A stretch of DNA of 11,787 nt, from IMG/VR virus record IMGVR_UViG_648276671_000012; one strand, given 5' to 3'. The stretch is from a virus (Duplodnaviria; Heunggongvirae; Uroviricota; Caudoviricetes). The position numbers were made by a program, and so were the translations under genes. The notes below the pieces were generated by a model. That model searched no databases, was not told the origin of the DNA, and saw only the letters and a list, made by a program, of their open reading frames with translations. Positions 1 through 11,787 of this stretch are shown here, in pieces (positions within the stretch are counted from its first letter, which is position 1; each line of letters begins with the position of its first letter).

Positions 1-1672
1 CACCTGCGGCCTGCGCCCGGCGGCCCGTTCGTCCGGTGTTATCAGGGAATGTACGGCTGATCAGTTTTGCGCGCCGGATGCTGTCACCCTTAAACAGGTA
101 AATACGTTTACCAAGGCCATCACGACGGCAACGACGCCAGAATTTATAGGCATTATCAGTGACCCCGTCTTCACCGCCGGAGTCCACCGCCATTGCCATC
201 AGTCGCATTTGTTGAGAAGGATCGGAGGCCAGCGGCCAGCTTTTATGAAAAACATCCGTCAGCAGGACATCCCAGTCTTCCGGATAGCTGGCCGGATCAA
301 TTCGCTGGCTCTCCCCGTCGCAGTCACTGCGCAATGACTGCGTGATGTTGTAACGATCAATAATCCAGCGTTCGCCACGACTGCCATAGCCCGTTACCTG
401 AACCACAAAACGGCGATGACGTCCCGCCTGCACATCCACTGTCGCCACAAGGAAATTAATGCCATCCGGCACACTGCGGGAAGGAACTGGCTCTGCCCGC
501 TGCTCAAGCAGTTCACTTTTTCGTTGCTCCATGCTGGCACGAGGAAGATAAGGCAATCCCCAGTCGGTGTTGATAACCGCCCTGAGTGTTTCTTCGCTTC
601 CTGTCGCTTCATACTCCTGTTCTGCAGTCAGTAATTTGTAAACCAGTTGCGCCCAGGTCTGATACGCAGCAGCTGGCCCTTCCATCCAGAAACTGGCGAT
701 ACGGGAGCGGCGCGGTTCACCGGAAACGTTGCCGTTACGATCAATGACCTGACCTTCACGCAACCAGACTCCTGCACTATTGAGCTCACGCTTTTTCTCC
801 GCAGTGATAATGCCGCTGCAGTGCGGGCAAAGTAGATACGCCGCCTCACTGGCTTTAAAGGGATCCGGTTCATTACGGTAGCCGGTCATGGCATCCATGG
901 CTGGCTGAAAATATTCACCGCAGTGCGGACATGACCAGTACCAGCGGCGGCGGTCACCACGATTGTAAAGGGAAAGAATACCAGTCGTCGGTGGCGCTTC
1001 ATGAGGCGACTTACGTCGCCATTTGCTATCGCAGATGTCACGTCCCGGCGAGCTCTCCACCAGAGTCATCCCGGCGGACATAAATGTGGTGGTACGTTTT
1101 GAGGCCAGGGAGAAACCATCACCCTCGCTGTCGATATTCTCCGGAAAACGGTCGTAATCGGTTAAGGCGACAAACCGGTAATCCGACGACGACATAATGT
1201 TGACCGAGGGCCAACCAATTTTAAGGAACGAGCCATCCCTGAACGTCTTCTCATGGACATTATTGTCGTTACGACGTGGACTCATTCTTTTCTTTACCGC
1301 CGCACTGCTTCTGAACGTTCTGTCGAGGCGCTTTTTAGAATGCTCGCGGGCCTTATCTTCGGTCATCTGCACAACGAGCATGTCCGAAGGATCGCAAACG
1401 ATGGTATAGACAATCCATCCATCGATCAGACCAATGGTCTTCCCTGTTCGCGCAGGACCAACAAAAATCACCGCATCGTATTCACGCGATGCCAGGCAGT
1501 TCATGGGCTCAATGATGTAGGGTGTCAGTTCAGGATCCCATGGCACCGAGTTACCAGCCCCCTTGGGAACACGCATGAATTTTTTAACAGCCTCCGAAAT
1601 CGGCATGCGACGTGGTGGGGAAAATCCTGCCGATATGTCCCTTCCCAAATTTCGGGCTGATGAAAAACCCAT
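1..1672 (-). CDS. phage terminase large subunit (lambda gpA-like), N-terminal ~557 codons; 3' end lies beyond window start
   Basis: Manual minus-strand translation from ATG 1672..1670 (GGAGG SD about 5 nt upstream) is open to position 2: MGFSSARNLGRD..., Walker A VIFVGPARTGKT, zinc-finger-like WYWSCPHCGEYFQ and LCPHCSGIIT. Absent from the ORF track because the ORF is incomplete in the window. Sits directly downstream of the small-subunit gene. Confidence 0.8.
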   Translation of the reverse strand, partial: MGFSSARNLGRDISAGFSPPRRMPISEAVKKFMRVPKGAGNSVPWDPELTPYIIEPMNCLASREYDAVIFVGPARTGKTIGLIDGWIVYTIVCDPSDMLVVQMTEDKAREHSKKRLDRTFRSSAAVKKRMSPRRNDNNVHEKTFRDGSFLKIGWPSVNIMSSSDYRFVALTDYDRFPENIDSEGDGFSLASKRTTTFMSAGMTLVESSPGRDICDSKWRRKSPHEAPPTTGILSLYNRGDRRRWYWSCPHCGEYFQPAMDAMTGYRNEPDPFKASEAAYLLCPHCSGIITAEKKRELNSAGVWLREGQVIDRNGNVSGEPRRSRIASFWMEGPAAAYQTWAQLVYKLLTAEQEYEATGSEETLRAVINTDWGLPYLPRASMEQRKSELLEQRAEPVPSRSVPDGINFLVATVDVQAGRHRRFVVQVTGYGSRGERWIIDRYNITQSLRSDCDGESQRIDPASYPEDWDVLLTDVFHKSWPLASDPSQQMRLMAMAVDSGGEDGVTDNAYKFWRRCRRDGLGKRIYLFKGDSIRRAKLISRTFPDNTGRTGRRAQAAG

Positions 1673-1680
1673 TATTCCTC

Positions 1681-2238
1681 CTAGAGACTCTCTCCTTCCT
1701 CATCAGGAATTAATTCAGCAGCACAAGCCTCGTAGGATTTTTCCTGAAGAGTGTATCGCAGGTCATCAATTGCCTGCTGTACAACGCCGACGGCCTGAGG
1801 AGTCAGGGCGCAATCGCGTTCAAGAACATCCGGAATTGTCTCCAGAACCTGGACGACAGCCTTTCTCATGGACGAATAGACGATGACTACTTCATCAACG
1901 GGGATGAGTTTTCGCTGCTCCTTTTCCAGCTTGATCCTTTCATTTTCAGACTGGTACCAGTCCTTTCTCTCTTTCGGCTCCATACGGGATGGATCATGAA
2001 CAGAGTCTGCTGCCTCATGCTTCACACTAAACAGGGCTGGCCCGACATGCTGCAGGGCGTAAACGGGGTTCCCCCTGACAGTCGCAGCCACAGGAGTGTT
2101 GGCCGCGAGAAGCCGTTTTTTTACTGTGTCCCGGTGAAGCCCAAAGGCCTCAGCGATTTTAAAAACACTCCAGTAATAAGCATCACCGATCCCGCTCACA
2201 TTTGACATAAGCAACTCCATCTGGCAGGTGAAAATCAT
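1681..2238 (-). CDS. phage terminase small subunit (lambda Nu1-like, NohA-like)
   Basis: 185-aa ORF with N-terminal HTH-like segment (SVFKIAEAFGLHRDTVKKRL) and acidic C-terminus (AAELIPDEEGESL), resembling lambda Nu1. Lies between a cos-like site and the large terminase gene. True start may be the internal ATG at 2208..2206, which has a GGAG SD; the first ATG at 2238 lacks an obvious SD. Confidence 0.7.
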   Translation of the reverse strand: MIFTCQMELLMSNVSGIGDAYYWSVFKIAEAFGLHRDTVKKRLLAANTPVAATVRGNPVYALQHVGPALFSVKHEAADSVHDPSRMEPKERKDWYQSENERIKLEKEQRKLIPVDEVVIVYSSMRKAVVQVLETIPDVLERDCALTPQAVGVVQQAIDDLRYTLQEKSYEACAAELIPDEEGESL

Positions 2239-2387
2239 GTTTATTTATATATTTCAATTAATTGTAAACTGGTCTAATGACAGGGAGAAAAAAATATTGT
2301 ACAGGTAAAAAGAGAAATAACTTTTAATTATCAATAAATTACCAAACATGCTGCCGCCGCCATGGAAATGCAAAAACTAGCCTTTTT

Positions 2388-2407
2388 CCGCGACGCTCCC
2401 GCCCCGT
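2388..2407 (-). other. putative cosN (cohesive end site), lambda-like variant
   Basis: Minus strand reads ACG GGGCGGGAGCGT CGCGG, against lambda ACG GGGCGGCGACCT CGCGG as recalled (16 of 20 identical, both flanks conserved). It is a GC-rich island in AT-rich DNA about 170-190 bp upstream of the Nu1-like start, where cosB is expected. Confidence 0.5.
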
Positions 2408-2765
2408 GGCAGGGGCCCCCACCGGGAGGACCCGACAGCCTGACAGCCGTGACGAGCATCTGATACAGCGCTTTACATAATGGCATAGGAATAATTCAGA
2501 AGGACATCACAGCATGCCCACACAAATTAGTGTGAGTGTCCTGTTTCTTCCTACGCACAGGACTGACGAGCATGAGGGGAAAATACGCGAACCATAAATG
2601 CCTCATCTTCAGCAATGCAGCCGAACAGGACGATATTGTAAATTCACCTAATTACGAGGACATTGCAGTAGTTGAATTGCAGCTCTGTATTAGCCTGACA
2701 GTGACAGAATGCGATATTGACTCTGTCACAGGTGGAATAGTTTGAATGATTAGCAGTTATGGTGC

Positions 2766-2972
2766 TCAGTCAACCACCAGGGAATAATCCTTCGAATTCT
2801 TATCGTGCTTCACCAACGCTGCCTCAATTGCCCTGAATGCTTCCAGAAACACCTGATGTTCTATACATGCAATTACAACATCCGGGTAACTCATAGAAAT
2901 GGTGCTATTAAGCATATTTTTTACACGAATCAGATCCAACGAGAGTTCATCAGCAGATTGTTCTTTATTCAT
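2766..2972 (-). CDS. hypothetical small acidic protein (68 aa), moron between cos and ydfO-like gene
   Basis: ORF with GGAG SD 9 nt upstream of ATG (2972..2970). No recognisable motif. Occupies the position where I believe K-12 Qin has a small ORF between nohA and ydfO, but the sequence is not recognised. Confidence 0.4.
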
Positions 2973-3272
2973 TTTGTCGCTCCATGCGTTTGCTCGTCAT
3001 CTAGCGGTTAAAATATTACTTCAAATCTTTCTGCATAAAAGAGGAAAAGTATGAAAGTTTGAGTACATCGACCTTACATACATCTGTCGGTTGCATATCC
3101 CTCCTGGATGCCAGCAAGGCTCAACTTTGTTACGCAACCAACACTATTTATTGAAAACAGGCTTAATATTTGACATAAATCATCAACAAAACACAAAGAG
3201 GTCAGACCAGATTGAAACAATAAACACGATAATGCAAACTACGCGTCATCGTATCACATGGAAGGTTTACCA

Positions 3273-3683
3273 ATGGCTCAGGCTGCCATTTTTAAAGAAA
3301 TATTCGATCAAGTGCGTAAAGATTTAAACTGTGAATTATTTTATTCTGAGCTAAAACGTCACAATGTCTCACTTTATATTTACTATTTAGCCACAGATAA
3401 TATTCACATTGTGTTAGAAAACGACAACATAGTGTTAGTAAAAGGACTCAAAAAGGTTGTAAATGTTAAATTCTCCAGAAACAAACATCTTATAGAGACC
3501 TCCTATAATAAGTTGAAATCAAAAGAAATCACATTTCAACAATACAGGGAAAATCTTGCTAAAGCAGGAGTTTTCCGATGGGTTACAAATATCCATGAAC
3601 ACCAAAGATATTACTATACCTTTGATAACTCATTACTATTTACTGAAAGCATCCAGAAAACTACACAAATCTTACCACGCTAA
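3273..3683 (+). CDS. ydfO: DUF1398-family protein (YdfO-like), 136 aa
   Basis: ORF on the strand opposite the late operon; start chosen at ATG 3273 (GGAAGG SD 6 nt upstream) rather than the track ATG at 3258. Assignment rests mainly on synteny with K-12 Qin (nohA-ydfO-gnsB-ynfN-cspI) and matching length, not on recognised sequence. Confidence 0.55.
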
Positions 3684-3785
3684 ACCATAACGTCCGGCTT
3701 CTCTCACTCCTGAGCCGGACTGCATTGGTTTAATAAAAACCATCAACAATTGTGATTTAGATATTCGGAACCATTCAAATATAAC

Positions 3786-3809
3786 AAAACCCCGTAAAAA
3801 CGAGGTTTA
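3786..3809 (-). terminator. putative intrinsic terminator downstream of gns-like gene
   Basis: Minus-strand RNA CCUCGU-UUUU-ACGGGG hairpin (one G.U pair) followed by UUUUGUU. Confidence 0.4.
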
Positions 3810-3834
3810 TGGATAAATTTTATTATTGAATACA

Positions 3835-4007
3835 TCAGATTAAATTAATCTTGACATCATAGCTTTCAAGACCCGTCATTTTTTCCCGTGCGGTAAACTG
3901 AATACTGGTAACTTCTTTCCCGGTCTTTTTCTTAAGTTCAATAATTTTTTTGTTATATATTCAGAAATATCTGCTTCTGCTTTTGTTTTTAAGTCTTCAA
4001 TATTCAT
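3835..4007 (-). pseudogene. gnsB/gnsA-like gene disrupted by -1 frameshift in a homopolymer (A7 on coding strand, T7 on plus strand 3945..3951)
   Basis: Minus-strand translation from ATG 4007 gives MNIEDLKTKAEADISEYITKK and then goes out of frame to a stop at 3878..3876. The -1 frame continues IIELKKKTGKEVTSIQFTAREKMTGLESYDVKINLI to TGA at 3837..3835. Both halves resemble GnsA/GnsB (57 aa) as recalled; one extra A would restore a 57-aa ORF. Confidence 0.6.
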
Positions 4008-4179
4008 CATTTCCTCTTTTAGTCTGTTATGACTTTCCAGTTACACTGGTAAGTCGATTATATGGTGCAAACGTGTAAAAGATAAGATGAAACATCGCAA
4101 TAATCAACATACGATAGTCTAAATTTTACACAAACAGACAAAGAGAATTTTCCTGAATTATCAATGCAATAGCATCAAA

Positions 4180-4335
4180 TCAACTCAAGAGCCTTATTGC
4201 TGCTTCCAGAATTTCTTCTGAAGTAACATGCCGATCCGCGGCTACATAAATGACTTTATGATCTCCGGTCAGAGATGGAAACCCTGCGGCCATTACAGTA
4301 AGGTGTGTTTTTTCGCCATTTGGATATTCACGCAT
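4180..4335 (-). CDS. small hypothetical protein, 51 aa from internal ATG (possibly YnfN-like by position)
   Basis: Track ORF 4180..4371 is 63 aa; the ATG at 4335..4333 gives 51 aa (MREYPNGEKTHLTV...). Lies between the gns-like gene and cspI as ynfN does in K-12 Qin. Sequence not independently recognised. Confidence 0.45.
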   Translation of the reverse strand: MREYPNGEKTHLTVMAAGFPSLTGDHKVIYVAADRHVTSEEILEAAIRLLS

Positions 4336-4453
4336 GATGGTGTTAACTCCAGTCATCGCTGGCACTACCACTGCTGGTTCAGAGTTAAAAAAACTATGAT
4401 TTTTTTCATGATGTTACCGTAGTATGTGAGTATCCATCGAATAGACACCAAGC

Positions 4454-4474
4454 AAAAAAGCTCCCGAAGGAGCC
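4454..4474 (-). terminator. putative intrinsic terminator between cspI and the 51-aa ORF
   Basis: Minus-strand GCUCC-UUCG-GGAGC stem with tetraloop followed by U6; about 210 nt downstream of the cspI stop. Confidence 0.4.
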
Positions 4475-4680
4475 TTCATTTTCACTTTTTTAAATCCAAC
4501 GACAGACGGCTGGCATTTAAGTATTGTGAAATATTATCAAATGTAATCATCATTGATTTACAAAAGATACATTTTGCCCCGAAAGGATTCATGTCAGAAA
4601 CATCAAAAGATGATGTTCTATACTGGGAACCATGACAACACGGGCATCTAAAGTGAATATGGTTTGTAATATTGTCTACC

Positions 4681-4893
4681 TCAAAGCGCCACTACATGAA
4701 CAGCGGCAGGACCTTTAGGTCCGTTCTCAATACCAAATTCAACTTCCTGATTCTCAGTTAATGTTTTGAAATCGTTGCTCTGAATTGCTGAGAAATGGAC
4801 AAACACATCTTTGCTGCCATCTTTCGGCGTGATGAAACCAAAACCTTTTTCAGGGTTAAACCATTTCACTAAACCAGTCATTTTGTTAGACAT
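4681..4893 (-). CDS. cspI: cold-shock protein, CspA family (CspI-like), 70 aa
   Basis: [34 protein letters not shown]... with RNP1-like KGFGFI and RNP2-like VFVHF motifs. cspA-type SD (AAGG about 9 nt upstream of ATG 4893..4891) and a roughly 360-bp upstream intergenic region consistent with a long csp 5' UTR. Confidence 0.9.
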
Positions 4894-5255
4894 AATTATT
4901 ACCTTTTGAAGAAATTAGCCCTTGGGCAGAATGGTCCGAAAAAAAATATCAGAGAGAAAAACCAACAAGGAAATCTCAAGAGGTACAAATAATAAAATTA
5001 TAACAATGACTGCTTCAGATAAATTTGTAACAAACCAGAACACCATTAACGCATGATTAACCACCCATAGCAAGGATTACTTTTGTAAAGAAAAACACAG
5101 CAATGAAAGAATAGCTTTATTTATTAATAAAACGTGTCATTCTGATTAAGACCTTTTATCTTACCCTTAAGATTTCAGGAATTTTGACTCATGGAAGAGT
5201 CCTTTTTATTTAAATTTTACATTCAGCGATGTAAATGTTCCGATTTAATATTACC

Positions 5256-6279
<1,024 letters not shown>

Positions 6280-6283
<4 letters not shown>

Positions 6284-6591
6284 ATATATTTATGATGAGG
6301 ACGCTCGTGCTTATTGGCAGGATTTTCAATCTTAAAGGAGTACTGATGCTGCAGATAAGACTCAACTTTTTCTGACAATTTTTCTGCTACTTCCAGGAAG
6401 ACTTGCCGGACGCTCCTTCTGGCTGCTGCCTCATAAAACTCCAGCGCAGCTCCTTCAACACGGTCCATGGCGACATCCAGGCCAAAAATTTCACCGTCAA
6501 AGCGTTCTTTGTCCTGTAAGGCTACAGTTACCGTAACTTTATTCTCAAAATTACGGACTCCTTTCACAACCAGTTCATAGTCTTGAGTCAT
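6280..6591 (-). CDS. ydfR: DUF1327-family protein (YdfR-like), 103 aa, inserted between holin and endolysin
   Basis: ORF tightly packed in the lysis cassette: stop overlaps the endolysin start and its start is 5 nt after the holin stop. Assignment by synteny and length. Confidence 0.65.
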
Positions 6592-6595
6592 TGGA

Positions 6596-6811
6596 TTACT
6601 CTCCTCTCGCAGCCTTACGCCTGTCTTCTTTAATCTTGAAATAAAGATTTGTCAGATACGTCAGCAGGCCAAAAACCAGGCTACCCAGCACACCGATTGC
6701 AGCCCACTGTGACGGAGTTACTTTATCGAGTAACTGCAATGCCCAGAAACCAGCATTACCCGCCGATGTGCCATAGGCAACACCTGTTGTTAACTTATCC
6801 ATTGATTTCAT
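6596..6811 (-). CDS. essQ: phage 21 S-type pinholin with dual-start motif (M-K-S-M), 71 aa
   Basis: [71 protein letters not shown] closely resembles phage 21 S68/S71 as recalled. Two TMDs; GAGG SD 4-5 nt upstream of ATG 6811..6809. The track's 96-aa version (to 6886) is probably an artefactual N-terminal extension. Confidence 0.85.
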
Positions 6812-7030
6812 ATCCTCACCCCGATGTACACGGATGGTGCAATATGTTTGAAAAGATCGGAGTCTACGGGGTAGTTTTGACAGCACACGTTGTTCTCAAC
6901 GGCGCTAAAAAAACATACACATTAAAAATGTGGGTAATTATTTTGAAAGAAAGTCATATATAAAATAATAATACGAGAAATGTTTTCATATTTAGTGTAC
7001 TGTATACGGCCATTTATACAGGAAAAGCCT

Positions 7031-7201
7031 ATGTCAGAACGTAAAGACTCAAAATCACGCCGTAATTATCTCGTTAAATGTTCCTGCCCAAACTGCACCC
7101 AAGAGTCAGAACACAGTTTTTCAAGAGTACAAAAAGGTGCCCTTTTGATCTGCCCTCATTGCAACAAAGTATTCCAGACAAATCTTAAAGCTGTAGCCTG
7201 A
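7031..7201 (+). CDS. small zinc-ribbon protein, 56 aa (two CxxC pairs), strand opposite to late operon
   Basis: Internal ATG at 7031 with AGGA SD; CSCPNC...CPHC motif. Possible -35/-10 (TTGAAA, 17 bp, TAATAA) near 6943..6971. May correspond to the small protein YnfU of K-12 Qin, but this is recalled, not verified. Confidence 0.5.
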   Translation: MSERKDSKSRRNYLVKCSCPNCTQESEHSFSRVQKGALLICPHCNKVFQTNLKAVA

Positions 7202-7261
7202 TTGATTTTATTAGTAACAAGTATTTTTTATATTTTAATAATATATTTAAAGCAGATAATA

Positions 7262-7285
7262 AAAAACCCGCCTGAGCGGGTTTGA
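7262..7285. terminator. intrinsic terminator hairpin (AACCCGC-CTGA-GCGGGTT), strong on minus strand, weak on plus
   Basis: GC stem with tetraloop flanked by an A-run and a T-run. On the minus strand it is followed by U6 (downstream of cspB); on the plus strand it follows the zinc-ribbon ORF. Confidence 0.55.
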
Positions 7286-7564
7286 GATTGTGGTGCTTTT
7301 TGTGGGAGTCATCCACTTACGCACTTTGTTTTGCCATGCCAGCAGTTAGCTTCTGCTGTAAAACTATTCATGCAGCAAACCTGCACTTCACCACAATGGT
7401 TAGCATACTTTTCCTGATTAAGATTTTGCCAAATATGCTGGCCATTGTTTCATGTATTGGACCTCCTTACTTTTTATTAAAGAGATCCAATATTCACTAC
7501 TCTGTCCGTATCTCTACTCAGGCATCAGCCTTCTTCGTTATCGTATACAGACGAGCGATGAATT

Positions 7565-7780
7565 TTAATCAGTAATGATGACATTTACTGCTGCAGGACC
7601 TTTAGCACCACTCTCTATAGAGAAGGTAACCTTTTGACCTTCAAATAAGGTTCGATAATTATCATTCTGAATCGCAGAAAAATGCACAAACACATCTTTA
7701 CTACCATCAACAGGAGAAATAAAGCCGAAACCTTTATCAGCGTTAAACCATTTTACTAAACCAGTCATTTTATTTGACAT
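7565..7780 (-). CDS. cspB: cold-shock protein, CspA family (CspB-like), 71 aa
   Basis: [64 protein letters not shown]...; RNP1/RNP2 motifs. Sits between Q and the holin as cspB does in Qin. Confidence 0.9.
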
Positions 7781-8078
7781 TCTACATTCCTTAACTTGAG
7801 CCTTTCGGCATAAATGGTTTGCATAACAGAAACGACTTCGTACTTAATTGGAGAGACTCAAAGAAGGAATAAGTGAATAACACCTGAAATGAGAACTGCT
7901 TTAGTAAACTACTTCGTATATCGTCTGTTCTTCAAACCGAAGCAGTCATTAACTCATAGTTGAACATATGAAGCAATGTTTATTTTAGACATCCAGCCAC
8001 CTTCAACCCTATCAACAAAGTAGTTTTCTCCAGGAACGTGTGTATGGTGCACCAGGTTATCAGTATTAAGGAGTTTTT

Positions 8079-8284
8079 CTGTCCCCTAAAATGACAGGAA
8101 TTGCCAAAAACTTTGACTACAAAAGCAGCAAAGGTCTTATATTCCCATCCGATGGCGTATCGATGCCCAGCTTCACGTTTCAGCTCTCAATCTTCGAGAT
8201 GCAGAAGAAATTACCACAGGATTACGCGTGGAATTTTGCCGGATAAATGGTTCGCGTGGACCTTCAACTGCCAATGTTTATCCC
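8079..8284 (+). pseudogene. cspF/cspH-like cold-shock gene remnant: start codon changed to CTG, -1 frameshift near 8156, altered C-terminus
   Basis: Frame A from 8079: [26 protein letters not shown] (recalled CspF: [26 protein letters not shown]). The match then continues in another frame: [50 protein letters not shown] is intact at 8068..8073. Product reconstructed by hand across two frames. Confidence 0.6.
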
Positions 8285-8324
8285 GGGATGAGATTCAATA
8301 TCTCTATTGCCCCATTTAAAGCAC

Positions 8325-8350
8325 AAAAACCCGCTTATAAGCGGGTTTTC
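8325..8350. terminator. perfect palindromic terminator hairpin (AAAACCCGCTTA/TAAGCGGGTTTT); candidate tR' of the late promoter and terminator of the cspF-like gene
   Basis: 24-bp perfect palindrome 8326..8349 flanked by A/T runs, about 110 bp downstream of the Q stop on the minus strand. Confidence 0.55.
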
Positions 8351-8396
8351 TACTTTTTTCTAAACGTCGGATACACAAAGCCCATCGTTGAGAAAA

Positions 8397-8425
8397 TCTT
8401 ATCCATGTTTTTTGAAAAATGCAAA
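8397..8425 (-). promoter_or_regulatory. candidate late promoter PR' (with Q-utilisation region) immediately downstream of Q
   Basis: Minus strand TTGCAT (8425..8420), 17-bp spacer, TAAGAT (8402..8397). Location matches lambda-type PR' between Q and tR'. Hexamers are each 4 of 6 to consensus, so the call is positional. Confidence 0.35.
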
Positions 8426-8455
8426 CATCATGTCGCCATCTTCAGCAAAAATCAT

Positions 8456-9208
8456 TTATCTCGTCACCTTCCTCAATTGCGCTTCCGCGTATGCTTCTTC
8501 CTGCCAGCACTTTGTTACCAGTTTACCAATGACGTCCGCATACCCCTTATACCACTGATAATCGGTCAGGTCTGGTACCAGCTTCTGGACATGACGTCGT
8601 GCCAGCGTGGTCGGTAAACGACTAAACCGGTTTCCATTACAACGCCCACAAATCTTATATACCGGTACGCCATGAAAACGGGTTCTTTTTTCATCCAGAA
8701 CAATCCCTTTACCCTTACACCCTCTGCACGCTGTGCTGACTTCGCCCTTACCATGGCAATGCTGACATAGTTCCTTCACCCATTCTTCCTTGATTACAGA
8801 TTCCCCGCGTCTGTAGTGTTTCACCACTTCGCGCAATACATTATAAAATCCCGTACCTGAACAATGCTCACAGCGAGCCTTACTTGCCGCAGACCTGGAG
8901 TAATCAGCAAAGGCAAAACTCACGAGGTAAGGAATAATCTGTAACCGGATTTCTTCACTCAATTTGTTCAATGTCGGGTTATCCAGTGCCATCGCGTAAT
9001 TTAGCAGGCCTTCAATCGCAAACTGAGGGTCCTGAACACCAACTTTTGCCAGAAATAAGGCCAACCCAAGTGGTGCTTTCGACTGCACCATCCCCTGCGC
9101 TGCCATTACATCCGTAATTGTTAAACAACCGGTGCCTGTCGCTGGAGCGTCATCGCTCAATTTTGGAGATTTTGGGGAGTAATATTTTGGTAAGGCTTCA
9201 AGGTTCAT
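8456..9208 (-). CDS. quuQ: late-gene antitermination protein Q, 250 aa from internal ATG
   Basis: Track ORF 8456..9238 (260 aa); the ATG at 9208..9206 with GGAG SD gives 250 aa. Multiple Cys/His zinc-finger-like motifs ([31 protein letters not shown]). Located upstream of the PR'/tR' module and the lysis genes. Confidence 0.8.
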
Positions 9209-9221
9209 GCTCGTTCTCCAC

Positions 9222-10271
9222 TTACGCCAGTACGCCAATTGCCAGCGCGCGATCGATAAAACGAAATATCAGCTCCAGTTGGGAGCCATACTTCTCTTCA
9301 AATGCCACTGTATCCGTATGCAGCTCGTTGTGATGCTTTCTGCACAAAGGCAACACAAAGAGATCATGTGCTTTTGTTCCCATTCCGCCCTGCCCGTGAC
9401 CAATCAGATGATGCGGATCGTCGGCTGGCATACCGCAGCAAGCACACGGCTGTGTCTTAACCCAACGTGTGTATTTCTCCTTAACCCAGCGGCGACGTTT
9501 AGGCAGCTTCATGAAAGATTCCGGAGACTCTGGATCAACGGTGATGCTTACCACCGTCTTTTCCTGTGGTAGTTTTTGTTGCTGGTGGGCGTAAGGCAAC
9601 GGTGCAAGATTTTTTGTGCGTTGTTTCAATATGCTGGTGGCGGTCTGCTCTCCCGGTACGATGTCGCTCTCGCGGTACACCGAGCAGATTTTTTCCGCTG
9701 GTATTCCCAGCGAACGACGTAATACCGCTTCCGGTAGCGCGTCCGCCACCTGATTGCGGACCGCCCACCAGGATAATTCAGCCAGAGATAATTCACGTTC
9801 CTGCGTACCGCTTATTGCGTGACGGATGACGTCAATCACCCATGCTGTCAGATTTTGTTGAGCAAGCAGATCCAGTGATTCCGATGTCTGGTCACGCAGT
9901 TGGTTGTCGCAGTGCCAACACAACACCATTGCGCCGGTACCATAACGGTGAATGACTGTTTCAGAGTGATGGTAATCGCCATTAGGCCACTGGCAGGATG
10001 TAACATGACGTAATAGCCAGTCAGACAATGCGCCAACGCCGCCAGCAGCACGAATCACCCGTTCGTTACTAAAAAACGGCAGCAATGTTTTGTCTTCCGC
10101 CAGCGGCTGGCGAACGGCAGGAACGACTCCGGATGGCAGATTACGCATGCTTTTTGGTTCCGGTTCCACCAGCACTCGAGGATTATGAAATATCTGTATG
10201 GATTCACGGCCCGGCTTAAGGACCACCAGCCCAAGCTCAGGCACCAGAACAGGTCTAAGTAATACCCGCAC
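9222..10271 (-). CDS. ydfU: DUF968-family protein with C-terminal HNH (His-Me finger) nuclease-like motif (YdfU-like), 349 aa from GTG
   Basis: C-terminal CACCGMPADDPHHLIGHGQGG...HDLFVLPLCRKHHNELH fits a C-x2-C...D-x-HH...N...C-x2-HH-x3-H HNH pattern. A GTG start at 10271..10269, 1 nt after the stop of the upstream 92-aa ORF, gives 349 aa. The track's ATG at 10310 would overlap that ORF by 38 nt. Confidence 0.75.
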   Translation of the reverse strand: MRVLLRPVLVPELGLVVLKPGRESIQIFHNPRVLVEPEPKSMRNLPSGVVPAVRQPLAEDKTLLPFFSNERVIRAAGGVGALSDWLLRHVTSCQWPNGDYHHSETVIHRYGTGAMVLCWHCDNQLRDQTSESLDLLAQQNLTAWVIDVIRHAISGTQERELSLAELSWWAVRNQVADALPEAVLRRSLGIPAEKICSVYRESDIVPGEQTATSILKQRTKNLAPLPYAHQQQKLPQEKTVVSITVDPESPESFMKLPKRRRWVKEKYTRWVKTQPCACCGMPADDPHHLIGHGQGGMGTKAHDLFVLPLCRKHHNELHTDTVAFEEKYGSQLELIFRFIDRALAIGVLA

Positions 10272-10272
10272 G

Positions 10273-10551
10273 TTACCTCCAGATCCGTTGCTGGAAAGTG
10301 CGGGACGCACGTGGTGGGCGTTCGGAGTAAGGCAATCTGACTGAGATTATCCAGTGACGGTAGTCGAGGCTAAGGGCTTTCTTAACCTCGTATCCGCGCC
10401 TGCGGTAACACTGAATTATCCATTCAGCCTGCTCTTCAGTGCATGGAGGGTGTTGGAACCATTCAGACTTGAATGCGTGAGAATACCGCTCGTGCGTGCA
10501 GACAAGAACGGGCGAATTATCAGAATTGTAATATTTTACGTTGCGTGCCAT
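10273..10551 (-). CDS. hypothetical Cys/His-rich small protein (92 aa), translationally coupled to the DUF968/HNH gene
   Basis: ORF whose TAA stop is 1 nt from the GTG start of the ydfU-like gene (TAA-C-GTG). Contains C-T-H, PPC and QCY motifs. Function unknown. Confidence 0.5.
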   Translation of the reverse strand: MARNVKYYNSDNSPVLVCTHERYSHAFKSEWFQHPPCTEEQAEWIIQCYRRRGYEVKKALSLDYRHWIISVRLPYSERPPRASRTFQQRIWR

Positions 10552-10617
10552 CGGTTTTCTCCGGTGGCACGGTGTTACTCAGCGGGAGTTCAGCCCCGCG
10601 CAAGATTGTAGATGAGT

Positions 10618-10869
10618 TTATTCTTCTGCAAAAGCTGAAAAGCCTGCTTTTATTCCGATCTCTTTCAGTGCCTGTAATGAAGTGACAAACTCACCTTCGC
10701 GCAAGATAAATCCGTCCGTGACCCGAGCATCCACAAAATTAATTAACGCAGCCCCATTCTTTCGCAAACACAGAATGCGGTAATGACTAACAATGTTTCC
10801 ATTTTCAACGCACACAGCATAGAGGCCATCTTCACAAAAAATTTTACGCAGTTCTTCGATGTTCATCAT
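10618..10869 (-). CDS. hypothetical protein, 83 aa (Rem-like by position and length)
   Basis: ORF between the hok terminator and the 92-aa ORF. Same length and relative position as Rem of K-12 Qin as recalled; sequence not recognised. Confidence 0.5.
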   Translation of the reverse strand: MMNIEELRKIFCEDGLYAVCVENGNIVSHYRILCLRKNGAALINFVDARVTDGFILREGEFVTSLQALKEIGIKAGFSAFAEE

Positions 10870-10998
10870 CAGAATCCTTCCGGATAATTAGCTCTCCCCT
10901 TTAAGGGACCATCCCTCTTATCCCTGCGCGCTACTTAAGTATTTTTGATTCTATTCCGGCACCGTCCAGAACTTCAAACGCGTTGAAAATAAAAACAA

Positions 10999-11024
10999 AA
11001 ACCCGCCGAAGCGGGTTAAGTGCG
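10999..11024 (-). terminator. intrinsic terminator at 3' end of the hok transcript (ACCCGC-UUCG-GCGGGU + U-run on minus strand)
   Basis: Hairpin followed by UUUUGUUUUUAUUUU on the minus strand, about 70 nt downstream of the hok stop. A further 9-bp-stem hairpin (11057..11078) lies in the 3' UTR, consistent with an fbi-like fold-back element. Confidence 0.5.
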
Positions 11025-11085
11025 GGTGCGTTGAGGATGCCTGCCACATCAGAGGTGGCGAGGGATTTCTCCCTCGCCGGGTCTC

Positions 11086-11241
11086 TTACTCCTCAGGTTC
11101 GTAAGCTGTGAAGACAGCGACCTCCGTCTGGCCGGTTCGGATTCGTACCTCGCAGAGGTCTTTCCTCGTTACCAGTGCCGTCACTATGACGGTTAAACAG
11201 ATGACGATCAGGGCGATTAACATCGCCTTTTGCTGCTTCAT
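11086..11241 (-). CDS. hokD: Hok-family type I toxin (HokD/RelF-like), 51 aa
   Basis: MKQQKAMLIALIVICLTVIVTALVTRKDLCEVRIRTGQTEVAVFTAYEPEE: single TMD plus conserved Hok C-terminal motif. AAGGAG SD 8 nt upstream of ATG 11241..11239. Confidence 0.85.
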   Translation of the reverse strand: MKQQKAMLIALIVICLTVIVTALVTRKDLCEVRIRTGQTEVAVFTAYEPEE

Positions 11242-11298
11242 AGCCTGCTTCTCCTTGCCTTTCGGCACGTAAGAGGCTAACCTACATTTGCTAGACAT
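11086..11298 (-). CDS. mok-like in-frame upstream extension of hok (70 codons)
   Basis: In-frame extension MSSKCRLASYVPKGKEKQA + Hok, resembling the N-terminal extension of MokC as recalled (MLNTCRVPLTDRKVKEKRA + HokC). Conservation of the extension at protein level supports a mok-type regulatory reading frame. Confidence 0.45.
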   Translation of the reverse strand: MSSKCRLASYVPKGKEKQAMKQQKAMLIALIVICLTVIVTALVTRKDLCEVRIRTGQTEVAVFTAYEPEE

Positions 11299-11787
11299 AG
11301 ATTGGGCCTCAGATTAATGTTAAGCGTCTTGCAGGACGCGTAATGTTAACTGGGGCTTTTCTCTATCTGCCGTTGGTGGCATGCCCGAGGCAGATAGCCT
11401 CAAGCACCCGCTGCAATTCTACTTAACTCTTCTTTTCCCGCAAACCGTTTTTATCCAGCACAGCAAATAGCCGCATTAAGCCAATGTTGTTCATTGTGTT
11501 TACCGCCAGTATTCAATACAAATGACCGCCATGAATACCCCTACAAAAAGCGCACTTATATGTCCAAATATTAATGTCAAGACATCAACTTCCTCCATCT
11601 CCTCCGCTGTTGCGATGATAGGTATACATGATGCAAACAACCAGATTGCAACAAATAAAAACTGCAAATGTCTTTTTCATTATTCCCCCGACAATCAATG
11701 AGTAATAACATTTAAACATAGATTGACATAATCAGACATAAAAATAATCTAGGCTGCACATTTTGCTTACATCGTGTTATAGGGAAG

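Follow-up and report, generated by a model that had tools for sequence, protein, structure and literature searches.

The probable cos site of a Tritos/cdtI-type lambdoid prophage of Escherichia coli and its variation from lambda

cos sites of lambda-like phages and the cosQ-cosN region of the window

In lambda-like phages, cosQ and the CG pairs at the nicks are conserved, and differences at bp 7 to 12 of the cohesive end are common (PMC4669245). Relative to lambda, N15 differs at positions 9 and 12, and Gifsy-1, which Feiss and colleagues count among the lambda-like phages, differs at positions 8, 9 and 11; in lambda itself, C11G produces no phenotype and the symmetric G2C lowers the yield about tenfold (PMC4669245). 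Phage Cr-LKS3 has experimentally determined 5′ cohesive ends of 9 nt that keep these conserved flanks and first bases (PMC9303873), and mEp213/LLS carry a putative cos, GGGCGGCGCGCT, our reading of the mEp213 site matching the published one (PMC12315714). Tritos, prophage 3 of the adherent-invasive E. coli LF82, is spontaneously induced, reaches 2.8e6 DNase-protected genomes per mL, formed a plaque on MG1655 hsdR- and is a siphovirus by imaging (PMC9928086).

We analysed an 11,787-nucleotide stretch of viral DNA, referred to below as the window. On its minus strand, 2407..2388 reads ACG-GGGCGGGAGCGT-CGCGG and matches ACG-GGGCGGCGACCT-CGCGG of lambda (NC_001416) at 16 of 20 positions, with all four mismatches in the core, at cohesive-end positions 7, 8, 9 and 11; a sequence-only reading of this DNA had reported the same match, and it was recovered in full. 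The cohesive-end 12-mer GGGCGGGAGCGT occupies 2404..2393 (minus strand), with cos bp 1 at 2404, and the 16-bp cosN nicking site CG-GGGCGGGAGCGT-CG spans 2391..2406 (minus strand; cos bp -1 to 14). The left half, GGGCGG, and the CG at both nick flanks, 12 bp apart, are the same as in lambda, a conserved left half and CG flanks being the features that mark a lambda-like cosN (PMC4669245). By this alignment, the nicks are predicted at 2405/2404 on the minus strand and at 2393/2392 on the plus strand. A scan of both window strands returned this single site at 14/20 or better against lambda cosN.

The packaging-termination signal cosQ, GGGTCCT, lies at 2433..2427 on the minus strand (cos bp about -28 to -22); all 7 bp are identical to lambda cosQ, and the spacer from cosQ to ACG measures 19 nt, compared with 20 nt in lambda. 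Of the interval 2240-2410 that the sequence-only reading had assigned to the site, cosN falls inside, but the site reaches further, to cosQ. The window contains a single copy of the cosQ-cosN composite, GGGTCCT-N17-23-CGGGGCGG-N6-CG, and 200 shuffles yielded no copy at all. cosQ is kept in cdtI, Tritos, mEp213, PhiR40_1, phi458, VT1-Sakai and CP-1639 and is unchanged in 58 IMG/VR relatives, the sequence further upstream being variable. Directly upstream of cosQ, at 2434-2453 (minus strand), is a tandem repeat of GGCTGTCA, present in two copies in the window and three in Tritos, whereas the corresponding sequence of cdtI is unrelated to that of the window.

Downstream of cosN, an I2-like spacer, AAAAAGGCTAGTTTTTGCATTTCC, with an A5 and a T5 tract, covers 2365..2387 (minus strand; cos bp 18-40), sharing its position and its poly-dA/poly-dT character with lambda I2 at bp 18-50 (PMC4856287). 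Most of this spacer, to about bp 34-38, is common to phages with two other cosB/TerS types. The putative TerS binding region, cosB, is assigned by position only to 2215..2364 (minus strand; cos bp 41-190), and it has no sequence in common with the lambda R sites. A GC-rich near-palindrome, CATGGCGGCGGCAGCATG, sits at the R3 position (2364..2347, minus strand; cos bp 41-58), and candidate cosB repeats on the same strand are CCTGTACA at 2305..2298, CCTGTCAT at 2284..2277 and CACCTGCCAG at 2230..2221. A repeat search of window 2190-2480 gave no convincing R3/R2/R1 repeat family, returning only AT-rich inverted repeats of low confidence. Relatives whose TerS is another DUF1441 protein show inverted R-like pairs at matching places in cosB, for example in Gifsy-2 (GTGTCGAA...TTCGACAC) and in Providencia phage PSTCR8lys (GGTGACAG...CTGTCACC). 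An IHF consensus site, TATCAATAAATTA, lies within cosB on the plus strand at 2329..2341 (cos bp 64-76), the position of lambda I1. Exact matches to WATCAANNNNTTR number one in the whole window, both strands included; as chance alone would supply about 0.9 IHF consensus matches per window, the site is informative through its location and not through its presence.

Terminase genes and the proposed start of packaging

The gene next to cos encodes a TerS of 175 aa (1681..2208, minus strand), assigned to Pfam DUF1441 (E 1.6e-44) and to phrog_141, "terminase small subunit" (E 7.9e-65), and 100% identical to the TerS proteins of cdtI, Tritos and HannyBb. From cos bp 1 to the TerS ATG at 2208 there are 197 bp, close to the 191 bp between cos and Nu1 in lambda, and the lambda-like distance claimed earlier is borne out. 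The first ATG of the open reading frame, at 2238, is probably not the true start; the equivalent of 2208 is used by RefSeq and by the Tritos record, and that of 2220 by the cdtI GenBank record.

The gene had also been called Nu1-like, which describes it in part. DUF1441 is the sole Pfam hit of the protein, with no match to Phage_Nu1 (PF07471), the family that lambda Nu1 and the Gifsy-1 TerS both match at about E 1e-100, and BLASTP of the window TerS against Nu1 gave a non-significant E of 4.6. At the profile level, reciprocal PHROG cross-hits of nearly full length link the two proteins: residues 18-158 of the window TerS match phrog_57, the Nu1 family, at E 1e-9, and Nu1 in turn matches phrog_141 at E 5.6e-8; an hhalign comparison with Nu1 is collinear and weak, with a probability of 23%. 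PDB sequence and profile searches with TerS returned nothing relevant, and its single-sequence AlphaFold model (pLDDT 44.7) was too poor for use. Collectively, these comparisons give fair grounds to regard TerS as a remote homologue or functional analogue of Nu1 that stands outside the Nu1 family proper, so that the remote kinship holds and the membership of Phage_Nu1 does not.

The large terminase TerL, of the gpA family, occupies 1..1672 on the minus strand and runs off the window, which includes the first 557 of its ~699 codons and no head genes. Both Pfam domains of the family are present, GpA_ATPase at E 3e-80 (269.8 bits; cut-off 25.6) and GpA_nuclease at E 1.5e-55 (189 bits; cut-off 22.5), the latter reaching profile position 201 of 294 before the window ends. 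The Walker A motif GPARTGKT lies at residues 72-79 and CPHC motifs at 248 and 282, in agreement with the Walker A and zinc-finger motifs described in the sequence-only reading; its view of an intact-looking terminase pair likewise agrees with reading frames that stay open as far as the window reaches. TerL shares 25% of its residues with lambda gpA (E 1e-17) and, over its 557 residues, differs from the Tritos protein at 4 positions and from the cdtI protein at 7.

Taken together, the window and lambda share cosQ GGGTCCT, the ACG/CGCGG flanks, the GGGCGG left half, the 12-bp nick spacing, an A/T-tract spacer, an IHF consensus at I1 and a terS about 190-197 bp from bp 1 that is followed by a gpA-family TerL. 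The head module, as far as the annotation of relatives indicates, would be unlike that of lambda; it would follow the Gifsy-2/cdtI type, in which protease and capsid form one fused gene.

The following scheme for the start of packaging takes its nick positions, IHF binding and TerS binding from homology to lambda (PMC9026076, PMC4669245). After induction, the DUF1441 TerS would bind cosB (about cos bp 41-190), aided by an IHF bend at bp 64-76, and would place protomers of the gpA-family TerL on cosN. TerL would then nick the two strands 12 bp apart, on the minus strand 5′ of G 2404 and on the plus strand at 2393/2392 (bp 12/13), leaving 5′-GGGCGGGAGCGT as the overhang of the left end and its complement on the right end. 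Once the ends part, terminase would remain on the cosB-bearing end and dock on a prohead, and translocation would proceed toward terS and terL, that is, in the direction of falling window coordinates. Packaging would end at the next cos, where cosQ (2433..2427) would be needed besides cosN. The Cr-LKS3 TerS is also a DUF1441 protein, 38% identical to that of the window, and the measured ends of this phage thus support extending the lambda model to phages with a DUF1441 TerS.

A cos shared with Tritos and cdtI, and alternative readings

In a megablast search against phage records, the records of cdtI (AB285204.1 / NC_009514.1) and Tritos (OV696610.1) were both found to start at the G that corresponds to window 2404, with GGGCGGGAGCGT, and both end in ...CTGCCACG (...CCACG). 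As deposited, these starts and ends have the layout of a cos-to-cos virion chromosome. Collinearity with Tritos continues across this junction: window 1..10568 aligns, at 98.25% identity, to Tritos positions 38180..46360 and on through 1..2404. Within cos bp 1-200 there are 4 differences from Tritos (at 98, 120, 140 and 167), which leave cosN unaffected, and 6 from cdtI; the cosN 12-mer and its flanks are identical in cdtI and Tritos. The packaging module as a whole is consequently of the Tritos/cdtI type, with TerS 100% and TerL ~99% identical and cos bp 1-200 showing 4-6 differences. We are highly confident that this is the genuine cos of a Tritos/cdtI-type lambdoid prophage and that its differences from lambda represent natural variation. 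In the literature searched, the 12-mer was not found on either strand in the relevant phage papers, nor did an accessible paper turn up with a physical map of virion ends that carry it; the record starts of cdtI and Tritos may therefore rest on homology to lambda and not on end mapping, which sets a ceiling on our confidence in the identity of the site. The feature itself is already known: it belongs to a common E. coli prophage family, and its 12-mer opens two published phage genomes.

The identity of the site is a separate matter from the state of the prophage, and on the latter an alternative deserves serious weight, though we consider it unlikely: the cos may be intact but idle, in a prophage that is defective through deletion of head or tail genes or loss of excision, so that its own machinery never cuts there and at most a compatible phage resident in the same cell could act on the site in trans. 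The element resembles Qin, and its counterparts in relatives occupy the ydfJ/rspB locus. Qin, at the same locus in K-12, is defective, which speaks for an idle cos. So does the prophage of APEC O78, where a 100% identical 241-bp cos region lies by TerS, TerL and portal genes that are followed by a truncated protease/capsid gene fused to a tail-fibre remnant, and so does EC43, the closest full-length relative (99.3%), whose integrase contains an internal stop. However, the head and tail gene set of EC43 is complete, Tritos is viable with the same module, and in the window the genes for Q, holin, ydfR, lysozyme, the Rz-like protein, TerS and, to the edge, TerL are open and full length compared with those of relatives. 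The APEC O78 element (NC_020163.1, 2369779-2410019) is itself an example of an intact cos in a defective prophage, a large deletion having taken out most of its head and tail genes; it is 98.98% identical to the window over 1..8280 and ~95% identical beyond.

A second alternative accepts the site as a real cos and moves the nicks, so that the overhang would be shorter than the predicted 12-nt 5′ ends. There is precedent for shorter ends in the 9 nt measured for Cr-LKS3 (PMC9303873) and, possibly, in the spacing between ACG and CGCGG, which is 11 nt in VT1-Sakai and 10 nt in CP-1639. In the window, by contrast, the flanks are spaced exactly 12 nt apart, as in lambda, Gifsy-1, mEp213 and Fels-1, and the ends of the cdtI and Tritos records fit a 12-nt layout; we hold a shift of the nicks to be very unlikely.

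The sequence-only reading had left two explanations of the core side by side, a variant cohesive end or a decayed site, and it is the former that stands, given that the 12-mer starts two phage genomes and that Tritos forms plaques. Decay would mean that an ancestral GGGCGGCGACCT was damaged by four substitutions and is no longer cut by terminase. Four differences from lambda within 12 bp would suit such damage, as would the lower two-fold symmetry, computed at 8 of 16 bp in the window cosN versus 10 of 16 in lambda, the lambda value agreeing with the published one (PMC9026076). Yet the identical 12-mer is found in 78 of 80 relatives and in viable phages, the changes are confined to the tolerant right half of cosN (PMC4669245), and decay would not leave cosQ, the left half and both CG flanks untouched. 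Comparison with the cos regions of lambda and its relatives likewise finds cosQ and the CG flanks intact and places the Gifsy-1 end a single substitution away. Indeed, the site in the Gifsy-1 record (NC_010392) reads GGGCGGCAGCGT, as described (PMC4669245), and this Salmonella cohesive end is identical to that of the window at 11 of 12 positions, both carrying the A8, G9 and G11 changes from lambda; position 7 is C in Gifsy-1 and G in the window. Outside the site, the two differ: the TerS of Gifsy-1 belongs to the Nu1 family proper, in contrast to the DUF1441 TerS of the window, and the Gifsy-1 head genes are of the lambda/21 type. We thus attribute the four differences from lambda to natural variation within the half of cosN, the right one, that tolerates change, and regard decay as highly improbable.

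A chance resemblance of GC-rich sequence to cosN, with no role in packaging, could draw on the 7 of 2000 random first-order-Markov windows that reach 16/20, a rate that is low but not vanishing, and on the exact 20-mer copies that arise by chance in high-GC Sphingomonas and Streptomyces contigs, but it is effectively refuted by terS 197 bp downstream, cosQ at the correct distance in a composite cosQ-cosN pattern, collinearity with Tritos and homology to phage genome ends that spans hundreds of bases.

Distribution, mosaic structure and neighbouring features

Among the 80 IMG/VR contigs that encode this TerS (99-100% identical), 78 carry the same 12-mer, and in these contigs cosQ and cosN are invariant and cosB is nearly so. 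Of 5,426 complete E. coli genomes, 861 contain the 241-bp cos region at a coverage of at least 80%, and ~2,100 contain its cosQ-cosN part. With one genome taken per species, the exact 20-mer occurs at seven loci. Four of these carry the cos of the window, in E. coli, in E. ruysiae and in MAGs binned as Veillonella and Bacillota, and all four are probably E. coli-type prophage DNA; the remainder are the two high-GC chance matches, in the Sphingomonas and Streptomyces contigs, and one unrelated context in a Treponema bin. By marking the ends of the virion chromosome, the site helps to orient and delimit prophages of a very common E. coli family, and from it one can predict the co-resident elements that this terminase could package. 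Past annotation its significance is small, the conservation of the left half, the CG pairs and cosQ together with drift of the right half having already been published (PMC4669245).

Other natural cosN variants include GGGCGGCGCGCT in mEp213, GGGCGGCGTGCT in PSTCR8lys and GGGCGGCAGCGG in Fels-1, that of mEp213 departing from the window at positions 7-11. mEp213/LLS and the mEp460-like phages possess the same kind of module, a DUF1441 TerS with a gpA TerL; the N-termini of their TerL proteins are ~77-79% identical to that of the window and their TerS proteins ~41-42%, and their cosB diverges from about bp 35-40 on. The mEp460-like phages PhiR40_1 and phi458 nevertheless have a cosQ-cosN-I2 unit identical to that of the window.

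At least three cosB/TerS types are combined with this unit (window 2365-2433; bp -31 to +35, both approximate), represented by the window and cdtI, by PhiR40_1 and by phi458, with TerS ~42% identical between types and a mosaic breakpoint at about bp 34-38, near the end of I2. One of the 80 contigs with this TerS carries the Fels-1-type cosN GGGCGGCAGCGG in place of GGGCGGGAGCGT, which indicates that the right half of cosN and TerS are not strictly linked. It is conceivable, though in our view doubtful, that the cosQ-cosN-I2 unit with this right half is an exchangeable cassette and that right halves define compatibility classes of cohesive ends, beyond neutral drift; if so, where many lambdoid prophages occupy one E. 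coli cell, membership of a class would restrict or steer both cross-termination and the circularisation of hybrid chromosomes. In the Stx1 prophages VT1-Sakai and CP-1639, cosQ and the ACG/CGCGG flanks are retained around GGGCGGGCGGG (11 nt) and GGGCGGGCGG (10 nt), respectively; with such spacing, either the cohesive ends must be shorter or the cos sites are damaged.

A 51-aa open reading frame at window 2331-2486 (minus strand) covers both cosQ and cosN; its counterparts in HannyBb are annotated as hypothetical proteins, and it is most likely a spurious call on a cis-acting site.

Beyond the packaging module, the late region of Tritos is collinear with that of the window, including the morons cspB, cspI, ynfN, gnsB and hokD, and the cspI, cspB and hokD cargo is described in Tritos as highly expressed (PMC9928086); cdtI carries cdt genes, unlike the window. 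Window 10569-10996 and 11430-11787 are non-collinear with Tritos, and identity to the Tritos hokD region falls to 95.6% in the intervening 10997-11429. The last 359 bases of the window are also absent from EC43, the closest E. coli relative. Rfam searches identify the leaders of the cspI and cspB morons, both of the cspA thermoregulator type, and a sok antitoxin RNA by hokD, at 4654-5039, 7518-7941 and 11236-11409 on the minus strand.

Follow-up and report, generated by a model that had tools for sequence, protein, structure and literature searches.

The closest described relatives of the gene analyzed here are p79 of phage lambda (47738-47944) and ybcW of the DLP12 prophage (b0559, UniProt YBCW_ECOLI), whose translation is the same as the lambda p79 protein. 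In its defective prophage, the K-12 gene is transcribed independently, and several regulators have been connected with it. K-12 ybcW is a ChIP target of FNR with the site TGTTGATGATTTATGTCAAATATT (PMC1802558), has been classed as FNR-activated (PMC2634741), and is directly activated by ArcA (PMC3798270); a 1.8-fold microaerobic induction was also observed (PMC8910356). A PdhR site identified by SELEX, AtcTGGTctgACCtcTT, lies in the divergent spacer between ybcV and ybcW, and in a pdhR mutant the mRNAs of ybcV and ybcW were down 10.0-fold and 8.9-fold, respectively (PMC7660256). In addition, Hha binds K-12 ybcW, and a 17-fold induction was seen in biofilm cells (PMC2408971).

On the phage side, lambda p79 is known to be non-essential; it was scored as "essential" in a CRISPRi map of lambda, which the authors explained by the polar effect of a roadblock on the late transcript of pR' (27 kb; PMC10695390). 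Such a polar effect confirms that p79 is located inside the late transcription unit. More recently, a September 2026 preprint named lambda p79 as the activator of Vulcan and as dispensable for the phage (10.64898/2026.09.04.749371). Vulcan is a NIR-HEAT NADase defence in which NAD+ depletion protects against lambda-vir (bioRxiv 10.64898/2026.09.04.749371). All of the sequenced Vulcan escapers (7/7) had deleted lambdap79, probably via recombination with the Qin prophage of MG1655, and these escapers without p79 still formed plaques (10.64898/2026.09.04.749371). Coexpression of lambdap79 and Vulcan was toxic, a result of this single preprint obtained with the lambda allele (10.64898/2026.09.04.749371).

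The window examined in this study is an 11,787-nucleotide stretch of DNA from a tailed phage (Caudoviricetes; IMG/VR record IMGVR_UViG_648276671_000012). Over the 901 bp tested, it is 99.8% identical to a lambdoid prophage at the Qin locus of E. coli STEC299. The features discussed below are collected in table 1.

Table 1. Features of the ybcW-family locus and its surroundings in the window
Feature	Position	Strand	Remarks
DUF1441 small terminase gene	1681..2238	-	
cosN-like 12-mer GGGCGGGAGCGT	2393..2404	-	Based on lambda cos alignment and Tritos genome end
8-bp inverted repeat GTGACAGA/TCTGTCAC	2701-2708 / 2722-2729	-	13-nt spacer
ybcW / lambda-p79 family gene	2766..2972	-	Uninterrupted, 68 aa plus stop
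Predicted 5' leader, ~160 nt	2973..3134	-	Kept in both types of upstream context; start site predicted
Shine-Dalgarno GGAG	2980..2983 (2983..2980)	-	7 nt 5' of ATG
16-bp leader insertion CTTTTCCTCTTTTATG relative to lambda and DLP12	3034..3049	-	
Putative -10 element TAGTGT	3141..3146 (3146..3141)	-	TAGTAT in lambda and DLP12
FNR site TGTTGATGATTTATGTCAAATATT	3165..3188	-	Identical to ChIP-mapped K-12 ybcW site
PdhR box ATCTGGTCTGACCTCTT	3196..3212	-	DUF1398/ybcW divergent spacer
Divergent DUF1398 gene (ydfO/ybcV/lambda p78-like)	3258..3683	+	Same mosaic module as the ORF

An earlier note on this DNA had described the 68-aa ORF as uncharacterized and without a recognizable domain. A search of Pfam and NCBIfam with the 68-aa protein indeed returned no family, but all of its residues (1-68 of 68) align with PHROG 657 (E-value 6e-46), a phage protein family that has no functional annotation and from which we found no difference in the window protein. 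Using tblastn against phage records, we found that lambda 47738-47941 encodes a homolog with 89.7% identity and that the homolog in phage Tritos, annotated as YbcW, is 98.5% identical; the same annotation is carried by the homologs in phages 4W and E26. The lambda p79 protein has the same length as the window protein, and both genes occupy the interval from the lysis genes to cos on the late strand; the residues of the window allele that differ from lambda p79 are E9, L10, L12, Q40, F42, K58, and S60. YbcW of DLP12, which also has 68 residues and a divergent DUF1398 partner (ybcV), is 90% identical, with 7 amino-acid differences that include a change private to the window, S42F. These matches indicate that the window ORF is a member of the YbcW / lambda p79 family, which is already named and not novel. 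The label of an uncharacterized ORF with nothing recognizable is therefore not supported, since the family has a name, published regulation in K-12, and a trigger role in the 2026 preprint.

The description of a small acidic ORF with a good ribosome-binding site was borne out. The start codon is at 2972..2970 on the minus strand, and the GGAG upstream of it shows no variation in a DNA alignment of seven loci. The computed product has a mass of 7.7 kDa, a pI of 4.94, and a net charge of -4.3. The N-terminus as read from the sequence has no hydrophobic segment, and a soluble, cytoplasmic protein is thus predicted. We found neither a catalytic motif nor a metal site or export signal in the window protein. 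An 11-codon upstream ORF (3000..2965, minus strand) overlaps both the Shine-Dalgarno sequence and the initial 8 nt of the ybcW-family gene. Lambda and DLP12 retain this upstream ORF, as do HannyBb-type loci, in which it has a GTG start, and both of its internal differences between classes are synonymous third-position changes. This arrangement could mean translational coupling or control, the changes being too few to judge.

The occurrence of the family was analyzed at several levels. Of 5426 complete E. coli genomes, 2009 contain the 207-bp ORF, always with 68 codons and at 80-99.5% identity, and it was annotated as a CDS in every sampled full-length row of this survey. The nearest of these copies (99.5%) is one base apart from the window ORF. 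The true hosts are E. coli and E. ruysiae according to a genome scan, with Shigella among the sources of the proteins. A search for remote homologs, which covered 1.8 billion representative proteins, yielded thousands of apparent homologs, of which those below ~90% identity were nearly all frameshifted, error-laden translations from 3.5-kb contigs. Matches assigned to Veillonella, Pseudomonas, Streptomyces, Flavobacterium, and others in the scan of genome contigs likewise came from contigs ~3.5 kb or 48.5 kb long. A taxonomic spread beyond Escherichia was rejected, because these contigs resemble lambda control DNA; judging from their sizes and sequence, the 3.5-kb contigs would be the Oxford Nanopore control amplicon of the lambda right end and those of 48.5 kb lambda spike-in. 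One true distant homolog was detected (P0169, 63 aa), with 52% identity in the alignment and 58% by phmmer; it is a singleton in a collection of 5.8 billion proteins. The gene for P0169 (273..464 of contig L042, 270 bp from the contig end) is not part of a lambdoid late operon; it borders on a CP4-type integrative island that carries genes for AlpA, YagK/YfjJ, and zinc-ribbon proteins.

Conservation of the reading frame in related prophages, on which the earlier note had made the reality of the gene depend, was seen throughout, with zero indels across eight loci. In the alignment of seven loci, 36 of 204 ORF sites are variable, and half of these (18 of 36) are at third codon positions. The proportion of variable sites is 18% in the ORF, compared with 43% in the leader and 33% in the 3' flank. 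By the Nei-Gojobori method, dN/dS is 0.2-0.45 between the diverged classes and near 1 for the closest pairs, the latter on few changes. Amino-acid changes are concentrated at residues 2-19 and 57-60. The conserved core of the family includes YPDVV.ACI, and the C-terminal tail follows the pattern Y-S-L-(V/L)-V-D (YSLVVD in the window); both are essentially invariant and are kept even in the 52%-identical P0169. The pattern of substitutions indicates that the ybcW-family ORF is a real gene under purifying selection.

One explanation of these data would be that the ORF has no function as a protein and has been kept through the recent spread of the module or through cis-acting DNA or RNA signals of the late transcript. 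The divergence of the family is indeed shallow, most copies being 78-100% identical and only one homolog being distant, and the leader and 3' hairpin are conserved as well; the ratio near 1 in the closest pairs is also what such an ORF might show. However, the lower ratio between diverged classes with its excess of third-position changes, the smaller variability of the ORF than of both flanks, and the retention of core and tail in P0169 all argue against it, as does the finding that plasmid expression of the ORF alone triggers Vulcan (10.64898/2026.09.04.749371). We consider this explanation extremely unlikely.

The window protein has all core residues of the family except at position 42. Every other aligned homolog, the distant P0169 included, has serine at this position, and phenylalanine is found in the window allele only (codon TTT, 2849..2847 on the minus strand, with the changed base at 2848). 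The exact protein with F42 is recorded on one contig only, and the copy in STEC299, though nearly identical over the region compared, has S42. Since S42F is a private change at an otherwise invariant residue, the window allele might be impaired; the change could be neutral, damaging, or an escape change.

We also searched for similarity at the level of structure, as the earlier note had proposed. An AlphaFold2 model built from an alignment of six sequences has helices at residues 5-21, 25-38, and 43-59 (mean pLDDT 75, pTM 0.51), with low confidence at both termini. Foldseek with this model found no fold relatives in PDB or BFVD (best E-value above 3), and a profile search of PDB sequences found nothing. 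The family protein is thus predicted to be small and to consist of three helices; its N-terminus is variable, and its C-terminal tail is invariant. Considering that an invariant but poorly ordered hexapeptide is attached to a small helical body of 7.7 kDa, a protein that docks to a partner would be expected.

With regard to genomic context, the late genes on the minus strand are arranged in the order essD, ydfR, rrrQ, rzpQ, cspI, ynfQ, ynfR, ynfN, and gnsB, followed by the DUF1398 gene on the opposite strand, the ybcW-family ORF, cos, the DUF1441 small terminase gene, and the large terminase gene. The placement of the ORF between cos and a ydfO-like gene, as first described, is therefore correct. 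The cosN nick would fall between 2405 and 2404, ~360 bp past the stop codon of the ORF, and marks where the accessory region of the late operon ends. Here the minus strand of the window, ...GGTCCTCCCGGTGGGGGCCCCTGCCACG/GGGCGGGAGCGTCGCGG, aligns with the lambda junction ...CCGACAGGTTACG/GGGCGGCGACCTCGCGGG (the slash marks the nick), and the physical right end of the linear Tritos genome lies exactly at ...CTGCCACG, coinciding with the cosN of the window. In the cos region (2393..2470, minus strand), two units of the GCTGTCAG type are present just upstream of cosN, compared with three in Tritos.

Together with the spacer and the DUF1398 gene, the ORF makes up a mosaic module of 1.08 kb (2621..3702), which has 90% identity with both lambda 47023-48089 and DLP12. 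The homology with lambda stops 145 bp past the stop codon of the ORF, short of cos. Lambda and PhiR63_1 use a small terminase of the Nu1 type, in contrast to the DUF1441 type of the window, and the cos flanks differ. In DLP12, bor is beside ybcV, and an inserted ylcI (DUF3950) separates ybcW from cos; unlike DLP12, the window has gnsB and csp cargo as neighbors, and cos is directly downstream of the ybcW-family gene.

These comparisons bear on the possibility that YbcW/p79 has a late function linked to cos, as a helper of terminase or of cos recognition or as a factor in packaging competition between helper and satellite phages. In lambda, Tritos, PhiR63_1, and the window, cos follows directly after the gene, and p79 is transcribed together with the late genes, both of which are consistent with such a role. 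Nevertheless, a module of 90% identity is common to phages with unlike small terminases and different cos flanks, the lambda homology ends before cos is reached, and in DLP12 another gene has come between ybcW and cos. Moreover, lambda escapers with p79 deleted still form plaques, and no likeness in sequence or fold to any solved structure was found. A cos-linked function is therefore very unlikely.

The Qin prophage of K-12 was considered as a reference for the ORF and rejected, because MG1655 Qin has ynfO at this place and its homology to the window (97.4%) begins only at 3195, just outside the PdhR box. MG1655 Qin retains ydfO and the PdhR box, and ynfO (DUF3950) replaces the FNR site and ybcW. 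This agrees with the recombination proposed for the Vulcan escapers, since MG1655 Qin has the DUF1398 side of the module but not the ORF. YnfO in K-12 Qin and YlcI in DLP12 occupy the same slot before cos as ybcW, but these DUF3950 proteins are unrelated to YbcW in sequence, are basic, differ in orientation, and appear by eye to be ribbon-helix-helix-like.

The earlier note had further placed the ORF in the slot between Rz and cos where lambdoid phages carry morons, with bor of lambda as an example. A moron in the sense of Juhala et al. (1999) is an autonomous transcription unit inserted in a phage operon. In favor of this assignment, the ORF is a conserved accessory gene between the lysis cassette and cos, its GC content is low (41% in the ORF stretch and 31-42% in the cargo region, compared with 50-56% in the terminase genes), and it has the FNR and PdhR sites of K-12 ybcW. 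As to a promoter of its own, a plausible -10 element accompanies the conserved activator sites, and a promoter scan called none. The canonical moron terminator is absent: no factor-independent, terminator-like site was found in 2300-3400. The moron-slot assignment is thus partly supported.

The envelope proteins Bor and Lom carry export signals, and their genes are classic examples of accessory genes expressed by the lysogen. Lambda bor and lom, like ybcW, are accessory genes of low GC in or beside the late operon, and the likeness extends to an own promoter active in the prophage state, which for ybcW has been shown in K-12. On the other hand, YbcW has no homology to Bor or Lom and no export signal, and unlike Bor it has neither a signal peptide nor a lipobox. 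A bor-like role of YbcW in host interaction is plausible.

A convergent ORF on the plus strand (2536..2745, 57-69 codons) has no match in Pfam and no RefSeq annotation. A 1-nt indel in a hairpin loop breaks its frame in both lambda and DLP12, and the shared module does not extend over its 5' half. This ORF is probably open by chance. Pairing of the ybcW-family gene with a neighbor as a toxin-antitoxin system was rejected for both candidate partners: the DUF1398 gene is absent beside the homolog in HannyBb and PhiR63_1, and the plus-strand ORF, which belongs to no family, is frameshifted in both lambda and DLP12.

Upstream of the ORF, the sites described for K-12 are present in the window. The core of the FNR site, TTGAC-ATAA-ATCAT, is at 3170..3183 (reads on the plus strand) with its center at 3176.5, and a three-way alignment with lambda and DLP12 shows no variation in the whole 24-mer. 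The PdhR box of the window and DLP12 corresponds exactly to the published sequence, and that of lambda is one base off (T to C). The putative -10 element would place the transcription start near 3134, ~42 bp from the FNR center, which is class II geometry. A sigma-70 promoter scan did not call the TAGTGT element, as would be expected of an activator-dependent promoter without a -35 element. Considering that the FNR and PdhR sites are identical and have class II spacing to TAGTGT, expression of the window gene in two modes, from this promoter and within the late transcript, is probable.

The leader of the window contains a 16-bp insertion downstream of the predicted start, by which the FNR and PdhR sites are 16 bp farther from the ATG than in K-12. 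The insertion creates an upstream ORF of 6 codons, ATGCAGAAAGATTTGAAGTAA, and 8 of its bases are carried by HannyBb-type loci. A search of Rfam with 2300-3400 gave no match. A structured leader RNA was rejected on account of the weak consensus fold (-10.5 kcal/mol) with little covariation.

A second class of context was found in phages HannyBb and PhiR63_1 and at two genome loci (L034 and L035), in which the homolog directly follows gnsB. In the region ~300 bp upstream of the homolog, the DUF1398 gene, the FNR site, and the PdhR site are all absent from this class, and by eye a hairpin plus T-run resembling the gnsB terminator precedes the leader. Homology between the two classes starts almost exactly at the predicted -10 element and transcription start and runs through the 3' hairpin. 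The alignment thus indicates that the conserved unit is the leader, the ORF, and the hairpin, and that the anaerobic promoter goes with the version containing DUF1398, which is the type of the window. The absence of FNR and PdhR sites from the second class implies that FNR-driven expression in lysogens is not universal in the YbcW family.

Downstream of the ORF, the earlier note had reported an inverted repeat of 7 bp at 2699..2729. The repeat is real but measures 8 bp and is placed as in table 1, starting 37 nt past the stop codon. Three repeats of at least 7 bp occur in the 1 kb around the ORF, and the inverted repeat alone is near chance. The hairpin has a predicted RNA fold of -17 kcal/mol (z = -1.9), and 12 of 200 shuffled sequences fold equally well. 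Among seven loci, none of the 16 columns of the arms is variable, compared with 21 of 60 in loop and flanks (5 of the 13 loop positions, including a 1-nt indel, and 16 of 47 in the flanks). If sites varied independently at 0.35, 16 invariant positions would have a probability of ~0.001, which is overstated as the loci are related. The arms in DLP12 are the same as in the window. A terminator was rejected as an interpretation of the repeat, since a T-run is absent and no terminator was called in 2300-3400. Judging from the invariant arms, the inverted repeat is a conserved hairpin or a protein-binding palindrome, and a structure for 3'-end stabilization or processing would be the most economical reading.

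Taken together, it is likely that the ORF is a functional accessory gene of the YbcW/p79 family with two modes of expression, whose product binds a partner and can be recognized by HEAT-repeat sensors. According to this proposal, lambdoid phages would carry ybcW/p79 as a non-essential accessory gene, placed last in the late operon, just before cos. In the lysogen, it would be expressed from its own promoter in dependence on FNR, ArcA, and PdhR, under anaerobic or pyruvate-rich conditions such as those of the gut. In the lytic cycle, Q-antiterminated transcription would read through from the lysis genes into the gene. YbcW may then act stoichiometrically by binding another protein via its helical core and C-terminal tail, and the same surface may be what HEAT-repeat sensors such as Vulcan recognize.

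Alternatively, YbcW/p79 may be a dedicated counter-defence inhibitor, with Vulcan as a second-line sensor that detects the inhibitor. The sensing of Ocr by PARIS is a precedent for defence of this kind, and several triggers of defence systems are known to be anti-defence proteins. Lambda p79 itself is a defence trigger according to the preprint. The protein is small, acidic, and helical without an enzymatic motif, p79 is non-essential in laboratory K-12, and the gene is located in an accessory hot spot whose content is swapped among phages. However, it has no likeness to a known anti-defence protein or fold (a PADLOC search with the window protein gave nothing significant, and no likeness to described defence or anti-defence proteins was found). 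A place at the end of the late operon would also be late for such a function, and a promoter controlled by FNR, ArcA, and PdhR in a defective prophage suits the physiology of the lysogen better than an inhibitor acting at the time of infection. We therefore regard a dedicated inhibitor as rather unlikely, and prefer the partner-binding accessory gene with two modes of expression.

A more far-reaching reading is that the invariant C-terminal tail of YbcW docks a protein of the host or of a rival phage, and that YbcW could be a counter-defence or superinfection factor that is switched on by FNR and ArcA in lysogens of the anaerobic gut and that HEAT sensors have evolved to detect. Such a scheme is speculative and, in our estimation, improbable. 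If it were true, Vulcan-type systems would not be compatible with the ~37% of E. coli that have ybcW prophages, and changes like the private S42F of the window could be escape variants.

The practical outcome for the window is the annotation of a ybcW-family gene, its DUF1398 partner, and the cos site. With regard to the family, ybcW/p79 is among the last lambda genes without an assigned function and is present in more than one-third of complete E. coli genomes. Its conserved, gut-relevant anaerobic promoter (FNR, ArcA, and PdhR), its invariant tail, and its reported role as a trigger of Vulcan make this function accessible to experimental testing.

Follow-up and report, generated by a model that had tools for sequence, protein, structure and literature searches.

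Overexpression of GnsA/GnsB in Escherichia coli K-12 leads to more unsaturated fatty acids. It also acts as a suppressor of fabA6(Ts) and of the cold sensitivity of secG-null strains (Sugai et al. 2001, as cited in PMC10607373 and bioRxiv 10.1101/2024.03.27.586906). Low-temperature rescue of relA fadR mutants by overexpressed GnsB has been described as well (bioRxiv 10.1101/2024.03.27.586906), as has an increase in persister counts (bioRxiv 10.1101/310961). The 'toxin' label of the family (Pfam PF08178) traces to a reported ymcE-gnsA toxin-antitoxin pair (listed in PMC8484670). Our search of the literature on gnsB returned overexpression and transcriptome studies only, and no account of the A7 frameshift described here was found in it.

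The gns-like gene considered here lies in a stretch of 11,787 nucleotides, which was analysed as a whole and is referred to as the window. On the sense strand it carries a run of seven A residues (A7) where most relatives have eight (A8). We think it probable that this A7 is a recurrent null allele, generated by replication slippage, in a Qin-like prophage that is decaying. The alternatives are an assembly artefact, a selected on/off switch and useful recoding, and each is weighed below with the evidence that bears on it.

The prophage and its gnsB locus

The window is a Qin-like lambdoid prophage of E. coli, and hundreds of complete E. coli genomes have annotated prophages that are collinear with it at ~99% identity. 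In gene order, the terminase large subunit, DUF1441, DUF1398 (ydfO-like), gnsB, ynfN, ynfR, ymcF and cspI are followed by rzpQ, rrrQ, ydfR, essD, ynfU, cspB, cspF, ydfT, ydfU, rem and hokD. The gene is placed as a gnsB-type gene would be, downstream of cspI-ymcF-ynfR-ynfN in a Qin-like lambdoid prophage, and the annotated relatives are collinear with it at 99% identity. The closest complete E. coli genome matches the window at 99.3% over 11.4 kb and none is identical; over a 451-nt region the closest complete genome reaches 99.8%, with A8.

Several differences from the relatives were seen elsewhere in the prophage. An 8-bp unit, GACAGCCT, differs in copy number at window position 2433, and a 7-bp indel is found at 2620. 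In the relatives L002, L008, L010, L012 and L016, 21 bp at the 3' end of the DUF1398 gene are duplicated (aligned to window 3639), and the DUF1398 product has 143 aa, against 136 aa without the duplication. The last 360 bases of the window (11428-11787) depart from the common prophage backbone: the alignment of most relatives ends at 11428, and only GPEC1446 and 14EC007 keep aligning beyond it, at ~86% identity. A further match, of 6.9 kb and 99.2% identical to window 384-7248, was found in a record labelled 'MAG: Veillonella parvula' (JAGZPX010000007.1). In this GTDB species representative, the stretch of E. coli prophage almost certainly got in as a contaminant during binning.

The identity of the gene was established by comparison with intact relatives. 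When 211 bases around gnsB were aligned with three complete genomes, all sequences were identical but for the length of the run, which was A8 in two of them. These two genomes annotate gnsB as a gene of 174 nt encoding WP_001019139.1, a 'GnsA/GnsB family addiction module toxin'. Adding one A to the run in the window gives exactly this 57-aa GnsB protein. Against Pfam PF08178 (GnsAB_toxin), the restored protein scores 119.6 bits (E 5e-35; the curated cut-off is 27 bits) and spans the whole model, positions 1-54 of 54. It also matches the solved GnsA structures 4XO1 and 4XO2, the latter at E 2.7e-20. Since the window differs by one base from an otherwise identical known gene, the resemblance is not a matter of chance. 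A sequence-only reading of this DNA had proposed a gns-like gene at 3835-4007 with its two halves in different frames, and both the 211-base alignment and the PF08178 match bear this out. It had also located the fault in seven T on the plus strand (3945..3951), of which eight would restore the reading frame; the exact return of WP_001019139.1 from the A8 form agrees with that prediction.

The coordinates of the locus are collected in Table 1. On the minus strand, frame 0 reads M(M)NIEDLKTKAEADISEYITKK followed by LLNLRKRPGKKLPVFSLPHGKK and a stop, for a product of 43 aa. The -1 frame ends in KKIIELKKKTGKEVTSIQFTAREKMTGLESYDVKINLI and the TGA of the intact gene. The two frames join at the run of seven A, where frame 0 reads AC[A AAA AAA] TTA and so contains an A_AAA_AAA heptamer. 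The 43-aa product of the A7 allele covers PF08178 model positions 1-32 only. An uninterrupted ORF of ~57 codons with the conserved C-terminal FTAREKMTGLESYDVKI is absent from the window, the ORF there being 43 codons long and the conserved segment lying in the -1 frame. The gnsB of the window is therefore a pseudogene of the GnsA/GnsB family and not a functional member of it.

Table 1. Features of the gnsB locus and the 8-base homopolymers of the region (window coordinates; last two columns give run-length counts)
Feature	Position	Strand	Description	IMG/VR loci with non-8 run	Complete genomes
gnsB pseudogene	3835..4007	-	173 nt instead of 174; ATG 4007-4005 to original stop TGA 3837-3835		
Second in-frame ATG, upstream	4010-4008	-	Direct reading		
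A7 homopolymer of gnsB, sense strand (plus-strand T7)	3945..3951	-	Site of the 1-bp deletion; ancestral state A8	10/118	8/7/9 = 1427/41/5
Codons 1-22 (MNIEDLKTKAEADISEYITKK)	3942..4007	-	Sole part of GnsB still translated in frame		
Out-of-frame tail, 21 codons (LLNLRKRPGKKLPVFSLPHGKK)	3876..3941	-	Premature stop TGA 3878-3876		
GnsB codons 23-57 (IIELKKKTGKEVTSIQFTAREKMTGLESYDVKINLI, then stop)	3835..3944	-	Shifted to the -1 frame; sequence as in the intact allele		
Shine-Dalgarno-like GAGG	4013..4016	-	5 nt ahead of ATG 4007; direct reading		
Terminator-like hairpin, then T-rich tail	3787..3808	-	~27 nt past the gnsB stop		
ynfN, frameshifted, adjoins gnsB	4180..4409	-	T8-to-T7 contraction		
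ynfN run (plus-strand A7)	4387-4393			17/113	Only the 7 allele queried, not comparable
Intergenic A8, upstream of cspI	4939-4946			24/107	A8 1329, A7 127
rzpQ T8	5667-5674	-		1/90	T8 411, T7 3

This anatomy suggests how the gene was broken. One A:T pair would have been lost from the A8 run between codons 20 and 23, most likely by strand slippage during replication. Translation would then leave the GnsB frame after Lys22, gain 21 unrelated residues and stop, and the resulting loss of the conserved C-terminal 35 residues would be expected to leave a null allele or a strong hypomorph. Its recurrence within the species would stem from the 8-base homopolymer, which as such is an indel hot spot. The A7 allele may persist, close to neutral, because gnsB is a dispensable gene of a prophage in decay.

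Run-length alleles in public genomes

The frequency of the A7 allele was assessed in several collections. Exact matching of an 81-nt query centred on the run, with identical flanks, gave 1427 A8, 41 A7 and 5 A9 alleles in complete E. coli genomes (A7 in 41 of 2139 complete-genome records), counts that refer to genomes and not to independent events. Several of the A7 carriers form clonal sets (CX08/CX12, three SW0716 isolates and MLI108K1/K2), and systematic platform errors at the run might raise the A7 count. In IMG/VR prophage contigs, a search that allowed the run to differ in length gave 118 loci, none of them containing the window, with A8 in 108, A7 in 8 and A9 in 2. The three matches at the locus among GTDB species representatives are all A8. 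Judged from these sequences, A8 is the ancestral and dominant state of the gnsB run.

The truncated products were also looked up exactly in contigs drawn from NCBI, ENA, JGI, UniRef and Logan. The form MNIEDLK...GKK (D5 haplotype) occurs on 224 contigs and MNIENLK...GKK (N5 haplotype) on at least 1000, making >1,200 contigs with the 43-aa forms, and a 41-aa form occurs on 315. All ten MNIEDLK...GKK loci that were fetched have A7 in their DNA. The ten comprise metagenome scaffolds, draft genomes, SPAdes-named contigs and a Logan SRA-run assembly, and their naming and source suggest that they are mostly short-read assemblies. PGAP marks the A7 allele as 'frameshifted' in GPEC1446, ER1709, RM10042 and Ecol_AZ155, and in JNEC-KY179 and CFIAFB20190167 it calls the allele a 41-aa CDS (WP_349812768.1) with the start codon ATA. 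Examples of this divided annotation are locus L003 (1636-1761) and locus L006 (4350-4475). The A7 allele is thus already in public databases, annotated as a pseudogene, and is ordinary. RefSeq labelling is inconsistent among identical A7 alleles, which appear either as a 'frameshifted' pseudogene or as an ATA-start 41-aa CDS, a point of consequence for annotation.

Local haplotypes were compared over 1651 nt (DUF1398 to cspI) aligned from 21 loci, a sample biased by the many loci fetched for carrying A7, so that it shows recurrence and no frequency. At least four pairs of A7 and A8 alleles share a local background, 0-2 SNPs apart. The window and L013 differ by 0 and 1 SNPs, respectively, from the A8 locus L001 (FHI_NMBU_03), L010 differs by 0 SNPs from L002, L006 and L005 differ by 1 and 2 SNPs from L004, and ER1709 differs by 0 SNPs from K-12 MG1655. 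The presence of both alleles on four shared backgrounds points to several independent origins of the deletion, some of which may be miscalls. Secondary decay past the frameshift was uninformative as a dating tool, there being one other variable gnsB site among the compared loci.

The same alignment bears on the possibility that the source genome truly has A8 and that one base was lost by homopolymer under-calling of the long-read, 454 or Ion Torrent type. Contraction of an 8-mer by one base is a classic error class. Over the 1651 nt the window differs from L001 by 0 substitutions and solely by two homopolymer contractions, a pattern that long-read consensus errors also yield. Elsewhere, the 1651-nt haplotype of the window carries A8 in L001, and in L013 it comes with A7 and one SNP. 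Its exact 451-nt haplotype with A7 occurs in no complete genome, and the complete genomes of identical haplotype all have A8. In IMG/VR, moreover, the gnsB and ynfN runs are both 9 in L101 and both 7 in L027, L121 and L137, which hints at assemblies that miscount.

The other homopolymers of the region served as internal controls (Table 1). Relatives have four 8-base homopolymers in this region, two of which read 7 in the window, in gnsB and ynfN. The ynfN contraction is a validated K-12 allele, and the 8-mers at 4939-4946 and 5667-5674 are intact; long runs in the window may thus not be systematically shortened. In the 118 IMG/VR loci, the longer a run, the more its length varies: 7-mers vary in ~1-2%, three of the four 8-mers vary in 8-22%, and 6-mers are invariant except at 7224-7229, where four 5-base alleles were seen among 61 loci. 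The gnsB run belongs among the ordinary slippage-prone 8-mers. The intergenic A8 at 4939-4946, in the leader or promoter region of cspI, is the most length-polymorphic site of the region (7 in 16, 8 in 83 and 9 in 8 of the IMG/VR loci).

Set against these controls, the gnsB run varies ~3 times less than the intergenic A8 (41/1427 vs 127/1329, Fisher p = 3e-12), and its contraction is ~4 times commoner than that of the rzpQ run (41 in 1468 vs 3 in 414, Fisher p = 0.0098). Since sequencing error is blind to selection, the rzpQ figure (~0.7%) gives a rough upper bound on technical 8-to-7 miscalls, and most of the ~2.8% gnsB A7 alleles should be real, with the proviso that sequence context may alter the error rate. 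The near-invariant T8 of rzpQ also suggests that purifying selection continues to act on this Rz-like lysis-cassette gene, even in a prophage called cryptic.

Two neighbouring genes are frameshifted in the window as well. The ynfN T7 allele is that of K-12 MG1655, where PGAP marks it 'frameshifted', and it has exact matches in 417 of 1479 complete-genome records, a figure swollen by laboratory K-12 derivatives. Alleles with T9 are present in IMG/VR. The ynfN contraction was considered as a sign of low-quality assembly and was ruled out as such, being present in K-12 MG1655 and in 417 complete genomes. In cspF (about 8091-8300), a 1-bp deletion at ~8155 lies outside any homopolymer (GATGG[T]CG). 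It is common to EC43 and CFIAFB20190167, in both of which PGAP calls a pseudogene, and this sharing indicates that the cspF pseudogene was inherited. With ynfN and cspF frameshifted alongside gnsB, the Qin-like prophage of the window is, to judge by its genes, decaying.

Under-calling in the window has thus to be set against a ynfN contraction that is a real allele, against the recurrence of the gnsB A7 in many independent short-read-style assemblies and against its spread beyond any one assembly, with 41 complete genomes and products on contigs of varied origin. An artefact is not required as an explanation for the A7 of the window, and we regard it as unlikely, with a small but real chance of being correct. 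The sequence-only reading had tied an assembly error to related genomes that consistently show T8, and this is not what was found: ~3% of them carry T7.

Possible switching and recoding at the run

Recurrent slippage would also be seen if the A-run were a selected on/off switch, that is, a contingency locus for a toxin-like prophage gene. Several observations are in keeping with this. Length alleles of 7, 8 and 9 coexist in the species, both in complete genomes and in IMG/VR, the A7 allele arose repeatedly, the family is annotated as a toxin (PF08178; the ymcE-gnsA pair noted above), and ynfN next door has a polymorphic 8-mer of its own. However, variation above that of unselected tracts was not seen at gnsB: the non-coding A8 at 4939-4946 is the more variable of the two, and a difference of this size indicates mild purifying selection on the gnsB run. 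The comparison with internal controls gave no sign of selection for switching at this run. Off alleles amount to ~3% and A9 to ~0.3%, and 8 bases are short for a phase-variation tract. In mismatch-repair-proficient E. coli, 8-base A/T runs mutate far more slowly than known phase-variation tracts. A switch at this locus is accordingly most improbable. Of the three options left by the sequence-only reading, true pseudogenisation is upheld by the 41 complete genomes, the >1,200 contigs and at least four haplotypes, and a slippage-prone on/off site is disfavoured by a run that varies less than the neighbouring non-coding 8-mer.

The states of gnsB and ynfN were examined for coupling. In IMG/VR the association was not significant (odds ratio 4.1, p = 0.09), and among 15 other fetched A7 loci ynfN T7 was found in 1. 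A toxin/antitoxin-like pair of gnsB and ynfN is unsupported by this test, and K-12 has a broken ynfN together with an intact gnsB. Co-occurrence of 9s or of 7s in the two genes in IMG/VR is slightly above what independence would give, and it may reflect miscounting assemblies, mutator lineages or K-12 derivatives.

A further possibility is that the A7 allele is still usefully expressed, with wild-type GnsB made at a reduced and tuned level through -1 ribosomal frameshifting at A_AAA_AAA or through an A added by RNA polymerase. The A7 allele does have a perfect slippery heptamer of the type X_XXY_YYZ in the zero frame. Neither this heptamer nor the contraction in ynfN had been remarked on in the sequence-only reading. 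A -1 slip within AC[A AAA AAA] TTA would yield ...ITKK IIELKKK..., the same residues as in the A8 product. Past the run the reading frame is undamaged, which is uninformative because gnsB hardly varies in any allele. In E. coli, A_AA.A_AA.A gives >0.10% frameshifting without stimulators against a background of 0.055%, and AAAAAAA is avoided in all frames, possibly through transcriptional slippage or a high indel rate (Sharma et al., PMC4066793). Transcriptional slippage is known to occur at runs of A, and genes that carry such a run together with a frameshift may stay partly functional, productive cases being mostly of 9 A; selection against slippage-prone runs typically starts at 9 bases (Baranov et al., PMC1088944).

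The surroundings of the heptamer offer little to raise such a yield. In the 80 nt downstream we found no frameshift stimulator, the native sequence folding at -9.9 kcal/mol and the shuffles on average at -12.5 (z = +1.0), with 169 of 200 shuffles folding at least as well, and no SD-like motif was found in the 20 nt upstream of the run. Nor is the two-frame arrangement conserved among homologues, ~97% of which have the uninterrupted A8 ORF (A8 in 1427 and A7 in 41 complete genomes; A8 in 108 of the 118 IMG/VR loci). A yield of well under 1% is to be expected, and useful recoding is very unlikely. Under our preferred reading of A7 as a slippage null allele, traces of full-length GnsB would probably still arise, through slippage of the ribosome into -1 at A_AAA_AAA or through slippage of RNA polymerase, incidentally and not as a programmed event. 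It is also highly doubtful that A7 acts as a recurring 'dimmer', an allele that would hold the toxin-like, membrane-lipid-modulating GnsB at ~0.1-1% of normal and, jointly with the equally polymorphic ynfN 8-mer, would let homopolymer length set the dosage of two genes as one module.

Comparison with known alleles and recoding sites

The gnsB case provides a worked example of 8-base A/T runs in small E. coli prophage genes as recurrent indel hot spots. Two 8-mers serve as its internal controls, a more variable non-coding one and a less variable one in a lysis gene. In such genes, comparison alone cannot make a single homopolymer difference an assembly error. If low-level recoding were true, the locus would be a small natural example of leaky frameshift alleles in a toxin-like gene.

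The nearest counterpart is gnsB (ydfY) of the Qin cryptic prophage of K-12. The protein restored from the window is WP_001019139.1, and the DNA differs from the common intact allele by one base, with which the ORF is broken (A7) and only residues 1-22 stay in frame. The prophages share the order DUF1398 - gnsB - ynfN - ynfR - ymcF - cspI - rzpQ - rrrQ, continued by ydfR - essD - cspB - cspF - ydfT - ydfU - rem - hokD. The prophage of the window is fuller than K-12 Qin, with the terminase large subunit and the DUF1441 gene in place of nohA and ynfO. The ynfN of MG1655 shows the same kind of 8-to-7 contraction in a neighbouring small gene, fixed in that reference genome, as an allele that is far commoner (417/1479) than the gnsB A7 (41 of about 1470).

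Frameshifted gnsB alleles in RefSeq/GenBank (GPEC1446 ACYX32_RS04910, ER1709 DQ225_RS18255 and RM10042 I3W_RS10415) share with the window both the codon position of A7 and the 43-aa product, and truncated gnsB proteins have been deposited as EMX88369.1, EGB38208.1 and WP_349812768.1. The deposited A7 alleles differ from that of the window in their local haplotype. With the programmed -1 sites A_AAA_AAA and A_AAA_AAG of IS elements and dnaX, the A7 allele shares an in-frame heptamer and a meaningful protein in the -1 frame. Unlike those sites, it has neither a stimulatory structure nor an SD-like motif, and its two-frame arrangement is unconserved, with A8 as the ancestral state.

Follow-up and report, generated by a model that had tools for sequence, protein, structure and literature searches.

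The cspF-type locus at positions 8079..8281 of a lambdoid prophage segment raises the question of whether its broken reading frame belongs to the organism or to the assembly and, if it is real, whether the gene decayed lately in the sequenced strain or was inherited in a broken state. The window, i.e. the whole stretch of DNA that was analysed (11,787 nucleotides, 11.8 kb), has been compared with K-12, complete Escherichia coli genomes, phage records and the cspF and cspH genes of related bacteria. The comparison points with high confidence to a dead cspF allele, the three lesions of which are fixed on a distinct, recombining haplotype and were not made in this genome.

Genomic context of the cspF remnant

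The window comes from an Escherichia lambdoid prophage of the Qin type. Over positions 7000-9500 it is matched by E. coli chromosomes at up to 99.8% identity, the best match being LH13-b, for which the annotated order is gnsB, ynfN, ynfR, ymcF, cspI, rzpQ, rrrQ, ydfR, essD, ynfU, cspB, cspF, ydfT, ydfU, rem and hokD. A terminase large-subunit gene and two uncharacterised ORFs are located upstream of gnsB, and an extra hypothetical ORF lies between ydfU and rem. The neighbouring elements relevant to the csp genes and to the right end of the window are the following:

7565..7780, minus strand: cspB, the intact divergent partner gene (ORF list and annotated relatives)
7518-7941, minus strand: cspA-type thermoregulator 5' UTR of cspB (Rfam)
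4654-5039, minus strand: cspA-type thermoregulator 5' UTR of cspI (Rfam)
11236-11409, minus strand: sok antisense RNA of hokD (Rfam)

The cspF remnant is divergent from cspB and is located between the lysis genes and the Q antiterminator gene (ydfT). In K-12, cspF occupies the same place, and the gene order in both LH13-b and K-12 identifies the site as orthologous. The Rfam search over the window revealed no thermoregulator leader for the cspF remnant, and a promoter scan of 7700-8500 revealed no sigma-70 consensus site.

Lesions of the cspF reading frame

Through translation and alignment, the following elements of the remnant and its surroundings have been located:

8068..8073, plus strand: Shine-Dalgarno sequence AAGGAG, 5 nt upstream of the initiator position; AAGGAA in K-12 (direct reading, K-12 alignment)
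8079..8081, plus strand: CTG at the initiator position; TTG in K-12 cspF and in cspH, CTG also in the 17MR471-type allele
8079..8155, plus strand: N-terminal segment of cspF, codons 1-26 (codon 26 without its last base), frame 1 (translation, alignment)
8155..8156, plus strand: site of the 1-nt deletion, GGT CGT to GG-CGT (alignments to K-12, orthologues, Tritos and E. ruysiae)
8156..8280, plus strand: C-terminal segment of cspF, codons 27-68, in the frame starting at 8081 (translation; Pfam CSD match of 31.4 bits on its own)
8244..8246, plus strand: premature stop TAA in frame 1 after the frameshift (ORF 8091..8246)
8280..8282, plus strand: junction of the 258-bp deletion (alignments to K-12, the 17MR471 allele and Tritos)
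8326..8359, plus strand: stem-loop (hairpin 8326-8349) with a T-run, resembling an intrinsic terminator, between the cspF remnant and ydfT; also in K-12

The assignment of the remnant to cspF follows from its similarity to the K-12 gene (b1558, cryptic prophage Qin). The two share their position, the spacing of the Shine-Dalgarno sequence and about 89% DNA identity (E = 3e-83), a similarity far beyond chance. Both halves of the remnant align to K-12 CspF (70 residues), the first 26 codons and codons 27-68 being in different frames; the preliminary description, made from the letters of the window, had likewise read the N- and C-terminal parts of a CspF/CspH-type protein in different frames. The product of the gene would be a CspA-family cold-shock-domain protein of the CspF/CspH subgroup. 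With the missing base restored, the translation matches the Pfam domain CSD (PF00313) at 56.9 bits, the gathering cut-off being 27 bits, whereas K-12 CspF reaches 77.8 bits, i.e. 21 bits more. The frame-repaired protein has the same residue as K-12 CspF in 59 of the 68 retained codons and differs from it at nine. In contrast to K-12 cspF, the window thus possesses: (i) CTG in place of TTG; (ii) a 1-nt deletion after codon 26; (iii) the 258-bp deletion; (iv) the nine residue differences and the lower CSD score.

In the DNA alignment to K-12 cspF, one base is missing at GATGG-CGTATC, between 8155 and 8156. The intact state of this site is GGT CGT in K-12, in the 17MR471 allele and in cspH, and GGA CGT in E. 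albertii. Since the orthologues read GGT CGT, the missing base is a T. The site of the switch had been correctly placed beforehand at GGC-GT (about 8154..8158), although a C (GGC CGT) had been taken to be missing instead of the T. Translation in frame 1 from the CTG at 8079 yields 26 CspF-derived residues followed by 29 unrelated ones and would stop at 8244-8246; this product has no Pfam match. For the C-terminal two-thirds of the domain, the ORF list contains no in-frame start before the GTG at 8228 and no stop codon. An uninterrupted ORF of about 70 codons with both a start and a stop is absent, since the frame breaks at 8155/8156 and the native stop has been lost, and a complete cold-shock domain cannot be made from any single reading frame.

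The 258-bp deletion is the most destructive of the lesions. Of the K-12 sequence, 258 bp are absent from the window immediately after AATGTTTA (8280), comprising codons 69-70 of cspF (Leu-Ser), the stop codon and the ynfS gene with its flanks. The ynfS gene (b4750) has 29 codons and matches the Pfam family YnfS, and the YnfS small protein has been detected experimentally in K-12 (10.1101/511675). Past the junction, the CspF frame reads across the terminator-like hairpin and has no stop before 8615-8617 (ORF 8228..8617, same frame). Microhomology at the junction amounts to at most 1-2 nt, and the CATGAG repeats nearby do not coincide with the breakpoints.

The third change concerns the initiator. 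The MG1655 gene is annotated from TTG, and cspH translates from a leucine codon at the same position. The CTG at the initiator position and the retained Shine-Dalgarno sequence had been noticed before and are confirmed by direct reading; the intact state expected there, ATG at 8079, does not hold, the change being TTG to CTG. In reporter measurements, initiation from UUG was 10-100% of that from AUG, while CUG gave 1-2% (10.1101/063800). The CTG is likely to weaken initiation and probably lowers the expression of the cspF remnant, without being decisive alone. Because the CTG is also found in the 17MR471-type allele, which PGAP annotates as intact, it is by itself no proof of inactivation. Although the initiator of the pseudogene haplotype is CTG, its Shine-Dalgarno sequence (AAGGAG) is a better match than that of the intact K-12 cspF (AAGGAA).

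The locus carries two disabling lesions, the 1-nt deletion and the 258-bp 3' truncation, along with the weak CTG initiator, and cspF is most probably without function, as judged from the sequence. The preliminary description was right in calling it an inactivated cspF-type gene with a 1-nt deletion; its expectation of ATG was mistaken and the 3' deletion was overlooked. The annotation is corrected here on two points: TTG is the start codon of both cspF and cspH, and the lesions of the allele number three instead of two.

A functional product could still be made if ribosomes underwent programmed -1 frameshifting at GGC-GT, or if the 55-residue frame-1 product were itself functional. If the C of GGC were read twice, Gly-Arg-Ile-Asp would be restored exactly, and the Shine-Dalgarno sequence is not only retained but stronger than that of K-12. 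There is, however, no slippery heptamer of the X XXY YYZ type at CCGATGGCGTA (C CGA TGG CGT A), and the intact orthologues and relatives outside the haplotype use a single frame. Moreover, with the stop and the last two residues deleted, a restored frame would run for 112 extra codons, across the terminator, to 8617. The frame-1 product, for its part, lacks a Pfam match and would have to initiate at CTG. Translation of this kind is hardly credible, and the dead allele remains the preferred reading.

Two further genes are instructive for comparison. The 17MR471-type cspF (WP_024172454.1; L007 640-852), annotated by PGAP as an intact CDS of 70 codons and present in about 33 genomes, resembles the window in its 5' block (AAGGAG-N5-CTG, Pro3, Asn11). 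Unlike the window, it is K-12-like from codon 14 except for Cys54Tyr, has neither the frameshift nor the 3' deletion, and retains ynfS. This allele is a mosaic, of the window type to about codon 11 and of the K-12 type from codon 14, with the breakpoint in between, which indicates that exchange also takes place within the gene. The second gene, cspH, is the paralogue beside cspG on the E. coli chromosome. It belongs to the same CspF/CspH subgroup and has the same TTG start as K-12 cspF, the same N-terminus and the same ...ANVYLS C-terminus; it differs from the cspF remnant in its DNA (about 76% identity) and in its locus, and almost every genome has an intact copy. A functional back-up for the lost cspF may be provided by this gene.

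Distribution of the broken allele

The simplest objection to a pseudogene is a sequencing or assembly error, i.e. that the organism has an intact gene and that the lost base at 8155/8156, like the CTG, is an artefact, a possibility raised in the preliminary description. Single-base indels are common in assemblies, and the window does carry one substitution seen nowhere else:

8104, plus strand: window-private T to C, Val9 to Ala (best identity over 8040-8340, 99.7%)

The variant is absent from the 5,426 complete E. coli genomes, from Tritos and from E. ruysiae, and an exact-pattern search of the GTDB species representatives gave no hit. Over 8040-8340, none of the complete E. coli genomes matches the window at 100%. 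The frameshift, on the other hand, is reproduced widely. The exact frameshifted stretch of 91 nt (8110-8200) occurs in 208 of the 5,426 complete E. coli genomes, which were assembled independently, and 216 of them contain it at no less than 95% identity across 80% of its length or more; it is also present in phage Tritos and in E. ruysiae. None of the 5,426 genomes has a full-length, fully identical copy of the same stretch with the T restored, and the single match of at least 99% identity covers less than 80% of the query. In addition, the frameshift site (GATGGCGT) is not a homopolymer run, and the 258-bp deletion would still truncate a gene with its frame restored. For the frameshift and the 258-bp deletion, sequencing error is refuted, and an intact gene behind an erroneous record has next to no probability.

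The dead allele is thus present in about 13% of the complete E. coli genomes that possess the locus (216 of about 1,626), or 4% of all complete genomes. All three lesions, i.e. the CTG, the 1-nt deletion and the 258-bp deletion, have been found in each of the five carriers that were aligned: AMSCJX02, strain 190, OZ197100, LF82 and LH13-b. In all five, PGAP gives cspF the pseudogene label 'frameshifted; incomplete; partial in the middle of a contig; missing C-terminus'. The cspF pseudogene allele is therefore already known, being annotated as such in public genomes. The annotated alleles (e.g. LF82_RS08110 and LH13-b NLZ09_RS10835) have lesions and coordinates identical to those of the window and are 99.0-99.7% identical to it over 301 nt; the window differs from them by one private substitution, that at 8104. 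A literature search yielded nothing specific on reports of a cspF pseudogene or on phage Tritos.

The same three lesions are found in phage Tritos, in the species representative of E. ruysiae and in one further metagenome contig. Tritos (OV696610.1 38798-42298) is a lambdoid phage of 46 kb with a ydfU-Q-(cspF remnant)-cspB-lysis module and 99.4% identity to the window over 7950-8450; its record has no annotated CDS at the cspF remnant. The occurrence of the allele in this record indicates that it is carried by a 46-kb phage genome record too and not only by cryptic prophages. The metagenome contig, JAGZPX010000007.1, has a length of 22.9 kb and contains an Escherichia prophage segment with the same cspF pseudogene; it comes from a metagenome-assembled genome labelled Veillonella parvula and is most likely mis-binned.

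The protein search returned one apparently intact counterpart (P0001, the sole member of which comes from CP123276.1), 97% identical to the repaired window protein. If real, it would mean that an intact form of the window haplotype still circulates. The record CP123276.1 has every window-type substitution, yet at each of the three indels compared it agrees with K-12. It has the T of the frameshift site and a 258-bp segment that does not differ from that of K-12, and just upstream of the terminator-like hairpin there are four A's, against five in the window (8324-8328). The record has a length of 4,641,690 bp, compared to 4,641,652 bp for MG1655, with cspF exactly 100 bp from its MG1655 coordinate; over 3.2 kb (1640255-1643467) there are 174 substitutions and one indel relative to K-12, and the record was not found in the RefSeq complete-genome set. 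On the grounds of the K-12 indel states, the collinearity with MG1655 to within 100 bp and the absence from RefSeq, CP123276.1 has been rejected as a reliable intact copy. It is probably an artefact of reference-guided consensus calling.

Divergence and age of the haplotype

The cspF remnant lies within a patch that differs sharply from its surroundings:

7941..8407, no strand: divergent patch relative to K-12, 467 bp with about 50 substitutions and 5 indels, about 10% (alignment)

The flanks differ from K-12 by only 0.2-0.4%, with three substitutions in 6542-7940 and five in 8408-9600. A sharply bounded patch of about 10% divergence in a near-identical backbone points to recombination, not to locally accelerated decay. 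The patch begins at 7941, exactly where the match to the cspB leader ends in Rfam.

The synonymous divergence (dS) is about 0.2 in each of the pairs window/K-12, window/E. albertii and K-12/E. albertii. Equal values for all three pairs indicate that the allele represents an old lineage and not a fast-decaying local copy; by this measure the window haplotype would date back to the separation of those cspF lineages. Divergence among the carriers does not exceed 1%, so the broken form has spread comparatively recently.

These observations bear on the reading that the copy was intact until lately and gained its lesions in the lineage of the sequenced strain, which had been proposed earlier as the recent decay of one member of the csp cluster. 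The low diversity of the carriers (99.0-99.7% over 301 nt) and a spread of the broken allele that is recent relative to the age of the haplotype are in its favour, and the private Val9 to Ala change at 8104 fits ongoing neutral drift. The allele is, however, common to 216 genomes from varied hosts and serotypes, to a phage and to another Escherichia species, and the recombined patch is as far from K-12 cspF as is the cspF of E. albertii. Recent decay in situ is very unlikely; what had been taken for it is a widespread haplotype, inherited within the sharply bounded patch. The dead allele on an old haplotype, its lesions acquired elsewhere, accounts for both its spread and its divergence. The haplotype, about 10% distant from the K-12 allele, would spread through Qin-like prophages and lambdoid phages by recombination of a short block, and its present distribution is best explained by transfer through phage or recombination.

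Erosion of the coding sequence on the window lineage has also been considered. The window has a dN to cspH of 0.185 and K-12 one of 0.115, the dS values being similar and the counts few, and dN/dS between the window and K-12 is 0.36, a value resting, like the other dN/dS values, on about 20 substitutions. Together with the lower CSD score, the dN values are suggestive of erosion, though not conclusive. Tyr14 and Ser17 of the window haplotype are shared with the CspF of E. albertii, so that not every amino-acid difference reflects decay. The proposal that all non-synonymous changes are derived on the window lineage, obtained by polarisation with cspH only, is weakened accordingly, as the E. albertii cspF shows Tyr14 and Ser17 to be old states.

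The cspB-cspF-ynfS module is polymorphic among Qin-like prophages, and the dead allele could be a small marker of prophage mosaicism. Because natural null strains such as LF82 exist, the allele may be of use in studies of CspF or YnfS function. There is a slight chance that, in the accessory-gene ('moron') stretch separating Q from the lysis genes of active lambdoid phages, the haplotype deleted for cspF and ynfS is favoured or has spread by hitch-hiking; if this were so, loss of the antisense cspF/ynfS unit might benefit phage late transcription or the expression of cspB.

Mosaicism is also seen at the right end of the window. Most whole-window matches end at 11428, and the last 360 or so bases (11430-11787) have only about 85% identity to complete E. 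coli genomes. The right end thus belongs to a mosaic segment other than the usual Qin-like sequence after hokD/sok.

Follow-up and report, generated by a model that had tools for sequence, protein, structure and literature searches.

Among the closest described counterparts of the element reported here is the PR'-qut-tR' region of phage lambda, which gives the 6S RNA and in which a late promoter, a pause and a terminator are combined with read-through by Q. At lambda PR', AACGAT at +1 to +6 serves as a -10-like element that is rebound by sigma70, leading to a promoter-proximal pause at +16, and the adjacent GGG is discriminator-like (PMC4005639). Lambda Q loads onto the polymerase paused close to the promoter, and its family, PF03589, is distinct from those of phage 82 (PF06323) and phage 21 (PF06530) (PMC9388147). 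As described in the same paper, lambda Q binds a 13-bp promoter site, between the -35 and the -10, as a monomer, with its helix-turn-helix at positions 1-4 and its zinc-ribbon arm at positions 11-13 (PMC9388147). A second counterpart is the P late/tR' region of phage P22, associated with the gene 23 protein; the P22 record, NC_002371, annotates P late, a qut-like site, the start and tR' at +31 to +59. In addition, StxS, a short RNA of Shiga-toxin phages, is made in lysogens by constitutive PR' transcription that is stopped at tR', and its authors proposed antiterminated phage promoters as a general source of sRNAs (PMC7547250).

We analysed a stretch of 11,787 nucleotides, hereafter the window, which is a Qin-like lambdoid prophage of E. 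coli. Its gene order is that of the canonical cassette, with the Q gene, PR', the pause element, the terminator and the late genes following one another on the same strand. The features are listed below.

8456-9208, minus strand: Q antiterminator gene of the ydfT/quuQ type, lambda Q family; 250 aa from ATG, stop codon at 8458-8456.
8419-8424 (read 8424-8419), minus strand: PR' -35 hexamer TTGCAT, by direct reading; it begins 31 nt past the Q stop codon.
Between TTGCAT and TAAGAT, minus strand: promoter spacer TTTTCAAAAAACATGGA, 17 nt, by direct reading.
8403-8415 (read 8415-8403), minus strand: candidate Q-binding element TCAAAAAACATGG at -26 to -14, within the promoter spacer, placed from conservation and lambda geometry.
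8396-8401 (read 8401-8396), minus strand: PR' -10 hexamer TAAGAT, by direct reading, 17 bp from the -35.
Between the -10 and AACGATGGG, minus strand: TTTCTC, by direct reading.
8381-8389, minus strand: predicted start (+1 = 8389) and sigma70-dependent pause element AACGAT+GGG, AACGATGGG, the same as lambda PR' +1 to +9.
8373-8374, minus strand: predicted pause position, +16/+17, by analogy with lambda only; the window sequence there is unlike that of lambda.
8326-8349 (read 8349-8326), minus strand: tR' intrinsic terminator hairpin AAAACCCGCTTATAAGCGGGTTTT, a perfect 24-bp palindrome, from terminator scan, RNA fold and compensatory changes.
8321-8329, minus strand: U-tract and predicted RNA 3' end UUUUUGUGC; 8321 is the base equivalent to the mapped 3' end in K-12.
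8321-8389, minus strand: predicted short terminated PR' RNA of about 69 nt, from the predicted start and end.
8091-8320, plus strand: convergent cspF pseudogene, with a broken frame.
7264-7283, minus strand: second intrinsic terminator on the late strand, from the terminator scan, between cspB (7565-7780) and the holin gene.
5256-6886, minus strand: lysis cassette, with genes for a holin (PF04971) and a lysozyme (PF00959), to which Q-dependent read-through presumably leads.

The original prediction had announced a TTGCAT-17-TAAGAT promoter downstream of the Q stop, and this is found at 8424-8396 on the minus strand. The perfect 24-bp palindromic terminator that it had placed behind the promoter lies at 8349-8326, 46 nt downstream of the -10 and with T5 behind it. 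Likewise, the short RNA of 60-70 nt that had been forecast agrees with the one that we predict, from 8389 to about 8321 and roughly 69 nt long. The reading of these parts as a PR'-like promoter with a Q engagement site and tR' gains support from the identity of AACGATGGG with lambda, from a Q of the lambda family, from the conserved layout and from an RNA 3' end mapped in K-12, each of which is considered below.

The product of the Q gene gave a match to the Pfam family Antiterm PF03589 (E 3.5e-54, profile search), and it shares 33% identity with lambda Q along the entire length. It also matches the solved lambda Q structures 7UBM/7UBN (E 4.7e-36), except for an insertion at residues 121-159; 4MO1 was matched as well. 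Relative to lambda Q, this cysteine-rich insertion measures about 39-48 residues, lies in the zinc-ribbon arm, which contacts DNA and sigma region 4, and adds two CxxCxGxG motifs, for which Pfam also scores a DnaJ-type zinc domain. Beside PF03589 and this zinc motif, the Pfam search of Q returned no PF06323 or PF06530 domain. In near-identical genomes, the gene is annotated as ydfT, antitermination protein. On these matches, Q is assigned to the lambda Q family and not to the families of phages 82 and 21. The latter two phages, which had been suggested as comparators, therefore carry the wrong Q families (PF06323 and PF06530), and the appropriate ones are lambda and P22. Since 39 residues are inserted in the DNA-contacting arm, the details of Q loading may differ from those of lambda.

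Taken by themselves, the promoter hexamers are weak. TTGCAT and TAAGAT match 7 of the 12 consensus positions and fall below the threshold of the promoter scan, which found three promoter-like sites as against 5.2 in shuffled sequences, that is, no excess. Seven nucleotides after the -10 stands AACGATGGG, which the alignment with lambda shows to be identical to lambda PR' +1 to +9. The combined pattern TTG-N20-TANNNT-N6-AACGATGGG occurs once in the window, with a chance expectation of 0.04 even when two mismatches are allowed. Hence the hexamers alone are not beyond chance, but together with the adjoining AACGATGGG the arrangement is, as judged from the sequence, and the promoter is credible because this pause element follows the -10. 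The pause element had been missed by the original prediction.

The resemblance to lambda extends beyond this element. The DNA can be aligned with lambda from the Q stop codon to +9, and both loci have a PF03589 Q gene directly upstream, a 17-bp spacer, TGG at -16 to -14 in the spacer, which is where lambda Q binds, and a terminator before the lysis genes. On the other hand, the terminator occupies +40 to +69 here and about +194 in lambda, so that the dead-end RNA would be about 69 nt long instead of 194 nt, and the -35 is TTGCAT rather than TTGACT. In lambda, a further -35-like element, TTGACT, precedes the pause element by one base and marks the place at which sigma region 4 is repositioned. 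At the same place (-7 to -2), the window has TTTTCT, which agrees with TTGACT at 4 of 6 positions; TTTTCC and TTCTCC are the forms seen in relatives, and conservation at -6 to -2 is no better than 50-76%. Lambda also differs in the upstream half of the candidate Q site and in the bases at the expected pause position. These differences lower our confidence in the details of loading, not in the kind of element. P22 shares a lambda-family Q (its gp23 is 33% identical to the window Q), a nearly identical pause element and a short RNA of similar size, whereas its promoter and spacer are of the lambda type (TTGACT...TTGGG TAAATT TGACTC) and its terminator sequence is different.

Within the spacer, TCAAAAAACATGG matches 9 of the 13 bases of lambda TGAATAAAATTGG at -26 to -14. 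Conservation was scored over 51 promoter variants at the spacer positions not forced by the motif search, and it is highest at T-27 (86%), T-26 (94%), A-20 (94%), A-19 (90%), T-16 (92%), G-15 (98%) and G-14 (92%). The conserved TGG (-16 to -14) corresponds to positions 11-13 of the candidate 13-bp site, so that a Q site placed at -26 to -14 would fit the published geometry. The upstream half is unlike lambda, with C instead of G at -25; it differs from one class of Q to another, as would be expected if their specificities differ.

The other end of the element is a well-defined terminator. About 30 nt separate AACGATGGG from the palindrome, whose minus-strand tail TGTGCTTT provides a U5 run. 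The terminator scan found a hairpin with 10 pairs, five of them G-C, and reported it on the plus strand, where the tail is T-rich too; the layout is that of a bidirectional AAAA-stem-TTTT palindrome, with CTACTTTTTT as the plus-strand tail. The predicted RNA from 8389 to 8321 folds with -19.3 kcal/mol (z = -2.3) and ends in a 14-pair hairpin. Over 33 variants, 97.7% of the cells of the terminator helix are paired and three pairs show compensatory changes on both sides, while sliding the helix partner by 1-3 columns lowers the paired cells to 30-50%. More distant relatives have wholly different self-complementary stems at the same position. An Rfam search over 8321-8389 gave nothing at the gathering score; sub-threshold matches (rnk leader, RsmY, Trp leader and isrK) were driven by the terminator hairpin and were set aside. 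An 11-codon ORF within the short RNA was rejected as a gene, as it is not conserved.

The palindrome had also been proposed to terminate the convergent cspF gene. The T-rich tail on the plus strand predicts such a use, but cspF is a pseudogene here and the K-12 data list no plus-strand 3' end at the hairpin. Compared with K-12, which has intact cspF and ynfS, the window carries a 1-nt deletion that shifts the cspF frame, and lacks 258 bp comprising the last codons, the stop codon and the small gene ynfS. In a genome 99.7% identical to the window, cspF is likewise annotated as frameshifted and without its C-terminus. Downstream, the lysis cassette of a near-identical genome is annotated with essD, ydfR, rrrQ and rzpQ.

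The region is widespread. The junction between cspF and Q was matched in 1841 of 5426 complete E. coli genomes. Over 171 bp, the region has 99.4% identity with Tritos, a phage whose genome was deposited as complete, and 79-94% identity with 2H10, SfV, mEp460, Ayreon, Stx2c-converting phages and Salmonella phages; in the records of SfV and Ayreon, the region bears no annotation other than a terminator. In one Stx2c phage, no stx or tRNA genes were found within 1.5 kb of the module. In an alignment of 10 phages, there is no variation in the -35, in AACGATGGGCTTT and over nearly all of the spacer, the -10 reads TAAGAT, TAAAAT or TAGGAT, and homology ends just after the terminator. Relatives differ considerably in the stretch that separates the pause element from the terminator. 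Past the T-run of the terminator, at least seven unrelated sequences follow directly, which argues that Q, PR' and tR' form a module that moves as a whole, with different cargo placed behind it.

This conservation does not depend on selection for the motif. AACGATGGG is present in 87 of 91 loci, that is, 30 Qin-type sequence variants plus lambda, all with one layout, and 80 of the 91 loci were found through the Q protein alone, with no preselection of motifs. A separate scan of IMG/VR, which does preselect the motif, gave 59 promoter variants. Eight of these, with neither an upstream Q homologue nor a terminator, were judged to be chance matches; the 51 judged real lie 7-42 bp behind Q proteins that are 34-100% identical to the window Q, lambda's included. 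In this motif-selected set, TTG was required by the search and CAT or CAA is the commonest continuation of the -35. Every variant with a -35 other than TTGACT, i.e., not of the lambda type, and with a detectable upstream Q homologue has a hairpin terminator at +29 to +68. In these sequences, a terminator at +30 to +70 is thus the usual arrangement in the family, and the lambda-type promoters, with tR' near +194 in lambda, are the exception.

We also sampled nine distant loci of the lambda Q family, at 33-42% identity, by protein alone. In eight of them, a promoter and an AAnGnTGGG-type element are found 60-80 nt past the Q stop. Four of these elements are exact matches; the inexact ones are AACGATGGA in P22, AAGGATGGG in YeP2, AACGCTGGG in one Klebsiella phage and AATCGTGGG in another. 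At the ninth locus, mEp013, nothing was found within 220 nt. The lambda pause element has thus been kept almost unchanged behind Q proteins that are only about a third identical.

Evidence from living cells comes from K-12, whose Qin prophage has the same element downstream of ydfT with few substitutions (-10 TAAAAT, loop GATG). A Term-seq study of K-12 lists a curated dominant 3' end at NC_000913.3 1,642,356 on the minus strand, detected in two of three growth conditions and classed as "orphan" (PMC7815308). This position is the C after GGGUUUUGUG, exactly at the U-tract, and is equivalent to 8321 in the window. Together with a lambda-like start at 1,642,422 on the minus strand, the mapped end would give an RNA of 67 nt in K-12, to which about 69 nt correspond in the window. 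For that start (about 1,640,446 in older coordinates), no entry was found in the Sun 2021 RNET-seq, Cappable-seq 2016 and Kim 2012 tables. The Kim 2012 table does map a start upstream of ydfU, and the ydfU-ydfT (Q) mRNA is thus another possible source of the K-12 3' end. Term-seq therefore proves that the terminator works in K-12, not that the short RNA is made. In the same Term-seq data, no plus-strand 3' end is listed at 1,642,370-1,642,409, which low expression of cspF could explain. Literature searches on quuQ or ydfT gave nothing on the promoter, and we found no publication that names the K-12 3' end or the promoter as PR'/tR'.

Taken together, the element is very probably a late-gene switch in which a Qin-like lambdoid prophage follows the lambda design, with a promoter, a pause and a terminator that is read through with Q. 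This reading rests on the sequence elements and their identity with lambda, on the family of Q, on the conservation of the layout and on the use of the terminator in vivo in K-12; the start site, the pause, Q binding and read-through are what we infer from them. The sigma70 polymerase would start at or near 8389 from a moderate, probably constitutive TTGCAT-17-TAAGAT promoter. AACGAT+GGG resembles a second -10, so that sigma70 should rebind there and cause a pause near +16. In the absence of Q, the polymerase would escape and stop at the hairpin and U-tract (8349-8321), leaving an RNA of about 69 nt. When present, Q would bind the spacer site, for which -26 to -14 is the candidate, and load onto the paused polymerase. 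The Q-modified polymerase would then read through tR' and through the second terminator (7283-7264), passing cspB to reach the holin, lysozyme and Rz genes.

The hairpin might instead be the ordinary end of the ydfU-ydfT (Q) transcript and a bidirectional stop shared with the convergent cspF, with hexamers that arose by chance and have no promoter activity. The 7/12 score, below the scan threshold, and the lack of regional enrichment of promoter-like matches are compatible with chance hexamers, and the T-rich tails on both strands with a bidirectional stop. The start mapped upstream of ydfU implies that the Q mRNA must end nearby, and the Term-seq 3' end fits such an end equally well. However, chance leaves unexplained the exact lambda pause element with its proper spacing to the -10, the near-invariant -35, spacer and -10 amid varying flanks, and the recurrence of this layout downstream of Q genes whose products share only 34-40% identity. 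If the hairpin only ended the Q transcript, the lysis genes would have no other evident route to Q control; besides, one terminator could serve in both roles. We consider this explanation extremely improbable. Hardly more probable is that the element is an inactive relic in a decaying prophage, to which one could be led by the frameshifted and truncated cspF and by the annotation of K-12 Qin as a cryptic prophage. Yet every element is intact, the 171-bp region is almost the same in the complete phage Tritos and is common to 2H10, SfV, mEp460 and Stx2c-converting phages, and the K-12 copy still terminates RNA.

Besides being a by-product of antitermination control, the RNA of about 67-69 nt could be a constitutive, Hfq-binding and trans-acting regulatory sRNA like StxS. 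We regard this as unlikely, though less so than the two preceding explanations. It has the precedent of StxS and the generality proposed by its authors (PMC7547250), and the likeness between the two RNAs lies in their PR'-tR' origin; for StxS, an Hfq-dependent regulatory role has been demonstrated, together with processing from a longer form. The terminator hairpin and U-tract come after the A-rich AGAAAAAAGUAGAAAA, a combination in which we see a likeness to Hfq-binding features; in uninduced K-12 cells, the 3' end stands out as a curated dominant peak, and the element occurs in about a third of complete E. coli genomes. Against such a role, we found no data on Hfq binding, targets or phenotype, no Rfam family covers the RNA, the literature search on quuQ/ydfT gave nothing relevant to it, and the variable stretch between pause element and terminator argues against a conserved seed.

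Under the preferred reading as a late-gene switch, the locus is an apparently undescribed instance of the standard lambda-type late promoter, pause and terminator, with a short tR' distance that is typical of the family, and the current understanding of Q antitermination is unchanged. It would show where late genes are controlled in a very common type of E. coli prophage, with a module that is also present in SfV, mEp460 and Stx2c-converting phages, and would explain the "orphan" K-12 3' end. The collected loci also provide natural sequence variants for studying site recognition by lambda-family Q proteins, and the RNA is offered as a candidate prophage sRNA.

The 5' end of the predicted RNA has a further regularity. 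In nearly all variants, among them lambda, AACG (+1 to +4) is complementary to a conserved CGUU whose position varies between +20 and +28. In minimum-energy folds of +1 to +34, at least four of the first five nucleotides are paired in 38 of 45 unique sequences, compared with a mean of 6 and a maximum of 11 of 45 in shuffled sequences. An RNAalifold consensus on 33 variants recovered only the terminator and did not call the 5' hairpin; no covariation is possible in this hairpin, because its 5' side is fixed by the pause element. We tentatively suggest, while judging it rather unlikely, that the short RNAs of lambda-family late promoters (including lambda 6S and the K-12 Qin RNA of about 67 nt) share a functional 5'-terminal AACG/CGUU hairpin, an undescribed RNA-level part of the qut/late-leader system. 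Such a hairpin might stabilise the transcript or help the Q-loaded polymerase to leave the pause, and the abundant short RNA might also act in trans, like StxS. We also considered whether the PasD/STnc100 sRNAs are themselves the PR'-tR' RNA, and rejected this, as in two distant loci STnc100 was located some 360-950 nt past the promoter. As a separate observation, these prophage sRNAs co-occur with PF03589 Q genes.

The late leader is predicted to begin at the pause element (AACGAT followed by GGG), and its AACG, at +1 to +4, is able to pair with a downstream CGUU in lambda-family late leaders. CGUU is present in almost all of these leaders, at a variable distance of +20 to +28, and the GGG of the pause element forms part of the inner stem. 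In minimum-energy folds, the 5′ end was paired in 38 of the 45 unique late-leader sequences, as compared to a mean of 6 after shuffling. A 5′-terminal RNA hairpin is possibly conserved across lambda-family late leaders. Covariation is impossible for this candidate because its 5′ side is fixed. The copy in the window is weak (-3.5 kcal/mol). The two candidate elements located inside the predicted short PR′-tR′ RNA are:

8363-8389, minus strand: candidate 5′ hairpin with AACG/CGUU pairing, also found in lambda (locus L002, 788-810) and in IMG/VR loci L093-L212
8350-8385, minus strand: 11-codon ORF, starting at the ATG within the pause element

The ORF has no evident ribosome-binding site and is not conserved among lambda and the relatives compared. 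At this position, lambda reads ATG-GGT-TAA, and the other relatives vary in frame and length.

The terminator is usually positioned at +29 to +68 in lambda-family Q cassettes (IMG/VR loci from the motif scan, and lambda). The 194-nt 6S interval of lambda is an exception to this usual short distance, and Salmonella phage SF6 has a long, lambda-like leader. For lambda-type (TTGACT) promoters, no terminator was found within the 260 nt searched.

On the other side of the terminator, the window contains a cold-shock gene remnant:

8091-8320, plus strand: cspF pseudogene, with a 1-nt deletion and a 258-bp deletion

The 1-nt deletion shifts the frame after about 22 codons. Compared with K-12 Qin, the 258-bp deletion takes away the final two codons of cspF and its stop codon, together with the small ynfS gene. 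Because of this larger deletion, the cspF remnant directly abuts the terminator. In phages sharing the Q module (loci L003-L011 and L012-L091), homology extends no more than a few bases past the T-run of the terminator (around 8320, minus strand), and at least seven unrelated sequences were found 3′ of the terminator, including cspF/cspB and SfV orf47. The site directly 3′ of the terminator is a sharp mosaic joint and a cargo insertion site.

Among the 15 Stx2c-converting phages LC727876-LC727890 (locus L008), all share the Q, late promoter and terminator module of the window, with a Q protein 94% identical to that of the window. In the single Stx2c-converting phage record examined, the 1.5 kb downstream of the module contained neither a stx gene nor a tRNA gene. 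The prophage sRNA STnc100 (RF02076), related to PasD1/PasD2 (2026 preprint), was identified at two distant lambda-family Q loci (L123, 10289-10481; L113, 5416-5596). At these loci it is found some 360-950 nt past the late promoter, a position that rules it out as the PR′-tR′ RNA and makes it cargo behind the promoter.

The Q gene itself carries an insertion as compared to lambda Q:

8732-8848, minus strand: Q insertion, residues 121-159

It adds 39-48 residues to the zinc-ribbon arm and carries two additional CxxCxGxG motifs; the Pfam DnaJ central (zinc) domain also scored over this region. The corresponding arm of lambda Q is in contact with sigma region 4 and with the downstream portion of the Q site. 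Therefore, by analogy, the loading geometry of the window Q may differ from that of lambda Q.

Further elements were identified on the late strand and in the upstream region:

7264-7283, minus strand: second, strong intrinsic terminator, between cspB and the holin gene
7518-7941, minus strand: cspA thermoregulator RNA (RF01766), full-length match, 158.5 bits
4654-5039, minus strand: cspA thermoregulator RNA (RF01766), full-length match, 112.8 bits
11236-11409, minus strand: sok antitoxin RNA (RF01794), full-length match, 117.6 bits

The two RF01766 matches fall on the leader and coding sequences of two cold-shock genes, one cspB-like and the other cspI-like, which sit within the late region. 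The second terminator would shield the lysis genes from cold-shock-driven cspB transcription, and Q-modified polymerase would need to read through it as well. Upstream of the Q operon, the RF01794 match indicates a predicted hok/sok-type toxin-antitoxin locus, in the hokD region of Qin.

Follow-up and report, generated by a model that had tools for sequence, protein, structure and literature searches.

The 11.8-kb window (the whole stretch of DNA analysed, 11,787 nt) covers the lysis-to-early region of Qin, a defective lambdoid prophage of Escherichia coli. Positions 9100-10900 share 97.1% identity with K-12 BW25113 and 99.9% with another clinical strain, and the order of ydfT, ydfU, rem and hokD matches that of K-12 Qin. 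On the minus strand, rem is followed by a 92-codon ORF (here orf92), then by ydfU and by ydfT, whose ATG lies 13 nt past the ydfU stop; hokD and its terminator are found further upstream of rem (Table 1). PGAP annotates this stretch of BW25113 as ydfT (antiterminator Q), ydfU (DUF968), a "hypothetical protein" and rem; in MG1655 (NC_000913.3), orf92 is unannotated and an empty 346-nt gap separates ydfU from rem. With the interval from rem to ydfT (Q), the nin-type delayed-early operon of Qin reaches its promoter-distal end, and the genes are arranged as is usual in early operons of lambdoid phages. In O157 prophages, mEp460, mEp390, YeP3 and yong2, YdfU homologues are likewise encoded directly before Q, with RusA next to them, and an earlier note, made from the sequence alone, was right to place the gene before Q and far from the terminase: in this locus and in all the homologous loci inspected, it lies directly upstream of Q. 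A scan of genome contigs with YdfU as the query yielded only nine loci of Escherichia or Shigella type, and a scan for promoters and terminators returned sites no more numerous than in shuffled sequence. In distant loci, rem-like genes also lie upstream of the small gene.

Table 1. Genes, protein domains and translation signals in the rem-ydfT interval (window coordinates)
Feature	Coordinates	Strand	Remarks
rem	10618..10869	-	83 aa, phrog_340; gene upstream of orf92
orf92 Shine-Dalgarno GGAG	10559..10562	-	7 nt before ATG (10551-10549); read from sequence
orf92	10273..10551	-	92 aa, PHROG 1212; PGAP hypothetical protein WP_012304870
ydfU Shine-Dalgarno GGAGG	10276..10280	-	within TGG AGG (Trp91 Arg92 of orf92); 4 nt before GTG
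Stop-start junction TAA-C-GTG	10269..10275	-	orf92 stop 10275-10273, C 10272, ydfU GTG 10271-10269
ydfU	9222..10271	-	349-aa DUF968 protein; span includes stop codon 9222-9224
YdfU N-terminal domain	9687..10271	-	aa 1-195; 55-190 confident: helices and beta-hairpin/helix
Putative second zinc site	9909..9995	-	C93, H101, C118, C121, then invariant D122, N123
YdfU linker	9492..9686	-	aa 196-260; low-confidence, length-variable
HNH / His-Me finger domain	9225..9488	-	YdfU aa 262-349
ydfT	8456..9208	-	Q-type antiterminator, ATG at 9208; next gene after ydfU

The boundary between orf92 and ydfU is compact. The minus strand reads TGG AGG TAA C GTG, so that the last two sense codons of orf92 make the ribosome-binding site of ydfU, which sits inside the upstream gene. 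The GTG start 1 nt after the stop of the 92-aa ORF, as described in the earlier note, is correct in coordinates and frames, and the junction is conserved: TGG-AGG-TAA-C-GTG is kept in all Qin-type loci sequenced across it (about 80, from IMG/VR, together with K-12, O157, Shigella, E. albertii and E. ruysiae), with only synonymous changes upstream, and ydfU follows 1 nt after orf92 in every Qin-type locus, loci cut by contig ends or disrupted being left out. Distant YdfU homologues have ATG instead of GTG at the equivalent position, and all begin M-R-(A/V)-L-L at the start of the 349-aa form, which argues that this start is the correct one. A 362-aa form of ydfU, starting at an upstream GTG (10310), was considered and rejected, this start being missing in many loci and the distant homologues beginning at the 349-aa position.

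A stop and a start codon a single base apart, a Shine-Dalgarno sequence within the upstream ORF and conservation of both genes make up the anatomy of translational coupling, from which coupling itself is predicted; the weak start codon and the short 4-nt spacing of ydfU suggest low, coupled expression. Tight or overlapping junctions are routine in this operon type. Other pairs of the small gene and a DUF968 gene overlap as ATGA or TGATG, other members of the small family (PHROG 1212) end in TGG-AGG-TGA, TGG-GGG-TGA or TGG-GAG-TAA, and ATGA-type 4-nt overlaps occur among the lysis genes of the same window, at 5750-5753 and 6280-6283.

By its pattern of substitution, orf92 is a real, conserved gene under purifying selection. 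It starts with ATG and encodes a basic protein (pI 9.7) composed of a variable extension (residues 1-26), a beta-alpha-beta-beta core (28-75), which AlphaFold models with pLDDT >90, and a conserved basic tail (76-92, PPR.SRTFQQRIWR), which it models with low confidence. Over residues 27-66 of the core, 24 distinct coding sequences of the Qin type give a dN/dS of 0.13, and over residues 67-92 of the tail one of 0.10; synonymous differences are found throughout the tail, and its conservation therefore acts at the level of the protein. Residues 1-26, with dN/dS of about 1.5 on few substitutions, display no visible constraint and form a lineage-specific, fast-evolving extension. Length is kept at 90-92 codons in 88 loci, and in a large protein collection sequences of 90-92 residues fall into 141 clusters, 64-97% identical and all from Escherichia or Shigella. 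The earlier note had staked the reality of the ORF on its coding conservation, which the dN/dS of about 0.1 over residues 27-92 bears out.

Residues 27-92 match PHROG 1212 over its full length (profile positions 1-66; E = 1.8e-35), the Escherichia copies differing from that family in their extra, variable N-terminus of 24-26 residues. The family has a median pI of 9.65 and occurs only in temperate phages of enterobacteria; when 1.8 billion representatives were searched with a profile, 74 relatives of orf92 were recovered, mostly of 66 aa and matching residues 28-92, and orf QD1 of phage N15 matches the same profile (E = 1.2e-16). Searches with orf92 of Pfam, which the earlier note had proposed, and of NCBIfam, PADLOC and PDB sequences returned nothing significant, the sole PDB sequence match being the CdiI immunity protein (E = 1.3). 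Across PHROG 1212, Y49 is the sole invariant residue, and F32, D63, L73, P74 and W91 are nearly so. The earlier description of the protein as Cys/His-rich is true of this copy, which has three Cys and four His, and does not extend to the family: within Escherichia only H34 and C37 are invariant, and across the wider family no Cys or His is conserved, so that the four ligands of a zinc site are not found. A zinc protein or zinc finger was accordingly rejected as a reading of orf92.

Could orf92 be a mere translated leader that brings ribosomes to ydfU, its peptide having no function? The terminal codons double as a Shine-Dalgarno sequence in many family members and the first 26 residues are unconstrained, as a leader would allow, but the strong constraint on the remainder of the protein, where synonymous change is free, would be hard to explain. 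Homologues down to about 30% identity hold the same length and predicted fold, and Trp91 is retained even where the next gene lies 50-80 nt away or the ORF runs past it. We regard a functionless leader as highly improbable.

Whether orf92 and ydfU form a dedicated pair can be judged from their neighbors in other phages. The small gene directly precedes DUF968 genes in Qin-type prophages, a Klebsiella phage and two IMG/VR loci, and it directly precedes RusA genes in 59 IMG/VR loci, NinG genes in Gifsy-2, GF-2 and others (among them several IMG/VR loci), YbcO genes in mEp237 and phiES15, and, in N15, a gene for an RNase T-type exonuclease fused to Lar. In PY54 the small gene instead comes after an exonuclease gene; in three phages the next gene encodes NinX, a 75-aa unknown or a cytosine methylase, and NinG is found a few genes on. 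Conversely, the small gene is absent upstream of the YdfU homologues of mEp460/cdtI, mEp390, YeP3, yong2, Vibrio phage Her and P1, and KilA-N, RusA or unrelated genes lie upstream of the homologues in mEp460, mEp390, YeP3, yong2, Her and P1. The 66-aa PdcA of P1, encoded upstream of the YdfU homologue PdcB, was tried as a member of the orf92 family and rejected; it gave no HMM match at E <= 10, belongs to a different PHROG and is unrelated to orf92. In the phage collection, a YdfU relative is present in 209 records and a small-family member in 61, and matching identity bands suggest that some 20 Qin-type records are the sole consistently paired set. The orf92-ydfU pairing is thus a module only within one lineage. 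The co-translated two-gene module of the earlier note retains its coupling anatomy and loses its dedicated pairing, since the small family precedes other nucleases and YdfU homologues occur without it; the survey of co-occurrence that the note had suggested gave no consistent pairing of the small gene with DUF968 outside the Qin-type records. The simplest reading is one of conserved gene order in a mosaic nin region, in which the small gene holds the place immediately ahead of the nuclease and its 3' end serves as a ribosome-binding site for whatever gene follows.

The same distribution bears on the proposal that the two genes encode a nuclease and its inhibitor, in which orf92 would bind and neutralize YdfU and the coupling would ensure that the inhibitor is made first. 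The small, upstream and tightly coupled gene, the toxicity of the related nuclease Gp16 (PMC12817073) and a natural in-frame orf92::ydfU fusion, found in one genome (P0122), are all consistent with such an arrangement. However, the obligate co-occurrence expected of a nuclease-immunity or toxin-antitoxin pair is not observed: members of the family also lie directly before genes of four further, unrelated families of nuclease and before some genes that encode none, and many YdfU homologues have no small gene. PADLOC and toxin-antitoxin matches are likewise lacking, and the match to CdiI is insignificant. An inhibitor role for orf92 is decidedly unlikely.

YdfU, listed among the remaining uncharacterized K-12 genes (PMC11551758), carries a nuclease signature. 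Residues 160-346 match positions 1-171 of the Pfam DUF968 profile (PF06147) at 257.8 bits against a gathering cutoff of 27.8 (E = 6.8e-77), and PHROG 96 ("HNH endonuclease") matches the full length. Within residues 268-328, scores for RecA_dep_nuc (PF16786; 18.4 against 26.9) and HNHc_6 (PF16784; 25.8 against 26.6) fall below the Pfam thresholds, and YdfU possesses neither the score nor the NinB/Orf-like N-domain of the HNHc_6 class. The motif reads C276ACC...DDPHH(284-288)...C310RKHHNELH318, in which C276, C279, C310 and H313 are the predicted zinc ligands and H287/H288, H314 and H318 the catalytic candidates. An alignment of 40 sequences reaching to 46% identity shows no variation at C276, C279, D284, D285, H287, H288, C310 or H318, and at least 90% of the sequences keep H314; at position 313, His alternates with Cys, which fits the zinc ligand expected there. 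The CxxC...CxxC/H pattern of a structural zinc site is present, the domain models as an HNH (beta-beta-alpha-metal) fold, and its conserved histidines align with the IscB HNH domain and with H157, H185 and H189 of Gp16. The His-Me finger recognized in the earlier note is therefore present, conserved and modeled with the fold it implies, and its residues are kept in the alignment, lack of conservation having been named in advance as the finding that would count against it. The assignment is not new: DUF968, with YdfU as a named member, forms group 7 of the 2017 His-Me finger classification together with DUF1364 (YbcO) (PMC5714182), and for Gram-positive DUF968 proteins a fusion of Orf-like domains to HNH has been described (PMC4118853).

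The two nearest characterized relatives of YdfU are RecA-dependent nucleases. Gp16 of PhiNM1 is a RecA-binding nickase whose activity RecA stimulates; it is toxic on expression, depends on C148, C181 and H184 for zinc and on H157, H185 and H189 for catalysis, needs both of its termini for RecA binding and has a NinB-like N-domain (PMC12817073, 2026). An hhalign comparison of Gp16 with YdfU residues 267-329 gives 95.5% probability (E = 1.5e-8; 37% identity over 63 columns), and the essential zinc and catalytic residues of Gp16 correspond to C279, C310, H313, H288, H314 and H318 of YdfU within a common pattern, CxxC...H...CR(K/E)HH..(L/Q)H. Gp16 scores as HNHc_6 and also exceeds the DUF968 threshold. 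Each is encoded in the early region of its phage, where a RusA gene lies a few kb from it, but Gp16 is a 223-aa protein of a Gram-positive siphovirus with a NinB/Orf-like N-domain, whereas YdfU, at 349 aa, has an unrelated Cys/His N-domain and a long linker. The AlphaFold model of YdfU (mean pLDDT 71.6) is confident for residues 55-190 and 262-349 and shows a disordered linker of variable length at 195-260. The best structural match of YdfU is Ref of P1 (PDB 3plw), a RecA-dependent HNH endonuclease, and the HNH domains of Cap5 and McrA are among the others. A Foldseek search of the YdfU model against the PDB returned nothing, its best E being 0.56. Ref has a disordered basic N-terminus in place of the folded domain of YdfU, and the likeness of YdfU to Ref and Gp16 is confined to 63-76 residues of the HNH core; a link between YdfU and RecA would be drawn by analogy. 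Among other known proteins, YbcO (DUF1364; PDB 3g27), from the nin region of DLP12 and phage 82, is unlike YdfU a single domain of 96 aa, and lambda Rap (NinG), a branch-specific endonuclease, shares with YdfU its nin-region position before Q, although the Pfam search of YdfU gave no match to NinG. PdcB of P1 is a full-length YdfU homologue, comprising the N-domain and DUF968 (hmmsearch E = 3.6e-45; Pfam DUF968 E = 3.6e-50), in which Gln and Glu stand at the positions of H314 and H318 and GAHIT replaces DDPHH.

Homology of its HNH domain to Gp16, the RecA-dependent Ref as best structural match and silencing of ydfU by Rho together with toxic prophage genes (PMC9160355) invite the suggestion that YdfU takes over the host as Gp16 does, binding host RecA, nicking host DNA and arresting host replication in favor of lytic growth, with no processing of phage intermediates. 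Yet YdfU has no counterpart of the NinB-like N-domain, and Gp16 requires both termini to bind RecA; moreover, ydfU lies late in the early operon beside RusA-type resolvases and is not an immediate-early gene. We consider host takeover unlikely. A part in cos cleavage and packaging, such as that of the terminase-associated HNH protein gp74 of HK97, would suit an HNH fold carried by Qin-type phages, which are cos or lambdoid, but those HNH proteins are small and encoded next to the terminase genes, whereas YdfU has 349 residues and is encoded directly before Q; this role is barely credible. Inter-phage conflict, another role raised in the earlier note, would make YdfU an anti-phage nuclease carried by the prophage as a moron, as its prophage location and its structural matches to the HNH domains of Cap5 and McrA might suggest. 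This reading is very unlikely: PADLOC lends it no support, having returned no match, the syntenic early-operon position is kept in plaque-forming phages (mEp460, mEp390, cdtI and Stx phages), and the promoter-plus-terminator arrangement typical of morons is not seen.

The N-terminal half of YdfU is less familiar. phrog_11007 covers residues 2-133, and searches with the N-domain found no Pfam, PDB-sequence or fold match. The earlier statement that no motif can be named in the first 250 or so residues holds insofar as the N-domain has no recognizable relative; it overlooks the DUF968 match, which begins at residue 160, and a conserved Cys/His cluster at residues 93-123, on a predicted beta-beta-alpha element. 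In the AlphaFold model, C118 and C121 lie where a beta-hairpin (105-118) meets a helix (119-125). H101 is replaced by Cys in P1 PdcB and a Vibrio phage homologue and C121 by His in three homologues, a pattern of swaps that points to metal ligands. The region has the look of a second treble-clef or HNH-like element. An hhalign comparison of the N-domain with the C-terminal HNH reproduced the alignment made by eye at an E of 0.12, which is not significant, and we therefore treat duplication of the HNH domain as a lead only.

We posit, with slightly more confidence than doubt, that the locus as a whole serves recombination as a cassette of the nin region, its translational coupling being routine. 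Ribosomes finishing orf92 would reach the ydfU GTG one base past the TAA and, because TGG AGG doubles as the Shine-Dalgarno sequence, synthesis of YdfU would be tied to, and limited by, translation of orf92. The YdfU N-domain, an unfamiliar fold with a probable structural zinc site, presumably recognizes a substrate or partner and would be joined by a flexible linker to the zinc-stabilized HNH domain, whose predicted nuclease activity may nick or cleave intermediates of recombination or replication (D-loops, branched DNA) in lytic growth, together with functions of the RusA and Orf type. Such a substrate, and a possible involvement of RecA, are suggested because the relatives Gp16 and Ref are nickases working together with RecA and because YdfU-type genes travel with RusA, Orf/NinB-like and NinG-type genes just before Q. 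orf92 would be a separate nin-region protein, probably nucleic acid-binding, and no dedicated partner of YdfU. Weighing against this reading are the restriction of the likeness to Ref and Gp16 to the HNH core, the subthreshold Pfam scores for RecA_dep_nuc and HNHc_6, an N-domain with no recognizable relative, the unconstrained first 26 codons of orf92 and the Rho-dependent terminator reported upstream of ydfU.

A more ambitious and quite unlikely variant is that PHROG 1212 proteins serve the DNA-processing nucleases of phages as portable accessory factors, with a basic, Trp-containing tail at the C-terminus that binds DNA or a host replication/recombination protein and thereby recruits or restrains the next-encoded nuclease, while the 3' end of the gene offers a ready ribosome-binding site for nuclease swapping; alongside this, a second, degenerate His-Me/treble-clef module could make up the N-domain of YdfU. 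The nucleases named in this connection are DUF968, YbcO, NinG, RusA or DnaQ-like exonuclease.

These findings leave thinking about phage biology unchanged. They do offer a testable hypothesis for YdfU, namely that it is a zinc-dependent HNH nickase akin to two phage nucleases that depend on RecA, and they recommend orf92, conserved, under purifying selection and with relatives in many temperate phages, for addition to the MG1655 annotation. That the small family recurs directly before nuclease genes of five unrelated families is a small hint that can be used again when nin regions are annotated, and the possible second metal site of YdfU is worth keeping as a lead.

In K-12, a strong Rho-dependent terminator is reported to lie upstream of ydfU, and when Rho is impaired ydfU is upregulated and rem is not (PMC9160355). 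Termination at this point implies that orf92-ydfU is normally silent in the lysogen; in a resting lysogen the stretch may be neither transcribed through nor translated. Rho-dependent termination upstream of ydfU fits a nin-type terminator. As regards composition, the mRNA across orf92 is C-rich and G-poor, and that across rem is not.

Comparison across loci places the small gene, YdfU and RusA in one gene trio whose order is shuffled: O157 prophages, exemplified by the O157:H7 locus L002, carry small gene, YdfU, RusA and then a DUF1133 protein, and two other loci (L105 and L143) carry small gene, RusA and then YdfU. YdfU is found alongside RusA and not as its replacement. On its other side, the small gene follows rem in the window, and among the upstream ORFs of loci L083-L143, 52 distant IMG/VR loci encode an 81-aa protein, matching phrog_1813 and phrog_340, upstream of a 66-aa orf92 homologue. 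Because a Rem or Rem-like gene precedes the small gene both here and in these distant loci, the two may form a conserved pair in their own right.

The interval between ydfU (b1560) and rem (b1561) is devoid of any gene in the curated MG1655 annotation; the conserved 92-aa gene is called by PGAP in other assemblies, as WP_012304870. A Rho-dependent terminator, among the strongest in K-12, has been reported "upstream of ydfU", and impairing Rho raises ydfU but not rem expression (PMC9160355). Across orf92 the mRNA has more C than G, with a C/G ratio of 1.2-2.0, in contrast to rem, where the ratio is 0.5-0.6. The reported terminator is probably located in or around orf92.

At the 3′ end of the small gene, the conserved C-terminal Trp-Arg/Gly of the family is encoded by TGG-AGG or TGG-GGG, codons that double as the Shine-Dalgarno sequence of the following gene. 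The Trp is retained even in members whose ORF extends beyond it, and also in those whose next gene lies 50-80 nt away; protein-level and RNA-level constraints both seem to act on this residue.

Coordinates of the features discussed
Feature	Sequence	Coordinates	Strand	Remark
rem (phrog_340)	window	10618-10869	minus	gene before orf92
orf92	window	10273-10551	minus	92 aa
C-rich, G-poor mRNA	window	10261-10620	minus	
Trp-Arg/Gly codons	window	10276-10281		also at family junctions
C93/H101/C118/C121, then D122 and N123	window	9909-9995		YdfU aa 93-121; predicted β-hairpin/helix
GnsA/GnsB-like ORF	window	3876-4010	minus	44 aa
ydfU-rem interval	MG1655 (L173)	2806-3151		NC_000913.3 1644305-1644650
locus with the order small gene, YdfU, RusA, DUF1133	O157:H7 prophage (L002)	5629-7327		
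pdcB	phage P1 (L163)	2905-3948		

In YdfU itself, the conserved Cys/His cluster of the uncharacterised N-domain shows His-to-Cys swaps in distant homologues, a pattern that points to either a second site for zinc or an HNH-like element that has degenerated. P1 PdcB, encoded downstream of phd-doc and upstream of lpa, is homologous to YdfU over its full length and retains the zinc cysteines, but has Gln and Glu at the positions of H314 and H318 and GAHIT in place of DDPHH; its nuclease activity may be lost or altered.

Rare fused forms occur: a 438-aa in-frame orf92::YdfU fusion in one genome (P0122) and YdfU-Q fusions of 584-607 aa in several contigs (P0123-P0125, P0314, P0318, P0319, P0375). 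Since each is a single-member cluster, mutation or assembly error is possible. Within some YdfU variants of 393-526 aa (P0121, P0127, P0210, P0307), stretches of 40-200 residues covering the linker/HNH region or the N-domain are duplicated in tandem; either genuine rearrangement or faulty assembly may account for them. Elsewhere in the window, the GnsA/GnsB-like ORF is shorter than BW25113 gnsB (174 nt, 57 aa), so the gnsB copy of this strain may be truncated or frameshifted.

What the first reader, a model, noticed from the sequence alone, without database searches (positions are those of the whole stretch)
10990..11480. Apparently intact hok/mok type I toxin locus with structured leader and 3' fold-back hairpins, and no relBE upstream
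Hok (51 aa) is preceded in frame by a mok-like 19-codon extension that resembles MokC. The 5' leader contains a 9-bp inverted repeat (CTATCTGCC / GGCAGATAG, 11363..11397) and the 3' UTR has strong hairpins plus a terminator, as expected for tac/fbi-regulated hok mRNAs. In K-12 Qin, as I recall, hokD sits downstream of relBE and lacks its own regulatory elements; here no RelE/RelB-sized ORF exists in the remaining ~500 bp, so this may be an autonomous, possibly active hok/sok-type module. An antisense Sok RNA would be expected on the plus strand around 11290..11360; I could not identify its promoter or terminator convincingly.
Basis: partly seen in the sequence, partly recalled or inferred. Interest (0 to 1): 0.5.

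Follow-up and report, generated by a model that had tools for sequence, protein, structure and literature searches.

The report
Intact prophage hok/sok toxin-antitoxin locus
This is a complete but ordinary copy of the well-known hok/sok RNA-controlled killer gene that lambda-like prophages of E. coli carry; the laboratory strain K-12 is the odd one, because there a relBE-carrying transposon has split the locus.

Summary
Window 10990-11450 (minus strand) holds a full hok/mok/sok type I toxin-antitoxin locus. The 51-aa Hok is nucleotide-identical to K-12 hokD. An in-frame 19-codon mok extension precedes it. The leader matches Rfam RF01794 (117.6 bits). The 5' tac and 3' fbi elements pair, with covariation support, and a terminator follows. 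No relBE is present.

Its -35 is TTGCCT (11255-11260) and its -10 is TAACCT (11278-11283). The RNA runs from about 11290 to 11366.

The locus is about 94% identical to hokW-sokW of Sakai prophage 5, which has been shown experimentally to work as a type I TA system. Isolated phages and more than 1000 E. coli genomes carry the same locus. It is therefore already known and of low interest.

Two by-products are more interesting:
- K-12's relBE-hokD arrangement comes from a 3.3-kb IS1202-family transposon carrying flxA-ydfV-relBE. Its cargo-side (right, relE) end lies 13 nt upstream of the hok ATG in three different hok subfamilies. Window 11240-11254 is its empty target.
- The 23 nt that Sok's 5' tail recognises are hypervariable among otherwise near-identical copies.

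The parts
11416..11444 (-). Predicted hok promoter: -35 TTTGCG (11444-11439), 17-nt spacer, -10 TAGAAT (11421-11416), then 6 nt to the G at 11409.
   Evidence: Read from the sequence. A TAGAAT or TATAAT hexamer sits at this fixed distance in nearly all of 62 distinct upstream variants, even where the sequence further upstream is unrelated. The consensus scan did not call it because the -35 matches only 3 of 6.
10992..11409 (-). Predicted full-length hok/mok mRNA, about 414-418 nt. The 5' end is set by homology and the 3' end lies in the T-run after the terminator.
   Evidence: The Rfam model starts at 11409. The R1-type control hit starts at the corresponding GGCGCTT. The fold has z = -6.1.
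11402..11409 (-). tac element (GGGUGCUU).
   Evidence: It pairs with fbi in the minimum-free-energy fold and in the consensus structure. It is complementary to ucb.
11363..11397 (-).
   Evidence: Compensatory changes occur at alignment pairs 15:47 and 21:41.
11352..11358 (-). ucb (AAGCCCC), the anti-SD box that sequesters the mok SD in the closed form.
11273..11310 (-). SDmok (GAGGC, 11310-11306) to dcb (GCCUC, 11277-11273) hairpin. This is the Sok target; its loop and upper stem contain the mok AUG at 11298.
   Evidence: Third hairpin of the Rfam model. The hairpin is kept in all 34 distinct alleles tested, at -9.6 to -16 kcal/mol.
11086..11298 (-). mok reading frame, 70 codons, in frame with hok (MokC/MokW-like).
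   Evidence: Relatives in phages are annotated 'MokW protein'.
11086..11241 (-). hok CDS, 51 aa. The protein and DNA are identical to K-12 HokD.
11057..11078 (-). 3'-UTR hairpin GGCGAGGGAGAAAUCCCUCGCC. It is the likely protective end of the 3'-trimmed mRNA.
   Evidence: Covariation occurs at pair 346:358, GC to AU in 16 sequences.
11024..11036 (-). fbi element (CCUCAACGCACCC), which pairs with tac.
   Evidence: Helix 1 has 11 pairs, 99.4% of cells paired, and GC to AU at 12:393 in 5 sequences.
10990..11017 (-). Intrinsic terminator: stem 11017-11000 followed by a T-run.
11255..11283 (+). Sok promoter: -35 TTGCCT (11255-11260), 17-nt spacer, -10 TAACCT (11278-11283).
   Evidence: The sokW probe YO-597 is 30/30 identical to window 11254-11283. 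The sokW 'promoter-less' primers replace exactly this -10 (PMC8621323). The -10 A2 and T6 positions, complementary to mRNA T131 and A127, are invariant in 86 sequences. The consensus scan missed it because it matches only 7 of 12.
11290..11366 (+). Predicted Sok antisense RNA, about 75 nt. It has a roughly 14-nt single-stranded 5' tail, a long hairpin (11304 to about 11359) and a U-rich tail.
   Evidence: The fold has z = -5.6. Both ends are inferred by homology and were not mapped.
11283..11305 (.). Hypervariable segment. It covers the target of the Sok 5' tail, mok codons 1-5 and the Sok start region.
   Evidence: Mean column entropy is 0.655 bits here against 0.015 in the hok CDS. There are 15 alleles in 60 close copies. 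The window's allele has no exact match in 5426 complete E. coli genomes.
11240..11254 (-). GGAGAAGCAGGCTAT: the hok SD through the 'AT' of the start codon. Here it is a single copy. In K-12-type genomes it is the 15-bp target duplication that flanks the relBE transposon.
11100..11103 (-). UACG motif at the Tyr47 codon. In K-12 hokD this is a TadA A-to-I editing site that recodes Tyr to Cys.
   Evidence: Position. Editing of hokD at 6% is reported in PMC12214031.

Best explanation
This is an intact hokD/hokW-type hok/mok/sok type I toxin-antitoxin cassette in the early-right (nin/Q-proximal) region of a Qin-like lambdoid prophage of E. coli.

How it most likely works:
1. A weak promoter makes a stable mRNA of about 415 nt. 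Its 5' tac pairs with the 3' fbi, so the mok SD is masked by ucb and neither ribosomes nor Sok can enter. This step is predicted here and has covariation support.
2. Slow 3' trimming removes fbi. tac then pairs with ucb, and the mok SD moves into the SDmok/dcb hairpin. This step is inferred from plasmid R1; the complementarity is present here.
3. A Sok RNA of about 75 nt is made from the opposite strand. Its 5' tail binds this hairpin, blocks mok translation and therefore the coupled hok translation, and marks the duplex for RNase III. This step is inferred, and was shown for the 94%-identical hokW-sokW.
4. When Sok synthesis stops, through loss of the prophage or its induction, Hok is made, inserts into the inner membrane and kills or lyses the cell.

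Because hok is co-oriented with Q and the lysis genes, antiterminated early-right transcription on induction would read into the Sok promoter head-on. That may be what removes Sok. This last point is my inference.
For: Toxin:
- Pfam HOK_GEF scores 82.9 bits.
- The DNA is identical to K-12 hokD.
- HokD counts as toxic in a recent survey (10.1101/2025.08.07.668861).

Leader and mRNA structure:
- Rfam RF01794 scores 117.6 bits against a threshold of 59, over the full model.
- tac/fbi pairing appears in the minimum-free-energy fold, z = -6.1.
- It also appears in the RNAalifold consensus of 86 distinct homologues.
- 99.0% of cells are paired, against 41-46% when partners are slid. 16 pairs carry double-sided changes, against 6.2 +/- 1.6 in shuffles.
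- All named elements were located.

Sok:
- The promoter hexamers are identical to those of sokW, whose -10 was validated by mutation, and sokW RNA was detected by northern blot (PMC8621323).
- The Sok fold has z = -5.6.

Distribution:
- The same locus occurs in isolated phages, annotated as MokW/HokD.
- 77 of 80 sampled viral contigs have a contiguous leader.
- 1061 of 5426 E. coli genomes cover at least 80% of window 10900-11787.
Against: - There are no expression data for this copy.
- Both promoters are weak by consensus, and the scan did not call them.
- After in-silico 3' trimming, the open tac-ucb conformation is 5.4-7.1 kcal/mol above the minimum free energy, because a 9-bp local 5' hairpin competes. 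The R1-type control switches at 0 kcal/mol. The functional hokW shares these stems, so this does not argue strongly against activity.
- Chromosomal hokA, hokB and hokC loci were reported not to mediate post-segregational killing (citing Pedersen and Gerdes 1999).
- The tac-ucb and SDmok-dcb pairs are invariant, so covariation says nothing about them.
Confidence: 0.9

Rival explanations
1. The locus looks intact but is functionally silent. Like other chromosomal hok loci, its mRNA would never be activated, so it would be a passenger without killing activity.
For: The trimmed mRNA stays in the closed fold in silico, at +5.4 to +7.1 kcal/mol for the open form. Chromosomal hokA, hokB and hokC were reported not to give post-segregational killing or rifampicin activation. 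Both promoters are weak.
Against: The hok CDS is almost invariant among 60 copies, with entropy 0.015. All regulatory pairings are kept, some with compensatory changes. The 94%-identical hokW-sokW produces toxin on prophage induction and doubles phage release (PMC8621323). HokD is toxic when expressed.
Confidence: 0.1
2. The toxin gene is real but no Sok is made from this copy. Control would rest on mRNA folding alone, or on Sok supplied in trans by another prophage copy.
For: The -35/-10 pair matches only 7 of 12 consensus positions and was not called by the scan. E. coli genomes carry a median of 2 and up to 9 related places.
Against: The hexamers and spacer are identical to those of the expressed sokW. 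The target segment is hypervariable and the window's allele is unique, so a trans Sok would be mismatched in the recognition tail.
Confidence: 0.05
3. This is the K-12-type hokD, the promoter-less third gene of the relBE operon.
For: The hok coding sequence is identical to K-12 hokD, and the same neighbours rem, ydfU and ydfT are present.
Against: No relB or relE is in the window. Homology to K-12 breaks 14 nt upstream of the ATG. Upstream of that point the window carries the complete leader.
Confidence: 0.01

Closest known systems
hokW-sokW of Sakai prophage 5 / phage VT2-Sakai (E. coli O157:H7)
   Same: The whole mRNA is about 94% identical in nucleotides. The tac, ucb, dcb, fbi and Sok promoter sequences are identical. 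It also has a 70-codon in-frame mok and sits in a lambdoid prophage. Experiments showed it to be a type I TA system (PMC8621323).
   Different: The Hok C-terminus differs (VFTAYEPEE here, VFVDYESEK in HokW). The Sok-target allele differs (CCCAAUCUAUGUCUAGCAAAUG here, CUCAAUCCAUGCUGAACACAUG in hokW). The window has a different, canonical terminator.
hokD (relF) of E. coli K-12 Qin
   Same: The coding sequence, SD, 3' UTR and downstream genes (rem, ydfU, ydfT) are identical.
   Different: K-12 lacks the promoter, tac, ucb, mok and Sok, and hokD follows relBE. In K-12-type genomes that are less deleted, the missing leader lies 3.3 kb away on the other side of a transposon.
hokC/mokC/sokC (gef) of E. 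coli
   Same: The architecture is the same, including the in-frame Mok extension. The mRNA is about 75% identical in nucleotides.
   Different: It is a core-chromosome locus. It lacks the extension of roughly 18-22 nt in the Sok hairpin.
hok/sok (parB) of plasmid R1
   Same: The element order is the same, and both the R1-type and the window leaders hit RF01794. The Sok promoter is in the same position (TTGCGC-17-TATCCT in R1, TTGCCT-17-TAACCT here).
   Different: Hok is only 42% identical. In R1, mok is in a different frame from hok (my knowledge). The R1 trimmed mRNA switches fold in silico, whereas the window's needs +5 to +7 kcal/mol.

Membership tests
hok/mok/sok type I toxin-antitoxin loci | A Hok/Gef-family membrane toxin ORF of about 50 aa. 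| tested here: met
   PF01848 scores 82.9 bits against a cut-off of 22. The sequence is identical to HokD.
hok/mok/sok type I toxin-antitoxin loci | The leader RNA fits the family covariance model (tac stem, Sok-complementary hairpin, SDmok/dcb hairpin). | tested here: met
   RF01794 scores 117.6 bits against 59, over model positions 1-157.
hok/mok/sok type I toxin-antitoxin loci | A mok reading frame with its own SD that starts in the leader and overlaps hok. | tested here: met
   GAGG lies 8 nt before the ATG at 11298. The ORF is open for 70 codons. Translational coupling itself cannot be tested here.
hok/mok/sok type I toxin-antitoxin loci | Long-range 5' tac / 3' fbi pairing in the full-length mRNA. 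| tested here: met
   It appears in the minimum-free-energy fold and in the consensus structure. The helix has 11 pairs, 99.4% paired, one compensatory and three one-sided variable pairs.
hok/mok/sok type I toxin-antitoxin loci | Refolding of the 3'-trimmed mRNA to tac/ucb plus SDmok/dcb. | tested here: inconclusive
   The complementarity is perfect but invariant. The open fold is 5.4-7.1 kcal/mol above the minimum free energy, whereas the R1-type control switches.
hok/mok/sok type I toxin-antitoxin loci | A cis-antisense Sok gene with a promoter, a 5' single-stranded tail and a terminator hairpin. | tested here: met
   Met at the sequence level. The hexamers are identical to the validated sokW promoter and the fold has z = -5.6. 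Transcription was not tested.
hok/mok/sok type I toxin-antitoxin loci | Unstable Sok, stable hok mRNA, RNase III cleavage, and killing when Sok is lost. | not testable with these tools
   The only evidence comes from the homologue hokW-sokW (PMC8621323).
K-12 relBE-hokD (relBEF) arrangement | relE ends about 70 bp upstream of hokD, and the hok leader is absent. | tested here: not met
hokW-sokW subgroup (lambdoid-prophage hok cassettes) | More than 90% nucleotide identity over the mRNA, the extended Sok hairpin, and a location in a lambdoid prophage upstream of Q. | tested here: met

The most novel reading that the evidence does not exclude
The window's hok SD/start region (11240-11254) is the unoccupied target of a 3.3-kb IS1202-family 'transporter' insertion sequence. 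Its cargo is flxA-ydfV-relB-relE.

The element appears to insert specifically into hok loci, with its cargo-side (right, relE) end 13 nt upstream of the hok ATG, always co-oriented with hok. Insertion cuts hok off from mok and Sok control and places it behind relBE. If so, the textbook relBE-hokD ('relBEF') operon of K-12 is the product of a TA-carrying transposon that targets another TA system.

I found no description of this in the searchable literature, but I could not consult ISfinder or Pedersen and Gerdes 1999.

A second, weaker novel reading is that the 23-nt hypervariable Sok-target segment defines specificity alleles that keep co-resident prophage hok/sok copies orthogonal.
Probability: 0.7. 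Interest if true: 0.6.

Novelty: already known. Interest (0 to 1): 0.25.

Why it matters
The locus itself matters little. It is one more copy of a described prophage addiction and lysis-assist module, and RefSeq-type annotation already names the toxin, although it leaves mok, Sok and the leader unannotated.

It is useful as the 'empty site' reference. It shows what K-12 hokD looked like before the relBE element arrived. That led to the observation that this element sits at the same nucleotide position in prophage, IncI-plasmid and IncF-plasmid hok genes.

If the targeting is real and unreported, it would have three consequences:
- It would give a target for a subgroup of IS1202-family elements whose targets are unknown.
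- It would be an example of one addiction module displacing the control of another.
- It would give an origin for a classical E. coli operon.

The hypervariable Sok-recognition segment suggests a testable system of antitoxin specificity groups among prophages.

Tried and rejected
- The consensus promoter/terminator scan found neither the hok nor the Sok promoter, nor the Sok terminator. I placed them by homology and conservation instead.
- I first read the 16-bp overlap between the two K-12-type junctions as an integrase att core, because ydfW was once called intK. I rejected this. The ends are TGT...ACA with 19/26 terminal inverted repeats, the adjacent gene is an IS1202-like/ISNCY transposase, and the repeat is a 15-bp target duplication.
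- I considered that hok might be cargo of that element. I rejected this. The element is 99.8% identical across contexts while the flanking Hok proteins belong to three subfamilies, and each site has its own duplication.
- I expected the minimum-free-energy fold of the 3'-trimmed mRNA to show the tac-ucb switch. It did not, although it did in the R1-type control. I kept this as a caveat.
- The Rfam 'sok' hit lies on the hok-sense strand, and it does so in the R1-type control too. It therefore marks the leader, not the strand that encodes Sok.
- Literature searches for ISEsa1 or IS1202 with hok or relBE, and for ydfW/flxA, found no description of the element.
- I did not use the large protein searches or structure prediction, because the family assignment was already unambiguous.

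Full report
**Context.** The window is the late/early-right part of a Qin-like lambdoid prophage of E. coli. Positions 1-11428 are 99.3% identical to E. coli EC43. There the genes are annotated as terminase, gnsB, ynfN, cspI, rzpQ, rrrQ, ydfR, essD, cspB, ydfT (Q antiterminator), ydfU, rem and hokD, all on the strand that is minus in the window.

**Observation.** The 70-aa ORF is 11298..11086 (-) and the 51-aa Hok is 11241..11086.
- The hok coding DNA is 156/156 identical to K-12 hokD. It scores 82.9 bits on Pfam HOK_GEF against a cut-off of 22.
- The 19-codon extension is in frame and resembles MokC.
- RelB and RelE have no match in the window.

**Anatomy.** Rfam RF01794 matches 11409..11236 (-) over its whole length, at 117.6 bits against a threshold of 59, E = 7e-27. 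The model ends on the hok AUG, and it hits the sense strand in an R1-type control too. It therefore describes the hok leader rather than the Sok strand.

The elements map as follows:

| Element | Window coordinates (-) |
|---|---|
| tac | 11409-11402 |
| first hairpin | 11397-11363 |
| ucb | 11358-11352 |
| SDmok | 11310-11306 |
| mok AUG | 11298 |
| dcb | 11277-11273 |
| hok SD | about 11254-11250 |
| hok AUG | 11241 |
| 3' hairpin | 11078-11057 |
| fbi | 11036-11024 |
| terminator | 11017-11000 |

The 414-nt transcript folds with tac paired to fbi, at -169.5 kcal/mol and z = -6.1.

**Comparative support.** I collected 133 loci that encode relatives of this Hok. I aligned the window with 85 distinct full-length homologues of 70-98% identity.
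- RNAalifold recovers the tac/fbi helix and the leader hairpins.
- On that structure 99.0% of cells are paired, against 41-46% when partners are slid.
- 16 pairs show changes on both sides, against 6.2 +/- 1.6 in shuffles (0/500).
- The alternative tac/ucb and SDmok/dcb pairs are invariant. That is uninformative, but it is expected for segments that must pair with two partners.

**Sok.** The plus strand carries TTGCCT (11255-11260), a 17-nt spacer, TAACCT (11278-11283), and a G at 11290.
- The region 11290-11372 folds into a 5' tail of about 14 nt, a long hairpin and a U-rich tail, z = -5.6.
- The scan missed the promoter because it matches only 7 of 12 consensus positions.
- hokW-sokW of Sakai prophage 5 was shown to be a type I TA system, with sokW detected by northern blot (PMC8621323).
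- Its probe YO-597 is 30/30 identical to window 11254-11283.
- Its 'promoter-less' primers replace exactly the TAACCT hexamer.
- The VT2-Sakai locus aligns with the window at about 94% over the whole mRNA.

**Promoter of hok.** TTTGCG-17-TAGAAT ends 6 nt before 11409. The -10 sits at this distance in nearly all of 62 distinct upstream variants, although the sequence further upstream falls into several unrelated families. The cassette is therefore a mosaic module whose left boundary lies near -25 to -45.

**How common.** The locus is widespread.
- 77 of 80 sampled viral contigs with this Hok have the contiguous leader.
- 74 phage records hold at least 80% of the locus. They include mEp460, HannyBb and Stx phages, annotated MokW, HokD or 'host killer'.
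- 1061 of 5426 complete E. coli genomes cover at least 80% of window 10900-11787.

So the intact form is the norm, and it has been described.

**Caveat on activation.** With fbi removed, the R1-type mRNA switches to the tac-ucb fold (ddG 0-0.9 kcal/mol). In the window's mRNA the open fold is 5.4-7.1 kcal/mol above the minimum free energy, because GCUUGAGGC pairs locally with GCCUCGGGC. That local hairpin resembles the metastable hairpin described for R1 (PMC9841398). hokW has the same stems and is functional, so I treat this as a limit of the calculation rather than as evidence of inactivity.

**Hypervariable Sok target.** Among 60 distinct copies at least 93% identical to the window, column entropy is 0.655 bits in mRNA positions 105-127 (window 11305-11283). 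It is 0.015 in the hok CDS and 0.02-0.24 in the other non-coding parts.
- There are 15 alleles in these 60 copies.
- All 34 distinct versions tested, including more distant relatives, keep a hairpin with the GAGGC/GCCUC base.
- EC43 shares a 99.3%-identical backbone but carries a different allele.
- The window's allele has no exact match in 5426 genomes; the best is 58/60.
- In the few genomes with several copies, 8 of 9 sets differ.

This fits diversification of Sok/hok recognition, but it is untested.

**Why K-12 differs.** In K-12-type genomes, homology to the window stops 14 nt upstream of the hok ATG.
- In EC590 the missing leader lies 3,274 bp away.
- The intervening element has TGT...ACA ends and 19/26 terminal inverted repeats.
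- It is flanked by a 15-bp direct repeat, GGAGAAGCAGGCTAT, which is single-copy in the window.
- It carries an IS1202-like (ISEsa1-family, ISNCY) transposase, ydfW, flxA, ydfV, relB and relE.
- These ends and repeat lengths fit the IS1202 family as described in PMC10132070.
- K-12 itself has lost the transposase end through a further deletion.

**The element seems to target hok.** Copies 99.8% identical, with an intact 446-aa transposase, occur on plasmids.
- On an IncI plasmid of Salmonella the element sits in a pndA-type hok locus, with the repeat TGGAGGGGCTATGAT.
- On an IncF plasmid of Enterobacter it sits in an R1/F-type hok locus, with the repeat GGAGAAGAAGGCCA.
- Rfam sok hits abut its left end on the Salmonella IncI plasmid (L141) and in E. 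coli EC590 (L138). On the Enterobacter IncF plasmid (L142) an ISKpn8 copy separates the leader hit from the element.

I then scanned metagenome and viral contigs for the right end. This gave 158 junctions with enough flanking sequence.
- 118 are followed directly by a hok SD, ATG and Hok CDS.
- These comprise 14 distinct 20-nt flanks from three Hok subfamilies.
- The ATG is 13 nt away in 113 of the 118.
- 12 more are short hokD flanks.
- In 12, an IS481-like IS occupies the same GGAG.
- In 2, a second copy of the element follows the 15-bp target.
- 4 are deletions into hokD.
- About 10 are unrelated sequence.
- Where both ends were present, the 15-bp repeat was perfect in 49 hokD-type loci.

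Selection for hok inactivation could add to the bias. It would not explain the single-nucleotide precision.

I found no paper describing this element. The recent literature speaks only of 'genomic rearrangements' at hokD (PMC12214031).

**Verdict.** Interest in the locus itself is low. The transposon and the hypervariable Sok target are the leads worth following.

Noticed in passing
L138:4522-7795 (E. coli EC590); L141:2501-5801 (Salmonella IncI plasmid); L142:2501-5801 (Enterobacter IncF plasmid); empty site = window 11240-11254: A 3.27-3.30 kb IS1202-like (ISEsa1-family) transporter IS carries flxA, ydfV, relB and relE. It has TGT..ACA ends, 19/26 inverted repeats and a 14-15 bp target duplication. 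Its relE-side (right) end lies 13 nt upstream of the hok ATG in hokD-, pndA- and R1/F-type hok loci. This explains K-12's relBE-hokD arrangement.
   Followed up: partly
L134:392-1487; also next to the relBE element in 12 metagenome or viral contigs (e.g. L145, L143, L192): A 1,096-bp IS481-like IS (346-aa transposase, ends TGTATGGG..CTTACACA) is inserted in the same hok SD, with a 5-bp GGAGA repeat in L134. It is a second IS type found repeatedly at this spot.
   Followed up: partly
window 11283-11305: The segment recognised by the Sok 5' tail is about 40 times more variable than the hok CDS among near-identical copies. The window's allele has no exact match in 5426 complete E. coli genomes.
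   Followed up: partly
L303; L209 and L217: L303 joins a pndA-type hok leader, the relBE element and a hokD CDS, which looks like recombination between two occupied hok loci. L209 and L217 show two copies of the element in tandem, separated by the 15-bp target.
   Followed up: no
window 11500-11719 (-): Relatives encode a small two-helix membrane ORF of 59 aa (MKNALQFLFVAFWLF...IEYWR) upstream of hok. Here one extra base after codon 3-4 shifts its frame, leaving a 55-aa ORF from a TTG start. It has no Pfam family.
   Followed up: partly
window 11311-11351 (-) / Sok hairpin: This subgroup's Sok hairpin carries an extension of about 16-22 nt (GCGUCCUGCAAGACGC and flanks) relative to the Rfam consensus and to hokC. 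Some prophage alleles (e.g. L126) lack it.
   Followed up: no
window 11100-11103 (-): A UACG motif sits at Hok Tyr47. In K-12 hokD this site is reported to undergo TadA A-to-I editing (Tyr to Cys, 6%) (PMC12214031).
   Followed up: no
window 7518-7941 (-) and 4654-5039 (-): Two Rfam cspA thermoregulator hits (158.5 and 112.8 bits) cover the 5' UTR and start of the prophage cold-shock genes cspB and cspI.
   Followed up: no
window about 11428; upstream flanks of 62 hok loci: Homology between prophages breaks just upstream of the hok -10. At least six unrelated sequences flank the same cassette, as expected for a moron-like mobile module about 450 bp long.
   Followed up: no
L138:4351-4522: In relBE-occupied prophages the detached hok leader, with a slightly altered Sok -35, persists as an orphan 3.3 kb upstream of hokD and still scores 104 bits on RF01794. 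K-12 has deleted it.
   Followed up: no
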